Shown here piece after piece: positions 1-64,000 of a stretch of DNA of 64,000 bases. The stretch is from the IMG/VR virus record IMGVR_UViG_3300032240_001991, positions 1-64,000 of that record. One strand, 5' to 3'. A program made the position numbers and the translations under genes. Numbering within the stretch: position 1 is the stretch's first letter; each line of letters starts with the position of its first letter. Under the pieces are notes generated by a model, which was not told the DNA's origin, searched no databases, and worked only from the letters and a program-made list of their open reading frames with translations.

Positions 1-825
1 CTTGGTCCATTAGGCCCATTAGGTCCAATTGGTCCACAGGGTGTTCAGGGCCCACTTGGTCCGTTAGGTCCAATAGGCCCGCAAGGTACTCAAGGTCCAA
101 TAGGCCCGCAAGGTACTCAAGGCCCACTTGGTCCAATAGGATTCTCAGGCAGTCAAGGCCGAGATGGCCCATTAGGTCCACTTGGTCCACTAGGCCCATT
201 AGGTCCAATAGGATTTATTGGTAGCCAAGGTATTGGTCCAATTGGATTTATTGGTAGCCGTGGACCAGTTGGTCCACTAGGTCCGCAAGGTACTCAAGGC
301 CCACTTGGTCCGTTAGGCCCAATAGGATTTATTGGTAGCTTTGGAAACCTAGGTCCTCTAGGTCCTGCAGGACCCGGTACTAGTATCAATGCTACTGCGT
401 CAACGGCGGCAGGACCCTTCTTTGTTGTAGGCGTATCCGCTGCTGGCGGAGCAACACCTACTATATCAACAACCAGTCCTATCTCATTTAACGCAACTAG
501 CGGTACATTAAGTGCTGTAATACTTAATGCTACCTCAGATATTAATAAGAAAGTTAATATTTCTCAAATTAATAATGGATTAGAAATTGTAAATAGCTTG
601 ACAGGTGTTAAGTTTAACTGGAAACAAAATCAACTACCAAGTGCGGGACTAATTGCACAAGAAGTTGAACAAGTTCTGCCAGAATTGGTGTCAATTGATC
701 CAGACGGCAGCAAGGCACTTAACTATAACGGTATAATTGGTGCACTAGTTGAAGCAGTTAAGAGCTTAACCACAGAAGTTAATTCGTTGAAGCTAGAAAT
801 TGTAAATATTAAGAAAGGAAAGTAA
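1..825 (+). CDS. Collagen-like tail fibre/spike protein, 3' part (5'-truncated), with C-terminal peptidase S74-like intramolecular chaperone
   Basis: Frame 1 is open from base 1 and reads GPL/GPI/GPQ Gly-X-Y triplets to ~375. It then reads TSDINKKVNI...LTGVKFNW...AGLIAQEVEQVLPELV...LNYNGIIGALVEAVK plus a coiled coil, typical of S74 chaperone domains. The ORF-track start at 598 is internal. Confidence 0.85.
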   Translation, partial: LGPLGPLGPIGPQGVQGPLGPLGPIGPQGTQGPIGPQGTQGPLGPIGFSGSQGRDGPLGPLGPLGPLGPIGFIGSQGIGPIGFIGSRGPVGPLGPQGTQGPLGPLGPIGFIGSFGNLGPLGPAGPGTSINATASTAAGPFFVVGVSAAGGATPTISTTSPISFNATSGTLSAVILNATSDINKKVNISQINNGLEIVNSLTGVKFNWKQNQLPSAGLIAQEVEQVLPELVSIDPDGSKALNYNGIIGALVEAVKSLTTEVNSLKLEIVNIKKGK

Positions 826-828
826 TGA

Positions 829-1698
829 ATGCCATCTAATATACTAACTGGCTCGCCCGGTGTAGACATAGATAATAAACTTGCTCCATATGTTACTGGA
901 GGTAGTTACGGAGCAATACCTGCTGCTGCTGCTACAGGTATAACATCTGCTACATTTGATCTTAATACTAGATTTGCAGCTATTGCGAGAGGTACATCTT
1001 GGACTACTGCAACCAATATACAAAAAGCCGGGGCTGACATTAATACTATATTTGCTGGAAAAGGAACCGCAGTACTATCGTTTACTTCTACACAGGCTAC
1101 TAACGCAACTCCAATTAGCGGAACATTTACTATACCAACTATTTCGCCATCAAGTAGTGCAACTCTAGTTGTATATATGGCTGGAGGTGCAGGCGGAGGT
1201 GGCGCCGGTGTTACAACTGGTGGTAAACCCAACACAAACTACGGTGGTGGTGGCGGAGGTTCGTCTGCAATTTATAGATTTAACTATTCATTAACTTCAG
1301 CAAATAGCAGTCAAACTATAACTTATACCGCAGGTGGAGCTGGAACAACATCAACTGTTTCGGGAGGTAGCGGTAATCCTGGAGCATCTAGTGCTATTAC
1401 GGGAGGAACATTTAGTCCTACTTTATGGAATATTCCCGGAGGGGGCGGTGGTGGTGGTGCAACGGTAGCACCTGCTGCTGGCGGATCAGGAGGCTCAGCA
1501 GGCGGAGGATCTACAACAGGCACTTTAGTTGTAGTTGGACAAGCAGGAACTGCTGGCGCAGCTGGAACAACTGGTACAGGAGGAACCACATCATCTAATA
1601 GTATCGTAAGCACAGGTGGGCGAGGAGGATCCTCTGGATCATTGTTTAATGCAACTACCGGAACCGGGGGCCTTGTTGTTTTTACAATACTTTATTAA
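829..1698 (+). CDS. Glycine-rich virion (tail-fibre-associated) protein
   Basis: GGAGGGG/GGGGGG runs and a C-terminal GTGGLVVF motif; directly follows the fibre gene. Confidence 0.65.
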   Translation: MPSNILTGSPGVDIDNKLAPYVTGGSYGAIPAAAATGITSATFDLNTRFAAIARGTSWTTATNIQKAGADINTIFAGKGTAVLSFTSTQATNATPISGTFTIPTISPSSSATLVVYMAGGAGGGGAGVTTGGKPNTNYGGGGGGSSAIYRFNYSLTSANSSQTITYTAGGAGTTSTVSGGSGNPGASSAITGGTFSPTLWNIPGGGGGGGATVAPAAGGSGGSAGGGSTTGTLVVVGQAGTAGAAGTTGTGGTTSSNSIVSTGGRGGSSGSLFNATTGTGGLVVFTILY

Positions 1699-1710
1699 AA
1701 TGGAAAATTT

Positions 1711-2028
1711 ATGTTAACAAAAATTAGCAATGTTAAACTATATTTTGGTCTTACTGACACAGGATTACCAGATTGTTATGCCTGTAGAGATATTTTAGAT
1801 CAAGAACAAATTAGTTATGATATTATTCATTATACTGATGCTGCTCAATATAGCTTTGTATTTTCAGCTATAAATTCGTGGGGACTTGGCGAAGTAACAG
1901 ATTTTCCTTTTGTTACATGGGACGAAGAGTACGACGATCGTCCGGGGGAAGGATTTTGTAATATGGCTATAGGATCAACAGCACTACAATCAAGCACATT
2001 AGTTCAAAATAAAGGATTAATTCTATGA
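1711..2028 (+). CDS. Glutaredoxin/thioredoxin-fold-like small protein
   Basis: CYAC (CxxC) near the N-terminus and an FPFV cis-Pro-like motif; paralog of 2025..2348. Confidence 0.45.
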   Translation: MLTKISNVKLYFGLTDTGLPDCYACRDILDQEQISYDIIHYTDAAQYSFVFSAINSWGLGEVTDFPFVTWDEEYDDRPGEGFCNMAIGSTALQSSTLVQNKGLIL

Positions 2029-2348
2029 GTAATTTAGTTAAAATTTCTAACGTTACTATGTACTTTGGAGAAAATAATTTTTCAGAGCAATTTCAATGCA
2101 AAAATTTCTTAGATTCTAATAATATTCTTTATTCAAAAGTTATGATTATGGCAAATCCAAGTGATTTCTTTACATCTATGAGTCAAAATGTGTTTGGTGA
2201 TCTTTTTACGATGTATACCTTTTCTTCTTTTCCTATAATCACATGGACTGAATATTATGACGACTATGATAGATTTGATAACGTTTCTCAAAGTTTTTCA
2301 GAATTAACAACTAGTACACTAGTTACAAATGCTTCTTTAATTCGTTAA
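2025..2348 (+). CDS. Glutaredoxin-fold-like small protein (paralog of 1711..2028, single Cys)
   Basis: Shares KISNV.(L/M)YFG and FP(F/I)(V/I)TW.E.YDD motifs; ATGA overlap. Confidence 0.45.
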   Translation: MSNLVKISNVTMYFGENNFSEQFQCKNFLDSNNILYSKVMIMANPSDFFTSMSQNVFGDLFTMYTFSSFPIITWTEYYDDYDRFDNVSQSFSELTTSTLVTNASLIR

Positions 2349-2354
2349 TATAGC

Positions 2355-3044
2355 ATGTCTAATCCTTTTGATTTTTTTGATGAAATTTATTGTATAAATT
2401 TACCTAGCTCTGTTGAAAGATGGAATACGGTATCAGAAACATTCACTAAGTTAGGGATAATGCCTCGAGTTAAAAGAATTGTAGCAAGACCTCCAGATGC
2501 AGATATAATACAGGCTACTCCTGAAGGGCTGTTAAGATTAGGTATAAATTTTAATCCTATTGGAATGCTGGGCTGTAGCTTAAGCCATCTAAAAATTTTA
2601 ACTAAAGTTTTGAATAATCGTTCAAGTAATGTTTTAATCTTTGAAGACGATGTAATGTTTACTGATGTTTTTTCTTTTGAAAAATTAAATAACGCTATTT
2701 TAGAATTACCACCAACTTGGGATATCTTATTTTTAGGTGCTGATCCTGTACAACCAACTTTAAAATATTCAGAAAATCTTATTAAAGTTACTCATACATG
2801 GGGAAGCTATGCATATGCACTCAATCAGAAATGTATTTCACATATTTGTACTACAACAATAGATAATCTTACACAAGGTGGGCTTGATTATTGTTTATCA
2901 ATTTTTAGTTCAGACCTACTAGAAAAATTTTGCATTACTCCGCGAATGTGCACAGATTCGCCAGGAGTAAGTACAATGGACGGAATTTATCATGACTGGA
3001 ACATTGAATCAAATGCCAGATGGAACGAATTTGTGCCAAAATAA
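2355..3044 (+). CDS. Glycosyltransferase family 25
   Basis: IYCINL...ERW, GCSLSHL, LIFEDD and WDILFLG motifs. Confidence 0.85.
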   Translation: MSNPFDFFDEIYCINLPSSVERWNTVSETFTKLGIMPRVKRIVARPPDADIIQATPEGLLRLGINFNPIGMLGCSLSHLKILTKVLNNRSSNVLIFEDDVMFTDVFSFEKLNNAILELPPTWDILFLGADPVQPTLKYSENLIKVTHTWGSYAYALNQKCISHICTTTIDNLTQGGLDYCLSIFSSDLLEKFCITPRMCTDSPGVSTMDGIYHDWNIESNARWNEFVPK

Positions 3045-3054
3045 ATTAAAAGAC

Positions 3055-3540
3055 TTACTTTACAAATTGTCCGTGTTTTATAAGAATAATTTTAGCATCA
3101 CCAGATAATTCAATATCGTACTCTCTTGGTTTTAAATAATTTAATGCTCTAAGCGTTTTTCTATCTCCTGTACATTTACCTAATACACAATAAGCACCTA
3201 TGCCTTTTGGTAAAATAAATGTATCAGTAAGCCTTATAAATTCTGCTGTATAAGGTTTATAACTTGAAAAACATAACCAAGTCGTATCCTGAGGAAATAA
3301 CTCGTATGTATCAAAATTTAAAACAACACTGGTGTTTAAAAAAAATTCACCTTCAAAGATGTTGTTTAATTGAGCTGTTTTAGTTCTATATTCTTCTAAC
3401 CTTCCTCTATACATATAAGTAGCAAATAAATTTTTATCATATTCTCCTTGTCCTACTTCCCATATTCGACTACTATGATCGTTATGACCAACGACATTAA
3501 CTACAAACCCTGAATATTGAACAGTTAGAGTAGAGATCAT
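3055..3540 (-). CDS. Hypothetical protein
   Basis: 161-aa ORF coupled (ATGA overlap) to the upstream GNAT gene. Confidence 0.6.
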   Translation of the reverse strand: MISTLTVQYSGFVVNVVGHNDHSSRIWEVGQGEYDKNLFATYMYRGRLEEYRTKTAQLNNIFEGEFFLNTSVVLNFDTYELFPQDTTWLCFSSYKPYTAEFIRLTDTFILPKGIGAYCVLGKCTGDRKTLRALNYLKPREYDIELSGDAKIILIKHGQFVK

Positions 3541-4139
3541 AACTCAAAACTAAGCGGTTTAGCTTGCCCTTTTATATGACCTGATTGATTTATGGGCGTT
3601 GAAAACATTTCTAAAGTACTTAATAAGATATTAGTTGTAACTTCGCTAGCTTGATCTACATTAATATCTTGTAATAGTTTTAACCTTGCTGCATAATGCA
3701 AATAATCGTTATTATAAAGAATACTGATATTTAACGAGGATTCAAAATCAAACTCATTGTTGCGCGCATCATATGTGCCAACGACAATGTGCGACATGTT
3801 TATAATTTTCTTCCATATTGAGTTTGAATTTTTAGTCATCATAAAATCATTAACTACTGTGTATTTTTCTTTTTCTAAAAGATATCTATAAAAAAATGTA
3901 CCAATTCCTTGATTTTGATATGAATTGAGAACATGTATTTCGTACGCTTTAACGCAGTTCTTATAATCACGCATCTTCATTAACCAAAAATATCCTATCA
4001 AATTTTCATTATCGTACATTCCGTAATATATAGAAATATCAGTAATTTTTCGTTTTAATAAAAATTTATTAAAGAATGCAACTTCTGTTGCTCCTAAGAA
4101 CAGTTGAGATGCTTCGTCAAAATTTCTGAGATCTGTCAT
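3537..4139 (-). CDS. GNAT-family acetyltransferase
   Basis: IHVLNSYQNQGIGTFFY acetyl-CoA-binding motif A; start placed at MTDLRN (TAATG overlap with upstream stop). Confidence 0.7.
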   Translation of the reverse strand: MTDLRNFDEASQLFLGATEVAFFNKFLLKRKITDISIYYGMYDNENLIGYFWLMKMRDYKNCVKAYEIHVLNSYQNQGIGTFFYRYLLEKEKYTVVNDFMMTKNSNSIWKKIINMSHIVVGTYDARNNEFDFESSLNISILYNNDYLHYAARLKLLQDINVDQASEVTTNILLSTLEMFSTPINQSGHIKGQAKPLSFEL

Positions 4140-5416
4140 TAACCACATAATTTTTTTAACTCTTCTAATGCAGTTTCTATGTTTTGATAAACTAAAATTT
4201 TATTTTTGCGCAACACACGTATTCCAGGCGAATTGTTATGCCTACATACAAAAGCTGCTAGTTTACCGGTTAATAACTTTGCTATTTTTTTAGCAAATTC
4301 TTTTTCTTTCTTAGGATCTTCTTGCCCTGTTAAAAATAAAATTATTAAAAACGCATCTATACTAGTCTCATCTGCTAATAAAGAAATAATCTGATACGTT
4401 TTTTCAGAAAATCCAGCCGAAATACCAATTAAATCTATAGGATTGTTAATTTGGTTATTTGATCGATTTAAAATTTCTTGTATTTTTTGAACATCCGTTG
4501 TTGATATGTCAGTTAAATCAAATCCTTTAATTTCAGACTCACCGGCAGCAATTACTCCAAGCCCTCCGGTGTCGGTTATAATCATAATTTTCTTCTTTTC
4601 TTTTTGAAAATTATTAATAATAAGTAACGCAAATTCTTGAAGTGTAGATGCAACAACTGAATCAGCAATATTAATATTACCTAATTTAGACCCAGTATGC
4701 AATAAAGATGCTCTTTTTGATGCATTAGTAATCTTTGGTGATAAAAGTATCAGCGGTTTTGTTAATTTTATAAACGGAAGATTTATGCTTTCTTCTAAAT
4801 ATATAGCAATAACTTTAGTATCTTGATCTAAATTTAAGTAATCAATCATTGACGGAACTAGCGAAGTTTGATTTCCAATAGAAATAATTTTTGAAAATCC
4901 TAGTCCTGATGATGTTGTCATGCGCTCATGAAGATCAGCAATTACTCCGCCGCTCTGGGATATCATCCCAACGCTACCTGATACTGGAGATATTATTGGT
5001 AAACATTGAAACTTTTTTGACCAGACTCCTGCACAATTTGGGCCAATAAGCATACTACCTGCTTGAGAAATTTTTGATTTTATTCTGTTTTCAATATCAT
5101 AATTTCCGGTCTCTCGAAAACCAGTTGTAATTCCAATGATAACTTTTGTTCCGTGATTTAACAACTCGTCAATAACGGTTTCAAACACATACAGAGGAAC
5201 GGTAACAATAGCAACATCAATCTTTTCAGGTATTTCAGAAATTGAAGATAAAGAACGCTGATTAAAAATTAGTTCTCTTTGACGATTAATAAGATATACA
5301 TTTTTATCTTCAGTGTTTAATAATACTTGTTCAGTAATCCAATTTCCCCATTTTGTTACATTAGCAGACGCACCTACAACTGCAACAGATTTTGGAGAAA
5401 ATAAAACATCAAACAC
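4139..5416 (-). CDS. NDP-forming acyl-CoA synthetase (acetate-CoA ligase) alpha-subunit-like, CoA-binding protein
   Basis: LFSPKSVAVVGAS, LIGPNCAG, ISQSGG, ISIGN, LHTGS (phospho-His position), TDTGGLGV and NNPIDL motifs; GTG start at 5416 overlaps the upstream stop. Confidence 0.85.
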   Translation of the reverse strand: MFDVLFSPKSVAVVGASANVTKWGNWITEQVLLNTEDKNVYLINRQRELIFNQRSLSSISEIPEKIDVAIVTVPLYVFETVIDELLNHGTKVIIGITTGFRETGNYDIENRIKSKISQAGSMLIGPNCAGVWSKKFQCLPIISPVSGSVGMISQSGGVIADLHERMTTSSGLGFSKIISIGNQTSLVPSMIDYLNLDQDTKVIAIYLEESINLPFIKLTKPLILLSPKITNASKRASLLHTGSKLGNINIADSVVASTLQEFALLIINNFQKEKKKIMIITDTGGLGVIAAGESEIKGFDLTDISTTDVQKIQEILNRSNNQINNPIDLIGISAGFSEKTYQIISLLADETSIDAFLIILFLTGQEDPKKEKEFAKKIAKLLTGKLAAFVCRHNNSPGIRVLRKNKILVYQNIETALEELKKLCG

Positions 5417-5981
5417 GAATAATATCCCATCTTGCAACAGTGTACGGAGCATTTAATCTAAAATGAGTTCCAATATGTATCTTAGTACGTACAAATCCTA
5501 ACTTTTCAAACATTTTGTCGTATTCTTCAACTGATCGATGATATACTCCATATGGGTATGGTATACCTCTATAAGACCTTTCCATAATTTCTGCTAATAC
5601 AACGGTGTTGGTATTTTCGCATAGCCTTAGTATAATTTGATCTATTTCTTGATCATTAACCAGATGAGGACCGTTAATAAACATAGTTGTTTGACAAGGC
5701 GGTAATTCTAAAAAATTCCATGGTAAAAATCTATAAGATGGGTTTATGCGGGTTGCTTTTTTAACTGCTGACTCGCATATATCAAACCCAATATATGTTA
5801 ACGGATTAAAATTTTTAGCTAATCGACCATACCCACATCCAACATCTCTAACTGGGGAATCCCCAACAAATTCCATAACCGCTTTTACATTTTCTTCACC
5901 TTCGTAATATTCGTGACCGGTTGACCAACGAAAATAATTAATTCCTTCAGTTTTCCAAAAATTTACATCTATAGAAGTCAT
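5409..5981 (-). CDS. Class I SAM-dependent methyltransferase
   Basis: VRDVGCGYGR motif I and YIGFDI motif II; ATGA overlap start at 5981. Confidence 0.8.
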   Translation of the reverse strand: MTSIDVNFWKTEGINYFRWSTGHEYYEGEENVKAVMEFVGDSPVRDVGCGYGRLAKNFNPLTYIGFDICESAVKKATRINPSYRFLPWNFLELPPCQTTMFINGPHLVNDQEIDQIILRLCENTNTVVLAEIMERSYRGIPYPYGVYHRSVEEYDKMFEKLGFVRTKIHIGTHFRLNAPYTVARWDIIRV

Positions 5982-6736
5982 AGCTGATCCCATCCTCTTG
6001 CTATTAAATTATTTTTAAAGTCAATAGGAATTCTATCTAACACATCTAATTCTAATTTTCTTAAAAGGTCAGGTGGCGGTAATTCTTTATTTTTTACAGT
6101 TTCATATGTATTAACTTTTTCTTGAGGAAGACTTGTAACTGTTGGGAGAGAAAAGAAATTTAACATATCATTAAAATGATTCACGTCTAAAATTTTGTCA
6201 ATATTTGTTTCCCAACACAACGATCCTTTCTCTTTTGCGTAATTGTAATAATACTGTGCTCTTTTTTCGCATTCGCATGCATACCAAAAACAAAGTTGAT
6301 AGGTATGCGCCTTTTCCCAATTAGCAAACGGCAAAACATTTGGTTCGTTTGGAATATTAAACCAGCACATATAACCAGGATGTTTTCCAGGAATCCAATT
6401 TAGTTGAAAAAGGCTTGATGCTATTTTTCTAGGATTCCTACGCAATATCACAATTGTTGGAATTATGCCAAAGTCGTAAAAATATTCAAGACATCCCTTA
6501 GATACTGATTGATCTGTATTTGTGTAAGTTTTTCCTGGTAATTGTTGAATGTAGTTAAGATGTTCCTTAACAAATTTTTTTCCAATTTCAGGATTTAAAA
6601 TGTTTGCCTGTCTTACTGAGCTAAAGCTAGGTTCTCTTTCATGTTCTGAAAAATTATTAGGAACTTGAGCAAACAATCTGCTAAGTAAAAAAGTTCCAGA
6701 TCTTCCTGAAGAAATTGTTAGAGTAATTGGTTTCAT
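5978..6736 (-). CDS. Sulfotransferase-family (P-loop) protein
   Basis: ISSGRSGTFLL 5'-phosphosulfate-binding-like loop and LRRNPRKIASS 3'-phosphate-binding-like motif. Confidence 0.65.
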   Translation of the reverse strand: MKPITLTISSGRSGTFLLSRLFAQVPNNFSEHEREPSFSSVRQANILNPEIGKKFVKEHLNYIQQLPGKTYTNTDQSVSKGCLEYFYDFGIIPTIVILRRNPRKIASSLFQLNWIPGKHPGYMCWFNIPNEPNVLPFANWEKAHTYQLCFWYACECEKRAQYYYNYAKEKGSLCWETNIDKILDVNHFNDMLNFFSLPTVTSLPQEKVNTYETVKNKELPPPDLLRKLELDVLDRIPIDFKNNLIARGWDQL

Positions 6737-7326
6737 TATATTTCAATATACGATGAGTTAGCAATTGGTTTTTGCAAAGGGTCATATGCAAAACAAGTTA
6801 AAGAATATTTAATTCCTCTTTTAAGAGTATCGGTATGATGCCGATGAGTGAGCACTCCGGGCCAAAAAATTGCAGTACCTACAGGTAAATCTTTTGTGTT
6901 AAAGTTTTGACGAGGAAAATATAAATCACACCCACTAAAATCGTTATTAAGTTTAATATTACAAGAAATTAGACCAATATCAATATGAGACCTAATTTTA
7001 ACTGCGGTATCTAGGCTATATCGAAGGAAGTACGGACTAAAAAGTTTAAGATCATAAAAGAACCATTCTTTTTTAAGAAGTGGAACAACTTTAGTAAGAT
7101 AGTGATTTTTAAATTCTACAGTAAATTCTTGATCAAATGTAATTGAGTTTAAGTAGTATGTACTAAAATTCATGTCTACAGGATCTGGCGCAAACTGATG
7201 TTTTTGATTTTCAAGTCTTTCTACTAAATCTTGACAAAATTCTTTTGTCCAAAAAGGACATATTAGAATATCGTCTTTAATAGTATATTCTCCAAAATTA
7301 GAATCAATGGCACTAGTGTAATTCAT
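6736..7326 (-). CDS. 2OG-Fe(II) oxygenase, PLOD/lysyl-hydroxylase-like
   Basis: PFWTKEFC, YFLRY, HID, CNIKLNNDFSG, WPGVLTHRH and GIKYSL; HxD...H facial triad. Confidence 0.8.
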   Translation of the reverse strand: MNYTSAIDSNFGEYTIKDDILICPFWTKEFCQDLVERLENQKHQFAPDPVDMNFSTYYLNSITFDQEFTVEFKNHYLTKVVPLLKKEWFFYDLKLFSPYFLRYSLDTAVKIRSHIDIGLISCNIKLNNDFSGCDLYFPRQNFNTKDLPVGTAIFWPGVLTHRHHTDTLKRGIKYSLTCFAYDPLQKPIANSSYIEI

Positions 7327-7928
7327 GGTTTAAGAACAAAACTAACACCTGACGGATCAAACCATTGAAGAGGCGGCCAAGAAAAAGATACAAACGTATA
7401 TTTTTTCCCTTTAGTAAGTTCAGTTACATAATGAGGATGAGTTAGCATTCCCGGCCATATCATTGCATAACCAATTGGAACATCTTGTCCGCAAAACTTT
7501 TGTCGAGGAAAATGTAACTCACAGCCTTCATAATCGTCGTTTATTCTCATGTTTATAGTAATAACACCTTCGTCTGTATGTTTTAAAAGATCTCGATTTT
7601 CGTCCATTGAATAACGAACAAAATATGGAGTAAAAACACCAGGGACGTCCATTTGAACTGCTCGTTGAATCATCCATTCTTTTTTTAACATAGGAATAAT
7701 ACTATTTTTATAATGATCGGCAAAAGATACGACGTAATCTCGTCCTATATCATTTAATCTTAGTATGCGCATGTCGTCATAGGTAGTAACAAATCGGTCT
7801 GAATACCTTTCACATGCCTCAACCATTTCGGCACAAAATTCCTTTGTCCAAAAAGGAGTCACAATAATATCATTATGGATTTCATATTTTCCAAAATCAG
7901 GATGCAGACCGCTGTGGTAATGATTCAT
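7323..7928 (-). CDS. 2OG-Fe(II) oxygenase, PLOD/lysyl-hydroxylase-like (paralog)
   Basis: PFWTKEFCAEMVE, YFVRY, HTD, ITINMRINDDYEG, WPGMLTHPH and GKKYTFVSF. Confidence 0.8.
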   Translation of the reverse strand: MNHYHSGLHPDFGKYEIHNDIIVTPFWTKEFCAEMVEACERYSDRFVTTYDDMRILRLNDIGRDYVVSFADHYKNSIIPMLKKEWMIQRAVQMDVPGVFTPYFVRYSMDENRDLLKHTDEGVITINMRINDDYEGCELHFPRQKFCGQDVPIGYAMIWPGMLTHPHYVTELTKGKKYTFVSFSWPPLQWFDPSGVSFVLKP

Positions 7929-7985
7929 ACCTTACTCTTTTAATAATATACCTATTTATTTTCTAATAAAAAAGAATAAAATATT

Positions 7986-8426
7986 TTAAATTAATTCTAG
8001 CAATAACTCTAACTTAGTTTTAATGATCTTATTTGAAAGAGAAGTCTTAACACCGCGATGCAAGGGTTTAGGCCATGCATCATAATCGCACCATGCATAT
8101 CCTTGATGTTCAGAATTTAATACAGGAATAAATTCTTTATCTACCAACAACACATAGGTATTATACTGAAATCTCTGGTCCCTACTAACAAATAACTCTA
8201 AGGGAATTACTTTACTAATAGGCGGAGGGTTGCCTACCTCTTCAGCTACTTCTCTCATAAGAGTATCGTAAGGAGTAAAATCGGTTGGATCTTTTTTGCC
8301 TCCAATCAGTCCCCATGTATTGGCTGTTTTTCCGTGTGCCCTTAATAGAAATAAAAATCGTTTAGTATCTTTAGCTAAAAATAATCCGCCTGCACAGTTT
8401 ATTTCTATCATAATATCATACGCCAA
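7986..8426 (-). CDS. NUDIX hydrolase
   Basis: WGLIGGKK....TLMREVAEEVG Nudix box. Confidence 0.85.
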   Translation of the reverse strand: MAYDIMIEINCAGGLFLAKDTKRFLFLLRAHGKTANTWGLIGGKKDPTDFTPYDTLMREVAEEVGNPPPISKVIPLELFVSRDQRFQYNTYVLLVDKEFIPVLNSEHQGYAWCDYDAWPKPLHRGVKTSLSNKIIKTKLELLLELI

Positions 8427-9850
8427 TCTGTATTTTCATAAACACCGTCGTAAGACTTAGACCATTGCTCACCATTCCATTTATATTGTATATTTGTATA
8501 TGCGTTTGTAATATAAGTTGTAGATGTAGTTACAGTAGAATCAAACAGCACCCACCATTGAGTACCATCCCATTGTATTATATCGTTGGCGTTTGCTTTA
8601 ATTCCATGGGGTTGTCCAGTAACAGGCGCTATACTACTCCATGCGTCTGGCCCTTCTACAGTATCATTAAGCACTACGTCATCTAGTATTAGATATCTTC
8701 GATCAATGTTCTGGCCAGAAACAGAATGAGGATTAAATGTCTGAGGATTTACAATAGCATCTATTGTTCCTCTACTATAAGTATCAGTATGATCAGTTAA
8801 AATAGTATTAGCAGGAACGGTATCAACGTCAACCGACAAGTTCATTAAACAGGCATTAAAAGGATTCAACGACATGTAAGCTACAATTTCATGACCGTCT
8901 GGTTTGCCTAATCTTAGTTGACTTAATCCCGATGTAAATTTGCCAGGATATAGGTCTAGAATGTTTAACCACGAAGGACGATTTGGAACATTATCTACAG
9001 TAACCCATCCCGTACTGACATTGTCTTCTCCTACTGGAACTAGAACAGCGACATTATCTAAAATTAATAACTTATAATCTTGAGGAGTAAGGGTAACCCT
9101 AGCAGTTGGTTCTAATCCTCCAAAGATATTTCCTCCATGAAGAGCATCTTCATATCCTCCTGCCTTGCCTGTGCCAACAGGCTCTTCAAATATATTAGCA
9201 ATAATTTTTGTAATAATGCCTAACTTCTTAACCTTTGCAGGAGGTGTGATCCAAATAGGTGCAGTAAACTGTAAGGTAGCAATACTTAGATCGTTATTAA
9301 GACCTTGTGGAACTGTTTTACTTTCAAAAACACTACCTTCTGTAATTTCTAAATAACTTAAACTAGTCCAGTCAACGTAGTTGTCTGTTGTTTGGATCTC
9401 CATACTAGGGTTAAACAACACTGTGATCTGTTCCCATAGCTGAAATTTTTGATCAGTATTAGTGGTCCAAATATCTGCATTAAATGTAATTACATAGGGC
9501 GTAGGCATTAAACGTTCGATGGTGTAATTTGCACCTTGTGTGTTTAAATATTGTTGATTAGCATCGTCAAATGCTCTTTCTCTAATATGCATCTTATTAA
9601 CATATGTAGGATTCTGCATTCTTGGGCGATCAAATTTTATATCTTTAATGTAACAAGCAATAAATGGAGCACTCTGAAGAATGTTTTCTGTATTTTTGTT
9701 TAAAATAGTTCCTACTTGTCGAGTCATGTCACCATAACGAACCGGAACTTGTATAATCTTTCCTGAACTATCTTTATAGGCAAAGTTACTCATTAATCTC
9801 ATAAACTGAGTTAGGTAGCGTTTTACCTGCCCGTCATAAAAATGTTCCAT
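8408..9850 (-). CDS. gp15: Tail terminator / sheath stabiliser, T4 gp15-like, with C-terminal extension
   Basis: HFYDGQVKRYLTQF, VPVRYGD, MPTPY..TFNADIW and QKFQLWEQI.VLFNP resemble gp15-family motifs; next to neck genes. Confidence 0.65.
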   Translation of the reverse strand: MEHFYDGQVKRYLTQFMRLMSNFAYKDSSGKIIQVPVRYGDMTRQVGTILNKNTENILQSAPFIACYIKDIKFDRPRMQNPTYVNKMHIRERAFDDANQQYLNTQGANYTIERLMPTPYVITFNADIWTTNTDQKFQLWEQITVLFNPSMEIQTTDNYVDWTSLSYLEITEGSVFESKTVPQGLNNDLSIATLQFTAPIWITPPAKVKKLGIITKIIANIFEEPVGTGKAGGYEDALHGGNIFGGLEPTARVTLTPQDYKLLILDNVAVLVPVGEDNVSTGWVTVDNVPNRPSWLNILDLYPGKFTSGLSQLRLGKPDGHEIVAYMSLNPFNACLMNLSVDVDTVPANTILTDHTDTYSRGTIDAIVNPQTFNPHSVSGQNIDRRYLILDDVVLNDTVEGPDAWSSIAPVTGQPHGIKANANDIIQWDGTQWWVLFDSTVTTSTTYITNAYTNIQYKWNGEQWSKSYDGVYENTDWRMIL

Positions 9851-9851
9851 A

Positions 9852-11048
9852 TTAGTGATCTGCCTTTGGTTTCAATACTTTACTCAATGCTTGACGCTCC
9901 GGTACAACCTGACCTGCAATAGTTGCGGTATTATTGTTGTTAATAAAGCTGGTTTTCTGTGTTTGTCTAGATAGAGAATTATCAACGGGCATGCCGTCTG
10001 TTGGTTTATTAGTTAGAGTCATGCGCACATTGTCTTCGTAAGTAATCCAGTGTTTACCATTCCATCTATAAAGACGATTTGGAAAATAATCTGTACGTAA
10101 GTGAAATTGTCCAGTAACACTAGGCGTTACAAATTCAACTCCCATCGTATATGGAGCACCGTTAGGAGGCATTCCGTCTCCTGTAAGGTAACCAACATAG
10201 ATGTCTCTCTTAGGACTATTTAATATAATACTAGCATCCATTGCTGCTGTTTCACTATCAATTGTTATTGCAGTCATGCTAGCATCTGCAACATCTACAA
10301 TGCCAGATTCTCTTGTTGGTATAACATAATAACTAAAATTATCATAACCACTTAATGGAGCATCTGCTTCTGCTTGAGCAATAATAGCATTATTGATTTC
10401 AATATTCTTATTATAGGTACTAAGGATGTCTCGCAAGCTGCTGCCGTCACCAGCACCAGAATCTCCGTCCAATATTTCTTTAAATTCTTGACTATCAACT
10501 AGCGGTTGACATTTAGCACGTAATAAATGTGGATACCAAGTAGGACTATATCCTGTGCTAGGACGGGTAACTTCTATGATTACATAAAATCTTTTTAATG
10601 CAACCATAGCAGTATCTAACGCATACTCATCTTTTTGATGCGGAAGCTCGATAACATCGCCTGGCATTATTTTTCTACCAAGTGATTCTACTGTACCTCT
10701 TAAATGAAAGTGTACAAGAATTTCGTCATTACTTAAAAATAAACCAAATTGTGCTAGATTAAAAACACTATCCATCATAGTATAGATACCGCGCAATCTA
10801 TAGACGTCAGGATCATATTTCCTATCACGGTTTTCCATAAAAATTAGATCTTGAATACCTAATTCTGGTATAGGATTAGAGTTAATTGGAGTTCCAGGTG
10901 TGCTTTCTCCGCTAAGAGGGTCAGCTGGACCAAGATACTTGTGCACCATGCAATCAGTTCCGCCAACTTGAAATTGCTCGTTGATCAACCGATCAATTAA
11001 TTTAAAGTCATTGCCTTTTTCTGGTCGGTATAAACTTAAGCGTGGCAT
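9852..11048 (-). CDS. gp14: Neck/head-closure protein, T4 gp14-like, with C-terminal extension
   Basis: QDLIFMENRDRKY, LAQFGLFL and MPGDVIELPH; start placed at MPRLSLY. Confidence 0.65.
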   Translation of the reverse strand: MPRLSLYRPEKGNDFKLIDRLINEQFQVGGTDCMVHKYLGPADPLSGESTPGTPINSNPIPELGIQDLIFMENRDRKYDPDVYRLRGIYTMMDSVFNLAQFGLFLSNDEILVHFHLRGTVESLGRKIMPGDVIELPHQKDEYALDTAMVALKRFYVIIEVTRPSTGYSPTWYPHLLRAKCQPLVDSQEFKEILDGDSGAGDGSSLRDILSTYNKNIEINNAIIAQAEADAPLSGYDNFSYYVIPTRESGIVDVADASMTAITIDSETAAMDASIILNSPKRDIYVGYLTGDGMPPNGAPYTMGVEFVTPSVTGQFHLRTDYFPNRLYRWNGKHWITYEDNVRMTLTNKPTDGMPVDNSLSRQTQKTSFINNNNTATIAGQVVPERQALSKVLKPKADH

Positions 11049-11049
11049 A

Positions 11050-11622
11050 TTATCCCCATGAAATACTAGCGTCGTTTTCTTGAGCAAATTTAATTAATTC
11101 AATTAACTTGTCAATATAATGATTTACTTGATCTTGACTGCGTCCCATGTCTATCATCCTAGGTCCAGTTTTTCCAATATGTGTTACACCTTGATCGTCG
11201 GTGTGTTTTTTACCCATTGGACCTTGCATATCGCTAGGTTCTTGCGTATATTGATTAGTATCTTGATTTTTTAACTGGATGAGTCTACGCATGAATTTTG
11301 GCAAATCTCGGTTATGTATAATTCCAGAATAATCAGGATTTGTAACGCCCAGCATACGTTGTATTTCGTATCCGTTAGAATTACTTACTTGCAATTCTGG
11401 AGCTGCACTTACCCATTCTTCACTTTTACCTTTACCGTCACAACGTCGACATGGATATTCACCGTCGCTCCACGTTTCTTTTCCTGTACCATCACATGCA
11501 AAACACGGCTCTAGTTGTTTGGTCTCCCAGTCCGCACTAGACCAAACTTTTCGTCCATCATAATCTTTTAGCTTTGCCGCGGTAAAGGTCATGCCCTCAG
11601 TTATAAGATCTCGTATTTTCAT
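11050..11622 (-). CDS. Hypothetical protein with DnaJ-type CxxCxGxG zinc-finger pair
   Basis: CFACDGTG and CRRCDGKG; N-terminus MKIRDLITE; late promoter upstream. Confidence 0.6.
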   Translation of the reverse strand: MKIRDLITEGMTFTAAKLKDYDGRKVWSSADWETKQLEPCFACDGTGKETWSDGEYPCRRCDGKGKSEEWVSAAPELQVSNSNGYEIQRMLGVTNPDYSGIIHNRDLPKFMRRLIQLKNQDTNQYTQEPSDMQGPMGKKHTDDQGVTHIGKTGPRMIDMGRSQDQVNHYIDKLIELIKFAQENDASISWG

Positions 11623-11668
11623 CAGTGGTTCCAAAGTTTCAATATTGTATTTATGGCTAAATAATTGT

Positions 11669-12427
11669 ATGAATGAGCTAGATAATGAGCGTCAAGTTGT
11701 AATTGATTATATACGCACCTTCTTAGGTGACGGAATGGTTGATGTAGAATTGGATCCTATCCACTATAATACAGCTATTGATAAGGCACTAATGCGGTAT
11801 CGTCAACGCAGTCAAAATGCTACAGAAGAAAGTTTTGGGTTTATAACACTTCAAGTAGATCAAAACGAATACTTTATGCCTAAAGAAGTTATGCAAGTGC
11901 GTCAAGTTTTCCGTAGAAGTATTGGTTCTCGCTCAGGCGGCGGAGACGGTGGTTCTTTATTTGAACCGTTTAATTTAGCTTATACAAATACATATCTGTT
12001 AAGCAGTTCAAATATGGGAGGACTAGCAACATATTTTGCATTTGCTAGCTACCAAAATTTAGTTGGTAAGATGTTTGGAAGTTTTATTAATTTTGATTTT
12101 AACCCTACAACTAAAAAACTAAGAATATCGCAACGTCCGAGAACAGAAGAAAGCGTACTAATTTGGATGTATAATCATCGCCCAGATTTTAACTTGTTTC
12201 AAGACAACTATGCAGGTCTATGGATTAAGGATTATGCGTTAGCTCAGGCTAAAATCATGTTAGGCGAAGCACGCGAAAAGTTTGGAAATATTTCAGGACC
12301 ACAAGGTCAGGTAACTATTAACGGTCAGGCGCTTAAATCAGAAGGGCTAGCAATGACAGAAAAACTCGATGCTGAGTTAGTTAATAACTTTGATAACCAA
12401 CAACCGTTGACATTTGTTATAGGATAA
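11669..12427 (+). CDS. gp13: Neck protein, T4 gp13-like
   Basis: YIRTFLGDGMVDVELD, WIKDYALAQAKIMLGEAREKF and INGQALKSEG; start at MNELDN after TAAATA. Confidence 0.75.
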   Translation: MNELDNERQVVIDYIRTFLGDGMVDVELDPIHYNTAIDKALMRYRQRSQNATEESFGFITLQVDQNEYFMPKEVMQVRQVFRRSIGSRSGGGDGGSLFEPFNLAYTNTYLLSSSNMGGLATYFAFASYQNLVGKMFGSFINFDFNPTTKKLRISQRPRTEESVLIWMYNHRPDFNLFQDNYAGLWIKDYALAQAKIMLGEAREKFGNISGPQGQVTINGQALKSEGLAMTEKLDAELVNNFDNQQPLTFVIG

Positions 12428-12452
12428 CATAAAATAACTCAAAGGAGTTATT

Positions 12453-13172
12453 ATGATTATTGGCATCTTAGGTTTGATTGGTTCCGGAAAAGATACCGCT
12501 GCAGATTATCTTGTAAATCATCATAATTTTGAAAGAGAGAGCTTTGCTAAAAGCTTAAAAGACGCAGTCTCTAATGTTTTTGGGTGGGACAGAGAGATGC
12601 TTGAAGGAAAAACTGATCAATCTCGATTTTGGCGAGAACAAGAGGATCAGTGGTGGGCAAAGAGACTTAATAAACCTGGTCTTACTCCTCGATGGGTGCT
12701 ACAATATTGGGGCACTGAAGTGTGCCGTTCTGGATTTCATGACGATATTTGGATTGCTGGTTTAGAAAATCGTCTTAGAAATGTTAGTTCTAACATAGTC
12801 ATCTCTGATTGCCGATTTCCCAATGAGATTTCCGCTATTAAAAACTCTGGCGGAATTACAATTAGAGTAAAAAGAAGTGCAGAGCCAGAATGGTACGACA
12901 TTGCGTTAACGCAGTGTCGTGCATCTGTGGAAGAACTAGATAAATTAAAAAACTCTGGACTAGTAATGGAACAAATATATCCAGATGTACACTCTAGTGA
13001 GTGGGCATGGATTGGGTCAGAATTTAATTATATTATTGAAAATAACGGCAGCAAACAAGATCTGTTTAGTCAACTAGAGTCAATCATTAAAAATCCGGAA
13101 TTAGATCCCCTTGCCGCCAAGGTAGATGTAGCGTATGAAGCAGCCGTTGGCAATTGGCACAGATTGTCTTAA
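12453..13172 (+). CDS. Deoxynucleoside monophosphate kinase (T4 gp1-like)
   Basis: GLIGSGKDT P-loop, SFAKSLKD, PRWVLQYWGTE and ISDCRFPNE. Confidence 0.85.
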   Translation: MIIGILGLIGSGKDTAADYLVNHHNFERESFAKSLKDAVSNVFGWDREMLEGKTDQSRFWREQEDQWWAKRLNKPGLTPRWVLQYWGTEVCRSGFHDDIWIAGLENRLRNVSSNIVISDCRFPNEISAIKNSGGITIRVKRSAEPEWYDIALTQCRASVEELDKLKNSGLVMEQIYPDVHSSEWAWIGSEFNYIIENNGSKQDLFSQLESIIKNPELDPLAAKVDVAYEAAVGNWHRLS

Positions 13173-13422
13173 GATTACTATAACTGCAATTATTTAAATT
13201 TCCGTCTATGTGAAATACATTAAATTGCTCGCCCCATTTGCTATTGTAACCGCAACGATCACATTTTAACTTTTTCTTATAACCTGTTTTAGCCCATCGT
13301 GGAGTTCCTTCCTTAGATACACGAGCACAATGATCACATTGTGATCGATAATGTGTTACTCCGTCCTTATGATAATTGATAGCAACAGGCCGACAATTAC
13401 AGCTTTTACATAAGTCTCTCAT
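13087..13422 (-). CDS. Small zinc-binding HNH endonuclease-like protein
   Basis: CxxC pairs and HIDGNLNN...NLKTICANC. Confidence 0.7.
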   Translation of the reverse strand: MRDLCKSCNCRPVAINYHKDGVTHYRSQCDHCARVSKEGTPRWAKTGYKKKLKCDRCGYNSKWGEQFNVFHIDGNLNNCSYSNLKTICANCQRLLHTLHLPWRQGDLIPDF

Positions 13423-13523
13423 ATAATGCGCCCTTTAAAGGTGCCCTTTATGACTATTTAATCCGGTAAAAAATGTCAACAACCGATAAATAAAAACAAG
13501 TAATCCTTTAAGGAGATTTGTAA

Positions 13524-16500
13524 ATGGCAACATTAAATTCACCTGGTGTATTAGTTTCAGTAGTTGACGAAAGCTTTTACTTACCAGCGGCACCGGGAAC
13601 AATCCCACTAGTTTTTGTAGCTTCTGCTTCTAACAAACAGAATGCTAGCGGTACAGCTACAGCAGCAGGCACACTAGATGCTAATGCTGGCAAGGTCTGG
13701 ACCATCACAAGTCAGCGCGATTTAGCTGATACATTTGGTACTCCATATTTCCAAACTGACGCTAGCGGTAACCCCGTTAACGCTGGTGAACTAAACGAAT
13801 ATGGCCTACAAGCAACTTATAGTTTGTTAGGCGTAAGTAGTCGTGCTTTTGTTGTAAGAGCTGATGTTGATCTTGGGCAATTGCACGGTGAAAGTTCTAT
13901 TCCAAATGGTGATCCTGCTTCAGGCACCTACTGGGTAGATACTGCAAATTCTTTATATGGTATTAGCGAATGGGATGCTACAAATGCAGTATTTGTAAAT
14001 AAAATCCCATTAGTAATTGATAACGATAATAAAGACATGGTTGCAGCACTTGCTGTAGACGAATGGGTTCCAAACGCTAGTTTTGGTTCACAAGGAAACT
14101 ATGCAATTACTGTAACTAGTGAAAATACCAACCAAGTTTGGTATAAGAACACCGACAACGCATGGGTTAAGGTTGGATCCAACAACGAAGACTTTAGCAC
14201 ATCATGGCATGCAAGCACATGCTGGCAGACCAGCTGGCCGGTAGTATCAAGTACTGGATTCAATGCGGTCAACTCCAGCACATCCTTTAAAATAAACACA
14301 GTATCGGTTACATTAGGATCAAATGTTACTCCAGCAGGCGTTGCAAGTAGCATTAACTCACAGATGTACACTTACGGTGTTGGTGCTAGAGTTGTTAACA
14401 ATAAACTTGCTATATATGCAGATGCGGGTGCTACTTCAAACGGCAGCACTGCAGATGGTAAGATTGCAATCGCAGCTGTTGGAACAGCTACTCAGGTACT
14501 AACCTCATTAGGTCTTGCAGCAGGTACATACGGCAATGTTGACCTTGCAGTACAACCTCATACACAGGTACCAAGATTTGCAACAAATGCAAATCCAACA
14601 GGAAGTGTTTATATTAAGACCACTGCACCAAACACAGGTGCAAACTGGTCTGTCAAATACTTTAACGGTTCTACTAAAACATGGGGAACAGTGAGCACAC
14701 CGATTTATGCTTCGTCGGCAGCAGCACTTTATGCTTATGACAAAGCCGGTGGATTAAATGTTCCAGTTGGAACACTTTACATTGAAAGTAATTATGATCA
14801 CGGAACAGGTGACACAGTTTCATCTCCATTGTTTGGAGAGTTTAAGGTATACCGCAGAAATGCAGTATATCCAACTACAATCACTTACAGTGTTCCAAGT
14901 ACTTTCACAGGATTTGCTGCCACAACCAGCACATTCCAGATTAAAGAAACTGTAGCAAATAGCTCAGCGTTTTCAGCAGGTGTCACAGTTACACTAGCAG
15001 CAAATGCAACACTTACTGATTTTGTAACAGCGGTTAGTGCTGCTGGATTAACAAATGTAAGTGCTGAATACGATTCAACTGCTGATACAATTAGCCTTAG
15101 TCATGCACTAGGCGGAGATATCAAACTGTTAGATGGAACTAATACTCCGTTGACTGGTAATGGCGCTAACGCATTAGGATTTACTGCTTATAATATGAGC
15201 ACAGGGTTAGGAACCGCAAACCTATATGCAACAGGTGAGTACGAAACAGACGGATTTACACTAAAGGCGTCTAACTGGAAGCCGTTGGTATTTGAAGCTA
15301 AAACTACTGCTCCTTATACAACACCAGCAGATGGCCAGTTATGGTATAGCTCAGTTGTAAATGAAGTTGATATTATGTATCACAACGGATCTACATGGGT
15401 AGGATACAAAACAGCGTTTCCAACATCTGATCCAAAAGGCCCGCAGGTAACTGCTACTGCTCCAACTACACAAAGTGACGGAACTCCGTTAGTTGACGGT
15501 GACATTTGGATCAGTACTGCTGATATGGAAAACTACGGAAAAGTTGTTTATGTCTGGAATGGTTCTACTTTAAAGTGGATACTACAGGATGTAACTGATC
15601 AAGTAACTCCAAATGGTTGGCTATTTGCTGATGCTCGATGGGCTGCAAGCGGACAGGCTTCGGAACCAGCTACAATCAAAGCACTATTAAGTAGCAACTA
15701 CCTAGATCCAGACGCTCCAGATCCTGCACTATACCCAGAAGGTATGCGCTTATGGAATCTACGTCGTTCAGGATATAATGTTAAAAAGTATCATTCAAAC
15801 TACATTAATATCTATGCTAACGACGGGAAGAACATTCGTTACAATAACGATATTATGGATAATACAATGGATCCATACTTTGCTGATCGCTGGGTAAGCG
15901 CAAGTCCAAATAATGCAGACGGTAGTGGAACGTTTGGACGCCATGCACAACGCGGTGTAGTTGTAGCAGCATTTAAGTCACTAGTTGATACTAACACAGC
16001 AATTAGAGATACAGATACTCTTACATTTAACTTAATTGCTTGCCCTGGTTATCCAGAAGCTGTGCAAAACATGGTTGCGTTCAATATTGATCGCAAGCAA
16101 ACAGCATTTGTGTTAGGTGACACACCGTTTAGATTAGCGGCCAATGGTACTGATTTAGCAGCATGGGGCAATAATACTAATGGTGCATTAGATAATAATG
16201 ACGAAGGCGGTGTAACACACGATCAGTATATGGCATTCTACTATCCAAGTGGATATACCAATGACAATTTAGGCAACTATATTGTTGTTCCGCCAAGTCA
16301 CATGATGATGAGAACTATTGCTAAGAGCGACAGTGTAAGCTTCCCATGGTTTGCACCAGCAGGACTACGCAGGGGTATTGTTGACAACGCAACCGCAGTA
16401 GGTTATGTTGAGGCAACAACTGGTGAGTTTAAACAAGCATCATTGTACGAAAGCCTACGTGATGTTATGGCGCAGAATGGACATATTAATCCAATAGCTA

Positions 16501-16889
16501 CACTACCAGGAAGTGGTATTGTTGTAATGGGTCAGTATACTCGTGCAAGCGTAGCTAGCGCATTAGATAGAGTAAATGTTGCAAGACTTGTTGCTTACAT
16601 TCGCAAGCAGCTAGAAATTCTATCTCGTCCGTTCTTGTTTGAACCAAACGACAAGATTACACGCGATGAAATTAAAGCAGCAGCTGACAGTTTCTTACTT
16701 GAATTAGTAGGACAGCGTGCGTTGTACGACTTCATTACAGTTTGTGACGAGTCAAACAACACACCTGCAAGAATTGATCGCAGTGAACTTTGGATGGATA
16801 TTGCTATTGAGCCAGTTAAGGCCGTAGAGTTCATCTACATTCCACTCAGACTAGTTAACACTGGTGCGATTGCGGCTGGTAACGTATAA
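13524..16889 (+). CDS. gp18: Contractile tail sheath protein
   Basis: SPGVLVSVVDES N-terminus; FPWFAPAGLRRG, INPI, LDRVNVARL, FLFEPND and IEPVKAVEFIYI C-terminal sheath motifs. Confidence 0.95.
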   Translation: MATLNSPGVLVSVVDESFYLPAAPGTIPLVFVASASNKQNASGTATAAGTLDANAGKVWTITSQRDLADTFGTPYFQTDASGNPVNAGELNEYGLQATYSLLGVSSRAFVVRADVDLGQLHGESSIPNGDPASGTYWVDTANSLYGISEWDATNAVFVNKIPLVIDNDNKDMVAALAVDEWVPNASFGSQGNYAITVTSENTNQVWYKNTDNAWVKVGSNNEDFSTSWHASTCWQTSWPVVSSTGFNAVNSSTSFKINTVSVTLGSNVTPAGVASSINSQMYTYGVGARVVNNKLAIYADAGATSNGSTADGKIAIAAVGTATQVLTSLGLAAGTYGNVDLAVQPHTQVPRFATNANPTGSVYIKTTAPNTGANWSVKYFNGSTKTWGTVSTPIYASSAAALYAYDKAGGLNVPVGTLYIESNYDHGTGDTVSSPLFGEFKVYRRNAVYPTTITYSVPSTFTGFAATTSTFQIKETVANSSAFSAGVTVTLAANATLTDFVTAVSAAGLTNVSAEYDSTADTISLSHALGGDIKLLDGTNTPLTGNGANALGFTAYNMSTGLGTANLYATGEYETDGFTLKASNWKPLVFEAKTTAPYTTPADGQLWYSSVVNEVDIMYHNGSTWVGYKTAFPTSDPKGPQVTATAPTTQSDGTPLVDGDIWISTADMENYGKVVYVWNGSTLKWILQDVTDQVTPNGWLFADARWAASGQASEPATIKALLSSNYLDPDAPDPALYPEGMRLWNLRRSGYNVKKYHSNYINIYANDGKNIRYNNDIMDNTMDPYFADRWVSASPNNADGSGTFGRHAQRGVVVAAFKSLVDTNTAIRDTDTLTFNLIACPGYPEAVQNMVAFNIDRKQTAFVLGDTPFRLAANGTDLAAWGNNTNGALDNNDEGGVTHDQYMAFYYPSGYTNDNLGNYIVVPPSHMMMRTIAKSDSVSFPWFAPAGLRRGIVDNATAVGYVEATTGEFKQASLYESLRDVMAQNGHINPIATLPGSGIVVMGQYTRASVASALDRVNVARLVAYIRKQLEILSRPFLFEPNDKITRDEIKAAADSFLLELVGQRALYDFITVCDESNNTPARIDRSELWMDIAIEPVKAVEFIYIPLRLVNTGAIAAGNV

Positions 16890-16920
16890 TAGGTAAATAA
16901 AAGAGATAAGGAGCACTTAG

Positions 16921-17547
16921 ATGGCAATTTCCAGTTTGAGTAAGTTAGGAGTTCCACTAGAAGGAAACCAGAGCGCAAACAACCAAGGTTTATTAATGCC
17001 GAAGCTTTCATACCGCTTCCGTGTATTATTTCAAAACTTAGGTGTTAGCAAACCAACAACAGAACTAACCAAACAGGTTATGACTGCTGCAAGACCTTCG
17101 CCAGAATTTGATGATGTTGTACTAGATGTCTATAACAGCAGAATTAAACTTGCTGGTAAGGCTAAGTGGAACGACATTTCAATTGTCGTGCGTGACGATG
17201 CTCTTGGTTCAGTTAGCAAACTAGTTGGAGAACAGTTGCAGAAGCAGATGGATTTTTATGAACAAGCTTCAGCTGCTAGCGGCATCGATTATAAATTCAC
17301 AACCAAGATTGAAATTCTTGATGGTGGAAACGGTGCGTTTGATCCAACAGTGTTAGAAACATTTGAGGTATATGGTTGCTATCTAAGCAAAGCAGAATAC
17401 GCTCAGCTTGATTATAGTAAGAGTGATCCATTACAGATTACAATGACAATCAAGTACGACAATGCTCTACAGGTTAACACCGCAGGTGTACCAAACGGCA
17501 TTGGCGTAAATGTTGGACGCACAATACGTACTTTAGCTACAGGTTAA
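16921..17547 (+). CDS. gp19: Tail tube protein
   Basis: MPKLSYRFRV, KLAGKAKWNDISI and LDYSKSD...ITMTIKYDNA; follows the sheath gene. Confidence 0.9.
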   Translation: MAISSLSKLGVPLEGNQSANNQGLLMPKLSYRFRVLFQNLGVSKPTTELTKQVMTAARPSPEFDDVVLDVYNSRIKLAGKAKWNDISIVVRDDALGSVSKLVGEQLQKQMDFYEQASAASGIDYKFTTKIEILDGGNGAFDPTVLETFEVYGCYLSKAEYAQLDYSKSDPLQITMTIKYDNALQVNTAGVPNGIGVNVGRTIRTLATG

Positions 17548-17566
17548 TAGAAATCGTAGATCAAAG

Positions 17567-17595
17567 AAAGGGCGTAAAATTTACGCCCTTTTTTT
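17567..17595 (+). terminator. Intrinsic terminator after the tail tube gene
   Basis: AAAGGGCGTAA-loop-TTACGCCCTTT followed by a T-run. Confidence 0.8.
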
Positions 17596-17611
17596 ATGAC
17601 TAAATATTGTT

Positions 17612-18790
17612 ATGGCAAACGCATTTGTAAATTTTCTCTCAGGGGTGTTAAACGGTTCTGGTAATCTTAGAGATTATCAACATGCCTCAAGACTGTATGT
17701 AAGTAATACATACGAACTTGCACCAAAGAACGGATGGATTTATTATGTTGTAGTTAATATAAATCCAGATCTTGCAAATGCAATAACAGATAACACACTT
17801 AAAACTGAATTTAATGCTTGGTATAACAAATATAAAGGTATGGTTGGGTTATTAGCTAAACAAGTTGATAGTCCAAAGTTTACTGTAGAGACAGAGATAC
17901 TTAATCAATACAATAGAAAAACAGTTGTACAAAAGAGAATTAATTATGATTCCCTTTCAATTGTTTTTCACGACGATATGGCTAATGTTTCCACTAATTT
18001 ATGGAAAGCCTATTACCAATATTATTACGGAGACAGTAATGACTCTTCTTTTGGTGGCACTGTAAAAACTAAATCCGCCAAATATAGCGATAACAAGTAT
18101 AATGAATTTAACGGGCAGCAGACATACCGATACGGTTTAAATAATAGCCAGAGCATACCGTTTTTTGATTCAATTGACATCTATCAACTAAATCAGCGAC
18201 ATTATACTTCTTTTAAAATTGTCAATCCAATAATTAAAAGTTGGCAACACGATCAGTTAGATCAAACACAAGGTAATAGAGTATTAACTAGTAAGTTAGT
18301 AGTAGATTACGAAACTGTAATTTATGATACAAAAGATACAAATGCAGTTACAAAAGGAAATCCTGGATTTAATAAAAATCATTATGATACCACGCCTAGT
18401 CCATTAAGCATAGGCGGCCAAGGAACTACTAGCGTCCTTGGTCCAGGTGGTCTAGTTGCAGGAGCTAAATCAGTGTTTGGTACATTAACAAATCCAGGAG
18501 CTAGTCCATTAGATTTACTAAATGCTGCTATACAAACAGGTAATATTGTTCGCAATGCAAAGAATATTTCTACCGCAGGATTAAAAGAAGAGGGGACAGG
18601 AATATTAACTAGCGTATTATCTGGTATTGAACAATCACCTTCTATACCTGGACAAACTACTGGACAGAGAATTATTTCTGGAACTTTAAATGGGTTAAAT
18701 CAAACCTTAACTCCCGCAGGCATTAATGTTCCTACCGGCAATAAGACAACAAATAATTCAGTAAAAGCAACTCCGGTTACTATAGGATAA
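17612..18790 (+). CDS. Tail-tube-fold baseplate/tube junction protein (gp48/gp54-like)
   Basis: KQVDSPKF....NQYNRK....INYDSLSIVFHDD tube-like motif; position in the tail cluster. Confidence 0.55.
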   Translation: MANAFVNFLSGVLNGSGNLRDYQHASRLYVSNTYELAPKNGWIYYVVVNINPDLANAITDNTLKTEFNAWYNKYKGMVGLLAKQVDSPKFTVETEILNQYNRKTVVQKRINYDSLSIVFHDDMANVSTNLWKAYYQYYYGDSNDSSFGGTVKTKSAKYSDNKYNEFNGQQTYRYGLNNSQSIPFFDSIDIYQLNQRHYTSFKIVNPIIKSWQHDQLDQTQGNRVLTSKLVVDYETVIYDTKDTNAVTKGNPGFNKNHYDTTPSPLSIGGQGTTSVLGPGGLVAGAKSVFGTLTNPGASPLDLLNAAIQTGNIVRNAKNISTAGLKEEGTGILTSVLSGIEQSPSIPGQTTGQRIISGTLNGLNQTLTPAGINVPTGNKTTNNSVKATPVTIG

Positions 18791-18793
18791 GTC

Positions 18794-19171
18794 ATGTCTA
18801 ATCTTTACTCAAACATCCCACCAAGATCTTCAGCATCAAGCTCTAATCCTACGGTAGAAGTATTCAATAACTACTACAAGTTGCCTGTAAGCATTAGCAA
18901 TAACGACTTAGTCGCTATGATAGGATTTTTTGAAAGCAAAGGATTTGAGCCAGTATCAGCTGAAAGAACAGCAGTTATTATTCTTACGCAAGCCGCAAAA
19001 GACGGATACAGTGCTATGCAAGTAATGGATACACTAAAGGGATTAGATTCAATAGAAATTAGTGGACTAGTTGCTGAAATACTAAACTATAACAGAGTGA
19101 ATACTAGTCTGCTAGGAGTCGTACAATATTACTCTCCATCAGAAGAAGTTATACGTAACATAATTGCATGA
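18794..19171 (+). CDS. Hypothetical protein (tail cluster)
   Basis: ORF coupled to flanking genes. Confidence 0.6.
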   Translation: MSNLYSNIPPRSSASSSNPTVEVFNNYYKLPVSISNNDLVAMIGFFESKGFEPVSAERTAVIILTQAAKDGYSAMQVMDTLKGLDSIEISGLVAEILNYNRVNTSLLGVVQYYSPSEEVIRNIIA

Positions 19172-19605
19172 CACTAAAATTTGCACAAGGTACCTATAGA
19201 TTAAAAAATCCAGAGAAATATATTGGATTAGGATCCCCTACTTATAGAAGTAGTTGGGAATTTCAGGTAATGAAAATGTGCGACGAAAATATTGCAATTA
19301 AAGAATGGGCTAGTGAGAGTGTAAAAATTCCATATCGAGATCCGTTAACTGGAAAACAGACAGTTTATGTCCCAGATTTTTTAGTGGTATTTGTAGATAA
19401 AAATAACAAAAAACGTGCTGAGTTATGGGAAGTAAAACCAATTAGCCAAACATTGAGAGAACATGTTGGTAAAAATAAGTACAATCAAGCACAGTTTGTA
19501 AAGAATCAAGTCAAGTGGGCTACTGCAAGAAATTGGTGTAAACAAAACGGTGTGCATTTTAGAATTATTACTGAAAAAGAATTATTCCATACAGGTAAAA
19601 AATAA
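19168..19605 (+). CDS. gp4: Head completion nuclease, T4 gp4-like (TnsA-type PD-(D/E)xK)
   Basis: KNPEKY.G....YRSSWE, WASE...IPY, YVPDF, EVKP and FRIITEKEL. Confidence 0.85.
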   Translation: MTLKFAQGTYRLKNPEKYIGLGSPTYRSSWEFQVMKMCDENIAIKEWASESVKIPYRDPLTGKQTVYVPDFLVVFVDKNNKKRAELWEVKPISQTLREHVGKNKYNQAQFVKNQVKWATARNWCKQNGVHFRIITEKELFHTGKK

Positions 19606-20078
19606 TGACTAGAAAATTAGAAGAAATACTTAACATTGATTCTAAAGAAGAAACAGTAACTCCGGTTGTAGAAGAAGCATCTCCTCCTGCAACGATAGAC
19701 TTAGAAGCTAGATTAGAAGAGTTTGATAAAATTTCAGCAGCTCTTCCTAGAGTTAAAGGATTAGGAGATATTAGTGATGCAGAGTTAGATGCGTTAGGCG
19801 CCAAAGCAGAAAAAGCCTACGACGATTTAATGGATCTTGGCATGAATGTAGAGGCACGATACGGTGCTCGTATGTTTGAAGTAGCCGCTAATATGATGAA
19901 TGCTGCTATACAAGCTAAAAGTGCTAAGATTGACAAGAAGCTTAAGATGATTGATCTGCAAATTAAAAAACTAGCTCTCGATAAAAAGCACGGAACTGAA
20001 ACAGAAGAGATTGCTGGCGAGGGTTATATTATGACAGATCGCAATAGCATCTTAGAAAAACTAAAGAATTTGAAATAA
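19605..20078 (+). CDS. Helical hypothetical protein (possible terminase small subunit)
   Basis: All-alpha/coiled-coil 157 aa in the packaging region; function inferred only. Confidence 0.35.
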   Translation: MTRKLEEILNIDSKEETVTPVVEEASPPATIDLEARLEEFDKISAALPRVKGLGDISDAELDALGAKAEKAYDDLMDLGMNVEARYGARMFEVAANMMNAAIQAKSAKIDKKLKMIDLQIKKLALDKKHGTETEEIAGEGYIMTDRNSILEKLKNLK

Positions 20079-20100
20079 ATAAAGCATAGGGAACTATACT

Positions 20101-20694
20101 ATGACAAAGAATTTTAAAGAATATCTTGCAGAAAGTTGCAAAAAATGGGACTTCCGTATCAAAGTTGCGGGCGAATTTAATGAAGAAAAAGTTAAAACAA
20201 TGGAAGCTTTACTTAATAAATTCCAAGTTTCTAAATTTAAGAAAGTAGGTACTACTCCAATTCAGTCGTTACCTTTAGACTTTCCTAAGATTAGATTTGC
20301 TGAAGTTACAATTTTTGAAGCTGTAGTTGATTATCCAACTACTCAAATGGAATTGCAGGAATATCTTTGCACAAGTTTAGGCATTACAAAAGATGCATTA
20401 GTTGTTCGTCGTCCAGGAGAGCCATCTGAATCTTATCAAGAACCGCATGAGCCTCACGAAGGTGCATTATTAACTGATAGTGAATACAAAGAAGTTAAGA
20501 ATGCTAAGTTTGACGAGTACTACGGGGACAAGTATAACGAAAGTTTTCTTAAAGAATTAAACGATGTTCTTAAACTCCAGCGTAAAGCTCGAGGAGAAGA
20601 AATTCCTTCAGAAACTAAGGTTCACTTTAATACCGATGACAAGCCTAATAATAAAAGTCCTGTAGAACAGGCTGCAGATCCAAGAAAAAAGTAA
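20101..20694 (+). CDS. Putative virion-internal protein
   Basis: N-terminus MTKNFKEYLAE resembles the T4 capsid-targeting sequence; ATAAATA late promoter ~20075. Confidence 0.55.
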   Translation: MTKNFKEYLAESCKKWDFRIKVAGEFNEEKVKTMEALLNKFQVSKFKKVGTTPIQSLPLDFPKIRFAEVTIFEAVVDYPTTQMELQEYLCTSLGITKDALVVRRPGEPSESYQEPHEPHEGALLTDSEYKEVKNAKFDEYYGDKYNESFLKELNDVLKLQRKARGEEIPSETKVHFNTDDKPNNKSPVEQAADPRKK

Positions 20695-20696
20695 TC

Positions 20697-21365
20697 ATGA
20701 AAAAAACAACATCAAAGATAAAAAAAGAAGCAACAGTGACCTTTACAAAAAACGGTAAAGACATGACCCGTCCGGGCGGCGAACTTGATGTTGAATCTGA
20801 TCCTTTTACAACTAACGAACAAAACAAGAGAGAAAATACCATGGAAAATTTAGACACTAACGCATTGAAATACCTAGCAGGGGTTACAAAAACTATTACA
20901 GAATGCGGAATTCCAATGGCAGGTTCTCATTCTCCCGCAAGCATTAATATTACAGCTAGCAATGGACCAGAACTAACTGGCATGCTTAAGGATCTTATGG
21001 GTTTAGCAGGTATTCATAAATCAGCTGATCCTACAGCAGTGCTAACAACTACTCCAGGTCCAACTATGGCCGCAGCAGATACGGCAGAACCTAGAGAAAT
21101 GCCTTCTATGCAAGATTTAATTAAGAAGGTAACCGGCGGTGAACCAAATCCAGAAATGGTACAAGATAGTATGAACGATAATCGTGTTTATGATAATAGT
21201 CCAGATGAACAAGGTAAAGCAGATAGCAACTGGCCAATTGACGGTGATCGAGATAACAACTTGGTAGCAAACAAAGACATGGTAGTTGATAGAAATAAAG
21301 TAACTGCTGAGAGTTTATTTGCTGCGTACCAAGAATTTATTGCCGAAAATAAAAAAAAAGTTTAA
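20697..21365 (+). CDS. Putative prohead core/internal protein
   Basis: Acidic low-complexity 222 aa with LKYLAG, LMGLAG and ITE motifs; ends at an A9 tract. Confidence 0.5.
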   Translation: MKKTTSKIKKEATVTFTKNGKDMTRPGGELDVESDPFTTNEQNKRENTMENLDTNALKYLAGVTKTITECGIPMAGSHSPASINITASNGPELTGMLKDLMGLAGIHKSADPTAVLTTTPGPTMAAADTAEPREMPSMQDLIKKVTGGEPNPEMVQDSMNDNRVYDNSPDEQGKADSNWPIDGDRDNNLVANKDMVVDRNKVTAESLFAAYQEFIAENKKKV

Positions 21366-21964
21366 TTGAACATATAAACATTCGATTAAAAAATATTTTA
21401 AAAAAATACGGCGAAACACTTGGTGATACAACAACACTATCAATTCCTGTAACTGGAATCAATATACATGGGCAGCCTGTTACGGGTCTGTCATTAGTAC
21501 TAACAAAAGATGATGAGGATGATTTAGAATATTCAGGGGCCGGGTTAAATATATCGTACGACACTAATCTGCCTGAAAATGAAGCATTAGAACTTGTTCA
21601 AGCCATATACGAAGACGGCGCACTCCCTGCAGAAATAAAAAGATTTTTGATTATTTGCGGATTTAGTAAAAGGTCTATAGACTCATGCTTTACGAGTGAA
21701 TCTGGAATGCAAGACATTGGATATGCACATTACGATGCTGAGTCTTTAGAAAAAGAAATTGCTGATTTATTAATTGCCAATAACAAAAAAACTGAAGGCA
21801 TAGACATTTTTGGTGACGAGGACGATGTTGATGACACTGACGAACTTGCGCCAGACGAAACTTTAAAACTTTATAGATGTCCTACTTGCAAACGCCCTAA
21901 TTCTATAACAAGAAAAGATTTGCGGTACGGCATGAGTTGCGACGATTGCGAAACAGATATGTAA
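21353..21964 (+). CDS. Open frame without an ATG start; probable frameshift extension of 20697..21365
   Basis: Frame 2 is open from 21353 (KKSLIEHINIRL...) to TAA 21962-64; C-terminal CPTC/CDDC zinc ribbon. Confidence 0.55.
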   Translation, partial: KKSLIEHINIRLKNILKKYGETLGDTTTLSIPVTGINIHGQPVTGLSLVLTKDDEDDLEYSGAGLNISYDTNLPENEALELVQAIYEDGALPAEIKRFLIICGFSKRSIDSCFTSESGMQDIGYAHYDAESLEKEIADLLIANNKKTEGIDIFGDEDDVDDTDELAPDETLKLYRCPTCKRPNSITRKDLRYGMSCDDCETDM

Positions 21965-22006
21965 ATAAATTACCAAATAGCTGCATTTCTTTGATTAAAT
22001 ATAGGT

Positions 22007-23596
22007 ATGGCTAGTAAAAATCTTGACGGCGCCCTTGTTAAAAAGGCTCATACTAAACAACGATGGACTGAAAAAAATATTCAAGATCTGATGTTATGTC
22101 AAGATCCTGAAAACGGTCCAGAGTATTTTCTTAATAATTTCTTCTTTATTCAACATCCTACCCAAGGTAAGATACAATATAAAGCATACGAATATCAAAA
22201 AGAATTACTAGACAGCTATAATCTTCATCGTTTTAGTGTAAACATGCTAGGACGACAGATGGGTAAGACAACTACTGCGGTAGGCTTCTTACTATGGTAC
22301 GCTATGTTTATGGACAATAGCACTATTTTAATTGCCGCACACAAATATACAGGTGCACAAGAAATTATGCAACGTTTGCGATATGCATACGAAATGTGTC
22401 CTGATTTTATTCGAGCAGGTGTTACAAGTTATAATAAACAAAGTATTGAATTTGAAAACGGCAGTCGAATTGTAGCGCAAACGACTACTGAAACAACAGG
22501 ACGCGGTATGTCTGTTTCGTTATTATACTGCGACGAGTTTGCCTACGTTGAACCTAATATTGCTGTTGAATTTTGGACTTCAATTAGTCCTACGCTAGCA
22601 ACAGGTGGTAAAGCAATTATTACTTCTACTCCTAATAGCGACGAAGATCAGTTTGCTCAAATTTGGAATGAAGCTAATAAGAGATTTGACGAATACGGCA
22701 ATGAACAAACTCTAGGTCGAAACGGATTTTATCCTTATAAAGCAGTATGGAGTCAGCATCCTGATAGAGACGAAGTATGGGCTAATACAGAACGCAGTCG
22801 TGTAGGAGACGAGAGATTCCGCCGTGAGCACGAATGTGAATTCTTAGTATTTGATGAAACCTTAATTAATAGTATTAGTTTGTTAGATTTAGAAGGGCGA
22901 GATCCAATAATGAAAATGGGACAAGCTCGTTGGTACAAGAAAATTAATCCTGCAAGCACTTATATTTTTAGTCTAGACCCTAGTTTAGGCACAGGGGGAG
23001 ACTATGCTGCTATTGAAGTAATAGAAGTTCCTAGCATGGAGCAGGTAGCAGAATGGCATCATAACACCACTCCAATACAGTCACAGGTAAGAATACTAAA
23101 GGACATGATTAAGCATGTTGATGATCAGTGCACAGCAATGGGTGTAACTAGTAGCATTTACTATTCTGTAGAAAATAACTCAGTTGGTGAAAGCGCACTA
23201 GTATCTATCAACGAATTAGGTGAAGAAAGTTTTCCTGGGTTGTTTCTTAGCGAACCTATTAAAAAAGGGCACGTTAGACGTTTTCGTAGAGGATTCAACA
23301 CTACGCATTCTGCTAAAATTTCAGCATGTGCTAAATTAAAACAATTAATTGAAACAAAGCAGATTACTATTAATAGTAAAACTTTAATAAGTGAACTTAA
23401 AAGTTTCGTAGCAGCAGGAATAACATTTAAAGCTAAGTCTGGGCAGCACGACGACTTGGTATCTAGCTTATTACTATCTATACGTATGATAATGCTTTTG
23501 CAAGACTGGGATCCTTCTATATACGAAAAGATGAGAGACCATACCGGATTAGAAGAACACGACCTACCAATGCCCATTTATATTAGTACATTCTAG
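22007..23596 (+). CDS. gp17: Terminase large subunit
   Basis: LGRQMGKTT Walker A, LLYCDEFA Walker B, TSTPN, SLDPSLGTGGDY and HDDLV nuclease motifs. Confidence 0.95.
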   Translation: MASKNLDGALVKKAHTKQRWTEKNIQDLMLCQDPENGPEYFLNNFFFIQHPTQGKIQYKAYEYQKELLDSYNLHRFSVNMLGRQMGKTTTAVGFLLWYAMFMDNSTILIAAHKYTGAQEIMQRLRYAYEMCPDFIRAGVTSYNKQSIEFENGSRIVAQTTTETTGRGMSVSLLYCDEFAYVEPNIAVEFWTSISPTLATGGKAIITSTPNSDEDQFAQIWNEANKRFDEYGNEQTLGRNGFYPYKAVWSQHPDRDEVWANTERSRVGDERFRREHECEFLVFDETLINSISLLDLEGRDPIMKMGQARWYKKINPASTYIFSLDPSLGTGGDYAAIEVIEVPSMEQVAEWHHNTTPIQSQVRILKDMIKHVDDQCTAMGVTSSIYYSVENNSVGESALVSINELGEESFPGLFLSEPIKKGHVRRFRRGFNTTHSAKISACAKLKQLIETKQITINSKTLISELKSFVAAGITFKAKSGQHDDLVSSLLLSIRMIMLLQDWDPSIYEKMRDHTGLEEHDLPMPIYISTF

Positions 23597-23604
23597 TATA
23601 AATA
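23597..23604 (+). promoter_or_regulatory. T4-type late promoter TATAAATA
   Basis: Exact T4 late consensus 7 nt before ATG 23612. TAAATA also precedes starts at 11669, 13524, 16921, 17612, 20101, 22007, 33906, 37201, 38703 and 51102. Confidence 0.7.
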
Positions 23605-23611
23605 CAGTACT

Positions 23612-25306
23612 ATGGACGCTATTGAACTTATTTCTCAGGACCTTTTTGATAAAGTACGCAGTCGTTTTACCAACCTAGAAATGGGCGACGAAAACGGAAA
23701 CGTAACATCAGATCCAAGGCAAGCACGTTTCTTTGATTTTAATTTTACTATGGAAGGAACCGATCTTGGTCGGGTTAGTATTAGTATTAACGAAAGAGGT
23801 GCTCTTAAGCTTTATTACGGAAAAGGAATTTTAGAAGGACACGAACCGGGGACACAAAAAATCTGGTTTAGTTTCTTAAAAGAAATGCGCATGTTTGCCA
23901 AACGCAGACTATTAAGATTTGATACTAGAGATATTACTAAATCAAACTTAAACAAAGAAGATTTTCAATTTTTAGCGTCAACCGGAAGTAAGGAAGATAA
24001 TATGTCAGAAAGCAAAATGTTTGGTAGTAGTAAAACTAGTCACCGCATATTAGAAAAAACACGTTTAATTATTCGCCATAGCAGTCCTGTAGAAGAAGGA
24101 CAACGTCATCGTAATATACATGCAATTTATGTAGAAAATGCTGACGGAGAACGTTTTAAATATCCGTTTATACATTTAACAGGTGCAAAAGCCATGCAGC
24201 GTCATGTGGCTAATGGCGGTAGACCTCACGATGTACACGGCCTAGCTATTGTTAAAATGAGCGAAGAAATTGCTCAACTTTCTGCTTTCAAGAGACATGT
24301 TGGTCACAATCATGATACTATGCAAAATGAAGCTAACGAAATTATGGAACGTGCATGTTCTAAACTTGAAAGCTTAAAACATATGATGGAAAGAGTCTGC
24401 GGACAACGTGGATACGAAGAATGGAAAGGTGCTAACGATACCTTTGAAAACAATGATGTAGTAATGGACGAAGCCACGTTAGAAAGTTACAAAGATAAAT
24501 TTACAGTTAGAAATTTTAAAGAAGATCTAGCACAATACTTCCCGCTAATACATAAAATTATGCAGGAAACAAGTGAAGTAGACCTCGAAGAATACGTAGG
24601 TGAAACTAAAGAAGAAACCTGCAATGAATGTGGAATGCTTGAAAGCAGTTGCGAATGCGACCACGAAGAAAAAGATGTTAAAGAATTTGCAGAATTTGAA
24701 AGTTGGGTCAGTAAAATAATAGAAAATCGTTTACCCGACGACGTACTTGATAAACTCAAAGACCTACTAAGTCAAGACACAAAAGCTGGATTAGATGGAA
24801 CAAATGCTGTTCAATCTTTAAAAGGCATTGGTATTGACGACAGTGAACTTGAAGACATGATCGATAAAGCCGGGCCAGAAGGCGACCTTAAAACCATCGT
24901 TAACATCTGGTTGAATAATAAAGGTGATAAAGAATCAATTAAGTATCTAGGTCTACAATCAACACAAAGTGCTCCTGCACCAACACCGCCTCCGCAGGAA
25001 CAACCTCCTGCAGGTGCTGAGCCGGGAACAAATCCTCCGTCTCCAGTTGAAGAAAAAGAAGATACCGAGGAAAATAAAAATCCTAGCTTAAAAGATATTG
25101 CAGAAATGGTAAAAAGTTTTTATGATAGAGAAACTGGTAAATTCCCACTAGGAGAAACTGGCGTTGTAACTAAAATTAGAAAAGAGCTAGGCGAATGGGC
25201 TGGAGACTTAGCAGAAAAATTAGTAAACAAGCTATCCAAAAAAGATGAACCATTGCATACCGAATCAATCGAAAGACTCAAATTTTTATCTGGTTTGAAA
25301 AAATAA
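23612..25306 (+). CDS. Large hypothetical protein (late)
   Basis: 564-aa ORF after a late promoter; acidic and Pro-rich linkers; C-terminal ERLKFLSGL. Confidence 0.65.
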   Translation: MDAIELISQDLFDKVRSRFTNLEMGDENGNVTSDPRQARFFDFNFTMEGTDLGRVSISINERGALKLYYGKGILEGHEPGTQKIWFSFLKEMRMFAKRRLLRFDTRDITKSNLNKEDFQFLASTGSKEDNMSESKMFGSSKTSHRILEKTRLIIRHSSPVEEGQRHRNIHAIYVENADGERFKYPFIHLTGAKAMQRHVANGGRPHDVHGLAIVKMSEEIAQLSAFKRHVGHNHDTMQNEANEIMERACSKLESLKHMMERVCGQRGYEEWKGANDTFENNDVVMDEATLESYKDKFTVRNFKEDLAQYFPLIHKIMQETSEVDLEEYVGETKEETCNECGMLESSCECDHEEKDVKEFAEFESWVSKIIENRLPDDVLDKLKDLLSQDTKAGLDGTNAVQSLKGIGIDDSELEDMIDKAGPEGDLKTIVNIWLNNKGDKESIKYLGLQSTQSAPAPTPPPQEQPPAGAEPGTNPPSPVEEKEDTEENKNPSLKDIAEMVKSFYDRETGKFPLGETGVVTKIRKELGEWAGDLAEKLVNKLSKKDEPLHTESIERLKFLSGLKK

Positions 25307-25318
25307 TTTAAAAAGGTC

Positions 25319-25353
25319 TTGCAAATATAAATAAAAGTGCGTATAGTAACTCA
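25319..25353 (+). promoter_or_regulatory. Overlapping sigma70-like (TTGCAA-17-TATAGT) and late (TATAAATA 25326-33) promoters of gp32
   Basis: Sequence cTTGCAAatataaataaaagtgcgTATAGT. Confidence 0.6.
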
Positions 25354-25426
25354 TACGCACTTTTTCTTTTTAGTCAGTTGGCTAAGAAGAAGTGGCAAAC
25401 TAAAGGCAACATTAAGGAGAAATATT

Positions 25427-26416
25427 ATGGCAACTTTAGCAGAAATTCGAGCAAAACTTCAGGCTTCTAGTCAGCAAGGCGCTGGCAACTCAACTGGCGG
25501 TGATAACGCAATTTATCCTCACTGGAATATTCCAGAAAACAGCACCGCCACTGTACGATTCCTTCCAGACGGCGATCCAAATAACACTTTCTTTTGGGTT
25601 GAACGTGCAATGATCAAATTGCCCTTCGCTGGTGTTAAGGGTGAGACATCTAGCAAGCCAGTAACTGTGCAGGTTCCTTGCATGGAAATGTGGGGTGAAA
25701 CTTGTCCAGTCCTTACAGAGGTACGTCCTTGGTTTAAGGATAAGAGCCTTGAAGATATGGGACGCAAGTATTGGAAGAAGAAGAGTTATTTGTTCCAAGG
25801 GTTTGTTGTTGAAAGCAAACTTCAGGAAGATGGTAAGGTTCCGGAAAATCCGGTTCGTCGATTTATTATTGGTAGTCAGATCTTCAACATTATCAAGAGT
25901 GCAATTATGGATCCAGAAATGGAAGAATTGCCAACTGATTATGTTCGCGGCGTTGATTTTAAGATCTCTAAGACGGCCAAAGGGCAGTATGCCGATTACA
26001 GCACTTCTAATTGGGCGCGGCGTGAACGTGCATTGAGTGATAGCGAACAGGCTGCTATTAAGCAGCATGGTTTGTTTACTCTCAAGGACTTCCTACCTAA
26101 GAAGCCAACTGAAGTTGAGCTTAAGGTCATTAAGGAGATGTTTGAAGCATCTGTTGATGGAGAAGCATTTGACATGGAACGCTGGGGTCAGTATTACAAG
26201 CCGTCCGGCTATGGTAATAGTGTAAACTTTGCTAGCGATGCACAACCTGTTAAGGCTACCGCAGCTAAGGCAGTGTCTGAAGACGAGGATCCTCCTTTTG
26301 AGGCGGATACCAAACCAACTGCAACCGCTGCTCCGTCACCAGCTCCAGTTGCTGATGGCGCAAGCTCACGTGCTCAGGATATCTTGGCAGCAATTCGCAA
26401 TCGTAAACAACAGTAA
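25427..26416 (+). CDS. gp32: Single-stranded DNA-binding protein
   Basis: ATVRFLPDGD, CMEMWGETCPV, RKYWKK, GVDFKISK and YADYSTS; acidic tail; start placed at MATLAEIR. Confidence 0.9.
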   Translation: MATLAEIRAKLQASSQQGAGNSTGGDNAIYPHWNIPENSTATVRFLPDGDPNNTFFWVERAMIKLPFAGVKGETSSKPVTVQVPCMEMWGETCPVLTEVRPWFKDKSLEDMGRKYWKKKSYLFQGFVVESKLQEDGKVPENPVRRFIIGSQIFNIIKSAIMDPEMEELPTDYVRGVDFKISKTAKGQYADYSTSNWARRERALSDSEQAAIKQHGLFTLKDFLPKKPTEVELKVIKEMFEASVDGEAFDMERWGQYYKPSGYGNSVNFASDAQPVKATAAKAVSEDEDPPFEADTKPTATAAPSPAPVADGASSRAQDILAAIRNRKQQ

Positions 26417-26430
26417 TTTAGGAGAAGTCA

Positions 26431-27489
26431 ATGGCAAAAACATTTGATATCTCTAAATTTCGAAAGAGTATTACGAAGTCTATTGACGGCCTTGGGATTG
26501 GATTTAACGATCCCACAGACTGGGTTTCAACTGGTAATTACGCTTTAAACTATCTAATCTCAGGGGACTTCTTTCGAGGAGTCCCTTTGGGTAAGGTAAC
26601 TGTATTTGCAGGTGAATCAGGTGCCGGCAAGAGTTATATCTGTGCTGGCAATATTGTAAGGCATGCTCAGGAACAAGGTATTTTTGTTATCTTAGTTGAT
26701 ACAGAAAATGCGTTGGATGAAGCATGGTTGCATGCACTTGGCGTAGATACATCAGAAGAAAAACTACTTAAACTTAATATGGCAATGATTGACGATGTAG
26801 CTAAAACTATCTCGGAATTCATGAAAGAATATAAGAGCATGCCTGCGGAAGATCGTCCTAAGGTTATGTTTGTTATTGACAGTTTAGGTATGTTGTTGAC
26901 ACCAACTGACGTAAATCAGTTTGAAGCAGGAGAAATGAAGGGAGACATGGGCCGTAAGCCTAAGGCCTTAACATCTCTTGTTCGTAATTGTGTAAATATG
27001 TTTGGTTCGTATAATGTAGGTATGGTATGCACCAATCATACTTATGCTAGCCAAGACATGTTTGACCCAGATGATAAGATTTCCGGTGGGCAAGGGTTTA
27101 TCTATGCATCTAGTATTGTAGTTGCTATGAAAAAACTTAAGCTCAAAGAAGATGAAGATGGAAACAAGGTCAGTGATGTATTAGGTATTCGCAGTGCCTG
27201 TAAGATTATGAAGACTAGGTATGCTAAGCCTTTTGAAACTGTGCAGGTTAAGATTCCATATTCAACCGGAATGAGTCCTACGTCCGGTCTAGTTGACATG
27301 TTTGAGAAAATGAATGTATTATCCAAGGTAGGCAACAAGTTAGCCTATACAGATAAAGAAACAGGTGAAATTATTGCTGAGTTCCGTAAAAACTGGACTG
27401 AAGATAAGTTAACGCTTATCATGAAACAGTGGGATGAAAGCAGTGTAAATCCTGTAGTAGATTCTGAAAATTCAACTGAGGAAGAATAA
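26431..27489 (+). CDS. uvsX: RecA-like recombinase
   Basis: AGESGAGKS Walker A, VIDSLG, TNHTY and SGGQG..YASS. Confidence 0.95.
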   Translation: MAKTFDISKFRKSITKSIDGLGIGFNDPTDWVSTGNYALNYLISGDFFRGVPLGKVTVFAGESGAGKSYICAGNIVRHAQEQGIFVILVDTENALDEAWLHALGVDTSEEKLLKLNMAMIDDVAKTISEFMKEYKSMPAEDRPKVMFVIDSLGMLLTPTDVNQFEAGEMKGDMGRKPKALTSLVRNCVNMFGSYNVGMVCTNHTYASQDMFDPDDKISGGQGFIYASSIVVAMKKLKLKEDEDGNKVSDVLGIRSACKIMKTRYAKPFETVQVKIPYSTGMSPTSGLVDMFEKMNVLSKVGNKLAYTDKETGEIIAEFRKNWTEDKLTLIMKQWDESSVNPVVDSENSTEEE

Positions 27490-27731
27490 TGGACGAGAGT
27501 TTAATTGTTGAAATTTGGGATACCTTTAAGCAATATATTCCTGAAAAGAACCGTAACAACGCTGCTGAACAGTATGTTGACTGGCTTCTAGGTAAGGAGT
27601 TTACGTCGGAAGACCTTGAAGGTTACTTAGGATATGATCCTCATCTAGACGATGCTATTTCTGCCATTCTTGAAGGCGGGGAGTATGAAGAGGACGAGGA
27701 ATACGATCAGGAAGATGGCGAGGACTATTAA
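27489..27731 (+). CDS. Small acidic hypothetical protein
   Basis: Translationally coupled between uvsX and uvsY. Confidence 0.6.
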   Translation: MDESLIVEIWDTFKQYIPEKNRNNAAEQYVDWLLGKEFTSEDLEGYLGYDPHLDDAISAILEGGEYEEDEEYDQEDGEDY

Positions 27732-28189
27732 TGTCTTTGTGGTATTCCAAGGTGAGCAAGGATATTGCTCACCTTCCTGATTGTATTGAACATTTCTACA
27801 AAGAGATAGAAATTGCCAGACGAGAAGTCAGAATACACGGCAACGTTGAAAAAGCAGCTTCTTCACTACCAGGTATTGTTGAGCAAAGATTTAATCAGCT
27901 TCAAGAAATTGAAGCTATTTTAGAATATCTTAACATTGAATTAAGACGAGTAAGAAGTAAAACCTTTAAAAAGTTTTTAGAGAATTATCAAAGAGCCCTT
28001 AGTTCTCGAGATGTTGAAAAATATGTAGACGGTGAGGCTGATGTAGTTGATATGGAAAAAATTATCAACGAATTTGCTCTTTTGAGAAATCAATGGTTGG
28101 GTATCATTAAGGCCATCGATCAGAAGCAATGGCAAATTACTAATATTGTTAAATTAAGAGCCGCTGGCCTAGAGGATGTAACAGTATAA
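27731..28189 (+). CDS. uvsY: Recombination mediator UvsY-like
   Basis: ALSSRDVEKYVDGEADVV...GIIKAID.K.WQITNIVKLR. Confidence 0.75.
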   Translation: MSLWYSKVSKDIAHLPDCIEHFYKEIEIARREVRIHGNVEKAASSLPGIVEQRFNQLQEIEAILEYLNIELRRVRSKTFKKFLENYQRALSSRDVEKYVDGEADVVDMEKIINEFALLRNQWLGIIKAIDQKQWQITNIVKLRAAGLEDVTV

Positions 28190-29379
28190 TGCACATTGAA
28201 GACTTAATTGAACGTCTAGCAGGATCAGGTAATTTTATATTTACTACTCCAATTCCGTTGTCGTCGTTTGATGATAAAATCATTCACAGCTTTTCTCATC
28301 AAATTATGACGGGTAATGCCTTTACTAAAAAGCAAAGAGAACTTGCTTTAAAATTAGTAAACAAATATAAAAAATCTTTAAAACAAGAACTATCAATAGA
28401 TATTGAAAGTATCTTAAAAGCACCTTCTTTCAGAATGCCTGAAAGGACTATTTCAAGTGCAAAACAAATTTCAATTAACCTTGATTCGCAGGGAATTAAA
28501 ACAATCTTTGTAAAATTTCCTTATGATAATGCGTTAGTTGAAATGATAAAAGATTTCAGAAAGCGGTCAATTAACATTGAACGAAGTTTAATTGCATGGA
28601 ATTCTGAACAGAGAGTTTGGGAATTTGGATTGAGCGAAGGGAATATCTTATTCCTCTCGTCTTTTTTAGATCACGGATTTGTTGCCGATGAACAATTTAT
28701 TGAATTCTTAAATGAAATTAAAATCATTGTAGGTAACATTGAAGGATACGTTCCGATGTTAGTTCGTACAGGAGATCAATTTACTTTTGTAAATCTGCCA
28801 TCAAATGTACATAACGAGACGTATTCTAATCTAACAGAAGCACTACTAAGTGCACGGCGACGAGGAGTATCGTGCTGGGATGACCAAGTTAATTCAGTAT
28901 TGAAATCCCAATATAAAGAATCAGTTATTAACTTCTTTGAAAATAAATCAGAAGAACAGCGTAATAATTCTCTTGCTGATTTTCAAGAAATAATCAAGTA
29001 TTCAAAAAACGTTTTGTTTGTTATACCTGGAGGGCATGAACTTAAGATACTTCGGCCAGTTCACCAACTTTTAAAAACTATTCAAAATGACTTTGATAAT
29101 ATTTCAGTTTTGTTTAGACTTGACAGTGGTTTAGGAACCGTGTTTAATGACTATGTTAAAGAGAATTCACTTAATCAGCCGTTGACTAATGATACAAAAT
29201 ATATCTTTGTTAGTGGTAAGTTACCTAAAACTATTGTAGAGTCAAACAAATACTTTGATCTTGTATTTCAGTTTGGGTTAAATTCTGCGCATTACGGTCT
29301 AAAGAAATTTGTAAAATTACATCAAAACGTAATTGTTATAGATTCTGTAGGAGAAACACAGGAGTTTAAATTTGGCTAA
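28189..29379 (+). CDS. Hypothetical protein
   Basis: 396-aa ORF coupled to neighbours. Confidence 0.65.
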   Translation: MHIEDLIERLAGSGNFIFTTPIPLSSFDDKIIHSFSHQIMTGNAFTKKQRELALKLVNKYKKSLKQELSIDIESILKAPSFRMPERTISSAKQISINLDSQGIKTIFVKFPYDNALVEMIKDFRKRSINIERSLIAWNSEQRVWEFGLSEGNILFLSSFLDHGFVADEQFIEFLNEIKIIVGNIEGYVPMLVRTGDQFTFVNLPSNVHNETYSNLTEALLSARRRGVSCWDDQVNSVLKSQYKESVINFFENKSEEQRNNSLADFQEIIKYSKNVLFVIPGGHELKILRPVHQLLKTIQNDFDNISVLFRLDSGLGTVFNDYVKENSLNQPLTNDTKYIFVSGKLPKTIVESNKYFDLVFQFGLNSAHYGLKKFVKLHQNVIVIDSVGETQEFKFG

Positions 29380-30844
29380 TTGTACTATAATCATACTTGA
29401 CGAAGTTAATGTTAAGATCACTAACTTAGATCTTGACACTCGTAAAGCATTGGTTAAAAAATTTAAACTAGAAGATCCTACCGCTCGATTTAGGCCTTCT
29501 TATAAATTAGGAAGATGGGATGGCTCTGTTAGTTTCTTTAATATTGGAGGAACTACATACTTCAATATGCTTGAAAAAATATTGGCAGAATTAGAAAATA
29601 GAAATTATGAAATCAATGTAGACGATCGTCGCAATAGTCCTCAATTAGAATTTGATAGAATTACTGAAGATTTTTGGGGTGAAAAATGTTGGCCAAAAGG
29701 TCATCGATTTGAAGGACACCCTATTAGATTGAGAGACGACCAAGTTGAAGTCGTTAACAACTTTCTTGCCAATCCACAAAGTTTGCAGGAAGTTGCTACC
29801 GGTGCTGGTAAAACTATTATGACTGCAACTTTATCAAAAATTTGCGAAAAATACGGAAGAACTATTACAATCGTACCTAATAAAAGCCTAGTTGAACAGA
29901 CAGAAGAAGACTTTATTAATGTAGGATTGGATGTAGGTGTTTACTACGGAAATAGAAAGGATCTTAATAAAACACATACTATTTGTACGTGGCAAAGCCT
30001 TAACATCTTAGATAAAAAATCATTTGATAATGATTCAGAAATTTTAACACTAGCAGAATTTCTAGAAGGCGTTGGCACAGTAATCGTTGACGAAGTACAT
30101 ATGGCTAAAGCTGATGTACTCAAGAAACTTTTAACAAATAATCTTGCAAATGCACCTATTCGTTGGGGACTAACTGGCACTATTCCAAAGGAAGAAATTA
30201 ATTTTGAAAACATTCGCGTATCGATTGGCGACGTAGTTGGTCGTGTTAGTGCACATGAATTACAACAAAAAGGAATACTTAGCCAGTGTCATGTGAATAT
30301 TATTCAGACAGGCGAATGGAAGGAATTTCGTAGCTATGCTGAAGAATTAAAGTATCTTGTAACAAATTCTGAAAGAATAGAGTTTGTTTCTAAGAAAATT
30401 TCGGCAATATCTAACACAGGTAATACACTTATTTTGGTTGATAGAATTGAGTGCGGTCAAATGCTAAAAGACAGTTTAACAAAACTTACAGGAAACGAAG
30501 TAGCATTTGTTTCTGGTGCAGTTAAAACTAAAGACCGTAAAGAAGAATACGACGAAGTATCAACTAGCTCTAATAAAATTATTGTAGCAACTTACGGCGT
30601 AGCTGCTGTTGGTATTAATATACCTCGTATTTTTAACCTTGTTCTCATTGAACCCGGAAAAAGCTTTGTTCGTGTTATACAAAGTATTGGGCGCGGAATA
30701 AGAAAAGCAGAAGATAAAGATTTTGTGCAAATTTGGGACATAACCGCAGCTTGTAAGTTTGCTAAACGACACTTAACTGAAAGAAAGAAATTTTATAAAG
30801 ACGCACAATATCCATTTACAATAGAAAAGGTACAATATCAATAA
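29372..30844 (+). CDS. uvsW: SF2 DNA helicase UvsW
   Basis: ATGAGKT, VDEVH, GLTGT, VGINIP and QSIGRGIR. Confidence 0.92.
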   Translation: MANCTIIILDEVNVKITNLDLDTRKALVKKFKLEDPTARFRPSYKLGRWDGSVSFFNIGGTTYFNMLEKILAELENRNYEINVDDRRNSPQLEFDRITEDFWGEKCWPKGHRFEGHPIRLRDDQVEVVNNFLANPQSLQEVATGAGKTIMTATLSKICEKYGRTITIVPNKSLVEQTEEDFINVGLDVGVYYGNRKDLNKTHTICTWQSLNILDKKSFDNDSEILTLAEFLEGVGTVIVDEVHMAKADVLKKLLTNNLANAPIRWGLTGTIPKEEINFENIRVSIGDVVGRVSAHELQQKGILSQCHVNIIQTGEWKEFRSYAEELKYLVTNSERIEFVSKKISAISNTGNTLILVDRIECGQMLKDSLTKLTGNEVAFVSGAVKTKDRKEEYDEVSTSSNKIIVATYGVAAVGINIPRIFNLVLIEPGKSFVRVIQSIGRGIRKAEDKDFVQIWDITAACKFAKRHLTERKKFYKDAQYPFTIEKVQYQ

Positions 30845-31347
30845 TGCAAATTTTAACTTTAGAAAATCAGACTTTTTATCTAAATGATCTACCAGAAGAG
30901 GTAGACGATGATATGAGATTTTCGGTATTAGATAATAGCGATCCGTCTAACACTGATTACTTTTTTATCCCTTTAATTTTTCTAGAAAGTTTTACAGCAC
31001 CTGCCGCTGTGCTACAAATTGGTTCTTATGAATTGACAATGCCGCTTGATTGGTGTGCATTGGTTGGGGATCCAGAGTGTTCAGAAATGGAAGTATTACC
31101 ATTAACTAGTTTAAATGATCGAGGATTTAAGGTTTTTTGTTTTAATCCTCTTTCATCTTTTAGACCGTCATTCTTAGACATTGATATTATTAATGTATAC
31201 CAAGAAGTTAAATGGTATTTTCCAAAGGTTAAACCTGGTCAATTACTAACTACTCCCTTACATAGCGGTCCTTCTCCAATCTGCACTTATTTTGTAAAAG
31301 AGATTAGCCGTCAAAGCGAGCTTGTTGATTATACTAAGTGTTGGTGA
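30844..31347 (+). CDS. Hypothetical protein
   Basis: 167-aa ORF coupled to uvsW. Confidence 0.65.
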   Translation: MQILTLENQTFYLNDLPEEVDDDMRFSVLDNSDPSNTDYFFIPLIFLESFTAPAAVLQIGSYELTMPLDWCALVGDPECSEMEVLPLTSLNDRGFKVFCFNPLSSFRPSFLDIDIINVYQEVKWYFPKVKPGQLLTTPLHSGPSPICTYFVKEISRQSELVDYTKCW

Positions 31348-31350
31348 TTT

Positions 31351-31596
31351 ATGGGGACATTAAATCCAGGAGCAACATACATATACGAAAACGACGGTAA
31401 CAGGATCTATGCTAGGGAAGCAGGATCATTGCATAGGGTATGTATTGGTGTAAATTTTATTGAAGCACAACGCTTTAAAGAAGAAATGAAGATTTGGGAA
31501 AAAATTATTGAAGATGCTAAAACAGATCCTACTTTACAAGAAGAGCTAGATCGTGTTAAAGTAACGTATTATCTGAGAAAAGAAAATGGCACTTGA
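31351..31596 (+). CDS. Hypothetical protein
   Basis: 81-aa ORF in the operon. Confidence 0.6.
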   Translation: MGTLNPGATYIYENDGNRIYAREAGSLHRVCIGVNFIEAQRFKEEMKIWEKIIEDAKTDPTLQEELDRVKVTYYLRKENGT

Positions 31597-32041
31597 TATT
31601 AAAAGAGAACTTGCTGCTGTAGATTTAAGAAACTATAATTTCTTTAATAGCCTTACAGACGAAGAAAAGAAATCCTTTAGTCCTTACGTATTGATGAGAT
31701 ATACTAGTAATGTTCAAGGAGATAGCGACATTCAAGAATGGTTCGTTGAAATGACTAACGAGTTAGTCAATAAAGACCATTGGACGTTAAGTAAAAACCA
31801 TAAAGGACTGTTATGGAAATTATTTGCTAGTACAGGAGCAGGAGTAAAATGTTTTCACCCTTATCTTGCTCAGGGTAAAAAAGCCAAAGTAGATAAGATA
31901 GAAAAACTTATAGCAGAACTTAACCCTGCTATGAAAATGAATGAAGTTAAGTTACTAGCTTCTATGATGACTAAGCAAGACATAAAGGAACTGTTTGATA
32001 ATTTAGGGTTTGATAAAAAGCAGAGAAAGGATTATGAATGA
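31586..32041 (+). CDS. Possible clamp-loader small subunit (gp62-like)
   Basis: FSPYVLMRY...EMTNE helical pattern; in the replication cluster. Confidence 0.4.
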   Translation: MALDIKRELAAVDLRNYNFFNSLTDEEKKSFSPYVLMRYTSNVQGDSDIQEWFVEMTNELVNKDHWTLSKNHKGLLWKLFASTGAGVKCFHPYLAQGKKAKVDKIEKLIAELNPAMKMNEVKLLASMMTKQDIKELFDNLGFDKKQRKDYE

Positions 32042-32234
32042 ACCGCAGGATGTCTGTGAATGTTACCAATGCATCTTAGATAATAATTTAACACAAAATG
32101 GATGGCCGCTATATTTGGTCAAATTTATCTTATGTACAGAATGTGGTAATAAACGTTGTCCAAAAGCAACAGATCATAGGCATAAGTGCACCGGAAGTAA
32201 CGAGACCGGCCAACCAGGAAGTCGATTTCAATGA
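32034..32234 (+). CDS. Small Cys-rich protein
   Basis: CECYQC...CTECGNKRCPKATDHRHKC. Confidence 0.55.
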   Translation: MNEPQDVCECYQCILDNNLTQNGWPLYLVKFILCTECGNKRCPKATDHRHKCTGSNETGQPGSRFQ

Positions 32235-32926
32235 TTGATTTAGTAGAACAACCGTTTAATTGCGTACATTGCGGAAAGAGTTTTATGAAAGAAAAAACTC
32301 TTGTGGCTCATATGTGCGAAAATAAAAGACGCGCTTTACAAAAGGATGAAAAGCGTGTTCAGGCTGGATTCATGGCCTACAATCGTTTCTATCAATTAAC
32401 ACAAAATGCTAAAAAAGCTAAGACTTATGACGATTTTTGTAAGAGTTCTTACTATAATGCATTTGTTAAGTTTGGTAGCTTTATTAATAACGTTAATCCA
32501 TTATACCCTGATAAGTTCATTGACTTTGTTATTAAAAGTGGTGTAAAATTGGACCATTGGTGTAGAGACGAACTTTACGAAAAGTATCTTTACGAAACAA
32601 TCAAAGTTGAACCGGTAGAATCTGCTGTGCAAAGAAGTCTGCAAACAATGATGGACTGGGGTGACATCAGTCAAGCACAGTTTAATCATTATTTTAGATA
32701 TGTAAATCATAATCGCGCTGTCCATGATATACTTAATGGAAAAATTAGTCCTTGGTTAATACTTAATACTAAGAGCGGCAAAGATATGGTATCAGGCTTC
32801 AACGACGAGCAGCTAAACTTAATTGCACCAGCATTTGATGTATCATATTGGCTTAAAAAATTTAAAGATCGAGTTGACGATGTTACGCTTGTCAAAGAAA
32901 TCTGTAAAGAAGCAGGCATCAAATGA
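32231..32926 (+). CDS. Hypothetical protein with N-terminal C2H2-like zinc finger
   Basis: CVHCGKSF...LVAHMC. Confidence 0.6.
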   Translation: MIDLVEQPFNCVHCGKSFMKEKTLVAHMCENKRRALQKDEKRVQAGFMAYNRFYQLTQNAKKAKTYDDFCKSSYYNAFVKFGSFINNVNPLYPDKFIDFVIKSGVKLDHWCRDELYEKYLYETIKVEPVESAVQRSLQTMMDWGDISQAQFNHYFRYVNHNRAVHDILNGKISPWLILNTKSGKDMVSGFNDEQLNLIAPAFDVSYWLKKFKDRVDDVTLVKEICKEAGIK

Positions 32927-33519
32927 CTAAAGTAAGTTGTGACGTTGACATTGATTTTGCAAATCGAGATGATATTTTAAATAAATTACAATATATATCA
33001 GCATATCGTGTTGAAAGAGGCGAAGGAAAACGGCATAATACTGGCGTATATATGCACAAAATTCCTTTTAATCCAATAACTAATACCGCAAGCATTGAAT
33101 ACGAAGAAGCAGAAGGCCGCGGTTATTTTAAGTTTGATTTTTTAAATGTTAGCATTTATAAAGACATAAAAAACGAAGAACATTTAATTGAGTTAATGAA
33201 TAAGGAGCCATTATGGGAACTTTTACTTCAAGAGGAATTTGTAAATCTGTTATTTCATTTAAAGGGCCACTCGGCGGTTCTGAAGAAAAATTGCCCCACT
33301 TCAGTGGAACAATTAGCTGCGGTCCTAGCGATGATACGCCCCGCGAAACGTTATCTGATTGGGAAAGATTGGACGACGATTATGAAGGAGATTTGGGAGA
33401 AACCTGAGCATAACGAGTATTACTTTAAACGTGCACACGCTATTAGCTATGCATTTCTTGTAGTAGTGCACATGAACTTATTATGCGAAAATTTTGAAAA
33501 AGTTACTTCAGTCTCTTAA
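32923..33519 (+). CDS. Minimal DnaE (DNA polymerase III alpha)-like palm-domain protein
   Basis: CDVDIDF, RHNTGVY, KFDFLNV, LAMIRPA and FKRAHAISYA match DnaE motifs in order within 198 aa. Confidence 0.75.
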   Translation: MTKVSCDVDIDFANRDDILNKLQYISAYRVERGEGKRHNTGVYMHKIPFNPITNTASIEYEEAEGRGYFKFDFLNVSIYKDIKNEEHLIELMNKEPLWELLLQEEFVNLLFHLKGHSAVLKKNCPTSVEQLAAVLAMIRPAKRYLIGKDWTTIMKEIWEKPEHNEYYFKRAHAISYAFLVVVHMNLLCENFEKVTSVS

Positions 33520-33883
33520 CTGTACGTACTAGCTGAATTGATTTTCTTTTAACTCTTTTTTCAGCTAGTTCACTTAAATTAACAACAGGCCCAAATATTA
33601 ATTTAACATCTTTAGAATTAAATGTTTTGATATAATCTCTAAATAATATCATATCTTTTTTAAGGAAAATATTAATAGGAATTTTTCTATTACTTTCCCA
33701 CCACCAAATATCACCTAACTCTAAGAATTTCTGACGTTCGTCGTCTGATTTAATACAGGAAAAGTCGTAGATACTCGTTACATAGGAATCAAAATTGAGA
33801 ATGATTCCCACGTATTCAACATCGCTTGATTTGATGCATGTTATGAATGGAAAATTCTTTTGAATGTTGTCTTTAGTAGTCAT
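33503..33883 (-). CDS. Hypothetical protein
   Basis: 126-aa ORF convergent with the mini-DnaE gene. Confidence 0.6.
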   Translation of the reverse strand: MTTKDNIQKNFPFITCIKSSDVEYVGIILNFDSYVTSIYDFSCIKSDDERQKFLELGDIWWWESNRKIPINIFLKKDMILFRDYIKTFNSKDVKLIFGPVVNLSELAEKRVKRKSIQLVRTVKRLK

Positions 33884-33905
33884 TAATTATAAAATAAATA
33901 CACAC

Positions 33906-34751
33906 ATGAAATTACCAGTTTATTTATACCCCAATACGTTTGAAATAGTATTGGATTTGGATAACAATAACAGGATTTACCAAGTTATGTATCAAAAAAA
34001 CCTTAAGGTTCAAAAAGGCGTCAAAAATACTATTCAGCTTCAATTTAAAAACAGCGATCAAAAATTTTTAAATGTTTCTTCAAGCACCTTTGTGTTTGTT
34101 TTATTTGATGCAGACGATCAACGAAATTTAATACAAAAACCTGTAACAATTTTAGATGTAGGGTCTACCTCAACAGTTTATCCAACTAAAGGACTAGGAC
34201 AAGTAGTATTAACTGAAAGCGATTTACAGGCCTGTGAAAGCACTTTTTATAAAATTGGCATTAAGGCTTTAGATTCTAGCGGCAGTTTTGTTCCTGCATA
34301 TGCTAATACCTATTACGATGTTGCAGGCACATTAGAAGTAAGACACGATTTATATCCAACACTTTTACCAAGTCAAGATATAACACATTTCCTTCCTTAC
34401 TATAACGCAAATGTTGGTGCACAGCAGTACGAATATTACAGTGGTAATTTAGATGCAGCTCCGCAATTTAAATCGAATGTGGCATTACATACTGTAGCGG
34501 TATACATGACAGATTATAAGGGACATGTCTTAATTGAAGGTACTTTAGAAAACGATCCTGCAACTTTTGGCAACTATGCTCTAATTAGCAATAAATCCTA
34601 TGACGGCTTTAGTGGCATTGATTACACTAATTTTAATGGTATTTTTTCAAAAGTTCGAATTCGTTACATACCTGCTAAAAATCCAGTGACTCAACAAAAC
34701 AACGACACTGCGTATGCAGGAACAGTTGACAGGGCGTTATATAGAAGTTAA
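33906..34751 (+). CDS. Hypothetical (probably structural, late) protein
   Basis: ATAAATA directly upstream of MKLPVYL; beta-rich composition. Confidence 0.6.
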   Translation: MKLPVYLYPNTFEIVLDLDNNNRIYQVMYQKNLKVQKGVKNTIQLQFKNSDQKFLNVSSSTFVFVLFDADDQRNLIQKPVTILDVGSTSTVYPTKGLGQVVLTESDLQACESTFYKIGIKALDSSGSFVPAYANTYYDVAGTLEVRHDLYPTLLPSQDITHFLPYYNANVGAQQYEYYSGNLDAAPQFKSNVALHTVAVYMTDYKGHVLIEGTLENDPATFGNYALISNKSYDGFSGIDYTNFNGIFSKVRIRYIPAKNPVTQQNNDTAYAGTVDRALYRS

Positions 34752-34760
34752 AATTTCTGT

Positions 34761-35756
34761 ATGAACCTTATACAGGGTACCGTACAGTCATTTTTACCTT
34801 CAAGAAGAAAAACAACCTCAGGCGGTTGGATTTCTTTTAATGCTCCCTGTTGTCAACATCGAGGCGAAAATCAGGATAAAAAAAGCCGAGGTGGAATTAT
34901 TTTTGAAAAAGACGGCTTTGTATATAATTGTTTTAATTGCGGTTATAAAGCAGGATGGGTACCTGGTAAAAATCTTTCAAAGAATGCTAAAGAGTTGATG
35001 CGTTGGCTAGGAATGCCAGACACTGAAATTAACAAACTTTCTTTAGAAGCGTTAAAAGAAAAAGATGCTATCCCAGTAGCTAAAAAAGAGCTTGTATTTG
35101 ATTTACAAGACGAAGATCTTCCAGATAATTGCATTAGTGTATCTGAATGGATTGCACATGGATGCGAAGATTCTTACATGCTAGATTGTATTGAGTATAT
35201 AATAAGCAGAGGATTAAGTTTAGACGACTATAATTGGCATTGGTCTCCAGAACTTGGTTATCGAGATAGAATCATTTTACCATTTTATTATCAAAATAGA
35301 ATAGTAGGTTGGACAGGAAGAAAAATTAATGACGGAAAACCTAAGTATTTGACAAAAACTCAGGCAGGCTACGTTTTTAATTTAGACGCACAAGTCTATG
35401 AGAGAAAGTTTGTTGTAGTTGTTGAAGGCCAGTTTGATGCTATTGCCATCGATGGCGTTGCTATTATGCATAATGAACCAAATGAAGTTCAATGTGCAAG
35501 AATTAATGGTCTAGAAAAGGAAGTGATTGTAGTTCCAGACAGAGATCGAGCAGGTGCAAAGTTGTTAAAATCGGCACTTGAACACGGATGGAGTGTAAGT
35601 TTACCTCCGTGGGGAGATCATATTAAAGACGTTGCGGATGCAGTTAAAGAATACGGTAAAATTTATGTATTAGCCGCAATTTTACACTATAGAGAGCACA
35701 ATAGGATAAAAATAGAACTAATGAAAAAGAAGCTGGAGAAATTAAATGTCAAATAA
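34761..35756 (+). CDS. gp61: DNA primase (zinc-binding + TOPRIM)
   Basis: CCQH...CFNCG zinc site; VVEGQFDA and PDRDRAG TOPRIM motifs. Confidence 0.85.
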   Translation: MNLIQGTVQSFLPSRRKTTSGGWISFNAPCCQHRGENQDKKSRGGIIFEKDGFVYNCFNCGYKAGWVPGKNLSKNAKELMRWLGMPDTEINKLSLEALKEKDAIPVAKKELVFDLQDEDLPDNCISVSEWIAHGCEDSYMLDCIEYIISRGLSLDDYNWHWSPELGYRDRIILPFYYQNRIVGWTGRKINDGKPKYLTKTQAGYVFNLDAQVYERKFVVVVEGQFDAIAIDGVAIMHNEPNEVQCARINGLEKEVIVVPDRDRAGAKLLKSALEHGWSVSLPPWGDHIKDVADAVKEYGKIYVLAAILHYREHNRIKIELMKKKLEKLNVK

Positions 35757-37191
35757 AACAGATTACAGTTATGAGATTCAAAAAATCTACTTGGAAATGT
35801 TTTTAAGCGACGCTGAGACATTTATTCGATGCCAAAATATCTTTAATCCTGAGAATTTTGACCAAAAATTACGTAATGCGGCAGAATTCCTGACAACGTA
35901 TGTTGACAAATATAAAGTTATGCCTGAAGCTAATATTGTAAATGCTCAATGTAGAACACAGCTAGAGCCGGTATCAGTAGCTAAAGAAAACTATGTCTGG
36001 TTAATGGACGATTTTGAAAGATTTAGCCGACATAAATCGCTAGAACGTGCAATTATTACTAGCAGCGACCTGCTTGAAGCGGGAGACTATGGCCCTGTTG
36101 AAAAATTAATTAAAGAGGCTATTGCGATTAGTTTACAGAAAGACATGGGCACAGACTACTGGGAAGATCCTCGAGCTCGATTGATGAAATTAAAGGAAAA
36201 TAACGGCCAAATTAGCACTGGATGGCCTAGTGTTGATAAAAAACTATACGGCGGGTTTAAGCGGGGAGAACTTGACATTTGGTGCGCAGGATCAGGTGGT
36301 GGTAAGAGTTTATTCTTGGCTAACCTTGGTGTAAATTTTGCGCTTGCTGGATTAAATGTTATCTATTTTACGTTTGAATTAAGTGAAGAACTTGTGGGTA
36401 TGCGTATTGATAGTATGGTCACGGGCATCTCAACTAGAGAAGTGTTTAAGAATCTAGATGACGTTGAAATGAAGGTTAAGATGATAGGGAAGAAGTCTGG
36501 TAGTATACAGATAAAATACCTTCCTTCTGGCAAAAATTGTAATGATTTGAGGTCATTTTTGAAGGAATATCAGGTCAAAACTGGCAAAAAAGCTGACATT
36601 TTATTAGTGGACTACTTAGACCTTATGTTGCCTCTTAGTATTAAGATTAGTCCTGCTGATCTTTATGTGAAAGACAAATACGTTAGTGAAGAATTGCGTA
36701 ATTTAGCCATGGAAACGCAGACCGTTGTAGTAACTGCAAGTCAGTTAAACCGTTCTGCTGTTGAAGAAATTGAGTTTGACCATAGTCATATTTCAGGCGG
36801 ATTGAGTAAGATTCAAACAGCAGATAATGTCATAGGAATCTTTACAAGTCGCGCGATGAAGGAACGAGGCCGCTATCAAATTCAGTTTATGAAAACACGT
36901 AGTAGTAGCGGTGTTGGACAAAAAGTTGACCTAGAATTTAATGTTGACACACTGAGAATTAACGACCTTGGAGAAGAGGAAGAATCTAGCTTTAATCAGC
37001 AACGAGCCAATTCTTCTACTAGTAATATCGTAAATCAGTTTAAAAAAACCAGCACTATTAAAGAACCTGAACCAGACGAAAATCGTAACGTAGATCCTGC
37101 AGTTGGCGTGCCGGTTGGTAAAGTTAAAGCTACGTCTGATAGCTCTCGTATACGAGCAATGTTGGCTAATCTTAATAGTGAAAAGGATTAA
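35746..37191 (+). CDS. gp41: DnaB-like replicative helicase
   Basis: AGSGGGKS, FTFELSE, LVDYLDL, TASQLNR and QFMKTR. Confidence 0.92.
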   Translation: MSNKTDYSYEIQKIYLEMFLSDAETFIRCQNIFNPENFDQKLRNAAEFLTTYVDKYKVMPEANIVNAQCRTQLEPVSVAKENYVWLMDDFERFSRHKSLERAIITSSDLLEAGDYGPVEKLIKEAIAISLQKDMGTDYWEDPRARLMKLKENNGQISTGWPSVDKKLYGGFKRGELDIWCAGSGGGKSLFLANLGVNFALAGLNVIYFTFELSEELVGMRIDSMVTGISTREVFKNLDDVEMKVKMIGKKSGSIQIKYLPSGKNCNDLRSFLKEYQVKTGKKADILLVDYLDLMLPLSIKISPADLYVKDKYVSEELRNLAMETQTVVVTASQLNRSAVEEIEFDHSHISGGLSKIQTADNVIGIFTSRAMKERGRYQIQFMKTRSSSGVGQKVDLEFNVDTLRINDLGEEEESSFNQQRANSSTSNIVNQFKKTSTIKEPEPDENRNVDPAVGVPVGKVKATSDSSRIRAMLANLNSEKD

Positions 37192-37200
37192 ATATATGAT

Positions 37201-37884
37201 ATGCCAAAGTATACTGCACCAATTGGAATTCACGATACCTTAAATCCTAAAATATGGGACGGAGAAAGCCTCCGTCCTGAAGTTAAGAAATCTCTATTAA
37301 GAATTGCAAAAGAATTTTACAAATTTCTTAAAGTTTCTTCTCCTGTTCAGGATGTATTGTTAACTGGAAGTCAGGCCAATTACAACTATTCAAGAAACTC
37401 TGATATTGATTTGCACTTAGTTTTTGATTTTGAAAATATTGCTTGCGACGAGCCTATAAGCGAGTTGTTTGACACTAAAAGAAAGCTATGGAAAGAAAAA
37501 CATGACATCGACATCTACGGAATCCCTGTAGAAGTCTACGGCGAAGATTCAAATAATCCGTCTGTAAGTTCTGCTTATAGTCTTATTAAAGATGCATGGG
37601 TAAGAAACCCAAGTGATCCTGTAATTTCTTATAATAAAGATCGGGTAGAATACCTAACAGCTTTATGGATTAAGCTTATGGAAATATCCATTGAAAGCAA
37701 AAATCTAAAGATTTGTAATATAGTGCAACAGCTATTAGCAGACTATAGAAAAATGGGTTTGAAGGTCTACGGAGAATTTGGAGTACCAAATTTAGTATAC
37801 AAAAGTTTAAGAAATATTGGTATTATTAAACACATGAGCGATACAATTATTATGCTCACAGATGACGATTTAAGCCTTGACTAA
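37201..37884 (+). CDS. DNA polymerase beta-superfamily nucleotidyltransferase
   Basis: LTGSQANYNY...SDIDLHLV (GS + DxD) and VEVYGED. Confidence 0.75.
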   Translation: MPKYTAPIGIHDTLNPKIWDGESLRPEVKKSLLRIAKEFYKFLKVSSPVQDVLLTGSQANYNYSRNSDIDLHLVFDFENIACDEPISELFDTKRKLWKEKHDIDIYGIPVEVYGEDSNNPSVSSAYSLIKDAWVRNPSDPVISYNKDRVEYLTALWIKLMEISIESKNLKICNIVQQLLADYRKMGLKVYGEFGVPNLVYKSLRNIGIIKHMSDTIIMLTDDDLSLD

Positions 37885-37912
37885 CTGCTATTAAGATTAT
37901 ATATTACAGGTT

Positions 37913-38431
37913 ATGAAACACACAATTTATTTAGATATGGACGGCGTTGTAGCTGACTGGAACGCAGGCGTTCGAGATATTTTAGGTTATACTAAAGAAG
38001 ATCCAAACGCACACTATCCTGACGAAGACTGGAACAGAATCAAAACTAATGAACGCATGTATCGTGACCTTCCGGTTATGAAAAATGCTCAAGATTTGGT
38101 TAATATTGCAAGGCAGTTTCGAGACCGTTTAGGATGGAGATTGCTTTTTCTAACCGCGGTTCCTAAGGGTAATGACGTTCCTTGGGCATTCTGGGATAAG
38201 TGCAATTGGGCACAGAAAAATTTTCCTGATGTACCGGTACACTTTGGACCTTTTGCAAAAGATAAGCAGGTACATGCTGTAGAAGGGGATATCTTAGTTG
38301 ATGATCGTCGTAGCAATGTTGAACAGTGGCGTAGCAAGGGCGGAGTTGGAATCGAGGTCACTGAAGGTGATCTAGGCGCTGCTATTATTAAACTAAGATT
38401 ACTGTTTGATCAGAAGTTATCAGGGCGATAA
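37913..38431 (+). CDS. 5'(3')-deoxyribonucleotidase, HAD family
   Basis: IYLDMDGVVADW, FLTAVP and ILVDDR.SN..QW...GG.GI. Confidence 0.85.
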   Translation: MKHTIYLDMDGVVADWNAGVRDILGYTKEDPNAHYPDEDWNRIKTNERMYRDLPVMKNAQDLVNIARQFRDRLGWRLLFLTAVPKGNDVPWAFWDKCNWAQKNFPDVPVHFGPFAKDKQVHAVEGDILVDDRRSNVEQWRSKGGVGIEVTEGDLGAAIIKLRLLFDQKLSGR

Positions 38432-38625
38432 TCATTCATTTTTTCAATAGTGGCAATTAATTTGTCCTGGTTGGGAAATAAGCTCATTCCTCTATCTCCT
38501 AGGGGACTCTGCCATTTTAAAAACCACACATCGTTAATTTCTGCTACCATAAAAACCCAACCAAATCTATTACCTATAGGACCTAAGGTATAGAACAGTA
38601 TTGGTTTAAAATCATGATCTAACAT
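38410..38625 (-). CDS. Hypothetical protein
   Basis: 71-aa ORF filling the gap between genes. Confidence 0.4.
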   Translation of the reverse strand: MLDHDFKPILFYTLGPIGNRFGWVFMVAEINDVWFLKWQSPLGDRGMSLFPNQDKLIATIEKMNDYRPDNF

Positions 38626-38702
38626 CGCTATGATATTTAGTTTTTTTGGAGTTAGATTAAGGTATAAATTACATAAATAATTAAAATACGAGGTATTTAG
38701 AT

Positions 38703-38918
38703 ATGAGAGCTAAGGACTTTAGCAAAGGTAAAGGATCATCTACTAAACAAGTTAGTACTGCTCCAATTCCAGTTCAAAGGGTTGAAATCCCGTCAGTAGC
38801 AGCAAATCCGTCAAGTAATAATCAGGAACCTATTTTTGGTGTTGATGATAATGATTGGGTTGATGGGTTAAAAGAAACAAATTACTCTGCGTATCTAAAT
38901 TTACGAAACTGGGATTAA
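38703..38918 (+). CDS. Small late protein preceding the AAA gene (same frame)
   Basis: CATAAATA promoter and GAGG SD; MRAKDF N-terminus. Confidence 0.55.
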   Translation: MRAKDFSKGKGSSTKQVSTAPIPVQRVEIPSVAANPSSNNQEPIFGVDDNDWVDGLKETNYSAYLNLRNWD

Positions 38919-38921
38919 AAA

Positions 38922-41486
38922 ATGACTCCAGCTGATCCAACAAATAATCAACAACAGGCTACTCAACAAGCCCAACAACAGGCTCCTCAACAAGCTCCAA
39001 AACTAGCATCACCTGACTTTCAGAGTCAAATAGATTTTATGGCAGGTGTTATCGATAACATGCTATCCGGAGCTAATAAAAGAATTTTAGTTGGAGGAAA
39101 AACTGGTCTAGGTAAAACATCTTTTGTAAAACAGTTTGCTAAAGTTTTTGGATTTCCAACCATTATAGTTGAAATTCCTCATATTGTTGAAGAACAAATG
39201 ATTAACATCCCCTTTGTTATCTTTGATAAAAATGGTCAAAGCTCACAAGGGTACGATCAGGTTAAAATGGAAAAGGAAGGTTCTAGTCCTAAGGTTGAAT
39301 TAGGTAGTTCTTATCTTGCTACAAAATTAGCAAACTTAACAAAACTATCTGATGTTGAATACCGTACAAAAGTTAATAGTTACGACTCAACACTAAAAGA
39401 ATTAATACGTCAATTTGAAGAACAGTATCCTGGAACTATAGCTAAAGTTCGTTCAAAATACGATAAAATTTTATTCTTAGACGAATACTTTAGACAAACA
39501 ACACCCGCCATTAGAAATATTCTTAGAAATATATTAAACGACAGAATTGGTAATGACATTATACCTGCAGGTACATATGTAATGTACGCTTCTAACTTAG
39601 AAGATGTTTCAGGTAGTATTGATCCGCAATCTTCTCACACAACATTCTTTCAGAAAAAGTTTAAGGCTCCAACCAAATCTCAATGGTTATCTTATACTGT
39701 AAGCTCAGCCGTTGGCCAAGGCGTACACATTAAACAAGAAGTAGTAGATGCGTTTGATAAATCTCTTAAAGATGAACACGTTAGCTATGATGATTTAAAT
39801 TTAGAAATAAGAACAAGTCCTAGAAGATGGAGTGACATTTTTATATACATAAACAATGCCTTCCCATTTAAGAGCCCAGATGAGCTAGGAATTTTAAAAA
39901 CAACAATTAAGAAACAATTTCAAAACGATCAAGGAAACACTTCTGATCTATACAATGTAGTAGAAGCATTGCTAGCTAGACTAGCTATTCAATCAAATAT
40001 AGATCCTAAAAAAGTAAAAGAAGTATCCCCCGAGCAGTGGAGAGATGTGTTAGCCCAACAAGTTATGACCGTCATGCAAAGTAAAGGCATGAAGAAATAT
40101 GTTCCAGTCATACAAGGATTGCCCGGTGTAGGTAAGACTGCGATCGGCGGAACTTTTGAGAATCCGCCGTACAACATGAGATTTATTCCAATACTAGCAA
40201 CAACATTGTCTCGTGATAGCGTTGTGGGTATTCCTTTGCCTAAAGAGCAAAATAAACAAATGGGTGTAGAGTTTGCTAAACCAGAATTAGCTATTAAAAT
40301 AGATGACGATATTGAAAGAGCAAATAAGTCCTATTTTAACAGGCTACAGAAAAGAGAAAAAGAAGGCAAGCTAAACGGTAAAACTGCACAAGAAGCTTAT
40401 AGAGATTTTGAAAATCAAGAATACAAATATCTAATTTTTATTGACGAAATTAATCGTGTTAAAGATGTTGCTATCTTTAACAGTTTAAGAAGATTAATAT
40501 TAGAAAAAGAATTCAATGATCAATACAAGCTGCCTAAAGGGGCAGTAGTTGTTGCAGCAATGAATCCGTCGGACCTTGGTACAATTCCAATGACGTCTCA
40601 CTTTAGAGATGCTATTGATCTTATTGACGTTGAACCTAGTTGGAAAGATACAATCAAGTTTATTAAGAACCAAGTTGTTCCTTACCTAAAGAACGAGTAC
40701 AATCCTAGTGACATTGCACTTGATACGTCTTTACAAATTGTTGAAACGTTTCCACAAAACTTCTCTTTAGGAAGAAGACGAACCGCTAAAGAATTTTACA
40801 TTGCAATTGGAGGTTCAGAAGAACTTTACCTAAGTCCTAGAGACTATGACAATATGTTTAAAGTAATTGTCTCTGCAATTGATCGAGTTGCAAACTCACT
40901 TAAAGAGCAAATTAAACGTGGTAAAACTTTCTCACAAGACGAAGTTAACAATCGTATTATTCGTGCAGCAGCTGAAGTAATTGAAAGTACATTTGACGAT
41001 TTATTTTATAAGGCAGGAATGGGAACGCCACCGGGTTGGGATGACCGAGTTCTTAATTTCTTAAATAAGATCGTTGATGTTTCATTACAAATGAAATCAA
41101 CTAAAGCAGGACTAGGATCTTTATTAGACGATGTTATTGCAGGAACAACACAACTAAAAGACGACATAGATTTTGACAACTACATGGCAGATTATATGCC
41201 GGCAAAGTTCCAAAAGGACTTTGACGAATATCTGCACAATATGATCAAAACTACAGAGAACATTCAAGATGTTGTTGACAGTTTAAAAATAATTATAACT
41301 CAATTTGGAACAGCAATTAGAGAAAATCAATTAAATCCTGATGTGTTAAATCGTATAGAAAATACGATACATGTAAACTTTAATGAAGTTCTAAAATCAA
41401 CCGAAGGTAGTGAACAAGAAGACGCTGCTAGATATCTAGCTAAGAATTATAGCGATCTATTAGATATGCTAGGCGTAGATGCGTAA
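38922..41486 (+). CDS. Tandem-domain MoxR/dynein-related AAA+ ATPase
   Basis: Two modules: GGKTGLGKT/LFLDEY/ASN/SPRRW and GLPGVGKT/IFIDEINR/AAMNP/SPRDY. Confidence 0.85.
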   Translation: MTPADPTNNQQQATQQAQQQAPQQAPKLASPDFQSQIDFMAGVIDNMLSGANKRILVGGKTGLGKTSFVKQFAKVFGFPTIIVEIPHIVEEQMINIPFVIFDKNGQSSQGYDQVKMEKEGSSPKVELGSSYLATKLANLTKLSDVEYRTKVNSYDSTLKELIRQFEEQYPGTIAKVRSKYDKILFLDEYFRQTTPAIRNILRNILNDRIGNDIIPAGTYVMYASNLEDVSGSIDPQSSHTTFFQKKFKAPTKSQWLSYTVSSAVGQGVHIKQEVVDAFDKSLKDEHVSYDDLNLEIRTSPRRWSDIFIYINNAFPFKSPDELGILKTTIKKQFQNDQGNTSDLYNVVEALLARLAIQSNIDPKKVKEVSPEQWRDVLAQQVMTVMQSKGMKKYVPVIQGLPGVGKTAIGGTFENPPYNMRFIPILATTLSRDSVVGIPLPKEQNKQMGVEFAKPELAIKIDDDIERANKSYFNRLQKREKEGKLNGKTAQEAYRDFENQEYKYLIFIDEINRVKDVAIFNSLRRLILEKEFNDQYKLPKGAVVVAAMNPSDLGTIPMTSHFRDAIDLIDVEPSWKDTIKFIKNQVVPYLKNEYNPSDIALDTSLQIVETFPQNFSLGRRRTAKEFYIAIGGSEELYLSPRDYDNMFKVIVSAIDRVANSLKEQIKRGKTFSQDEVNNRIIRAAAEVIESTFDDLFYKAGMGTPPGWDDRVLNFLNKIVDVSLQMKSTKAGLGSLLDDVIAGTTQLKDDIDFDNYMADYMPAKFQKDFDEYLHNMIKTTENIQDVVDSLKIIITQFGTAIRENQLNPDVLNRIENTIHVNFNEVLKSTEGSEQEDAARYLAKNYSDLLDMLGVDA

Positions 41487-41495
41487 GGGCACAGT

Positions 41496-42596
41496 ATGAG
41501 ATTTTTTGAATTTAGACCTGTTATAAATGAAATCCTTTCTAAGAAGGGTGTTGAAAAAGGCAAAGTTGCCTTTAAACGGTCTGACATCTCCGATGCTTAT
41601 ATTGCAAAAGTAATACAACAAGTGTCTACAGAGACTGGTGTACCTTATAATGATCTTATCAACGAAATGACTGCTGATATTGAAAAATTTAAAGAGGTTG
41701 GTAAGTACAGCCCCTTGCTATACGATACAATTATTCAAAACTATGCAGAAAATTCAGCATTTAAATTAATTTGGAAATCAAAGCATCCGGTAAAAAAAGA
41801 AAATTATAAATTAGATGTTGGTGTGTTTAAAGAGCTTTTACGTCTAGTTCAGATGGACCATGAATCTTTTTTTCCTTTAAGAGCGCCCGACGGTTTACAA
41901 ATAATAAACAGAATATCTCCAATTTTAGTTCCGTCTCAGAGACAAGAATATGTAAAGGCAGGGTTCAATACCATTGAAACTGCGGCCGTAACAAATACCG
42001 GCGAATTCATTTTTAATGTACCGTTTTTAGAAAGTTTGCTATATTACGGAACTGCCGTGGATGTAAAGCCACAAGGTAAGAAATATGTAGACAATGGCGG
42101 TACTATTCCTAATAATTATTGCTATATTGAATTTATTATAGTACATGAAATATTACACTGGGCATATGGAGATTTCTTTGCCGGTAACAGATTTAAGCAG
42201 TATTCAGGCAGAGCACACAACATTGCTAGCGATTTAAGATCAAATTATCTTTTAGTAAAGAACGGTTACGAGCAACTGCCGCTAGGCCTATTCAGCGATG
42301 ATTTAAACTTTGATAGACCAGAAACTAATTCTTATCAAAAATTAATTGCTGTAGTTGACAGAGAACTGAAGAAAATGCCAAAGCAGTTGCAAGCATGGAT
42401 TGAAGAAACCACAGGCGGAGATGTGCATCCTCCGGGTGATCCATGGAAACCAAAACCTGGAGAAATCTGCCTTAATAATAAAACAGGCGGGTTTGTGATG
42501 ATTACTAAAGACAACGGCGACGGCACATACGAATCAAACGATTTGACAAAAGAGCAAGTAGAAGCTATCCTTGGAAAAACTGTTAATGTGGGTTAA
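41496..42596 (+). CDS. HExxH metallopeptidase-like protein (DUF2201 N-terminal type)
   Basis: TAAVT....FIFN..F, IIVHEILH and HNIASDLRSN. Confidence 0.7.
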   Translation: MRFFEFRPVINEILSKKGVEKGKVAFKRSDISDAYIAKVIQQVSTETGVPYNDLINEMTADIEKFKEVGKYSPLLYDTIIQNYAENSAFKLIWKSKHPVKKENYKLDVGVFKELLRLVQMDHESFFPLRAPDGLQIINRISPILVPSQRQEYVKAGFNTIETAAVTNTGEFIFNVPFLESLLYYGTAVDVKPQGKKYVDNGGTIPNNYCYIEFIIVHEILHWAYGDFFAGNRFKQYSGRAHNIASDLRSNYLLVKNGYEQLPLGLFSDDLNFDRPETNSYQKLIAVVDRELKKMPKQLQAWIEETTGGDVHPPGDPWKPKPGEICLNNKTGGFVMITKDNGDGTYESNDLTKEQVEAILGKTVNVG

Positions 42597-42602
42597 TTTA
42601 AT

Positions 42603-43808
42603 ATGAGAGTTTCAATTAACGATTTATCACCAATTCAATCAAAAGGCGACGGACCGGGCGGCGACGAAGGCGAAGGTGATCAACCAGGCGGCGATCAACC
42701 AGGCGGCGGCGAAGGCGAAGGTGATCAACCAGGCGGCGATCAACCCGGAAAAGGTAAGGGAAAAGGCAAAGGTAAGGGAGAAGGGCCCGGCGAAGGAGAA
42801 GGCGAGGGAGAAGGCGAGGGAGAAGGGCCCGGCGAAGGAGAAGGAGAAGGAGAAGGCGAAGGCGAGGGCAAGGGTAAAGGAAAGGGCAACGGTACCGGTA
42901 ATTCAGGCGGCGGTGATGACGGCGGTGACGGTGATTGGTTAAATCCTAACAAGGGCGGTGGATCCGGAACAGCAAAAACACCAGAAGAGCAAGATATAGA
43001 AAACAAGTTATCTAAACGGGGCGATAACAATGTTGAAGACTTAAAAAAGCGGCAAGGAGAGCAACAGAAAGCTACTCCTCAAGGTAGTCCACAAAGTGGA
43101 AATCAACAAATAACTAGAACTGACGTTGATATCCGTCCAAAGTTTAGTTGGAGAGATTTAGTACGCCAATTTGTGGCAAATTCTAAACCTCCTGAGACTA
43201 CTTATACTCGCCCTTCAAATAGAGCTGCTACGCAGGTTAGTATTGCTCAGCAGACTGGTGCGGCAGCTATTAAACCTGGTGAAAGACCAGGTGAAGAAAT
43301 TTACAAGTTAGCCTTTGTTTTTGATACTTCGGGTAGCATGTACGGAGCTATAGGTCCAGCACTAGCGGAAACAAGAAATTTATTAAAACAACAAAAAGCA
43401 TCTACAGAATCAACATTAGGAATATGCTTTTTTGCAAGTAGATATCTATTAATAGAAGCTAACTTAATGTCTAATAAAGCATGGAAAGTTGCTTCTTTTA
43501 AGAATATGGGAAAACCAGTACCAGAAACAGCAAAGAAATCTCTTGACGATGTTCTTAGAAGCAGCGATACTGGAGGAACCTACTTTGGACCTGAGTTAGC
43601 ATCAGAACTAGCATCAATTGCTTCAACAGGATTCAATGTTATAATCTTCTCAGACAGCGATATGCTAGACAGCAAAAACTGGAATAATTTCTTAAGTCTT
43701 TATCAACGTTACAAACGACAGGTATTTTTTATTGCTCCCGATTTAAATACGTATAAACAAATAGTTAAAAAATTAGGTATACAACCTAACACCTTTGGAC
43801 ACATGTAA
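42603..43808 (+). CDS. Gly/Glu-rich linker + vWA (MIDAS) domain protein
   Basis: GEGE/GKGK low complexity, then VFDTSGSM (DxSxS), TGGT and IFSDSD. Confidence 0.85.
   Translation: MRVSINDLSPIQSKGDGPGGDEGEGDQPGGDQPGGGEGEGDQPGGDQPGKGKGKGKGKGEGPGEGEGEGEGEGEGPGEGEGEGEGEGEGKGKGKGNGTGNSGGGDDGGDGDWLNPNKGGGSGTAKTPEEQDIENKLSKRGDNNVEDLKKRQGEQQKATPQGSPQSGNQQITRTDVDIRPKFSWRDLVRQFVANSKPPETTYTRPSNRAATQVSIAQQTGAAAIKPGERPGEEIYKLAFVFDTSGSMYGAIGPALAETRNLLKQQKASTESTLGICFFASRYLLIEANLMSNKAWKVASFKNMGKPVPETAKKSLDDVLRSSDTGGTYFGPELASELASIASTGFNVIIFSDSDMLDSKNWNNFLSLYQRYKRQVFFIAPDLNTYKQIVKKLGIQPNTFGHM
42648..42925 (+). repeat. Coding low-complexity repeats (GEGE / GDQPGG / GKGK)
   Basis: Repeated units such as GGCGAAGGTGATCAACCAGGCGGCGATCAACC and GAAGGCGAG. 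Confidence 0.85.
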
Positions 43809-43809
43809 T

Positions 43810-44517
43810 ATGAAACTTAAACAAATTATAAAAGAAAATGAAGATACTTCTTTAATCAAGAAATACTTTGATGAGAGTGGGTTTAGCAAAATAGAAGTTA
43901 CGCCTGACGGGGTTAATGTTGAGGGAGATCTTATATTTCGTAGCGAGACATTACAGGTTGAAGAATTACCAGTAAAATTAAATATTGTAACTGGCAACGT
44001 CGACCTTATGGGGTCAGGAATTAAAACATTAAAAAATATTCCTAACTCTTGTAATTCATTAAATGTAAGTTATAATGGATTAACTTCATTGGCAACTGAT
44101 ACTCCATTAGTCGTTAATTCGTTAGCCGCTGACGGCACAAACATAACAGATTTATCAGGAATAAAACTTAATGGTTTACAATATCTAACTTTAGAATACT
44201 GCGAACAATTAAGAACTCTCAAAGGTCTCGAAGGAGTTGCTGTTAAGGAATTAACACTAAAAGGATGTCCTCTTTTTGAAGACGATCTTAGCAGATATAA
44301 TATTGATATAGTAGATATAGAACTTGCTGATTGTAAAAATATGCCCTTAGTTTTCCTTGTAGCATTTGGAAAACCTCATATTAAAGAAGTAGGACGGGAT
44401 ACCAGTCCTCTAATAAAAATTGCTAAAAAATATTTAGATAAAGGTCCGTCGGTCGTACTTGATCTCGTTAGAGAATTGAGAGACCAAGGATTTAAAAACT
44501 CAGCTAAAGTCCTTTAA
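43810..44517 (+). CDS. Leucine-rich-repeat protein
   Basis: LKNIP...LNVSYNGLTSL, LTLEYCEQLRTLKGL and LTLKGCP; start MKLKQIIKE. Confidence 0.65.
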   Translation: MKLKQIIKENEDTSLIKKYFDESGFSKIEVTPDGVNVEGDLIFRSETLQVEELPVKLNIVTGNVDLMGSGIKTLKNIPNSCNSLNVSYNGLTSLATDTPLVVNSLAADGTNITDLSGIKLNGLQYLTLEYCEQLRTLKGLEGVAVKELTLKGCPLFEDDLSRYNIDIVDIELADCKNMPLVFLVAFGKPHIKEVGRDTSPLIKIAKKYLDKGPSVVLDLVRELRDQGFKNSAKVL

Positions 44518-44527
44518 AAGGCTAATA

Positions 44528-45574
44528 TTACCTATTAGCCTTTGCTTCTAATTGAGTTCTAACTGCTTTTAAAAGAGGAGATAGAACTTTACTTGACCCT
44601 TTAGCAGCTAATCTAGCTGCTACAAGCTCATCTGAAGATTTATCGCCTGTTTCTTGTCGATATTGATCAACGTCAGCTTTAACTGCATTTAAAAATTCGT
44701 CGCTAGTTACAGCTTGTTCAACTGCTTCAAACCAGCTAGCACTATACTGATCTGGTTGCTGTTCCCAATTTTTAATTATAAGATTGTTTTTATCGCCAGC
44801 ACGGATACGGCGTATTTTGACTTGTTTTAACACCTTATCTTTAATTCTGCCTAATCTCGCTGATATACGATTTATTGCTGAGTGTATATCATCCTTGTCT
44901 TTCATGGCAGCACGGACGTCAATTTTTCTTCTTTGCACACTAGCTTTGGTTGGCATATCACCGCTACGACGACCCATTAGCTGTGAAGCTGGTAGTTTTT
45001 CAACTTCTTCTGGATCACGCTCCATTAGTCTATAAACACTGATTGGCTTTTCGCCAATAAAATGTTTGAGCTGATCTGCAATTGTTGCTTTAGTAACTTC
45101 TTTCTTTTCTTTCTTATTATAAGCACCACCGCGTGTGCCTACAATTTCTTTTTCTTGGATACCCTGACCATCTTTCAAACTGAATATACCTGTATATTTG
45201 ATAGTTCTGTCTTTAGCTGGATTATAACCTGGCATTTGTAGCATGCGTTGCAAATACTCTTCTTGAGGCTTAAATGCAGCCCAACCATTTGGTCCTTTTA
45301 GGATCATGAAGTTATCATAATGTCCCTTAAACGTTTCTAGGTCTAAATTTCCTGTAGGGTGTGTAAATGGCACTAATACAGCTTGATCACTAACCTTGTA
45401 TGTTTTATGTAGATACTTGGCTAATCTAACACCTTGCTCATCTCGTCCAAAGGTATTGATTAACGGACTAGCTTCAAACATCAATTCAAGCTCTTCCATT
45501 AGCTCCTGGTCAAACTGAGCATCTTCTTCTATTAGATCTAAGCGATCGCGCATTTCTTGTATTATATTCTTCAT
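44528..45574 (-). CDS. Hypothetical late protein (putative head-packaged)
   Basis: TATAAATA at 45603-10 (minus); N-terminus MKNIIQEMRDRLDLIEE. Confidence 0.6.
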   Translation of the reverse strand: MKNIIQEMRDRLDLIEEDAQFDQELMEELELMFEASPLINTFGRDEQGVRLAKYLHKTYKVSDQAVLVPFTHPTGNLDLETFKGHYDNFMILKGPNGWAAFKPQEEYLQRMLQMPGYNPAKDRTIKYTGIFSLKDGQGIQEKEIVGTRGGAYNKKEKKEVTKATIADQLKHFIGEKPISVYRLMERDPEEVEKLPASQLMGRRSGDMPTKASVQRRKIDVRAAMKDKDDIHSAINRISARLGRIKDKVLKQVKIRRIRAGDKNNLIIKNWEQQPDQYSASWFEAVEQAVTSDEFLNAVKADVDQYRQETGDKSSDELVAARLAAKGSSKVLSPLLKAVRTQLEAKANR

Positions 45575-45610
45575 ACTAGGTTATTCCCTAACGTTGTTAG
45601 TATATTTATA

Positions 45611-46162
45611 TTATTGTGTTTGATCTTTTTGAGATAATCGTTGCTTCTGTTTCCATGCATACTGAGCTGCGCGGTTTATTTCTGATACAAAACTATTATT
45701 GATCTGCATTCTTACTGATATACGATATATGCTAACCGATTCAATTTCAAATAACTTGACTTTACTAGCAGCTGAACTAAATCCTGATTGCTGTAACTCA
45801 GTAGATATCGCATTAGCAAACTCTGGTGTTTTTACCAACAATTCAAATTCTTCAGTAGGAATTTTATCATAAAATGGAGTGTTAACGCTTACTGATAATA
45901 AGGTTGCTGGATTTTCAGACCAAGGAATAAGTTGACCATCTTTAATCGTTCCTATAGCAAAAATAAGATAAGAAAGAAATAGGGGTGTATCTAAATTAAG
46001 TTTGTGCTCGTCATACGATGTATAAGATTTTTGAAAAGCGCAATGATAGTCGTTTCCTTCCTTGTGCTGAAACACAATACGCCTACTGAGGATTCCTGTA
46101 TTTCCCTGGCTTTCAATTAATCGCATAGTCTGCATTAATTTTTGAAATTCTTGATTATTCAT
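45611..46162 (-). CDS. Hypothetical protein, paralog 3 of tandem triplet
   Basis: MNNQEFQKL...LIESQGN.G, LQQSGFS and RAAQYAWK; ATGA overlap. Confidence 0.65.
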   Translation of the reverse strand: MNNQEFQKLMQTMRLIESQGNTGILSRRIVFQHKEGNDYHCAFQKSYTSYDEHKLNLDTPLFLSYLIFAIGTIKDGQLIPWSENPATLLSVSVNTPFYDKIPTEEFELLVKTPEFANAISTELQQSGFSSAASKVKLFEIESVSIYRISVRMQINNSFVSEINRAAQYAWKQKQRLSQKDQTQ

Positions 46163-46713
46163 TTCCTGTGCCTTAATTTCCAAGCAAGGTTTACTGCTCT
46201 TTCCAATGTTTTGCGTAATTCTTCATTAGAATTGTGCCAATGGTAAAGGGCAGAATGCTTGCCGATACTTGCTGATGTAAGCTTGTCGTCATCTAGTGCA
46301 AGTATTTCATCTTTAATAAACATATCAGCACTAAAGCCTGACGCTTGTAGATTCTTAGCAGTAACATCTAACAGCTTTTTTTTAAATTCTTCCGACTGCG
46401 ATAGTTCTTGAAATTGTTCTCTAGTCATTCCTGTATATTTAACGACTATCATTATGCGTAACGGATTGGGTGGTATCCGAAATTGACTAAGTCTTTCCTT
46501 AGACAGCAGATGGATATTAATATCTGTAACGAGAACATTATTAAAGATTTCACCATTTTCAATTTTATCTCTGATAAATGTTGCACGTACAAAGCTTGAA
46601 AAATTAGTATCCGCATCTGCAAACTTTATAAATCTACTGACGATTCCTGAATTGCCTTGACTTTCTAATAGGCGAATAGTTTCTGTTAATTTTTGAAACT
46701 CTTGATTATTCAT
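46159..46713 (-). CDS. Hypothetical protein, paralog 2 of tandem triplet
   Basis: MNNQEFQKL...LLESQGN.G, LQASGFS and RAVNLAWK; ATGA overlap. Confidence 0.65.
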   Translation of the reverse strand: MNNQEFQKLTETIRLLESQGNSGIVSRFIKFADADTNFSSFVRATFIRDKIENGEIFNNVLVTDINIHLLSKERLSQFRIPPNPLRIMIVVKYTGMTREQFQELSQSEEFKKKLLDVTAKNLQASGFSADMFIKDEILALDDDKLTSASIGKHSALYHWHNSNEELRKTLERAVNLAWKLRHRK

Positions 46714-47234
46714 CGCATACGCCTTAATTTCCATGCATGCTTACATGCACGGATTGCTTCTTTTTTAAATTCTTCCGTAACTGACATTTCTATAGATATA
46801 TTGTACTTGTCAGCCCATTCAATATCTGTAAGAGAAACTTCGCTAGCAACTAGACTAAAGCCTATCTTTTGCAAATGCTTAGATATCTCGCCAGAAAATT
46901 GATCAGTACTTGTCATGATCTTGTGGTCAAGCTCAGTACGCTCTTTGTTAGAGATAGGCCAATAACCAAGTTTTATATTTAGGTCTCTATGCCAAAATTG
47001 AATATCGCTGCCATTTGTAGTAACTCCTACAGGATACATAAAAGAAAGTAAGTAATATCCGTCAAATAAATTAACCTCGTTATGATTATATCTCCGGCCA
47101 ACGGTATAGTTGTAACTGTTATTAAATGCAGGATCAATAATAATTGATCTAGTAAGGAGTCCTATGTTACCCTGATTTTCCAGTAACGCTAGTCGCTGCA
47201 TTAGTCTTTGATAAGTTTGTTCTTTGTTACTCAT
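46710..47234 (-). CDS. Hypothetical protein, paralog 1 of tandem triplet
   Basis: LLENQGNIG, LQKIGFS and RACKHAWK; GTAAATA upstream. Confidence 0.65.
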   Translation of the reverse strand: MSNKEQTYQRLMQRLALLENQGNIGLLTRSIIIDPAFNNSYNYTVGRRYNHNEVNLFDGYYLLSFMYPVGVTTNGSDIQFWHRDLNIKLGYWPISNKERTELDHKIMTSTDQFSGEISKHLQKIGFSLVASEVSLTDIEWADKYNISIEMSVTEEFKKEAIRACKHAWKLRRMR

Positions 47235-47260
47235 AGTGGGTCAGAATTGCTGTTAATTGT

Positions 47261-47278
47261 AATATTTACCTATAAATA
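47261..47278. promoter_or_regulatory. Back-to-back late promoters (GTAAATA leftward, TATAAATA rightward)
   Basis: aaTATTTACcTATAAATA between divergent genes. Confidence 0.6.
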
Positions 47279-47302
47279 TCTCGCTACTAGCATTAAGGAT
47301 TT

Positions 47303-47968
47303 ATGAATTCTCAATACGTTAAAAGATTGCTAACACCCAGAAATATTGGTCATGAAAAGATTCGTATAGGACCCAAACATGACGGCGGTTATGTGATCAG
47401 CAAGACCTGTTTAGATCAAACTAGCGCAGTTTATTCATTGGGTATAGGTGACGAGGTAGGTTTTGATATAGATATAGCTGATCGAGGTCTAACAGTCTAT
47501 CAGTACGACGGTACCATATCTGGTACGCCCCATCCTCATAACAATTTTAAATTCAAAAGTCTTATGATGAGTTCTCAAACTCTAGCAGAAGAACTAACGG
47601 CCAATGGACATATAGATCGTAAAGATTTAATGTTAAAGATGGATATTGAAGGCGCTGAATACGAACTACTCTATCACTTGGACTGGCAGCTACTAGACTG
47701 CTTTAATCAAATTGTACTTGAACTGCATCATGTCACTAACTTTGCTATGTCAGGTACGATGTTACAGAAATTCTGTACGCAGTTTATACCTATACACGTA
47801 CACGCTAACAATAATGACTATCGTAGTGTAGATGGAGTTCCCAACATGTTAGAACTAACATTTGTCAATACCAATATGCTGGTTACGGCAGACTCATGCC
47901 CTATGCCAGGATTAGACTATCGCAACTTTGATAACTTTCACGAATTTTACCTAGACTGGTGGAAATAA
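47303..47968 (+). CDS. FkbM-like methyltransferase
   Basis: RIGPKHDGGY, YSLGIG, LKMDIEGAEY and QIVLELH. Confidence 0.75.
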   Translation: MNSQYVKRLLTPRNIGHEKIRIGPKHDGGYVISKTCLDQTSAVYSLGIGDEVGFDIDIADRGLTVYQYDGTISGTPHPHNNFKFKSLMMSSQTLAEELTANGHIDRKDLMLKMDIEGAEYELLYHLDWQLLDCFNQIVLELHHVTNFAMSGTMLQKFCTQFIPIHVHANNNDYRSVDGVPNMLELTFVNTNMLVTADSCPMPGLDYRNFDNFHEFYLDWWK

Positions 47969-47973
47969 AAATT

Positions 47974-48642
47974 ATGGATACTCAACTGATTGAAAAATTA
48001 ATTTCTCAGGTAGAAACTGCTATTACCCTTGCTGAACAAGGTCAAACTCAATTAACAGAAAAAGAACTGACCTTAGAAGGTATGAGCAGCAGAAAGAATC
48101 GTATTTTTTTAAACGAGCTAGTAAAAAATCCTAACACTCGTTATTTAGAAATTGGTACTTGGCGCGGCAGCACTTTGGTCTCAGCACTATACCGTAACAG
48201 TCCCCAATTAGCTGTAGCTATTGATAATTTTAGCCAGTTTGATGCTGACCAATCTCAGCTACTAACCAACTGTAAAAATAGCGGACTGGAAGAAGGTAAA
48301 GATTTTCAGTTTATCAATCAAGATTGTTTTAACCTAACACCAGAACAAAAAGCTCAAATCAAAGATATCACCGTATACTTTTATGACGGTGACCATAGGC
48401 CTATAGATCAAGAAATGGCACTGACTTACTATCTAGATCACATGGCGGATTATTTTATATTCATAGTAGATGATTGGGATTACTCTGAAGTAAAACAAGG
48501 TACTAGATCAGCACTATATAAAATGCCAGTATCTGTGCACAAAGAGTGGCAGCTGCTCGGAGGTTGGCCTCACAACACAGCTAACACTTGGTGGAATGGA
48601 TTATACGTGGGCGTATTAAGTAAAAAATCTCTAGGAAGATAA
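47974..48642 (+). CDS. Class I SAM methyltransferase (Methyltransf_24-like)
   Basis: YLEIGTWRGST, AIDNFS, YFYDGDH and IVDDW. Confidence 0.75.
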   Translation: MDTQLIEKLISQVETAITLAEQGQTQLTEKELTLEGMSSRKNRIFLNELVKNPNTRYLEIGTWRGSTLVSALYRNSPQLAVAIDNFSQFDADQSQLLTNCKNSGLEEGKDFQFINQDCFNLTPEQKAQIKDITVYFYDGDHRPIDQEMALTYYLDHMADYFIFIVDDWDYSEVKQGTRSALYKMPVSVHKEWQLLGGWPHNTANTWWNGLYVGVLSKKSLGR

Positions 48643-48646
48643 AATT

Positions 48647-49300
48647 ATGCAGATCAGTTACGGACCAATTGAATTAGGCAGACATCAGATAAGGCAAGAG
48701 ATCATAAAGGCAAAGACTGCTACTACAGCAGAATGTCGAGTTATAGATCTTGGTGCCGTAGCAGGACAAGGATGGGCCAGTGATTTAACTGATTTAGTAA
48801 TAGATATCAATGCTAATCCTTTAGACAGTCGCGCACTGGCGTTAGACATATGTGATCCTGAAACATGGGATCAGCTGTTTGATCTAGTAGAAAAGCAGGG
48901 TCTTTTTGACTATGCCATATGCACACATACCTTAGAAGATCTGTATGATCCTATAATGGCTCTGCGATATCTACCCAAAATTGCCAAAGCTGGAGCTATA
49001 TCTATGCCCAGCCTACAGACTGAGCTCTGCAGAGAAGATGATCCTAGATTTTTAGGCTACATACATCATCGTTGGCTTTTTGATCAAGAAGATGGTCAAA
49101 TGCTGTTAGCACCTAAACTTACTTGCTTAGAATCCATCATGAATCCGCCCACTAAGTATAATCCACAACATCAAGAAATACTCTATCGATGGCAGGGTTC
49201 TATTCCCTATAAGATGTTTATGAACAACTATCTAGGCCCGGATACTAATACGGTTATGAACACGTTTAGACAGTTTATCAAGGACAGGGTAACCTTTTAG
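48647..49300 (+). CDS. Methyltransferase-like protein
   Basis: VIDLGAVAG and FDYAICTHTLEDL.DP. Confidence 0.55.
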   Translation: MQISYGPIELGRHQIRQEIIKAKTATTAECRVIDLGAVAGQGWASDLTDLVIDINANPLDSRALALDICDPETWDQLFDLVEKQGLFDYAICTHTLEDLYDPIMALRYLPKIAKAGAISMPSLQTELCREDDPRFLGYIHHRWLFDQEDGQMLLAPKLTCLESIMNPPTKYNPQHQEILYRWQGSIPYKMFMNNYLGPDTNTVMNTFRQFIKDRVTF

Positions 49301-50109
49301 CTGTTTATTTTATTAAAAAATTCTTCAGTAGCCCACTTACTAAAAATAACCTGTTCAGAATTAGGTTCCCTATAAAATCTAACCATAACCTTTATATTAT
49401 GGTCAGCAAAGGTATATTCTTTGCTATTATGTAGATGATAGTGCAGCAGACACTCAGGGATTGGTGTAACATCGTTTTTTAAGTATTGATCTAGATATAA
49501 TACCAAATTTGAATAGTAGGTCATAGCAGCACCGGATCCCATAGCAAACACATCATTGATCTCTTTAAATTCACAGGGTTCTTTAGGCAGTGGCAGTATG
49601 TCAGGAAAAGAGCCTGGTACTAACGGAGGAGGGATTAACAGTGTATTTTCTAGCACAGGCACGTTTAGCTGACCTCGGATAACAGAATCAGGACGCAGGC
49701 GTATTACAAGATCAAATTGCCAACCCTGCTGATTTTCATAGCCTGTGCGCATTTGATTGACCTTATATAACGCCCAAAGCTGTTTATAAAATCTAGGTAC
49801 TAGTCCTAGAGGAACCACGCAAGATTCGTCTGATTCTGATATGATAGACGACGTTACCGTTCCGGGAAACACAGCAGACAGTCTTCTATGGGCTAGCTCA
49901 GGTGTAAGAGATCTCCAAACAGGAGCAACTGAACTTAGCCTACCCCATTTATGACCATTGTAGCTGTGATCATCGTTTTGCTCGTCCCATAGGGCAAAAA
50001 ACCAATACAACTGATCTTGAGCAAAGTGATGTTTAATATAGGCTATGAGATCGCTGGTATCTTGACAGAATCTAGGTTGTCCAGAAATCATCAATGCTAT
50101 GCGTGCCAT
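49297..50109 (-). CDS. Putative glycosyltransferase-like protein
   Basis: IALMISGQPRF, FDLVIRLRPD, INDVFAMG and PECLL. Confidence 0.55.
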   Translation of the reverse strand: MARIALMISGQPRFCQDTSDLIAYIKHHFAQDQLYWFFALWDEQNDDHSYNGHKWGRLSSVAPVWRSLTPELAHRRLSAVFPGTVTSSIISESDESCVVPLGLVPRFYKQLWALYKVNQMRTGYENQQGWQFDLVIRLRPDSVIRGQLNVPVLENTLLIPPPLVPGSFPDILPLPKEPCEFKEINDVFAMGSGAAMTYYSNLVLYLDQYLKNDVTPIPECLLHYHLHNSKEYTFADHNIKVMVRFYREPNSEQVIFSKWATEEFFNKINS

Positions 50110-50139
50110 ACTTGACCTTTATAGCTATTATTATTACTA

Positions 50140-50400
50140 TTACTTACTGTCTGATTGAAAAATGTACCACAGCTTGTTGATGTCACGACCCATATAGTGA
50201 TCTTGACCATAGAGTTCAAAGGCCCGTTTGATCGTTAACACTTGATCTCGTTCACCAGCTTTGGCCTCTGCTTCTTCCTGAGAATACAGCATGGGCTCCA
50301 GTGCAAACCCTCCACGTATGATCACATGATCTCTAATAGGTCTTGGAGCAAACTGCTTACGCCTTGCTTCTGTAGTTTTTGCAAATTCATGTAGACGCAT
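50140..50400 (-). CDS. Small late hypothetical protein
   Basis: MRLHEF N-terminus; ATAAATA upstream on the minus strand. Confidence 0.55.
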   Translation of the reverse strand: MRLHEFAKTTEARRKQFAPRPIRDHVIIRGGFALEPMLYSQEEAEAKAGERDQVLTIKRAFELYGQDHYMGRDINKLWYIFQSDSK

Positions 50401-50658
50401 ATAACAGTTATTTATTGGCGCAGGGCGGAACCCTAGTTCTAAGCGCGAAGCGCGAAGCGGTTTTTAAAAATTTTTTTAGCAGTTATCTACGCTGATAACT
50501 TGGCGTCCACCAAGTGATTAAGTCTATGAAATATGTAGTTGATCAAGCGTATGCCAAAGAACGTAGCTAGAACAGTGATAGACAATTATTTAAGAAAAAT
50601 CTTGCGATCTTTTACTGGTGAGTTTACTATAAATAACTTTCTAAGCGAGCACACAAAC

Positions 50659-50994
50659 ATGACTGACTTAAGAAAACTAGTAAAGCTAATAGAATCCATT
50701 GAATCCAATCTAGGCCAAGAAGACATAGATCTAATTAAGCAGGCTATGGAATATCAACTGGCGCATCCACGCAAAGCTGTGGTAAGTGGTGAAATGGCAT
50801 TTGTATCCAATCGTCTTAACAGTGAATATAATAGACCAGACTTGGGCATGCTGGCATGGCAATGGGCTTGTAACACGCACAGTGGACGAGTATTAGACGA
50901 CTACCCTGAGCTAGTAGCACTTAAAGACAAACTACGCGATATTGATCAGGAAAGCCAAAAAAACTTTCCTGACTGGGGCACTTCTGGTACCTAA
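50659..50994 (+). CDS. Small late hypothetical protein
   Basis: TATAAATA at 50628-35; start MTDLRKLVKLIE. Confidence 0.55.
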   Translation: MTDLRKLVKLIESIESNLGQEDIDLIKQAMEYQLAHPRKAVVSGEMAFVSNRLNSEYNRPDLGMLAWQWACNTHSGRVLDDYPELVALKDKLRDIDQESQKNFPDWGTSGT

Positions 50995-51012
50995 GCATTT
51001 AGACGATTAAAC

Positions 51013-51057
51013 CAAGGCCGGTCTATACTAGCCCAAAATTTTGCTGCAAAAAAATTT
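51013..51057 (+). repeat. Direct repeat copy 1 (flanks the flavodoxin-like gene)
   Basis: CAAGGCCGGTCTATACTAGCCCAAAATTTTGCTGCAAAAAAA. Confidence 0.8.
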
Positions 51058-51101
51058 TTAAACCCCAGAATCTAGATTGGTGAGAAATAAATAACAGCTA
51101 T

Positions 51102-51674
51102 ATGCGTGCATTAATAGTAGAAGCTAGTCTTAAACCTTTAGATCAAGAGAGTAATACTCGTGCGGTATGCCGTGTTGCTCAACAGAGTTTGAAAGGATTA
51201 GGTGTTGATACTTTGGTACAACATTTAAAAGGTATGCAGTATGATTTTTCTACAGAAATAGTAAATGATCAAGGTCAAGCCGATGATATGACTCAACTGT
51301 TAAAAACAGTACTAGACGCTGACATACTGGTTATAGCAACACCCATATGGTGGGGTATACACAGCAGTCTAGCACAGAGCTTTATTGAGCGTATGGACAA
51401 GTTTGATGACTGGTCTCAAAAAAAGAATACCAATGTCATGGGCCTTAAAACACTGGGCACTATAGTTAGTGGTAGCGGTGATGGATTCCAACACATACAC
51501 GGCCTACACTCAGCATTTGCCAGCTATCTGGGATTCACTGTACCACCCAAAAGCATGCTGGAGTGTAACACGCAGGGCTATAAAAAAATACTGCAAGATC
51601 GCGAACTAAAAACACAAGCATCTAAATGGGCAGAGAATCTAGTACGCTGCTCCCGTCAACTACAACAACGTTAA
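51102..51674 (+). CDS. NADPH-dependent FMN reductase / WrbA-like flavodoxin
   Basis: ASLK....SNT, ADILVIATPIWWG and FIERMD. Confidence 0.8.
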   Translation: MRALIVEASLKPLDQESNTRAVCRVAQQSLKGLGVDTLVQHLKGMQYDFSTEIVNDQGQADDMTQLLKTVLDADILVIATPIWWGIHSSLAQSFIERMDKFDDWSQKKNTNVMGLKTLGTIVSGSGDGFQHIHGLHSAFASYLGFTVPPKSMLECNTQGYKKILQDRELKTQASKWAENLVRCSRQLQQR

Positions 51675-51675
51675 G

Positions 51676-51720
51676 CAAGGCCGGTCTATAGTAGCCTAAA
51701 AATCTGCGCTGCAAAAAAAA
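51676..51720 (+). repeat. Direct repeat copy 2
   Basis: CAAGGCCGGTCTATAGTAGCCTAAAAATCTGCGCTGCAAAAAAA. Confidence 0.8.
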
Positions 51721-51981
51721 TAGAGAGTGGAGAACCGTACCCCTGGTGATTTTACTACCTTGGTTTTAAAAAACGGCTGCTGCTGCTTAAGTTGCTAATC
51801 TGCGCTAACGCAAGCCTTTTCCTCGGGGTCCACCAGACCCCACCTCAACCAGGGAGACCACCAGACCCCACTATTTCAGCTTTAGCAGAATTTTTGAATT
51901 TTTTTGGTTGACAGAGGAGATGAGAGGGCGCACACGCCCCTCTCAAGCGTGTGCGCTCTGCAGTCTATAAGCAGTGTAGTG

Positions 51982-52215
51982 TTAGGCTGCGTGCTCTATA
52001 GCGGGCAGCGGAAACTCCTTACGCTGATAGTACTCTACCAGCTGCCGCATGATAACAGCGATCTGCTCGCCTTCTTCGCTAACAGTGAAGCGCACGGGAC
52101 TGTGGCGCCAGCTGTTGGTACGCATGAACTCTGTAAACAATCGACGGTGGCGGTTGTTGTTGACATCAAAGTGTGTGATGGGACGCACGGTGCGTGCTGT
52201 AGCAATGTTACGCAT
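51982..52215 (-). CDS. Small early hypothetical protein (paralog of 61612..61821)
   Basis: RP...FD..N..HRR.FT.FMRT..W.H.PVRF shared; own promoter. Confidence 0.65.
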   Translation of the reverse strand: MRNIATARTVRPITHFDVNNNRHRRLFTEFMRTNSWRHSPVRFTVSEEGEQIAVIMRQLVEYYQRKEFPLPAIEHAA

Positions 52216-52250
52216 AGTAGTTGTCCTGGGTTGTTATGTTAACGACTACA

Positions 52251-52279
52251 GTTATACAGTCTAGCCGCTGAGTCCGCAA
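52251..52279 (-). promoter_or_regulatory. sigma70-like early promoter
   Basis: TTGCGG-17-TATAAC. Confidence 0.55.
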
Positions 52280-52435
52280 TGGGTTTATGGGGTGGGCCCC
52301 ATAAAAAAATAACGGTTGCAGACCTGCTGATGAGATGCTAGCGGTGCCCCAGACGCCTACGGGAGGACGCGGGCTTAACACCGTGCGGGCAGGGTTGCAA
52401 GCAATATTTTTTTACGCAAGTGTAAAAAAATATAG

Positions 52436-52464
52436 TTGCACAAGCACTAGCATGGCGCTACTAT
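52436..52464 (+). promoter_or_regulatory. sigma70-like early promoter
   Basis: TTGCAC-17-TACTAT. Confidence 0.55.
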
Positions 52465-52505
52465 TAACGGGCTGCAATGTAGCAGCGCACTAGTAGTACA
52501 AGCAT

Positions 52506-52820
52506 ATGCAAACACAAGCACAAACAACAACAGCCACTGCGCCGCGCGTAAAGCGCAAGTATACAAAGCGTAGCCTGCGCATTGTTACCGCTAACGACGC
52601 CAACACTGCAACCGCTACTGCAAAGCGCAACAGCGCACTGCACACGCAGCGTATGTTAAACTTTGCTACTGCGCAAAGCGCACAGCAAATTAACAAAGCA
52701 CTGTATACAAGCAAAGTACGCTACCTGCAGGCCTGCATTGCGCACAACACAGCAATGCAGCAGTTGCAAGCGCAAATTACTGCGCACTTGCTAAACGTAG
52801 CAGCGCACATACAGTACTAA
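52506..52820 (+). CDS. Small basic early protein (no Glu, one Asp)
   Basis: 104-aa ORF between a promoter and a terminator hairpin. Confidence 0.55.
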   Translation: MQTQAQTTTATAPRVKRKYTKRSLRIVTANDANTATATAKRNSALHTQRMLNFATAQSAQQINKALYTSKVRYLQACIAHNTAMQQLQAQITAHLLNVAAHIQY

Positions 52821-52837
52821 CTGCTACTGCACTGCAC

Positions 52838-52873
52838 AAAACGCACACGCTATGCAAGTAGCGTGTGCGTTTT
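52838..52873. terminator. Perfect 15-bp hairpin, probable bidirectional terminator
   Basis: AAAACGCACACGCTA-tgcaag-TAGCGTGTGCGTTTT. Confidence 0.7.
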
Positions 52874-53455
52874 CGCGTCTGCCCGCTGCACACACTGCAA
52901 AACAACAACTTACGCGCTGGCTAGCTCTGGGGCGCGCTGATCTACTGTATATATGCACAGTAGCAAAACTTTGCAGTCGTTGGGCCTGGGGCACTGCTAA
53001 ACAAGTTTGTGCTGTGGTGAGCGGGCTGAGTGCACTCTGCTGGGGCATCAGCAATCCCATGAATACTGCAGATATCTGTACAACAATACAGTGTGTTTGC
53101 GTGCCTAAGCACAGTAATAGCCGCCCTAAATTAAAAATTTAAGCAGCAGTTTCTTTGTCGTAGTTGTGGGGCAGGATCGTAGGTCTAGTTACTACAAAGT
53201 AAGAGATCTTACCCGGTGGTCGTGGGGACATTAGAGGCCAAACGCGCAAAATTTTTTTACAGATCAGTAAATGCAGAGCTCTCGGTCATGGGGCGTGCAG
53301 ACCCCACTGATCGCTGGAATTAGGCCTAAGAGAGGGCGGTCTGCGGACCCCAGGCAGCAGAAAGCATGAGCAGAGGTTACCCCATAGTACCCAAAATACC
53401 AGCGAGAGATACCCCATGTTGCACAAAAAATCCAGCAAAATATCCCAGAAAACAG

Positions 53456-53483
53456 TTGCGTGCAGCAGCAAAGAGTGTATAGT
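53456..53483 (+). promoter_or_regulatory. sigma70-like early promoter
   Basis: TTGCGT-16-TATAGT with TG immediately upstream of the -10 hexamer. Confidence 0.55.
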
Positions 53484-53524
53484 AACTGGGCTGCAACGTA
53501 GCAGCGACACTAGCAGTAGTAAAA

Positions 53525-54082
53525 ATGCAACAAAACGACGTAGCGCAACAAGTAGCGCAGTTGTTGGCTAACACAAGCGTGACCTTTGCTTGTGTGGCCT
53601 ACAGCACCCCGGTTAAACTAGCGGCTAAAAACAAGCACTTAACTGTGCAGAAGCACACTGTGGCAAACGTGCAACTGTTTGCTAACATTAACGCAGCAAC
53701 CAGCGTGTACGCTAATGCAGTTAAGCGTAGTGCAGCCACACACACCACAAACAGCCCCGCAGCAGTCGCAGAGTTCGCTGCGCAGAGTAACTACTACGAG
53801 CACACTGACTGCTACAGCATTGTGCAGCATAAAAACAACAGTAACCTGTACTTGTACTGCATTTATAACCGCGCACGCAGCAGTTACACCATTGACGGCG
53901 CCCCGGCTAGCCGACAAGATGTAGCAGCCCTGCTAACACCCAGCGCAGCAGAGCAGTTGTTGCATAGCAACAACGTAGTGCATAATGCCGCGCATAACAT
54001 TACGCATAGCGTAATCGTGCGTACTATTGCACTTAGCAACATCAAGCAAATCCGTGCTCGCCGGCAGCAACTGACTTTTTAG
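53525..54082 (+). CDS. Early hypothetical protein
   Basis: 185-aa ORF with an upstream promoter and a downstream hairpin (54109-54137). Confidence 0.65.
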   Translation: MQQNDVAQQVAQLLANTSVTFACVAYSTPVKLAAKNKHLTVQKHTVANVQLFANINAATSVYANAVKRSAATHTTNSPAAVAEFAAQSNYYEHTDCYSIVQHKNNSNLYLYCIYNRARSSYTIDGAPASRQDVAALLTPSAAEQLLHSNNVVHNAAHNITHSVIVRTIALSNIKQIRARRQQLTF

Positions 54083-54217
54083 CAAAAAGCAGCAGCAGCT
54101 GGCGTTAGTAGTAGCGGGGCATCGCGTCCCGCTACTAGTGCTGAGTGCAGGAAACTTCGCCCAGCAAGGGTTCGTTGGGCTGGTGGGGTTTGCCCCAGAC
54201 TTCTCAGAAACCCAACG

Positions 54218-54246
54218 TTGACTACTGGTACTTTTTGCTATACACT
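54218..54246 (+). promoter_or_regulatory. sigma70-like early promoter
   Basis: TTGACT-17-TACACT. Confidence 0.6.
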
Positions 54247-54275
54247 AAACACATACAAGGACATAGGAGCCCACA

Positions 54276-54506
54276 GTGATTGCAACTATTGTGTATGCGC
54301 GTAATCCGCGCCAGCCTAATCCAATCGAAGGCTTTACCTCGTTCGCTCCCTCTGCTGCACACGCACAACGCCGCTTGCAGCAGTTGCAGCGCGACATTGC
54401 TTCCGGGCAGTGGCGTACTTGGACGGGTGAATCCCGGCGGCACTTCGTGGCTCGCGCACAGCGCAACGGCTGGGCGATTGAAGTCAAACAGGCTGTTATT
54501 GTCTAA
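54276..54506 (+). CDS. Small hypothetical protein
   Basis: AGGAG SD + GTG start. Confidence 0.55.
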   Translation: MIATIVYARNPRQPNPIEGFTSFAPSAAHAQRRLQQLQRDIASGQWRTWTGESRRHFVARAQRNGWAIEVKQAVIV

Positions 54507-54519
54507 CAAGGAACTGAAC

Positions 54520-54651
54520 ATGATCCGCAGCATACTAGATCAGTTTGCCAGCATCCCGCGTGATGAATGGCTGCACTTGGCGTCTTTGTTGTTCTTGTCG
54601 TTTGCAATTTCTGCTCTGCTTTACTTTGCACTGATGCTGTTGCTAAACTAA
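54520..54651 (+). CDS. Small membrane protein
   Basis: AAGGA SD; hydrophobic C-terminal helix. Confidence 0.5.
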   Translation: MIRSILDQFASIPRDEWLHLASLLFLSFAISALLYFALMLLLN

Positions 54652-54992
54652 CCCAAGTTTACACAAAGTTTTAAGCTGGCGCGCTCCGTAGCAGTATGGG
54701 GCGCGCGGCCTCACCTCTCCTGGCTCAAAAAATCTGTCTCTCTCAAAATGTAAACACTTACTGGTTCAAGGGGTATACCCCACAACCTAAGGTGGACCTA
54801 GTGCACAGTTTTTGTTTGTTAGTTCTAGTACGCACAACTTAGCAGTTGCCTAAACAACAAACTGTTAGCACACGCGATCTTCCAGTGATAGCGGGGTATG
54901 TGTGCCCCTATAGGCAGCTTGAAGAACGGCAACGGGCTTAAAAATTGTTATAGCAACGCTCACCGCACGCACACGTTAGCTCGGGAAACCAT

Positions 54993-55021
54993 TTGACCAC
55001 TATTCGTTGGCGTGTTATAAC
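54993..55021 (+). promoter_or_regulatory. sigma70-like promoter of csrA
   Basis: TTGACC-17-TATAAC. Confidence 0.6.
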
Positions 55022-55056
55022 ATAACTGCGTTTAACTTAAACAAGGAAGTCTGCAT

Positions 55057-55248
55057 ATGCTAGTGCTCACACGGCGCCCCGAGGAAGGCATCTGGCTGGG
55101 AGAAGACATCTGCATACGAATTGTTGCTATCAAAGGCAACCAAGTCCGTATTGCTATCGACGCCCCTAGTACAGTAAAGATACTGCGTACAGAACTATTA
55201 GACTTGACAGAAACTGTACAAAAACAGTTGACACACAAACACTACTAA
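55057..55248 (+). CDS. csrA: Carbon storage regulator CsrA/RsmA RNA-binding protein
   Basis: MLVLTRRPEEGI...I.IRIVAIKGNQVRIAIDAP.TVKILR.EL matches the CsrA consensus; AAGGA SD. Confidence 0.92.
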   Translation: MLVLTRRPEEGIWLGEDICIRIVAIKGNQVRIAIDAPSTVKILRTELLDLTETVQKQLTHKHY

Positions 55249-55256
55249 GGTACTAT
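55228..55256 (+). promoter_or_regulatory. sigma70-like early promoter
   Basis: TTGACA-17-TACTAT. Confidence 0.65.
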
Positions 55257-55262
55257 TAGCAC

Positions 55263-55418
55263 ATGAACACTGAACACGACGACGAAGAGCTTGACTACTA
55301 CAAGCGCAAAGTTGCTAAAGCGGATGCTACCCTGGATCTGCTGATTGACTGCTTGGGCATTGGCCTAACGCTGTTCGTTGCATACCAACTGTTTCAACTG
55401 GTTCGCGCTTGGCTATGA
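55263..55418 (+). CDS. Small membrane protein
   Basis: MNTEHDDEELDYY...LGIGLTLFVAYQLF; 51 aa, read manually. Confidence 0.5.
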   Translation: MNTEHDDEELDYYKRKVAKADATLDLLIDCLGIGLTLFVAYQLFQLVRAWL

Positions 55419-55627
55419 TCGACATCAACTTTGACCAATTACTGAAGTTAGCCTCGCGCTCCGGTAACAGCATGGTATCCCGCACAGAATGCTTTGGCTG
55501 CGGCAGCAAGCAACGCTTGACACTGACCAGTGATGCGGGTTATCGTCTGTGCCAGAGCTGCCAGGTTGAAGACCCGGAGCTGGCTGACAGTTTCCGTCCC
55601 GAACCTGACTTCTTCGAATACCGCTAG
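55415..55627 (+). CDS. Small zinc-ribbon protein
   Basis: CFGC...CQSC; ATGA overlap. Confidence 0.55.
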   Translation: MIDINFDQLLKLASRSGNSMVSRTECFGCGSKQRLTLTSDAGYRLCQSCQVEDPELADSFRPEPDFFEYR

Positions 55628-56037
55628 CACCACTTCCTCACCTCCTTCCTTCTTTTTCTGGTGCTAGTGCTTTGCGGGCTGCTTAGTAGCCCGCTTTTTT
55701 TTGACCGCAAATTCTGATCGCCATAGAAAGGACGTGGATCCATTCCTGATAAGAATCCATGTTCATGGCTAGCGGGGTATCCTAAGTTCTTACACCTTAG
55801 ATCAAAAAATCTAATCATCTTGTTGTTGGTGTGTAAATTTTAAGTCCGCTAAGTCTTTGATTTATAAGAGGCTGACCCCACAGAATACAGTTTGAATTGC
55901 CAAAGATCGGATAAGATCAGATAAGATATCTGCAGCGAACCTGGGGTAAAGAACGATCCTCTTAGACCCTCTCAAACAAATATGGTAAGTATGTAGATGC
56001 TCTCTTGGGGTTATTGGGCAGCATCTACATTAACTTT

Positions 56038-56065
56038 TTGTAATGTTTAAGCGTTATGTTATAAT
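56038..56065 (+). promoter_or_regulatory. Strong sigma70-like promoter with no downstream ORF
   Basis: TTGTAA-16-TATAAT with extended TG. Confidence 0.55.
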
Positions 56066-56069
56066 TTGC

Positions 56070-56225
56070 AAAATAACAACAACACACGACGCCGTACGAC
56101 TTACGTGGTGAGCTAGAGTTTGCCGGGGTCCGCAACCCTACGTAGCAAGCGCATTTTTAGTACGCATTAGTAGTTACACACGCACATAGCGGACTCCTGT
56201 ACCGATGGGGTTATTGGTACTGTTG
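56070..56225 (+). ncRNA. Candidate structured non-coding RNA
   Basis: Helix GGGGTCCGC (56125-33)/GCGGACTCC (56189-97) and hairpin 56199-56220; no ORF. Confidence 0.3.
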
Positions 56226-56669
56226 TGCATTAAGTTTTTTTAATGTTGTGCGCTGTAAGAAACCCCAAGATAGCCTCTTGCGTACTGCTGTGCAGTTGTG
56301 CTATAAATTAACTTAATGCAGCGCAACTTAACTTAACGTAGCAACATAATATGTTGCAACGCACAAAGACAAGTGCTGTAGCGATGGGAGGAAAAAAACA
56401 GCGACGGGACTGAACAGCCCCTCACCGGCGGCGGTTCTGTAGAGACAGGCGCCTTCGTGGCGCGAGATCTGGCTAGGGCCAGTAGTCCTGACCCCGCCCT
56501 GCGCAGCTAGAAGCCTATCAACGATTTCTCAAGGACCAAGAACCCGGATGTTTCCATTGCAGTCAACGCTACAACAGAGATAACAATAAAGACTGCGATC
56601 TTAGATACAAAGGCAGTAAAGCGTACCATGTGCGTGTGTCCCGTTGGGTAGAGCTTGCGAATTCTTGCG

Positions 56670-56870
56670 TTAGCGGACTTTGTGAATCCAGCAGACTTGA
56701 TTGTTGTGATCGGCAGCAAAGATCACTTCGCGGCGGCGAGCAACACCCAAGTGCTGATTGGGAGCAATCTCTTCCCAAAGGTGCTGAAGAAGAGTAGCAC
56801 GGTAAATGGCATAGCGAGCGAAGTTGCGGTCGTAGTAGCCCATTCGTTCACGGCGGATGTGAAGTTCCAT
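56670..56870 (-). CDS. Small hypothetical protein
   Basis: AAGGA SD; promoter TTGCAA-17-TATATT at 56929-56957. Confidence 0.55.
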   Translation of the reverse strand: MELHIRRERMGYYDRNFARYAIYRATLLQHLWEEIAPNQHLGVARRREVIFAADHNNQVCWIHKVR

Positions 56871-57098
56871 AGTCGGTAGTTCCTTGTAGAAGTTTTAGGT
56901 GGAATCTATTGCGTCTCTCAACAAGCGCAATATATGACTATTTAACTTAAGTTGCAAGTTTTCTCTTGTTAAGACTAAGAATCTCTAGCTTGGCCGTGGG
57001 GTAGAAATCCTAGATAGAAATTCCTTCTAGGGTATTCTAGCAAGCAGCGGGGTATTTGCAGGTCCTGGGTGGATCCCAGGACCCGCTAGGGTTTCTGT

Positions 57099-57389
57099 TT
57101 AGCGATTACGATCCAAGCGATCTACATAGTCCATACGATGTAGATCGCAGTTGCCAAACCAAATGCTGTAACACCAAAAGAACAAGGACGCCCATAGGAC
57201 TTCAAACAAGATGTCGTTGGCTTTATCGTAATGTAAGAAGCCGGTTACTATCCATCCCAACCAGACTGTGATGGCAATCACACCCGAGGTCTTGTATAAG
57301 CGTGAGGCACGCCGATAGCGTGCAATGTCAGCTTCAGTCATTTGTTTCTTTAGGATAGCATCAATAGTTTCTTGACTTGGACGATACAT
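57099..57389 (-). CDS. Small membrane protein
   Basis: Two hydrophobic segments. Confidence 0.5.
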   Translation of the reverse strand: MYRPSQETIDAILKKQMTEADIARYRRASRLYKTSGVIAITVWLGWIVTGFLHYDKANDILFEVLWASLFFWCYSIWFGNCDLHRMDYVDRLDRNR

Positions 57390-57393
57390 AGTG

Positions 57394-57684
57394 CTACACC
57401 AATCGTATGTTCGCGGACAGGTACTTGAGAACTTTGGGATACCCGTGCTTGTCTAGCATCAAGTCCAGCATAGCATTAGCTGAAGTGTCCCGTGCTTCAT
57501 AGCCCAAGCGATCAGCATCAATGCAGCACTCTATTGCGCTGTCGTTGTCAATGCGCTCGCCTATCGTTTCGGCATCGCGCATGACATCTGGGGCTACCAT
57601 GCCCCAGACCTTCAGGATGGGCTTCTTCATGCGCTCTACAAACTCGGAATTAAGAGCGATTGCAGCAATCTTTTTTGGAGCCAT
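57394..57684 (-). CDS. Hypothetical protein
   Basis: Part of a compact leftward run of small genes. Confidence 0.55.
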   Translation of the reverse strand: MAPKKIAAIALNSEFVERMKKPILKVWGMVAPDVMRDAETIGERIDNDSAIECCIDADRLGYEARDTSANAMLDLMLDKHGYPKVLKYLSANIRLV

Positions 57685-57689
57685 CGTAG

Positions 57690-57935
57690 TTACCATCCCA
57701 TCGCTGTCAGCTTACCACGCAACTTAATCTGCGCTTCAGTCAGTTCAACTGTGTGCCACACCCCATTGGCATCCTGCGCACGAGCTATATCGTGTGCATA
57801 AACGCTGCCAATTTCCTTAAAGAAGCCCTCAACTTCAACTAAGCGGAGGTTGCCCTTCTTGCTATCGTACATAGTCCCATACCAGCCGTTCCGCTGCTGG
57901 ACTCGTTGCCCTTTCTTAATGTCGTTGGTCTTCAT
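57690..57935 (-). CDS. Hypothetical protein (SH3-like beta pattern)
   Basis: IKKGQRV...G.M.D...GSVYAHDI. Confidence 0.6.
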   Translation of the reverse strand: MKTNDIKKGQRVQQRNGWYGTMYDSKKGNLRLVEVEGFFKEIGSVYAHDIARAQDANGVWHTVELTEAQIKLRGKLTAMGW

Positions 57936-57942
57936 AACAGTA

Positions 57943-58164
57943 TTACTCCGTGTCTGCTGTTACAATATTAGTGTGCTGCTTTGCGTAGGTTTCGTCAAGA
58001 ACAGTATAGCCTTTGCCGCGGAATTCTTTAGCGAAAGCGGCAACCAGTAGCCAGTTATCAACACTAAGAGCCATCTTCCAGATCTTGTGATGTCCCCAAG
58101 TGACATCAATGGTCTTCTGCGTGTTGCTGATGCGATAAACATTCTTGTTCATGTACTGCATCAT
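57943..58164 (-). CDS. Hypothetical protein
   Basis: Part of the leftward small-gene run. Confidence 0.5.
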   Translation of the reverse strand: MMQYMNKNVYRISNTQKTIDVTWGHHKIWKMALSVDNWLLVAAFAKEFRGKGYTVLDETYAKQHTNIVTADTE

Positions 58165-58301
58165 CCTAATGGCACTGCTACGTTGCAGTAAGCTCATAGT
58201 AACATAATATATAACTTCTGCAACCTTTTTAAAACTGTTTACACTTGGATCTTGGGGTAGGACCCCATGTTTCTACGAATCAAAAAAATTTTTTTTACTG
58301 G

Positions 58302-58330
58302 TTGACAAGTTTTGCTGCGAGTCGTATGTT
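58302..58330 (+). promoter_or_regulatory. sigma70-like promoter (rightward, no clear gene)
   Basis: GGTTGACA-17-TATGTT. Confidence 0.55.
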
Positions 58331-58500
58331 CAATAGATGATTAAACATAATTCGCTGCAACGCAACATAACGTGTAGCGCAACAACAGATCATATGGAGG
58401 AGTGGGGTACGCACCCCACAGAGGACTCACAAAGACATCGCTGAAACAGGGGGGACAATCCACGACTTTTTGATTGAGACGGCCTAGTCTAGCCACGGCC

Positions 58501-58537
58501 AAAAAAACACCCTCGGAGAGGTCTCTCAACGAGGGTG
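58501..58537 (-). terminator. Intrinsic terminator for leftward genes
   Basis: CACCCTCG...CGAGGGTG stem followed by T7 on the minus strand. Confidence 0.65.
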
Positions 58538-58580
58538 AGGGGCCACGTTCGCCCCAAATCAAATTTTCTGAACTGCTAGA

Positions 58581-58790
58581 CTAGATCCAGTAGTCTTCGG
58601 AGTAGTAGTGATCCTGCTCCAACAGGATACGATCGTACTCTGCGCCGCCCGCCGCAACAAAACGCTCCCAGTCGTCCTGTTCCTGTGCTGCGATCGCATC
58701 GTCTGCAAAGCCCTGCTCGTCCAGCCACTGCTGGTACTCGGCATCAAACTCTGCCGCTTCGTCCTGCGCCATTGCCCAAAGCTCGTCCAT
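58581..58790 (-). CDS. Small highly acidic protein
   Basis: AAGGAG SD, start MDELWAM; own promoter. Confidence 0.6.
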   Translation of the reverse strand: MDELWAMAQDEAAEFDAEYQQWLDEQGFADDAIAAQEQDDWERFVAAGGAEYDRILLEQDHYYSEDYWI

Positions 58791-58829
58791 TGCCAGCTCC
58801 TTGTCTGCTGTTGCTACTAACGTGCGTGT

Positions 58830-58858
58830 ACTATAGCAGGCAGTGCACCCGCTGTCAA
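58830..58858 (-). promoter_or_regulatory. sigma70-like early promoter whose -35 box supplies the upstream gene's TGA stop
   Basis: GGTTGACA-17-TATAGT. Confidence 0.7.
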
Positions 58859-59067
58859 CCAGTTTTACTGCGGATGTCTGCCAAGGCAAGGTCATAGGCG
58901 CGGTCCACACGCTCTTCGTAGAACAGCTTGGCAAAAGGCCGATCATAATAGCGATTGCAAAGATACTGACCAAAGCGAAGACCTTGGGAATCTCTCCCCA
59001 TGCCACACTTGTTGATCCACTTAAGGTATTCACTTGATAGCAGTTCCGTTGTTAGATCTTGTAGCAT
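58855..59067 (-). CDS. Small hypothetical protein
   Basis: LRFGQYLCN...LFY pattern. Confidence 0.55.
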   Translation of the reverse strand: MLQDLTTELLSSEYLKWINKCGMGRDSQGLRFGQYLCNRYYDRPFAKLFYEERVDRAYDLALADIRSKTG

Positions 59068-59111
59068 AATCTTTAGCTTAGTCTTCTGTGGCGCAGCGGG
59101 GTATTTACAGC

Positions 59112-59699
59112 CTACCGAAACCTAGGCCCCGCAATCCAAACTACCAAGGTCCGCCTAACTCCGCGAGTCACAGGAGTAACACGATGTGCTACCCAACTTG
59201 GGAACACGTAGGCCATGCCTCGTGCCTTACGAGCAACTATGGGAGGATCCTGTATACCAAACTCCAAGTCCCCACCATCGTAGTCTGCAGGGTCTGACAA
59301 CTGTATCACTACGCTTAACTTTCTAGGCGACGCAGTAAGTATACCGCGATCAGTATGCCACGAGTAATGGGAACCTTCTTCGTCATAGACCGTATACTGA
59401 AAGTCCTCTACAAAGCCAAATAGATCAAACTGAAAGTATTGTCCGTTAGCGGTAGCAGCCACGTTCCTAATAGTGTTGTAAATGAAGTCAGTTTCATCGT
59501 TATGCGGAAGCCAAGCAACCTTGCTCTTCCTACGAGGATCACTGGGGCCGTCTGTAGTGTGTGCAGTTATCAGCGTCTGTGCTTGACCAATCTCAACAAT
59601 GCGATCCAGCTCTTGCTCTGTAAAGGTCTGCTCGCAGCAGGCGTATTCTAACTCACCTCCTGCGAGACTGGGCGAGGGTGGGAACAGGTATACTGACAT
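59112..59699 (-). CDS. PKHD-type 2OG-Fe(II) oxygenase
   Basis: YSWHTD, RKLSVVIQL, YDGGDLEF, FPSWVAHRVTPVTRGVRRTLVVW. Confidence 0.88.
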   Translation of the reverse strand: MSVYLFPPSPSLAGGELEYACCEQTFTEQELDRIVEIGQAQTLITAHTTDGPSDPRRKSKVAWLPHNDETDFIYNTIRNVAATANGQYFQFDLFGFVEDFQYTVYDEEGSHYSWHTDRGILTASPRKLSVVIQLSDPADYDGGDLEFGIQDPPIVARKARGMAYVFPSWVAHRVTPVTRGVRRTLVVWIAGPRFR

Positions 59700-59700
59700 A

Positions 59701-59979
59701 TTAGGTATTATGCAGTCCCTGAAGGACTTTGTCAATCCACTCCCCGTGACCCTTGTGAGCATCTTCTGCTGTGTAGTAACGCTCTACCACACGGCTATCC
59801 CCGTCATCAAAGAACAAGCAGGTCTCCCAAGTGGGCTTTTTGATAAGACCGCCCGGAGTGACCATTAGGCGTACAGTACTGATATCAACATCATGTACAG
59901 TATCATGCCCAACGAGCACAGTGGGATCATTGTGGTGCTCAGCGATACACTTGGCCAAAACATCTAGATCGATTGGCAT
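59701..59979 (-). CDS. Hypothetical protein
   Basis: WETCLF...RY.T.EDA.KGH pattern. Confidence 0.55.
   Translation of the reverse strand: MPIDLDVLAKCIAEHHNDPTVLVGHDTVHDVDISTVRLMVTPGGLIKKPTWETCLFFDDGDSRVVERYYTAEDAHKGHGEWIDKVLQGLHNT
59707..59735 (-). promoter_or_regulatory. sigma70-like promoter with an inverted repeat in the spacer
   Basis: TTGACA-17-CATAAT; spacer contains AGTCC-n5-GGACT. Confidence 0.6.
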
Positions 59980-60031
59980 TGCCAGCTCCCAAAAAATACG
60001 GTTGACCTATACACCGTAAGGTATTAGTGGA

Positions 60032-60232
60032 CTAGCAGTCGGGATCGTAGTCGTGCCACTCCAAGGACTCGTCCACGCTGTCGTAGCGGTCGTCGTAGCG
60101 GTCGTCCTCGTCCTCGTCCTCGTCCTCGTCGTCGCGGAAGGTGCGCTCGTCCAGCTCCTTGTCCTCAGGCAGGTCAAAGTCGCCAGTGTTGTCGTCATCC
60201 AGGACGTCGTCAAAGCTCTTGTAACGCGGCAT
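60032..60232 (-). CDS. Small highly acidic protein
   Basis: D/E-rich; AGGAG SD; promoter TTGACA-16-TAAAAT at 60267-60294. Confidence 0.55.
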   Translation of the reverse strand: MPRYKSFDDVLDDDNTGDFDLPEDKELDERTFRDDEDEDEDEDDRYDDRYDSVDESLEWHDYDPDC

Positions 60233-60486
60233 TGCATTTCTCCTATGTGCTGTGCCTACAGTTCCAATTTTACGTCTTTGCTAACGGTTGTCAACCATTT
60301 TTTGAAAAGATTTTTAGTGTGTTTGGAGCCAAGCAATCATAGCGTTGATCAACGCAAAGATGTGCATGATACCCCACCCAACAAAGATAGCTAGAGCCAC
60401 TGTGCAGACTGCCCAGCCTGCCACAGCCCATTTAAACAAGTTATTAATATTTGGAGTCTTCTGCATGACAACTTCCTCAAAAAAAG

Positions 60487-60562
60487 TGGTGGGTCCTGAG
60501 GGGTTCGAACCCTCGACAAACGGATTAAAAGTCCGCTGCTCTACCGACTGAGCTAAGGACCC
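60487..60562 (-). tRNA. trnK: tRNA-Lys (anticodon TTT) with encoded CCA
   Basis: GGGTCCTTAGCTCAGTCGGTAGAGCAGCGGACTTTTAATCCGTTTGTCGAGGGTTCGAACCCCTCAGGACCCACCA folds as a 76-nt cloverleaf. Confidence 0.95.
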
Positions 60563-60569
60563 AAAAATC

Positions 60570-60740
60570 TTATTCGTTGGTGTCCCAATTCAGCCCATAC
60601 TTGGGCTTACGTTTGTAGTCGTGCTTGCGGTCACGATGCGTGTCCGCACGGTTGAAAGTGTTAAGATTACGGGCCACGGGATTGCGACGGCTAATCACGT
60701 CAGCCTTGAGAAGAAACATTGGTGCGTTTGAATTCTTCAT
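60570..60740 (-). CDS. Small basic hypothetical protein
   Basis: 56 aa read manually (RNPVARNL..FN....HRDRK.DYKRK); promoter upstream. Confidence 0.55.
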   Translation of the reverse strand: MKNSNAPMFLLKADVISRRNPVARNLNTFNRADTHRDRKHDYKRKPKYGLNWDTNE

Positions 60741-60769
60741 ATCAATCACTCAGTTACTGTATGTGTAGT

Positions 60770-60866
60770 AATGTAGCAGGTTATTTACCACTTGTCAACC
60801 TTTATTTCGATAACTCTGTACTATCTGCACTAGGATTACTATAGCAATACCCCACGCAAAAGTCAA
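60770..60866 (-). promoter_or_regulatory. Two tandem sigma70-like promoters
   Basis: TTGACT-17-TATAGT (60838-66) and GGTTGACA-17-TACATT (60770-98). Confidence 0.65.
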
Positions 60867-60893
60867 GCCAAGGCCCTGAACTGTCATGGGGCA

Positions 60894-61154
60894 CTACCGT
60901 TTAGGTCGCGGAACGACGCGTTTGAGCATACGCTGTAGCATGGCGTTGAGACTCCTAAGATCTTCCTTATCCCGTTCTGATCGTTCTAGCCTAGCTTCTA
61001 GAGCTTCAATCTTGATCTTGAGACGGCGCATATCAAGCTCTAGCTCTTGATTTTTCTTGCGTACGGCAGTAGCATCCGCCCGATGTAGATCTCGATGCCG
61101 CATGGCTGCGGATAGCAGCTCATTGAGGTGTCCAAATGTCAGCCCCTCGCTCAT
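60894..61154 (-). CDS. Coiled-coil hypothetical protein
   Basis: Heptad pattern; coupled to the upstream gene. Confidence 0.55.
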   Translation of the reverse strand: MSEGLTFGHLNELLSAAMRHRDLHRADATAVRKKNQELELDMRRLKIKIEALEARLERSERDKEDLRSLNAMLQRMLKRVVPRPKR

Positions 61155-61360
61155 CGGGAGACCTTGATCTGTAGCAGCCCCTTAACGATCACGATCGCAC
61201 ACCAAGTCTCCAGTGTGTAGGGTATTAGCAGTAGGCTACCAAACAGGGTGTTCCACGCCCATATGGCCAGCAGGGGACCAAAGATAATGCTTAGGATCCC
61301 CAGCAGCAGCATTGCTGTGGCTGTGGCTTCTGTATCAGTAGTGGTGTCGCGATCCGACAT
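61151..61360 (-). CDS. Small membrane protein
   Basis: Hydrophobic helices; P.L..WAWNTLF pattern. Confidence 0.6.
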   Translation of the reverse strand: MSDRDTTTDTEATATAMLLLGILSIIFGPLLAIWAWNTLFGSLLLIPYTLETWCAIVIVKGLLQIKVSR

Positions 61361-61559
61361 AATTGAAGTCCTCTAGTATTAGATCACTATCTTCTTCGTC
61401 CTCAATCTCCTGATCAAGGTCAAAGAACTCGTTAGTGTGACAGAGGTCTTTGACTTCGCTTTCGCTCATGTACTTGACACAGGCCGTAATCACAGTGTCC
61501 TTGTCCAGGACGCCCTCTTCAATCAGCTCTAGCAAGCGATTAGTGTATTCACGAACCAT
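61335..61559 (-). CDS. Small hypothetical protein
   Basis: REYTNRLLEL.EEG.LD.D.VI.AC.KYMSE.EV; AAGGAG SD. Confidence 0.6.
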   Translation of the reverse strand: MVREYTNRLLELIEEGVLDKDTVITACVKYMSESEVKDLCHTNEFFDLDQEIEDEEDSDLILEDFNYVGSRHHY

Positions 61560-61586
61560 CAGCTGCTCCTTACTAACTATGCGGGT

Positions 61587-61615
61587 ACTATACAGCCATT
61601 TGCGGCCAATGTCAA
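61587..61615 (-). promoter_or_regulatory. sigma70-like early promoter overlapping the upstream stop codon
   Basis: GGTTGACA-17-TATAGT. Confidence 0.7.
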
Positions 61616-61821
61616 CCAAACTCTCGTTCAGCGTAGTACTCTAGGATCTGCCGCTGAATGTTAGGGATCAGTTCCCCGTCCTCCTTGACTTCAAAGCGTA
61701 CAGGGCAATGACCCCACGCAGAGGTCCTCATGAAGTCCGTGAACCACCGGCGGTGGTCCGTGTTCTGGGCATCAAAGATCACAAGCGGACGTTTGACAAA
61801 GGCCAGTTTAGAACGTAGCAT
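61612..61821 (-). CDS. Small hypothetical protein (paralog of 51982..52215)
   Basis: Shared RP..FD..N..HRR.F..FMRT..W..PVRF motif; start placed at MLRSKL. Confidence 0.65.
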   Translation of the reverse strand: MLRSKLAFVKRPLVIFDAQNTDHRRWFTDFMRTSAWGHCPVRFEVKEDGELIPNIQRQILEYYAEREFG

Positions 61822-61858
61822 TAGGGTATCCTCTGCAGCGGGGTATTCTAGGGAGTTG

Positions 61859-62140
61859 TTAGGCAAACTCAGCAGCGGCAGTCTTGGTAGTAGCAGCGGT
61901 GCCGCGCTTGATCTGCTCTTCTTCTAGAGCCCGTCGTACCTGCTGATTGCCGTTATCAAAGCTGTTGGCCAGCAAATAGTCTACAGCTTCAGCTTTGGTC
62001 ATGGGATGGATCAAGGGCAGGATATCAATGTTGGTATGCCCGTTGGCCGCTAGTACCTTGATACGAGTAATATCGTTAGCAAACCGAACTCGAATCTTAC
62101 CGTTAAGGGTGCTGACACCCGCGTGTGTATAAGTCGTCAT
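61859..62140 (-). CDS. Hypothetical protein
   Basis: GAGG SD; promoter TTGACT-17-TAATAT at 62185-62213; leader palindrome GTTAGGAC-T-GTCCTAAC (62161-77). Confidence 0.65.
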   Translation of the reverse strand: MTTYTHAGVSTLNGKIRVRFANDITRIKVLAANGHTNIDILPLIHPMTKAEAVDYLLANSFDNGNQQVRRALEEEQIKRGTAATTKTAAAEFA

Positions 62141-62193
62141 ATGTAGCCTCTCTGTGTTGTGTTAGGACTGTCCTAACAGTTAATATATTACTA

Positions 62194-62412
62194 TCATGCT
62201 AGATCAAAGTCAACCACTAGTATCAACTCAGCTTCCCAAAGTCTAAGAGCAAAGGTGCTAGAGCCCACTCTAACGGCGAGGGGTCCGCCCCTCGCAGCGC
62301 GAGCCAGTACTACCACACGCTCGCCCGCAACAAACCCCAAGTCAGCCCAACGACCACTAGGAGCAGAAGTAATTCTATAGGCACATCCCTGCACCGCTTC
62401 CGCTAAGGTCAT
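62194..62412 (-). CDS. feoA: FeoA-domain protein
   Basis: MTLAE...RI.....RWADLGFVAGERV.V...A..GGPLAVRVGSSTFALR..EA..I.V. Confidence 0.75.
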   Translation of the reverse strand: MTLAEAVQGCAYRITSAPSGRWADLGFVAGERVVVLARAARGGPLAVRVGSSTFALRLWEAELILVVDFDLA

Positions 62413-63572
62413 GCGACTCGTAACAGTACTGTGTGCTCGTTAGTACGCGGTTTCATAGTGTGCTCCACGCCCTTGATCGCGTCAAACCACTTACGCAGTT
62501 GATTCTTGCCCAGCTTCATAAACTCTGCCAGCTGAGTTTCGGGCTTACGCAGAGTCTTCTGTATGCAGCCTTTATTAGCAATGCCCACAAGACTGGTGCC
62601 TTTAGCCATAATGCTCTTGTCAAATTCCCCACGATATACGCCCAGCTTGCGCCGCCGTACATCATAAACCCACACTTCTGAAGCACCCAAGACTTCTATG
62701 GGCTTGATGCTGGTGATCTTGAGTTCCTTATGCTCCCCAAGATACTTGAGCTTGCGTACCAACTTAGCACGATCTACGGGTTTGGCCTTGCGTACACGAG
62801 CCACTTTCTTTTCAATAGCCAAACGACCCGCACTGGCTTCACAGTCATCTAGAAACGCTATAGCAGCCTTAAGACTCTTGGCACTGACGAATCTGTAGCC
62901 CTCTAAGAGCTGCTGTGTGCTGTTATCATGATCTCGGCTGGTACGAGCCTCCGCTAGTTCGCGAAGTTCCGCTGTAGACCCTGCTAGTGCTGCTGCCAGC
63001 TTCTTAAAGTGTATGGCACTAAAGCGAGCAAATCCTGTGATGTTAGCAGTCTTGCCTTCACGTACAACACCCCGTAGAATGCTGCCCACAATCTCTTCTA
63101 TTTCTATTACTGCTTGATTGACCTGCAGATCCATGCGTTCCTGCACCCCAATGCGCTCTGCAGGCTGCTGCTGTACAGCAGGAGTGTCTTCCGCTACTTC
63201 TACACGGCGTGCTGCAGACTCTGCTATACTAGACCATATGCGAGCCTGCTCAGAGTCTGTAATAGCAAAGCCTTTGACCTGCAGGCGTGCTAGATAGCTC
63301 ATGCTGGTGCTAAGATGTCGATCGCTAGCGCGTGCTAGGATCTTGAGATCTTGACCAGCAGATTCCCCACGATACAGCGTGATCCAGTCTTCAAAGAACC
63401 GTCGCGAGTCCTTGCTGTCACAGGCATAGTTATACCAGTTGAGTGCTCGTATCAAGAGCCCCATGCGTGTGGACTCTGTAACAGCAACACCTTCCCACTG
63501 AGGTTCATAGCCTCGCGTGTGTATAGTATCTGCTGATACCTTAAGATCGTAAGGTTTGAATGCTCGTGCCAT
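62409..63572 (-). CDS. Hypothetical protein (early)
   Basis: 387 aa; promoter TTGACT-18-TAAAAT at 63636-63665. Confidence 0.7.
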   Translation of the reverse strand: MARAFKPYDLKVSADTIHTRGYEPQWEGVAVTESTRMGLLIRALNWYNYACDSKDSRRFFEDWITLYRGESAGQDLKILARASDRHLSTSMSYLARLQVKGFAITDSEQARIWSSIAESAARRVEVAEDTPAVQQQPAERIGVQERMDLQVNQAVIEIEEIVGSILRGVVREGKTANITGFARFSAIHFKKLAAALAGSTAELRELAEARTSRDHDNSTQQLLEGYRFVSAKSLKAAIAFLDDCEASAGRLAIEKKVARVRKAKPVDRAKLVRKLKYLGEHKELKITSIKPIEVLGASEVWVYDVRRRKLGVYRGEFDKSIMAKGTSLVGIANKGCIQKTLRKPETQLAEFMKLGKNQLRKWFDAIKGVEHTMKPRTNEHTVLLRVA

Positions 63573-63769
63573 AGTTAGTATACCTTGTTTAAAAACAGTC
63601 TAAAAAGACACCAAAAACTGTCTCTTTAGGCGGTTATTTTACCACTATTTAGACCAAAAAGTCAAGAAACTGAGCAAATTTTGGTAAAAAATAATTTGGT
63701 TGACAGTGGGGAAGAGAGGCATAGTTAAAATGGTGCCAACCAGTTTCCCCTCAAACCTCACCTCAAACC

Positions 63770-63952
63770 TCACCCCAAATCCGTTTTATAGCGAATGTGT
63801 ACAGCAAAGTCATAGGCTGCTTCAGGATCCAAACCTTTGGCTACAGCCCATCCCAGAGTCAAACTAAACCAATCTTGTTCGCTGTCTGGGTCAATTGCTA
63901 GTGCTCTATCGGAGCATTCGGTTTTGAACAGTTCGATCAATTGTTCGTTCAT
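63770..63952 (-). CDS. Small hypothetical protein
   Basis: GAGG SD + ATG; 60 aa. Confidence 0.5.
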   Translation of the reverse strand: MNEQLIELFKTECSDRALAIDPDSEQDWFSLTLGWAVAKGLDPEAAYDFAVHIRYKTDLG

Positions 63953-64000
63953 TGGTTGCCCTCGGCCATGTCGTTAATAGCGGCCGCTGTTTGGATTCCC

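What the first reader, a model, noticed from the sequence alone, without database searches (positions are those of the whole stretch)
54890..61846. Five exact copies of AGCGGGGTAT in intergenic DNA of the early region
Copies lie at 54890, 55771, 57046, 59095 and 61837, all in the same orientation; three extend to GCAGCGGGGTATT. Five copies of one 10-mer in 7 kb is far above chance. On the minus strand (ATACCCCGCT) two lie 15-28 nt upstream of start codons (61821, 59067). Candidates: an operator or activator site for a phage regulator, a middle-promoter element, an RNA processing site or a replication/packaging iteron (inference).
Basis: partly seen in the sequence, partly recalled or inferred. 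Interest (0 to 1): 0.6.

Follow-up and report, generated by a model that had tools for sequence, protein, structure and literature searches.

The report
Conserved promoter-like motif in jumbo phages
The repeated 10-mer is real and is the core of a 15-base one-directional signal, AATACCCCGCTGTAR, that a whole group of uncultivated giant phages keeps unchanged at the head of their early genes; it is most likely a new kind of phage promoter, but no RNA data exist to prove it.

Summary
AGCGGGGTAT occurs 5 times in the window against 0.03 expected. It occurs 8 times in the 326,658-bp virus contig, plus one variant. All copies are on one strand and all lie between 54.9 and 77.3 kb.

Read on the minus strand, the strand of most local genes, the element is A-ATACCCCGCTG-TA-R. 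One copy lies 14 nt before tRNA-Met, and two lie 15 and 27 nt before start codons.

The same 14-mer is unchanged in 63 related viral and metagenome contigs. There it forms same-strand tandem arrays of 2-4 copies at a fixed place: after two conserved genes and before a conserved non-coding region, a sigma70 promoter, tRNA-Met and early genes.

It has no -35 or -10 partner at a fixed distance. It differs from the sigma70-like (TTGACA/TATAAT) and T4-late (TATAAATA) signals that the phage also carries. No phage RNA polymerase, sigma70-family protein, MotA or AsiA was found, only a gp55 homologue.

Best reading (about 0.45): a third, lineage-specific promoter class, or a core promoter element, recognised by an unidentified factor. 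Rivals are a protein-binding site for an origin or genome terminus, a nut-like RNA element, and a mobile regulatory cassette. No transcript start could be mapped.

The parts
54886..54900 (-). Motif copy 1 (cacATACCCCGCTATCA). It is followed by about 350 nt with no convincing ORF.
55767..55781 (-). Motif copy 2 (aggATACCCCGCTAGCC). It lies about 75 nt upstream of the stem-loop at 55674-55694.
57042..57056 (-). Motif copy 3 (caaATACCCCGCTGCTT). It lies after the stop of gene 57099-57389 and a strong hairpin, and 176 nt before gene 56670-56870.
57061..57084 (-). A 24-nt stem-loop of two 10-base arms lying 5 nt upstream of copy 3. The 58-nt window that contains it folds at -25.8 kcal/mol, z -6.3. 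A comparable hairpin precedes only one other copy (76988).
59091..59105 (-). Motif copy 4 (taaATACCCCGCTGCGC). It sits in the 44-nt gap between the 2OG-Fe(II) oxygenase gene (59112-59762) and gene 58855-59067, and ends 27 nt before the ATG.
61833..61847 (-). Motif copy 5 (agaATACCCCGCTGCAG). It sits between gene 61859-62140 and the gene starting at ATG 61821, and ends 15 nt before that ATG with AGGA in between.
61612..61821 (-). 69-aa gene directly downstream of copy 5. Its orthologue and the orthologue of 61859-62140 flank an inverted copy of the motif in relatives L091 and L041.
58855..59067 (-). 70-aa ORF directly downstream of copy 4.
60487..60562 (-). tRNA-Lys(UUU), a context feature of the same minus-strand early block. 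It has no motif copy directly upstream.
51900..64000 (.). The part of a GC-rich block (48-52% G+C against 35-38% elsewhere) that lies in the window. The block runs to about 74 kb of the contig. Five of the nine motif copies lie in it, all of them in the window. It is also enriched in sigma70-like promoters on the minus strand.

Best explanation
The 10-mer is the invariant core of a compact, asymmetric signal of about 15 bp, (y)(R)A-ATACCCCGCTG-TA-(R), read on the minus strand. It most likely acts at the DNA level as a lineage-specific promoter, or as the core recognition element of one. It would direct rightward-to-leftward (minus-strand) transcription of the early gene block of a T4-related jumbo myovirus distantly related to Pseudomonas phage PA5oct. 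It would be a third promoter class beside the phage's sigma70-type early promoters and T4-type late promoters. Transcription would start at or within about 14 nt of its 3' end, where the following base is a purine in all 9 copies. It would be recognised not by the host sigma70 consensus machinery alone but by an unidentified specificity factor, either phage-encoded or virion-delivered. In most relatives the element occurs only as one tandem array of 2-4 copies at the head of the early region. That array fires into an origin-like, iteron-bearing non-coding region, much as tandem phage promoters sit next to the T7 primary origin and middle promoters sit next to T4 oriF and oriG. In this phage, copies have also spread to internal intergenic sites, before tRNA-Met and small genes. 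What is shown: the motif, its strand bias, its positions, its conservation and its synteny. What is inferred: promoter function, the start site and the recognising factor.
For: (1) Statistics and strand: 9 of 9 copies lie on one strand within 22 kb of a 327-kb contig. (2) Position: copies sit in short gaps after a stop codon and 15 and 27 nt before the next start codon. One copy ends 14 nt before tRNA-Met, which forces any start site to lie at the motif's 3' edge. (3) In more than 20 relatives a canonical TTGAC.-17-TGTATAAT promoter precedes the same tRNA-Met; here the motif occupies that place. (4) Conservation: 63 related loci carry same-strand arrays of 2-4 copies, giving 44 distinct array sequences, never in mixed orientation. 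The flanks are not conserved, while 14 nt are essentially invariant at 45-70% protein identity. (5) Synteny and direction: in 31 of 31 loci the array lies downstream of, and co-oriented with, the homologue of 85760-86527. In 16 of 18 loci the early-gene homologue of 71349-71972 downstream is co-oriented. In L035, L076 and L078 the genes just upstream of the array are divergent, so nothing can read into the array; this favours initiation over termination or processing. (6) It is a separate class. There is no -35 or -10 at a fixed distance. Sigma70-like promoters are separately enriched in the region, 26 against 12.5 expected. TATAAATA late-type sites sit before structural genes, and a gp55 homologue is present. 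(7) An exact inverted copy in an orthologous spacer shows the element works autonomously on DNA and not as part of the mRNA.
Against: No transcript 5' end is available, because no RNA run holds the sequence. No candidate recogniser was found. T7-like RNAP, the multisubunit RNAP domains, Sigma70_r2, MotA and AsiA are all absent from the contig. RNAP catalytic-motif regexes are negative. The 60 early ORFs show no DNA-binding family. The related phage PA5oct depends on host RNAP and has only sigma70-like promoters described (PMC7318152). Copies 76988 and 77311-77298 point against a block of plus-strand genes, so as promoters they would make antisense RNA. In the large relatives (208 kb and 107 kb) the motif occurs only in the single array, next to iteron-like repeats and DnaA boxes. 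That also fits an origin-linked or terminus-linked binding site. Copies only 26 nt apart would be unusually close for bacterial-RNAP promoters.
Confidence: 0.45

Rival explanations
1. The motif is a DNA-binding site for a replication, genome-terminus or packaging function. A phage or host protein would bind the array next to an iteron-type origin, or near the boundary of a long terminal repeat. The scattered copies in this phage would then be secondary.
For: In relatives the array directly abuts repeats of TG(G/A)GA(G/A)AA with a 10-11-nt period, a conserved box whose reverse complement equals two such units, CCAC-rich DNA and TTATCCACA DnaA boxes. In 208-kb and 107-kb relatives the motif occurs only in that one array. 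PA5oct has 39-kb direct terminal repeats, so a late/early boundary could coincide with a physical end (PMC7318152). The invariance of the motif across diverged phages suits a conserved protein partner.
Against: Array spacing is irregular, from 26 to 358 nt in steps of about half a helical turn, which is unlike cooperative iterons. In this phage and in L017 the copies are scattered over 22 kb in short gaps just before genes and a tRNA, always co-oriented. The phage's own early region has no iteron box or DnaA boxes. The terminase gene is 50 kb away.
Confidence: 0.2
2. The motif is a cis-acting RNA signal in early transcripts, such as a nut/boxA-like antitermination site, an RNase processing site or a leader element, transcribed from upstream sigma70 promoters.
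For: It is intergenic and co-oriented with most genes. It partly resembles the lambda boxA sequence CGCTCTTA (here CGCTGTAA); that comparison is from memory and was not tested. Sigma70-like promoters exist upstream of several copies.
Against: An exact copy is inverted in the orthologous spacer of L091 and L041. Two of the phage's own copies are antisense to the local genes. Arrays in L035, L076 and L078 have divergent genes upstream, so no transcript should enter them. There is no Rfam match. Neither flank shows a hairpin in most copies: a strong upstream one in 2 of 9, and moderate downstream folds (z about -2 to -3) in 3 of 9.
Confidence: 0.08
3. The motif marks the ends of mobile regulatory cassettes. 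These would be short promoter or stem-loop repeats that mediate recombination and gene shuffling in the variable early region, as PeSL elements do in T4-type phages.
For: Gene content between the conserved gene pair and the array varies by 0-5 kb among relatives. Copies flank a plus-strand gene block (75240-77282) in this phage. The motif's position and orientation differ between close relatives.
Against: This reading describes a consequence of repeated promoters, not a separate function. Only 15 nt are shared, which is short for homologous recombination. Only 2 of 9 copies have the stem-loop.
Confidence: 0.07
4. The copies arose by chance or by composition in GC-rich DNA and have no function.
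For: The motif is GC-rich, and five of the nine copies, all five in the window, lie in a GC-rich block.
Against: Only 0.03 copies are expected. All 9 lie on one strand. The motif is invariant in 63 related loci whose flanks are unconserved. The reversed-pattern control finds 0.
Confidence: 0.01

Closest known systems
Tandem phage promoters at the head of an early region or next to an origin (T7 A1/A2/A3; T7 phi1.1A/phi1.1B at the primary origin). From established knowledge, not tested here.
   Same: There are two to four co-oriented copies of one promoter sequence at the late/early boundary. In relatives they are followed by an origin-like non-coding region. The element is a compact, highly conserved recognition sequence.
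   Different: T7 A1-A3 are canonical sigma70 promoters, and the phi promoters need a T7-type RNA polymerase gene. Here the motif fits no sigma70 consensus and no phage RNA polymerase is detectable.
T4 middle promoters (MotA box plus -10, sigma appropriation by MotA/AsiA), including those that form T4 oriF and oriG.
   Same: It would be a third promoter class inside the early region of a T4-related phage that also has sigma70-type early and gp55-type late signals. It is co-oriented with the early genes, it precedes tRNA genes, and in relatives it lies next to a putative origin.
   Different: There is no TAnnnT 11-13 bp downstream. The copy before tRNA-Met is too close (14 nt) for a box centred at -30. 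There are no MotA or AsiA homologues. The sequence is unrelated to the MotA box.
PA5oct promoters (TTGAC / TATAATA; Lood et al. 2020, PMC7318152).
   Same: The phage lineage is the same at long range (TerL 54% identical). This phage also has TTGACA-17-TATAAT-like sites in the region.
   Different: The motif described here is not among the promoter types reported for PA5oct.
PeSL (promoter-early stem-loop) cassettes of T4-type phages. From memory.
   Same: Short repeated regulatory sequences lie between small early genes in a plastic region.
   Different: The stem-loop is present at only 2 of 9 copies. The conserved part is 15 nt and is not sigma70-like.
Plasmid and phage origin iterons.
   Same: The copies are direct repeats on one strand, next to DnaA boxes and repeat units in relatives.
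   Different: The spacing is irregular, there are scattered copies before genes, and the motif stays invariant across lineages while the neighbouring 10-11-nt repeats vary.

Membership tests
Sigma70-type bacterial promoter | A -10 hexamer (TAnnnT, with A at -11 and T at -7) and a -35 hexamer 16-18 bp upstream, at a fixed distance from the conserved element | tested here: not met
   A logo of 51 non-redundant instances shows information only at positions -1 to 14. TAnnnT and TATAAT-like hexamers show no preferred offset.
T4-type late promoter (gp55) | TATAAATA at -10, and a gp55 homologue in the genome | tested here: not met
   A gp55 homologue is present (E 1e-7). TATAAATA sites precede late genes. 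The motif's sequence and location are different, so it is a separate class.
T4 middle promoter (MotA-dependent) | A MotA box centred at -30, with a sigma70 -10 element 11-13 bp downstream | tested here: not met
   There is no -10 at a fixed distance, and tRNA-Met starts 14 nt after the 10-mer.
T4 middle promoter (MotA-dependent) | MotA and AsiA genes | tested here: not met
   PF09158 and PF09010 give no hit in the contig even at E <= 1. The contig may be incomplete.
Single-subunit (T7-like or N4-like) phage RNAP promoter | A compact, asymmetric, highly conserved sequence of about 17-23 bp ending at the start site | tested here: inconclusive
   A compact 15-bp invariant element followed by a purine fits this. 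The start site was not mapped, as there is no RNA data.
Single-subunit (T7-like or N4-like) phage RNAP promoter | A cognate RNA polymerase gene in the phage | tested here: not met
   PF00940 gives no hit. The motif-B regex hits only the DNA polymerase. The 4396-aa virion protein has no Pfam or PDB match. The contig is a fragment by CheckV's estimate.
Multisubunit phage RNAP (phiKZ-type) promoter | Beta/beta'-like subunits carrying the DxDGD catalytic loop | tested here: not met
   PF00623 and PF00562 give no hit. A six-frame search for ADFDGD is negative. Highly diverged subunits could still escape detection.
Replication-origin iterons | Tandem direct repeats in helical phase, beside an AT-rich region, DnaA boxes and an initiator gene | tested here: inconclusive
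   In relatives the arrays lie next to an iteron-like region and DnaA boxes. However, the spacing is 26-358 nt and unphased, the phage's own copies are scattered, and it has no such region.
nut/boxA-type antitermination RNA | Transcribed from an upstream promoter and functional only in the sense RNA | tested here: not met
   There are an inverted exact copy in an orthologous spacer, arrays behind divergent genes and no Rfam hit.
PeSL cassettes | An early sigma70 promoter plus an adjacent stem-loop, repeated between early genes | tested here: not met
   The element is not sigma70-like, and a strong stem-loop is present at only 2 of 9 copies.

The most novel reading that the evidence does not exclude
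PA5oct-related uncultivated jumbo phages use a previously unknown transcription specificity. This would be a phage-encoded or virion-delivered factor, or a cryptic polymerase with no detectable similarity to known RNAPs, sigma factors or MotA. It would recognise the invariant 15-mer AATACCCCGCTGTAR. The tandem array at the late/early boundary would launch the first or origin-priming transcripts into an iteron-type replication origin.
Probability: 0.15. Interest if true: 0.75.

Novelty: new variant of a known kind. Interest (0 to 1): 0.58.

Why it matters
Transcription control in jumbo phages that lack their own RNA polymerase is poorly understood. For the PA5oct lineage only sigma70-like promoters have been described. 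An invariant, non-sigma70, one-directional 15-mer marks the head of the early region in dozens of environmental giant-phage genomes. It therefore points to an unrecognised regulatory factor, and possibly to the replication origin. It also gives a simple sequence tag for finding and orienting the early region, and perhaps the entering end, of this uncultivated clade. If it is a promoter, its factor would be a new way of redirecting host RNA polymerase. If it is an origin or terminus signal, it locates those features for the first time in this group.

Tried and rejected
- RNA evidence: the one run search found only DNA holders, all from a single study, and no RNA.
- Rfam: there are no hits at any copy.
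- Literature: the motif strings occur only in unrelated primer lists.
- Isolated phages: neither the region nor a relative's array plus leader matches any of 50,697 phage records, apart from the tRNAs.
- Host alternative-sigma consensus sequences (sigma32 CCCCATNT with CTTGAA, sigma54, sigma28, sigmaE) were compared from memory. None fits, because no upstream partner is conserved.
- Terminator reading: rejected, because arrays occur behind divergent genes and no T-runs follow.
- Hairpin-plus-motif module: only 2 of 9 copies have a strong upstream hairpin.
- Weaker copies: a PWM scan found no degenerate copies in the 62-74 kb gap.
- Naive ORF-based statistics on relatives were too noisy to use. 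Homology-based orientation was used instead.
- Chance hits: many single 14-mer hits in GC-rich unrelated viral contigs are genic. About 40 of the 65 metagenome hits to the 17-nt box, including contigs of 748 kb and 377 kb, lack the motif and are probably chance too.
- Contig starts: looking for metagenome contigs that begin at the motif, as a proxy for transcript ends, gave nothing.
- Candidate recognisers: the conserved gene pair upstream of the arrays looks glycosyltransferase-9-like by language-model neighbours, and the conserved early proteins have no informative family. No candidate recogniser emerged.
- The structure-prediction, complex-prediction and large protein-search tools were not used, because no candidate protein justified them.

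Full report
**Observation.** AGCGGGGTAT occurs exactly five times in the window (54890, 55771, 57046, 59095, 61837), always on the + strand. Dinucleotide-preserving shuffles give 0.03 copies, and none of 100 reaches five. One mismatch adds only 54113. Three copies extend to GCAGCGGGGTATT.

The window is the first 64 kb of a 326,658-bp IMG/VR virus contig. The contig is linear, and CheckV estimates it as 36% complete. Across the whole contig there are eight exact copies; the three new ones are at 74238, 74474 and 76988. A ninth copy, AAACCCCGCTGTAA, runs from 77311 down to 77298 on the minus strand. All nine lie on the same strand. A position-weight scan finds nothing else except a one-mismatch genic hit at 285153.

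**The genome.** It is a jumbo myovirus. It carries a tail sheath, a T4-type terminase, DnaB-like and UvsW-like helicases, a family-B DNA polymerase, ribonucleotide reductase and giant fibre proteins. Its terminase is 54% identical to that of Pseudomonas phage PA5oct.

The motif-bearing region has three notable features:
- Most of it is a G+C-rich block, 48-52% from 51.9 to about 74 kb, against 35-38% elsewhere.
- It consists mainly of small minus-strand ORFs.
- It begins directly after a minus-strand module of tail-fibre-like genes, 77317-85574.

**Anatomy.** On the minus strand the copies read A-ATACCCCGCT-G/A. Their positions are as follows:
- The 61837 copy ends 15 nt before ATG 61821, with AGGA in between.
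- The 59095 copy fills most of a 44-nt gap and ends 27 nt before ATG 59067.
- The 74238 copy ends 14 nt before the 5' end of tRNA-Met, which is followed by tRNA-Leu.
- Copies 76988 and 77311-77298 flank, and point against, a block of plus-strand genes (75240-77282) whose start and stop codons overlap as ATGA.
- Strong hairpins precede only two copies.

**Relatives.** Scanning IMG/VR for the extended motif returned many contigs in which it occurs in tandem. These contigs share proteins with this phage at 45-72% identity.

In total, 44 IMG/VR loci and 19 metagenome loci carry same-strand arrays of 2-4 copies, giving 44 distinct array sequences. Spacing ranges from 26 to 358 nt with a median of 57. 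No pair is ever in opposite orientation.

A logo of 51 non-redundant instances carries information only from position -1 to 14 (AATACCCCGCTGTA, then R) and a weak GGTCTG just after. The flanks are unconserved. Part of that invariance comes from how the instances were found, because the search pattern was the 14-mer itself. However, additional copies picked up through the 8-mer core show the same consensus, with AAA and TGA variants at the 5' end.

**Synteny.** The order is fixed. First come homologues of 86529-87305 and 85760-86527; the latter looks glycosyltransferase-9-like by language-model neighbours. Then comes 0-5 kb of variable genes, and then the array. After the array there are 260-390 nt of conserved non-coding DNA, then a canonical TTGAC.-17-TGTATAAT promoter, then tRNA-Met, then early genes. 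All of these run in the motif's direction. The upstream gene is co-oriented in 31 of 31 loci, and the downstream early gene in 16 of 18.

In L035, L076 and L078 the genes immediately upstream of the array are divergent. In records of 208 kb and 107 kb the motif occurs only in that single array, and the reversed-pattern control finds none.

**What it is not.**
- It has no sigma70-type -10 or -35 at a fixed distance. Good sigma70-like promoters are separately enriched in 52-64 kb, 26 against 12.5 +/- 4.3 expected, mostly on the minus strand.
- T4-type late sites (TATAAATA) occur 22 times. Sixteen are intergenic, and 14 lie within 60 nt of a co-oriented start, including structural genes. A gp55 homologue is present. 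The phage therefore has recognisable early and late signals for host RNA polymerase, and the motif is a third kind.
- The MotA-type geometry does not fit, and MotA and AsiA are absent.
- No T7-like or multisubunit RNA polymerase, no sigma70 region 2 and no catalytic signatures were found.
- The 4396-aa virion protein matches no Pfam family and no solved structure.
- Sixty early ORFs yield no DNA-binding family.
- No Rfam family, no isolated phage and no paper contains the element.
- PA5oct is reported to depend on host RNAP, with TTGAC/TATAATA promoters (PMC7318152).

**Interpretation.** Five features are the signature of a transcription signal that acts on DNA:
- a strict strand bias;
- intergenic placement just before genes and a tRNA;
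- occupation of the slot where relatives have a sigma70 promoter before tRNA-Met;
- tandem arrays pointing into the early genes, even behind divergent genes;
- invariance amid unconserved flanks.

An exact copy lies inverted in the orthologous spacer of L091 and L041. This argues against a cis-acting RNA element and for an autonomous DNA element. I therefore favour a lineage-specific promoter, or core promoter element, at about 0.45. The start would be at or just after the motif and the recogniser is unknown.

The main rival, at about 0.2, is a protein-binding site tied to replication or the genome terminus. In relatives the array abuts repeats of TG(G/A)GA(G/A)AA with a 10-11-nt period. It also abuts a conserved box, CATTTGACTATAGCCTCTCATCCCCAC, whose reverse complement equals two such units, and in some relatives TTATCCACA DnaA boxes. 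PA5oct has 39-kb terminal repeats.

The two readings can be combined. Tandem promoters beside an origin recall T7 phi1.1A/B and T4 oriF and oriG; that comparison rests on established knowledge and was not tested here. This phage itself lacks the box, the repeats and the DnaA boxes, and instead has scattered copies.

**Limits.** No RNA data exist for this sequence, so no start site is shown. The contig and all relatives are metagenomic fragments, so the absence of a polymerase or factor gene is not proof. ORF calls are my own simple ones.

Noticed in passing
window 51900-64000, continuing to about 74000 of the contig (L001 1-10000): A sharply bounded G+C-rich block (48-52%) lies in a 35-38% G+C jumbo-phage genome and coincides with the early-like small-gene region. 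At least one relative looks similar: two loci flanking the same array, L019 at 45% on the early-gene side and L020 at 38% on the other side. The cause is unknown. It could be a terminal repeat, host-like composition of the first DNA to enter, or acquired DNA.
   Followed up: partly
relatives, e.g. L042:3650-4060 (-), L067, L035, L121, L133: Downstream of the motif arrays lies a conserved non-coding region of about 300 nt. It contains tandem TG(G/A)GA(G/A)AA units with a 10-11-nt period, an invariant box CATTTGACTATAGCCTCTCATCCCCAC (the reverse complement of two units), CCAC-rich DNA, TTATCCACA DnaA boxes in some relatives, and then a strong TTGAC.-17-TGTATAAT promoter before tRNA-Met. It looks like an iteron-type replication origin or an operator region. 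It is absent from this phage.
   Followed up: partly
contig-wide, e.g. window 23597, 25326, 45610, 47271: T4-type late-promoter octamers (TATAAATA) occur 22 times; 16 are intergenic and 14 lie within 60 nt upstream of a co-oriented start. A gp55 homologue lies at contig 289236-289517 (+) within a 306-aa open frame.
   Followed up: yes
window 52000-64000: There is an excess of near-consensus sigma70 promoters on the minus strand, for example TTGACA-17-TATAGT at 61615-61587 and 58858-58830, and TTGACA-16-TAAAAT at 60294-60267. The count is 26 against 12.5 expected.
   Followed up: partly
L001 11240-13282 (contig 75240-77282): A block of nine small plus-strand genes, most with overlapping ATGA start and stop codons, is embedded in the minus-strand early region and bracketed by motif copies that point against it. 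Its G+C content is like the rest of the genome. The last ORF (84 aa) looks like a membrane protein, and its ATG sits in the 3' arm of a 28-nt hairpin.
   Followed up: no
window 54100-56500: This is a long stretch with few credible ORFs but many structures. They include the palindrome GGGGTATACCCC at 54774-54785 (which contains the motif's half-site), a strong plus-strand terminator at 55674-55694, and G+C-rich hairpins near 56400-56500. It may encode small RNAs.
   Followed up: no
L091 6552-6674 (also L041): In a relative, the spacer between the orthologues of 61859-62140 and 61612-61821 is 123 nt rather than 37 nt. It holds the exact 14-mer in inverted orientation, preceded by the GGGGCactggGCCCC hairpin, and carries a 17-nt perfect inverted repeat. 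The orthologue upstream has gained a lysine/alanine-rich, histone-H1-like tail.
   Followed up: partly
window 60487-60562: The phage tRNA-Lys(UUU) is 92% identical over 78 nt to the tRNA-Lys segment in the attP region of Haemophilus phages HP1, HP2 and S2. This is a weak hint of a gammaproteobacterial-type host.
   Followed up: no
contig 265215-278405 (-): A 4396-aa ORF matches only PHROG 10938 ('virion structural protein'). It has no Pfam family and no relative with a solved structure.
   Followed up: partly
L001 7349-7972 (contig 71349-71972): This is the most widely conserved early protein of the clade (207 aa). It starts MPNWC, has a weak DUF1281_C (Api92-like) hit and a very acidic tail. 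It may be a DNA-mimic or anti-restriction type early protein.
   Followed up: no
whole contig: CheckV rates a 327-kb contig as only 36% complete, although it already holds head, tail, replication and nucleotide-metabolism modules. The estimate may be unreliable for this clade, or the genome may be far larger.
   Followed up: no
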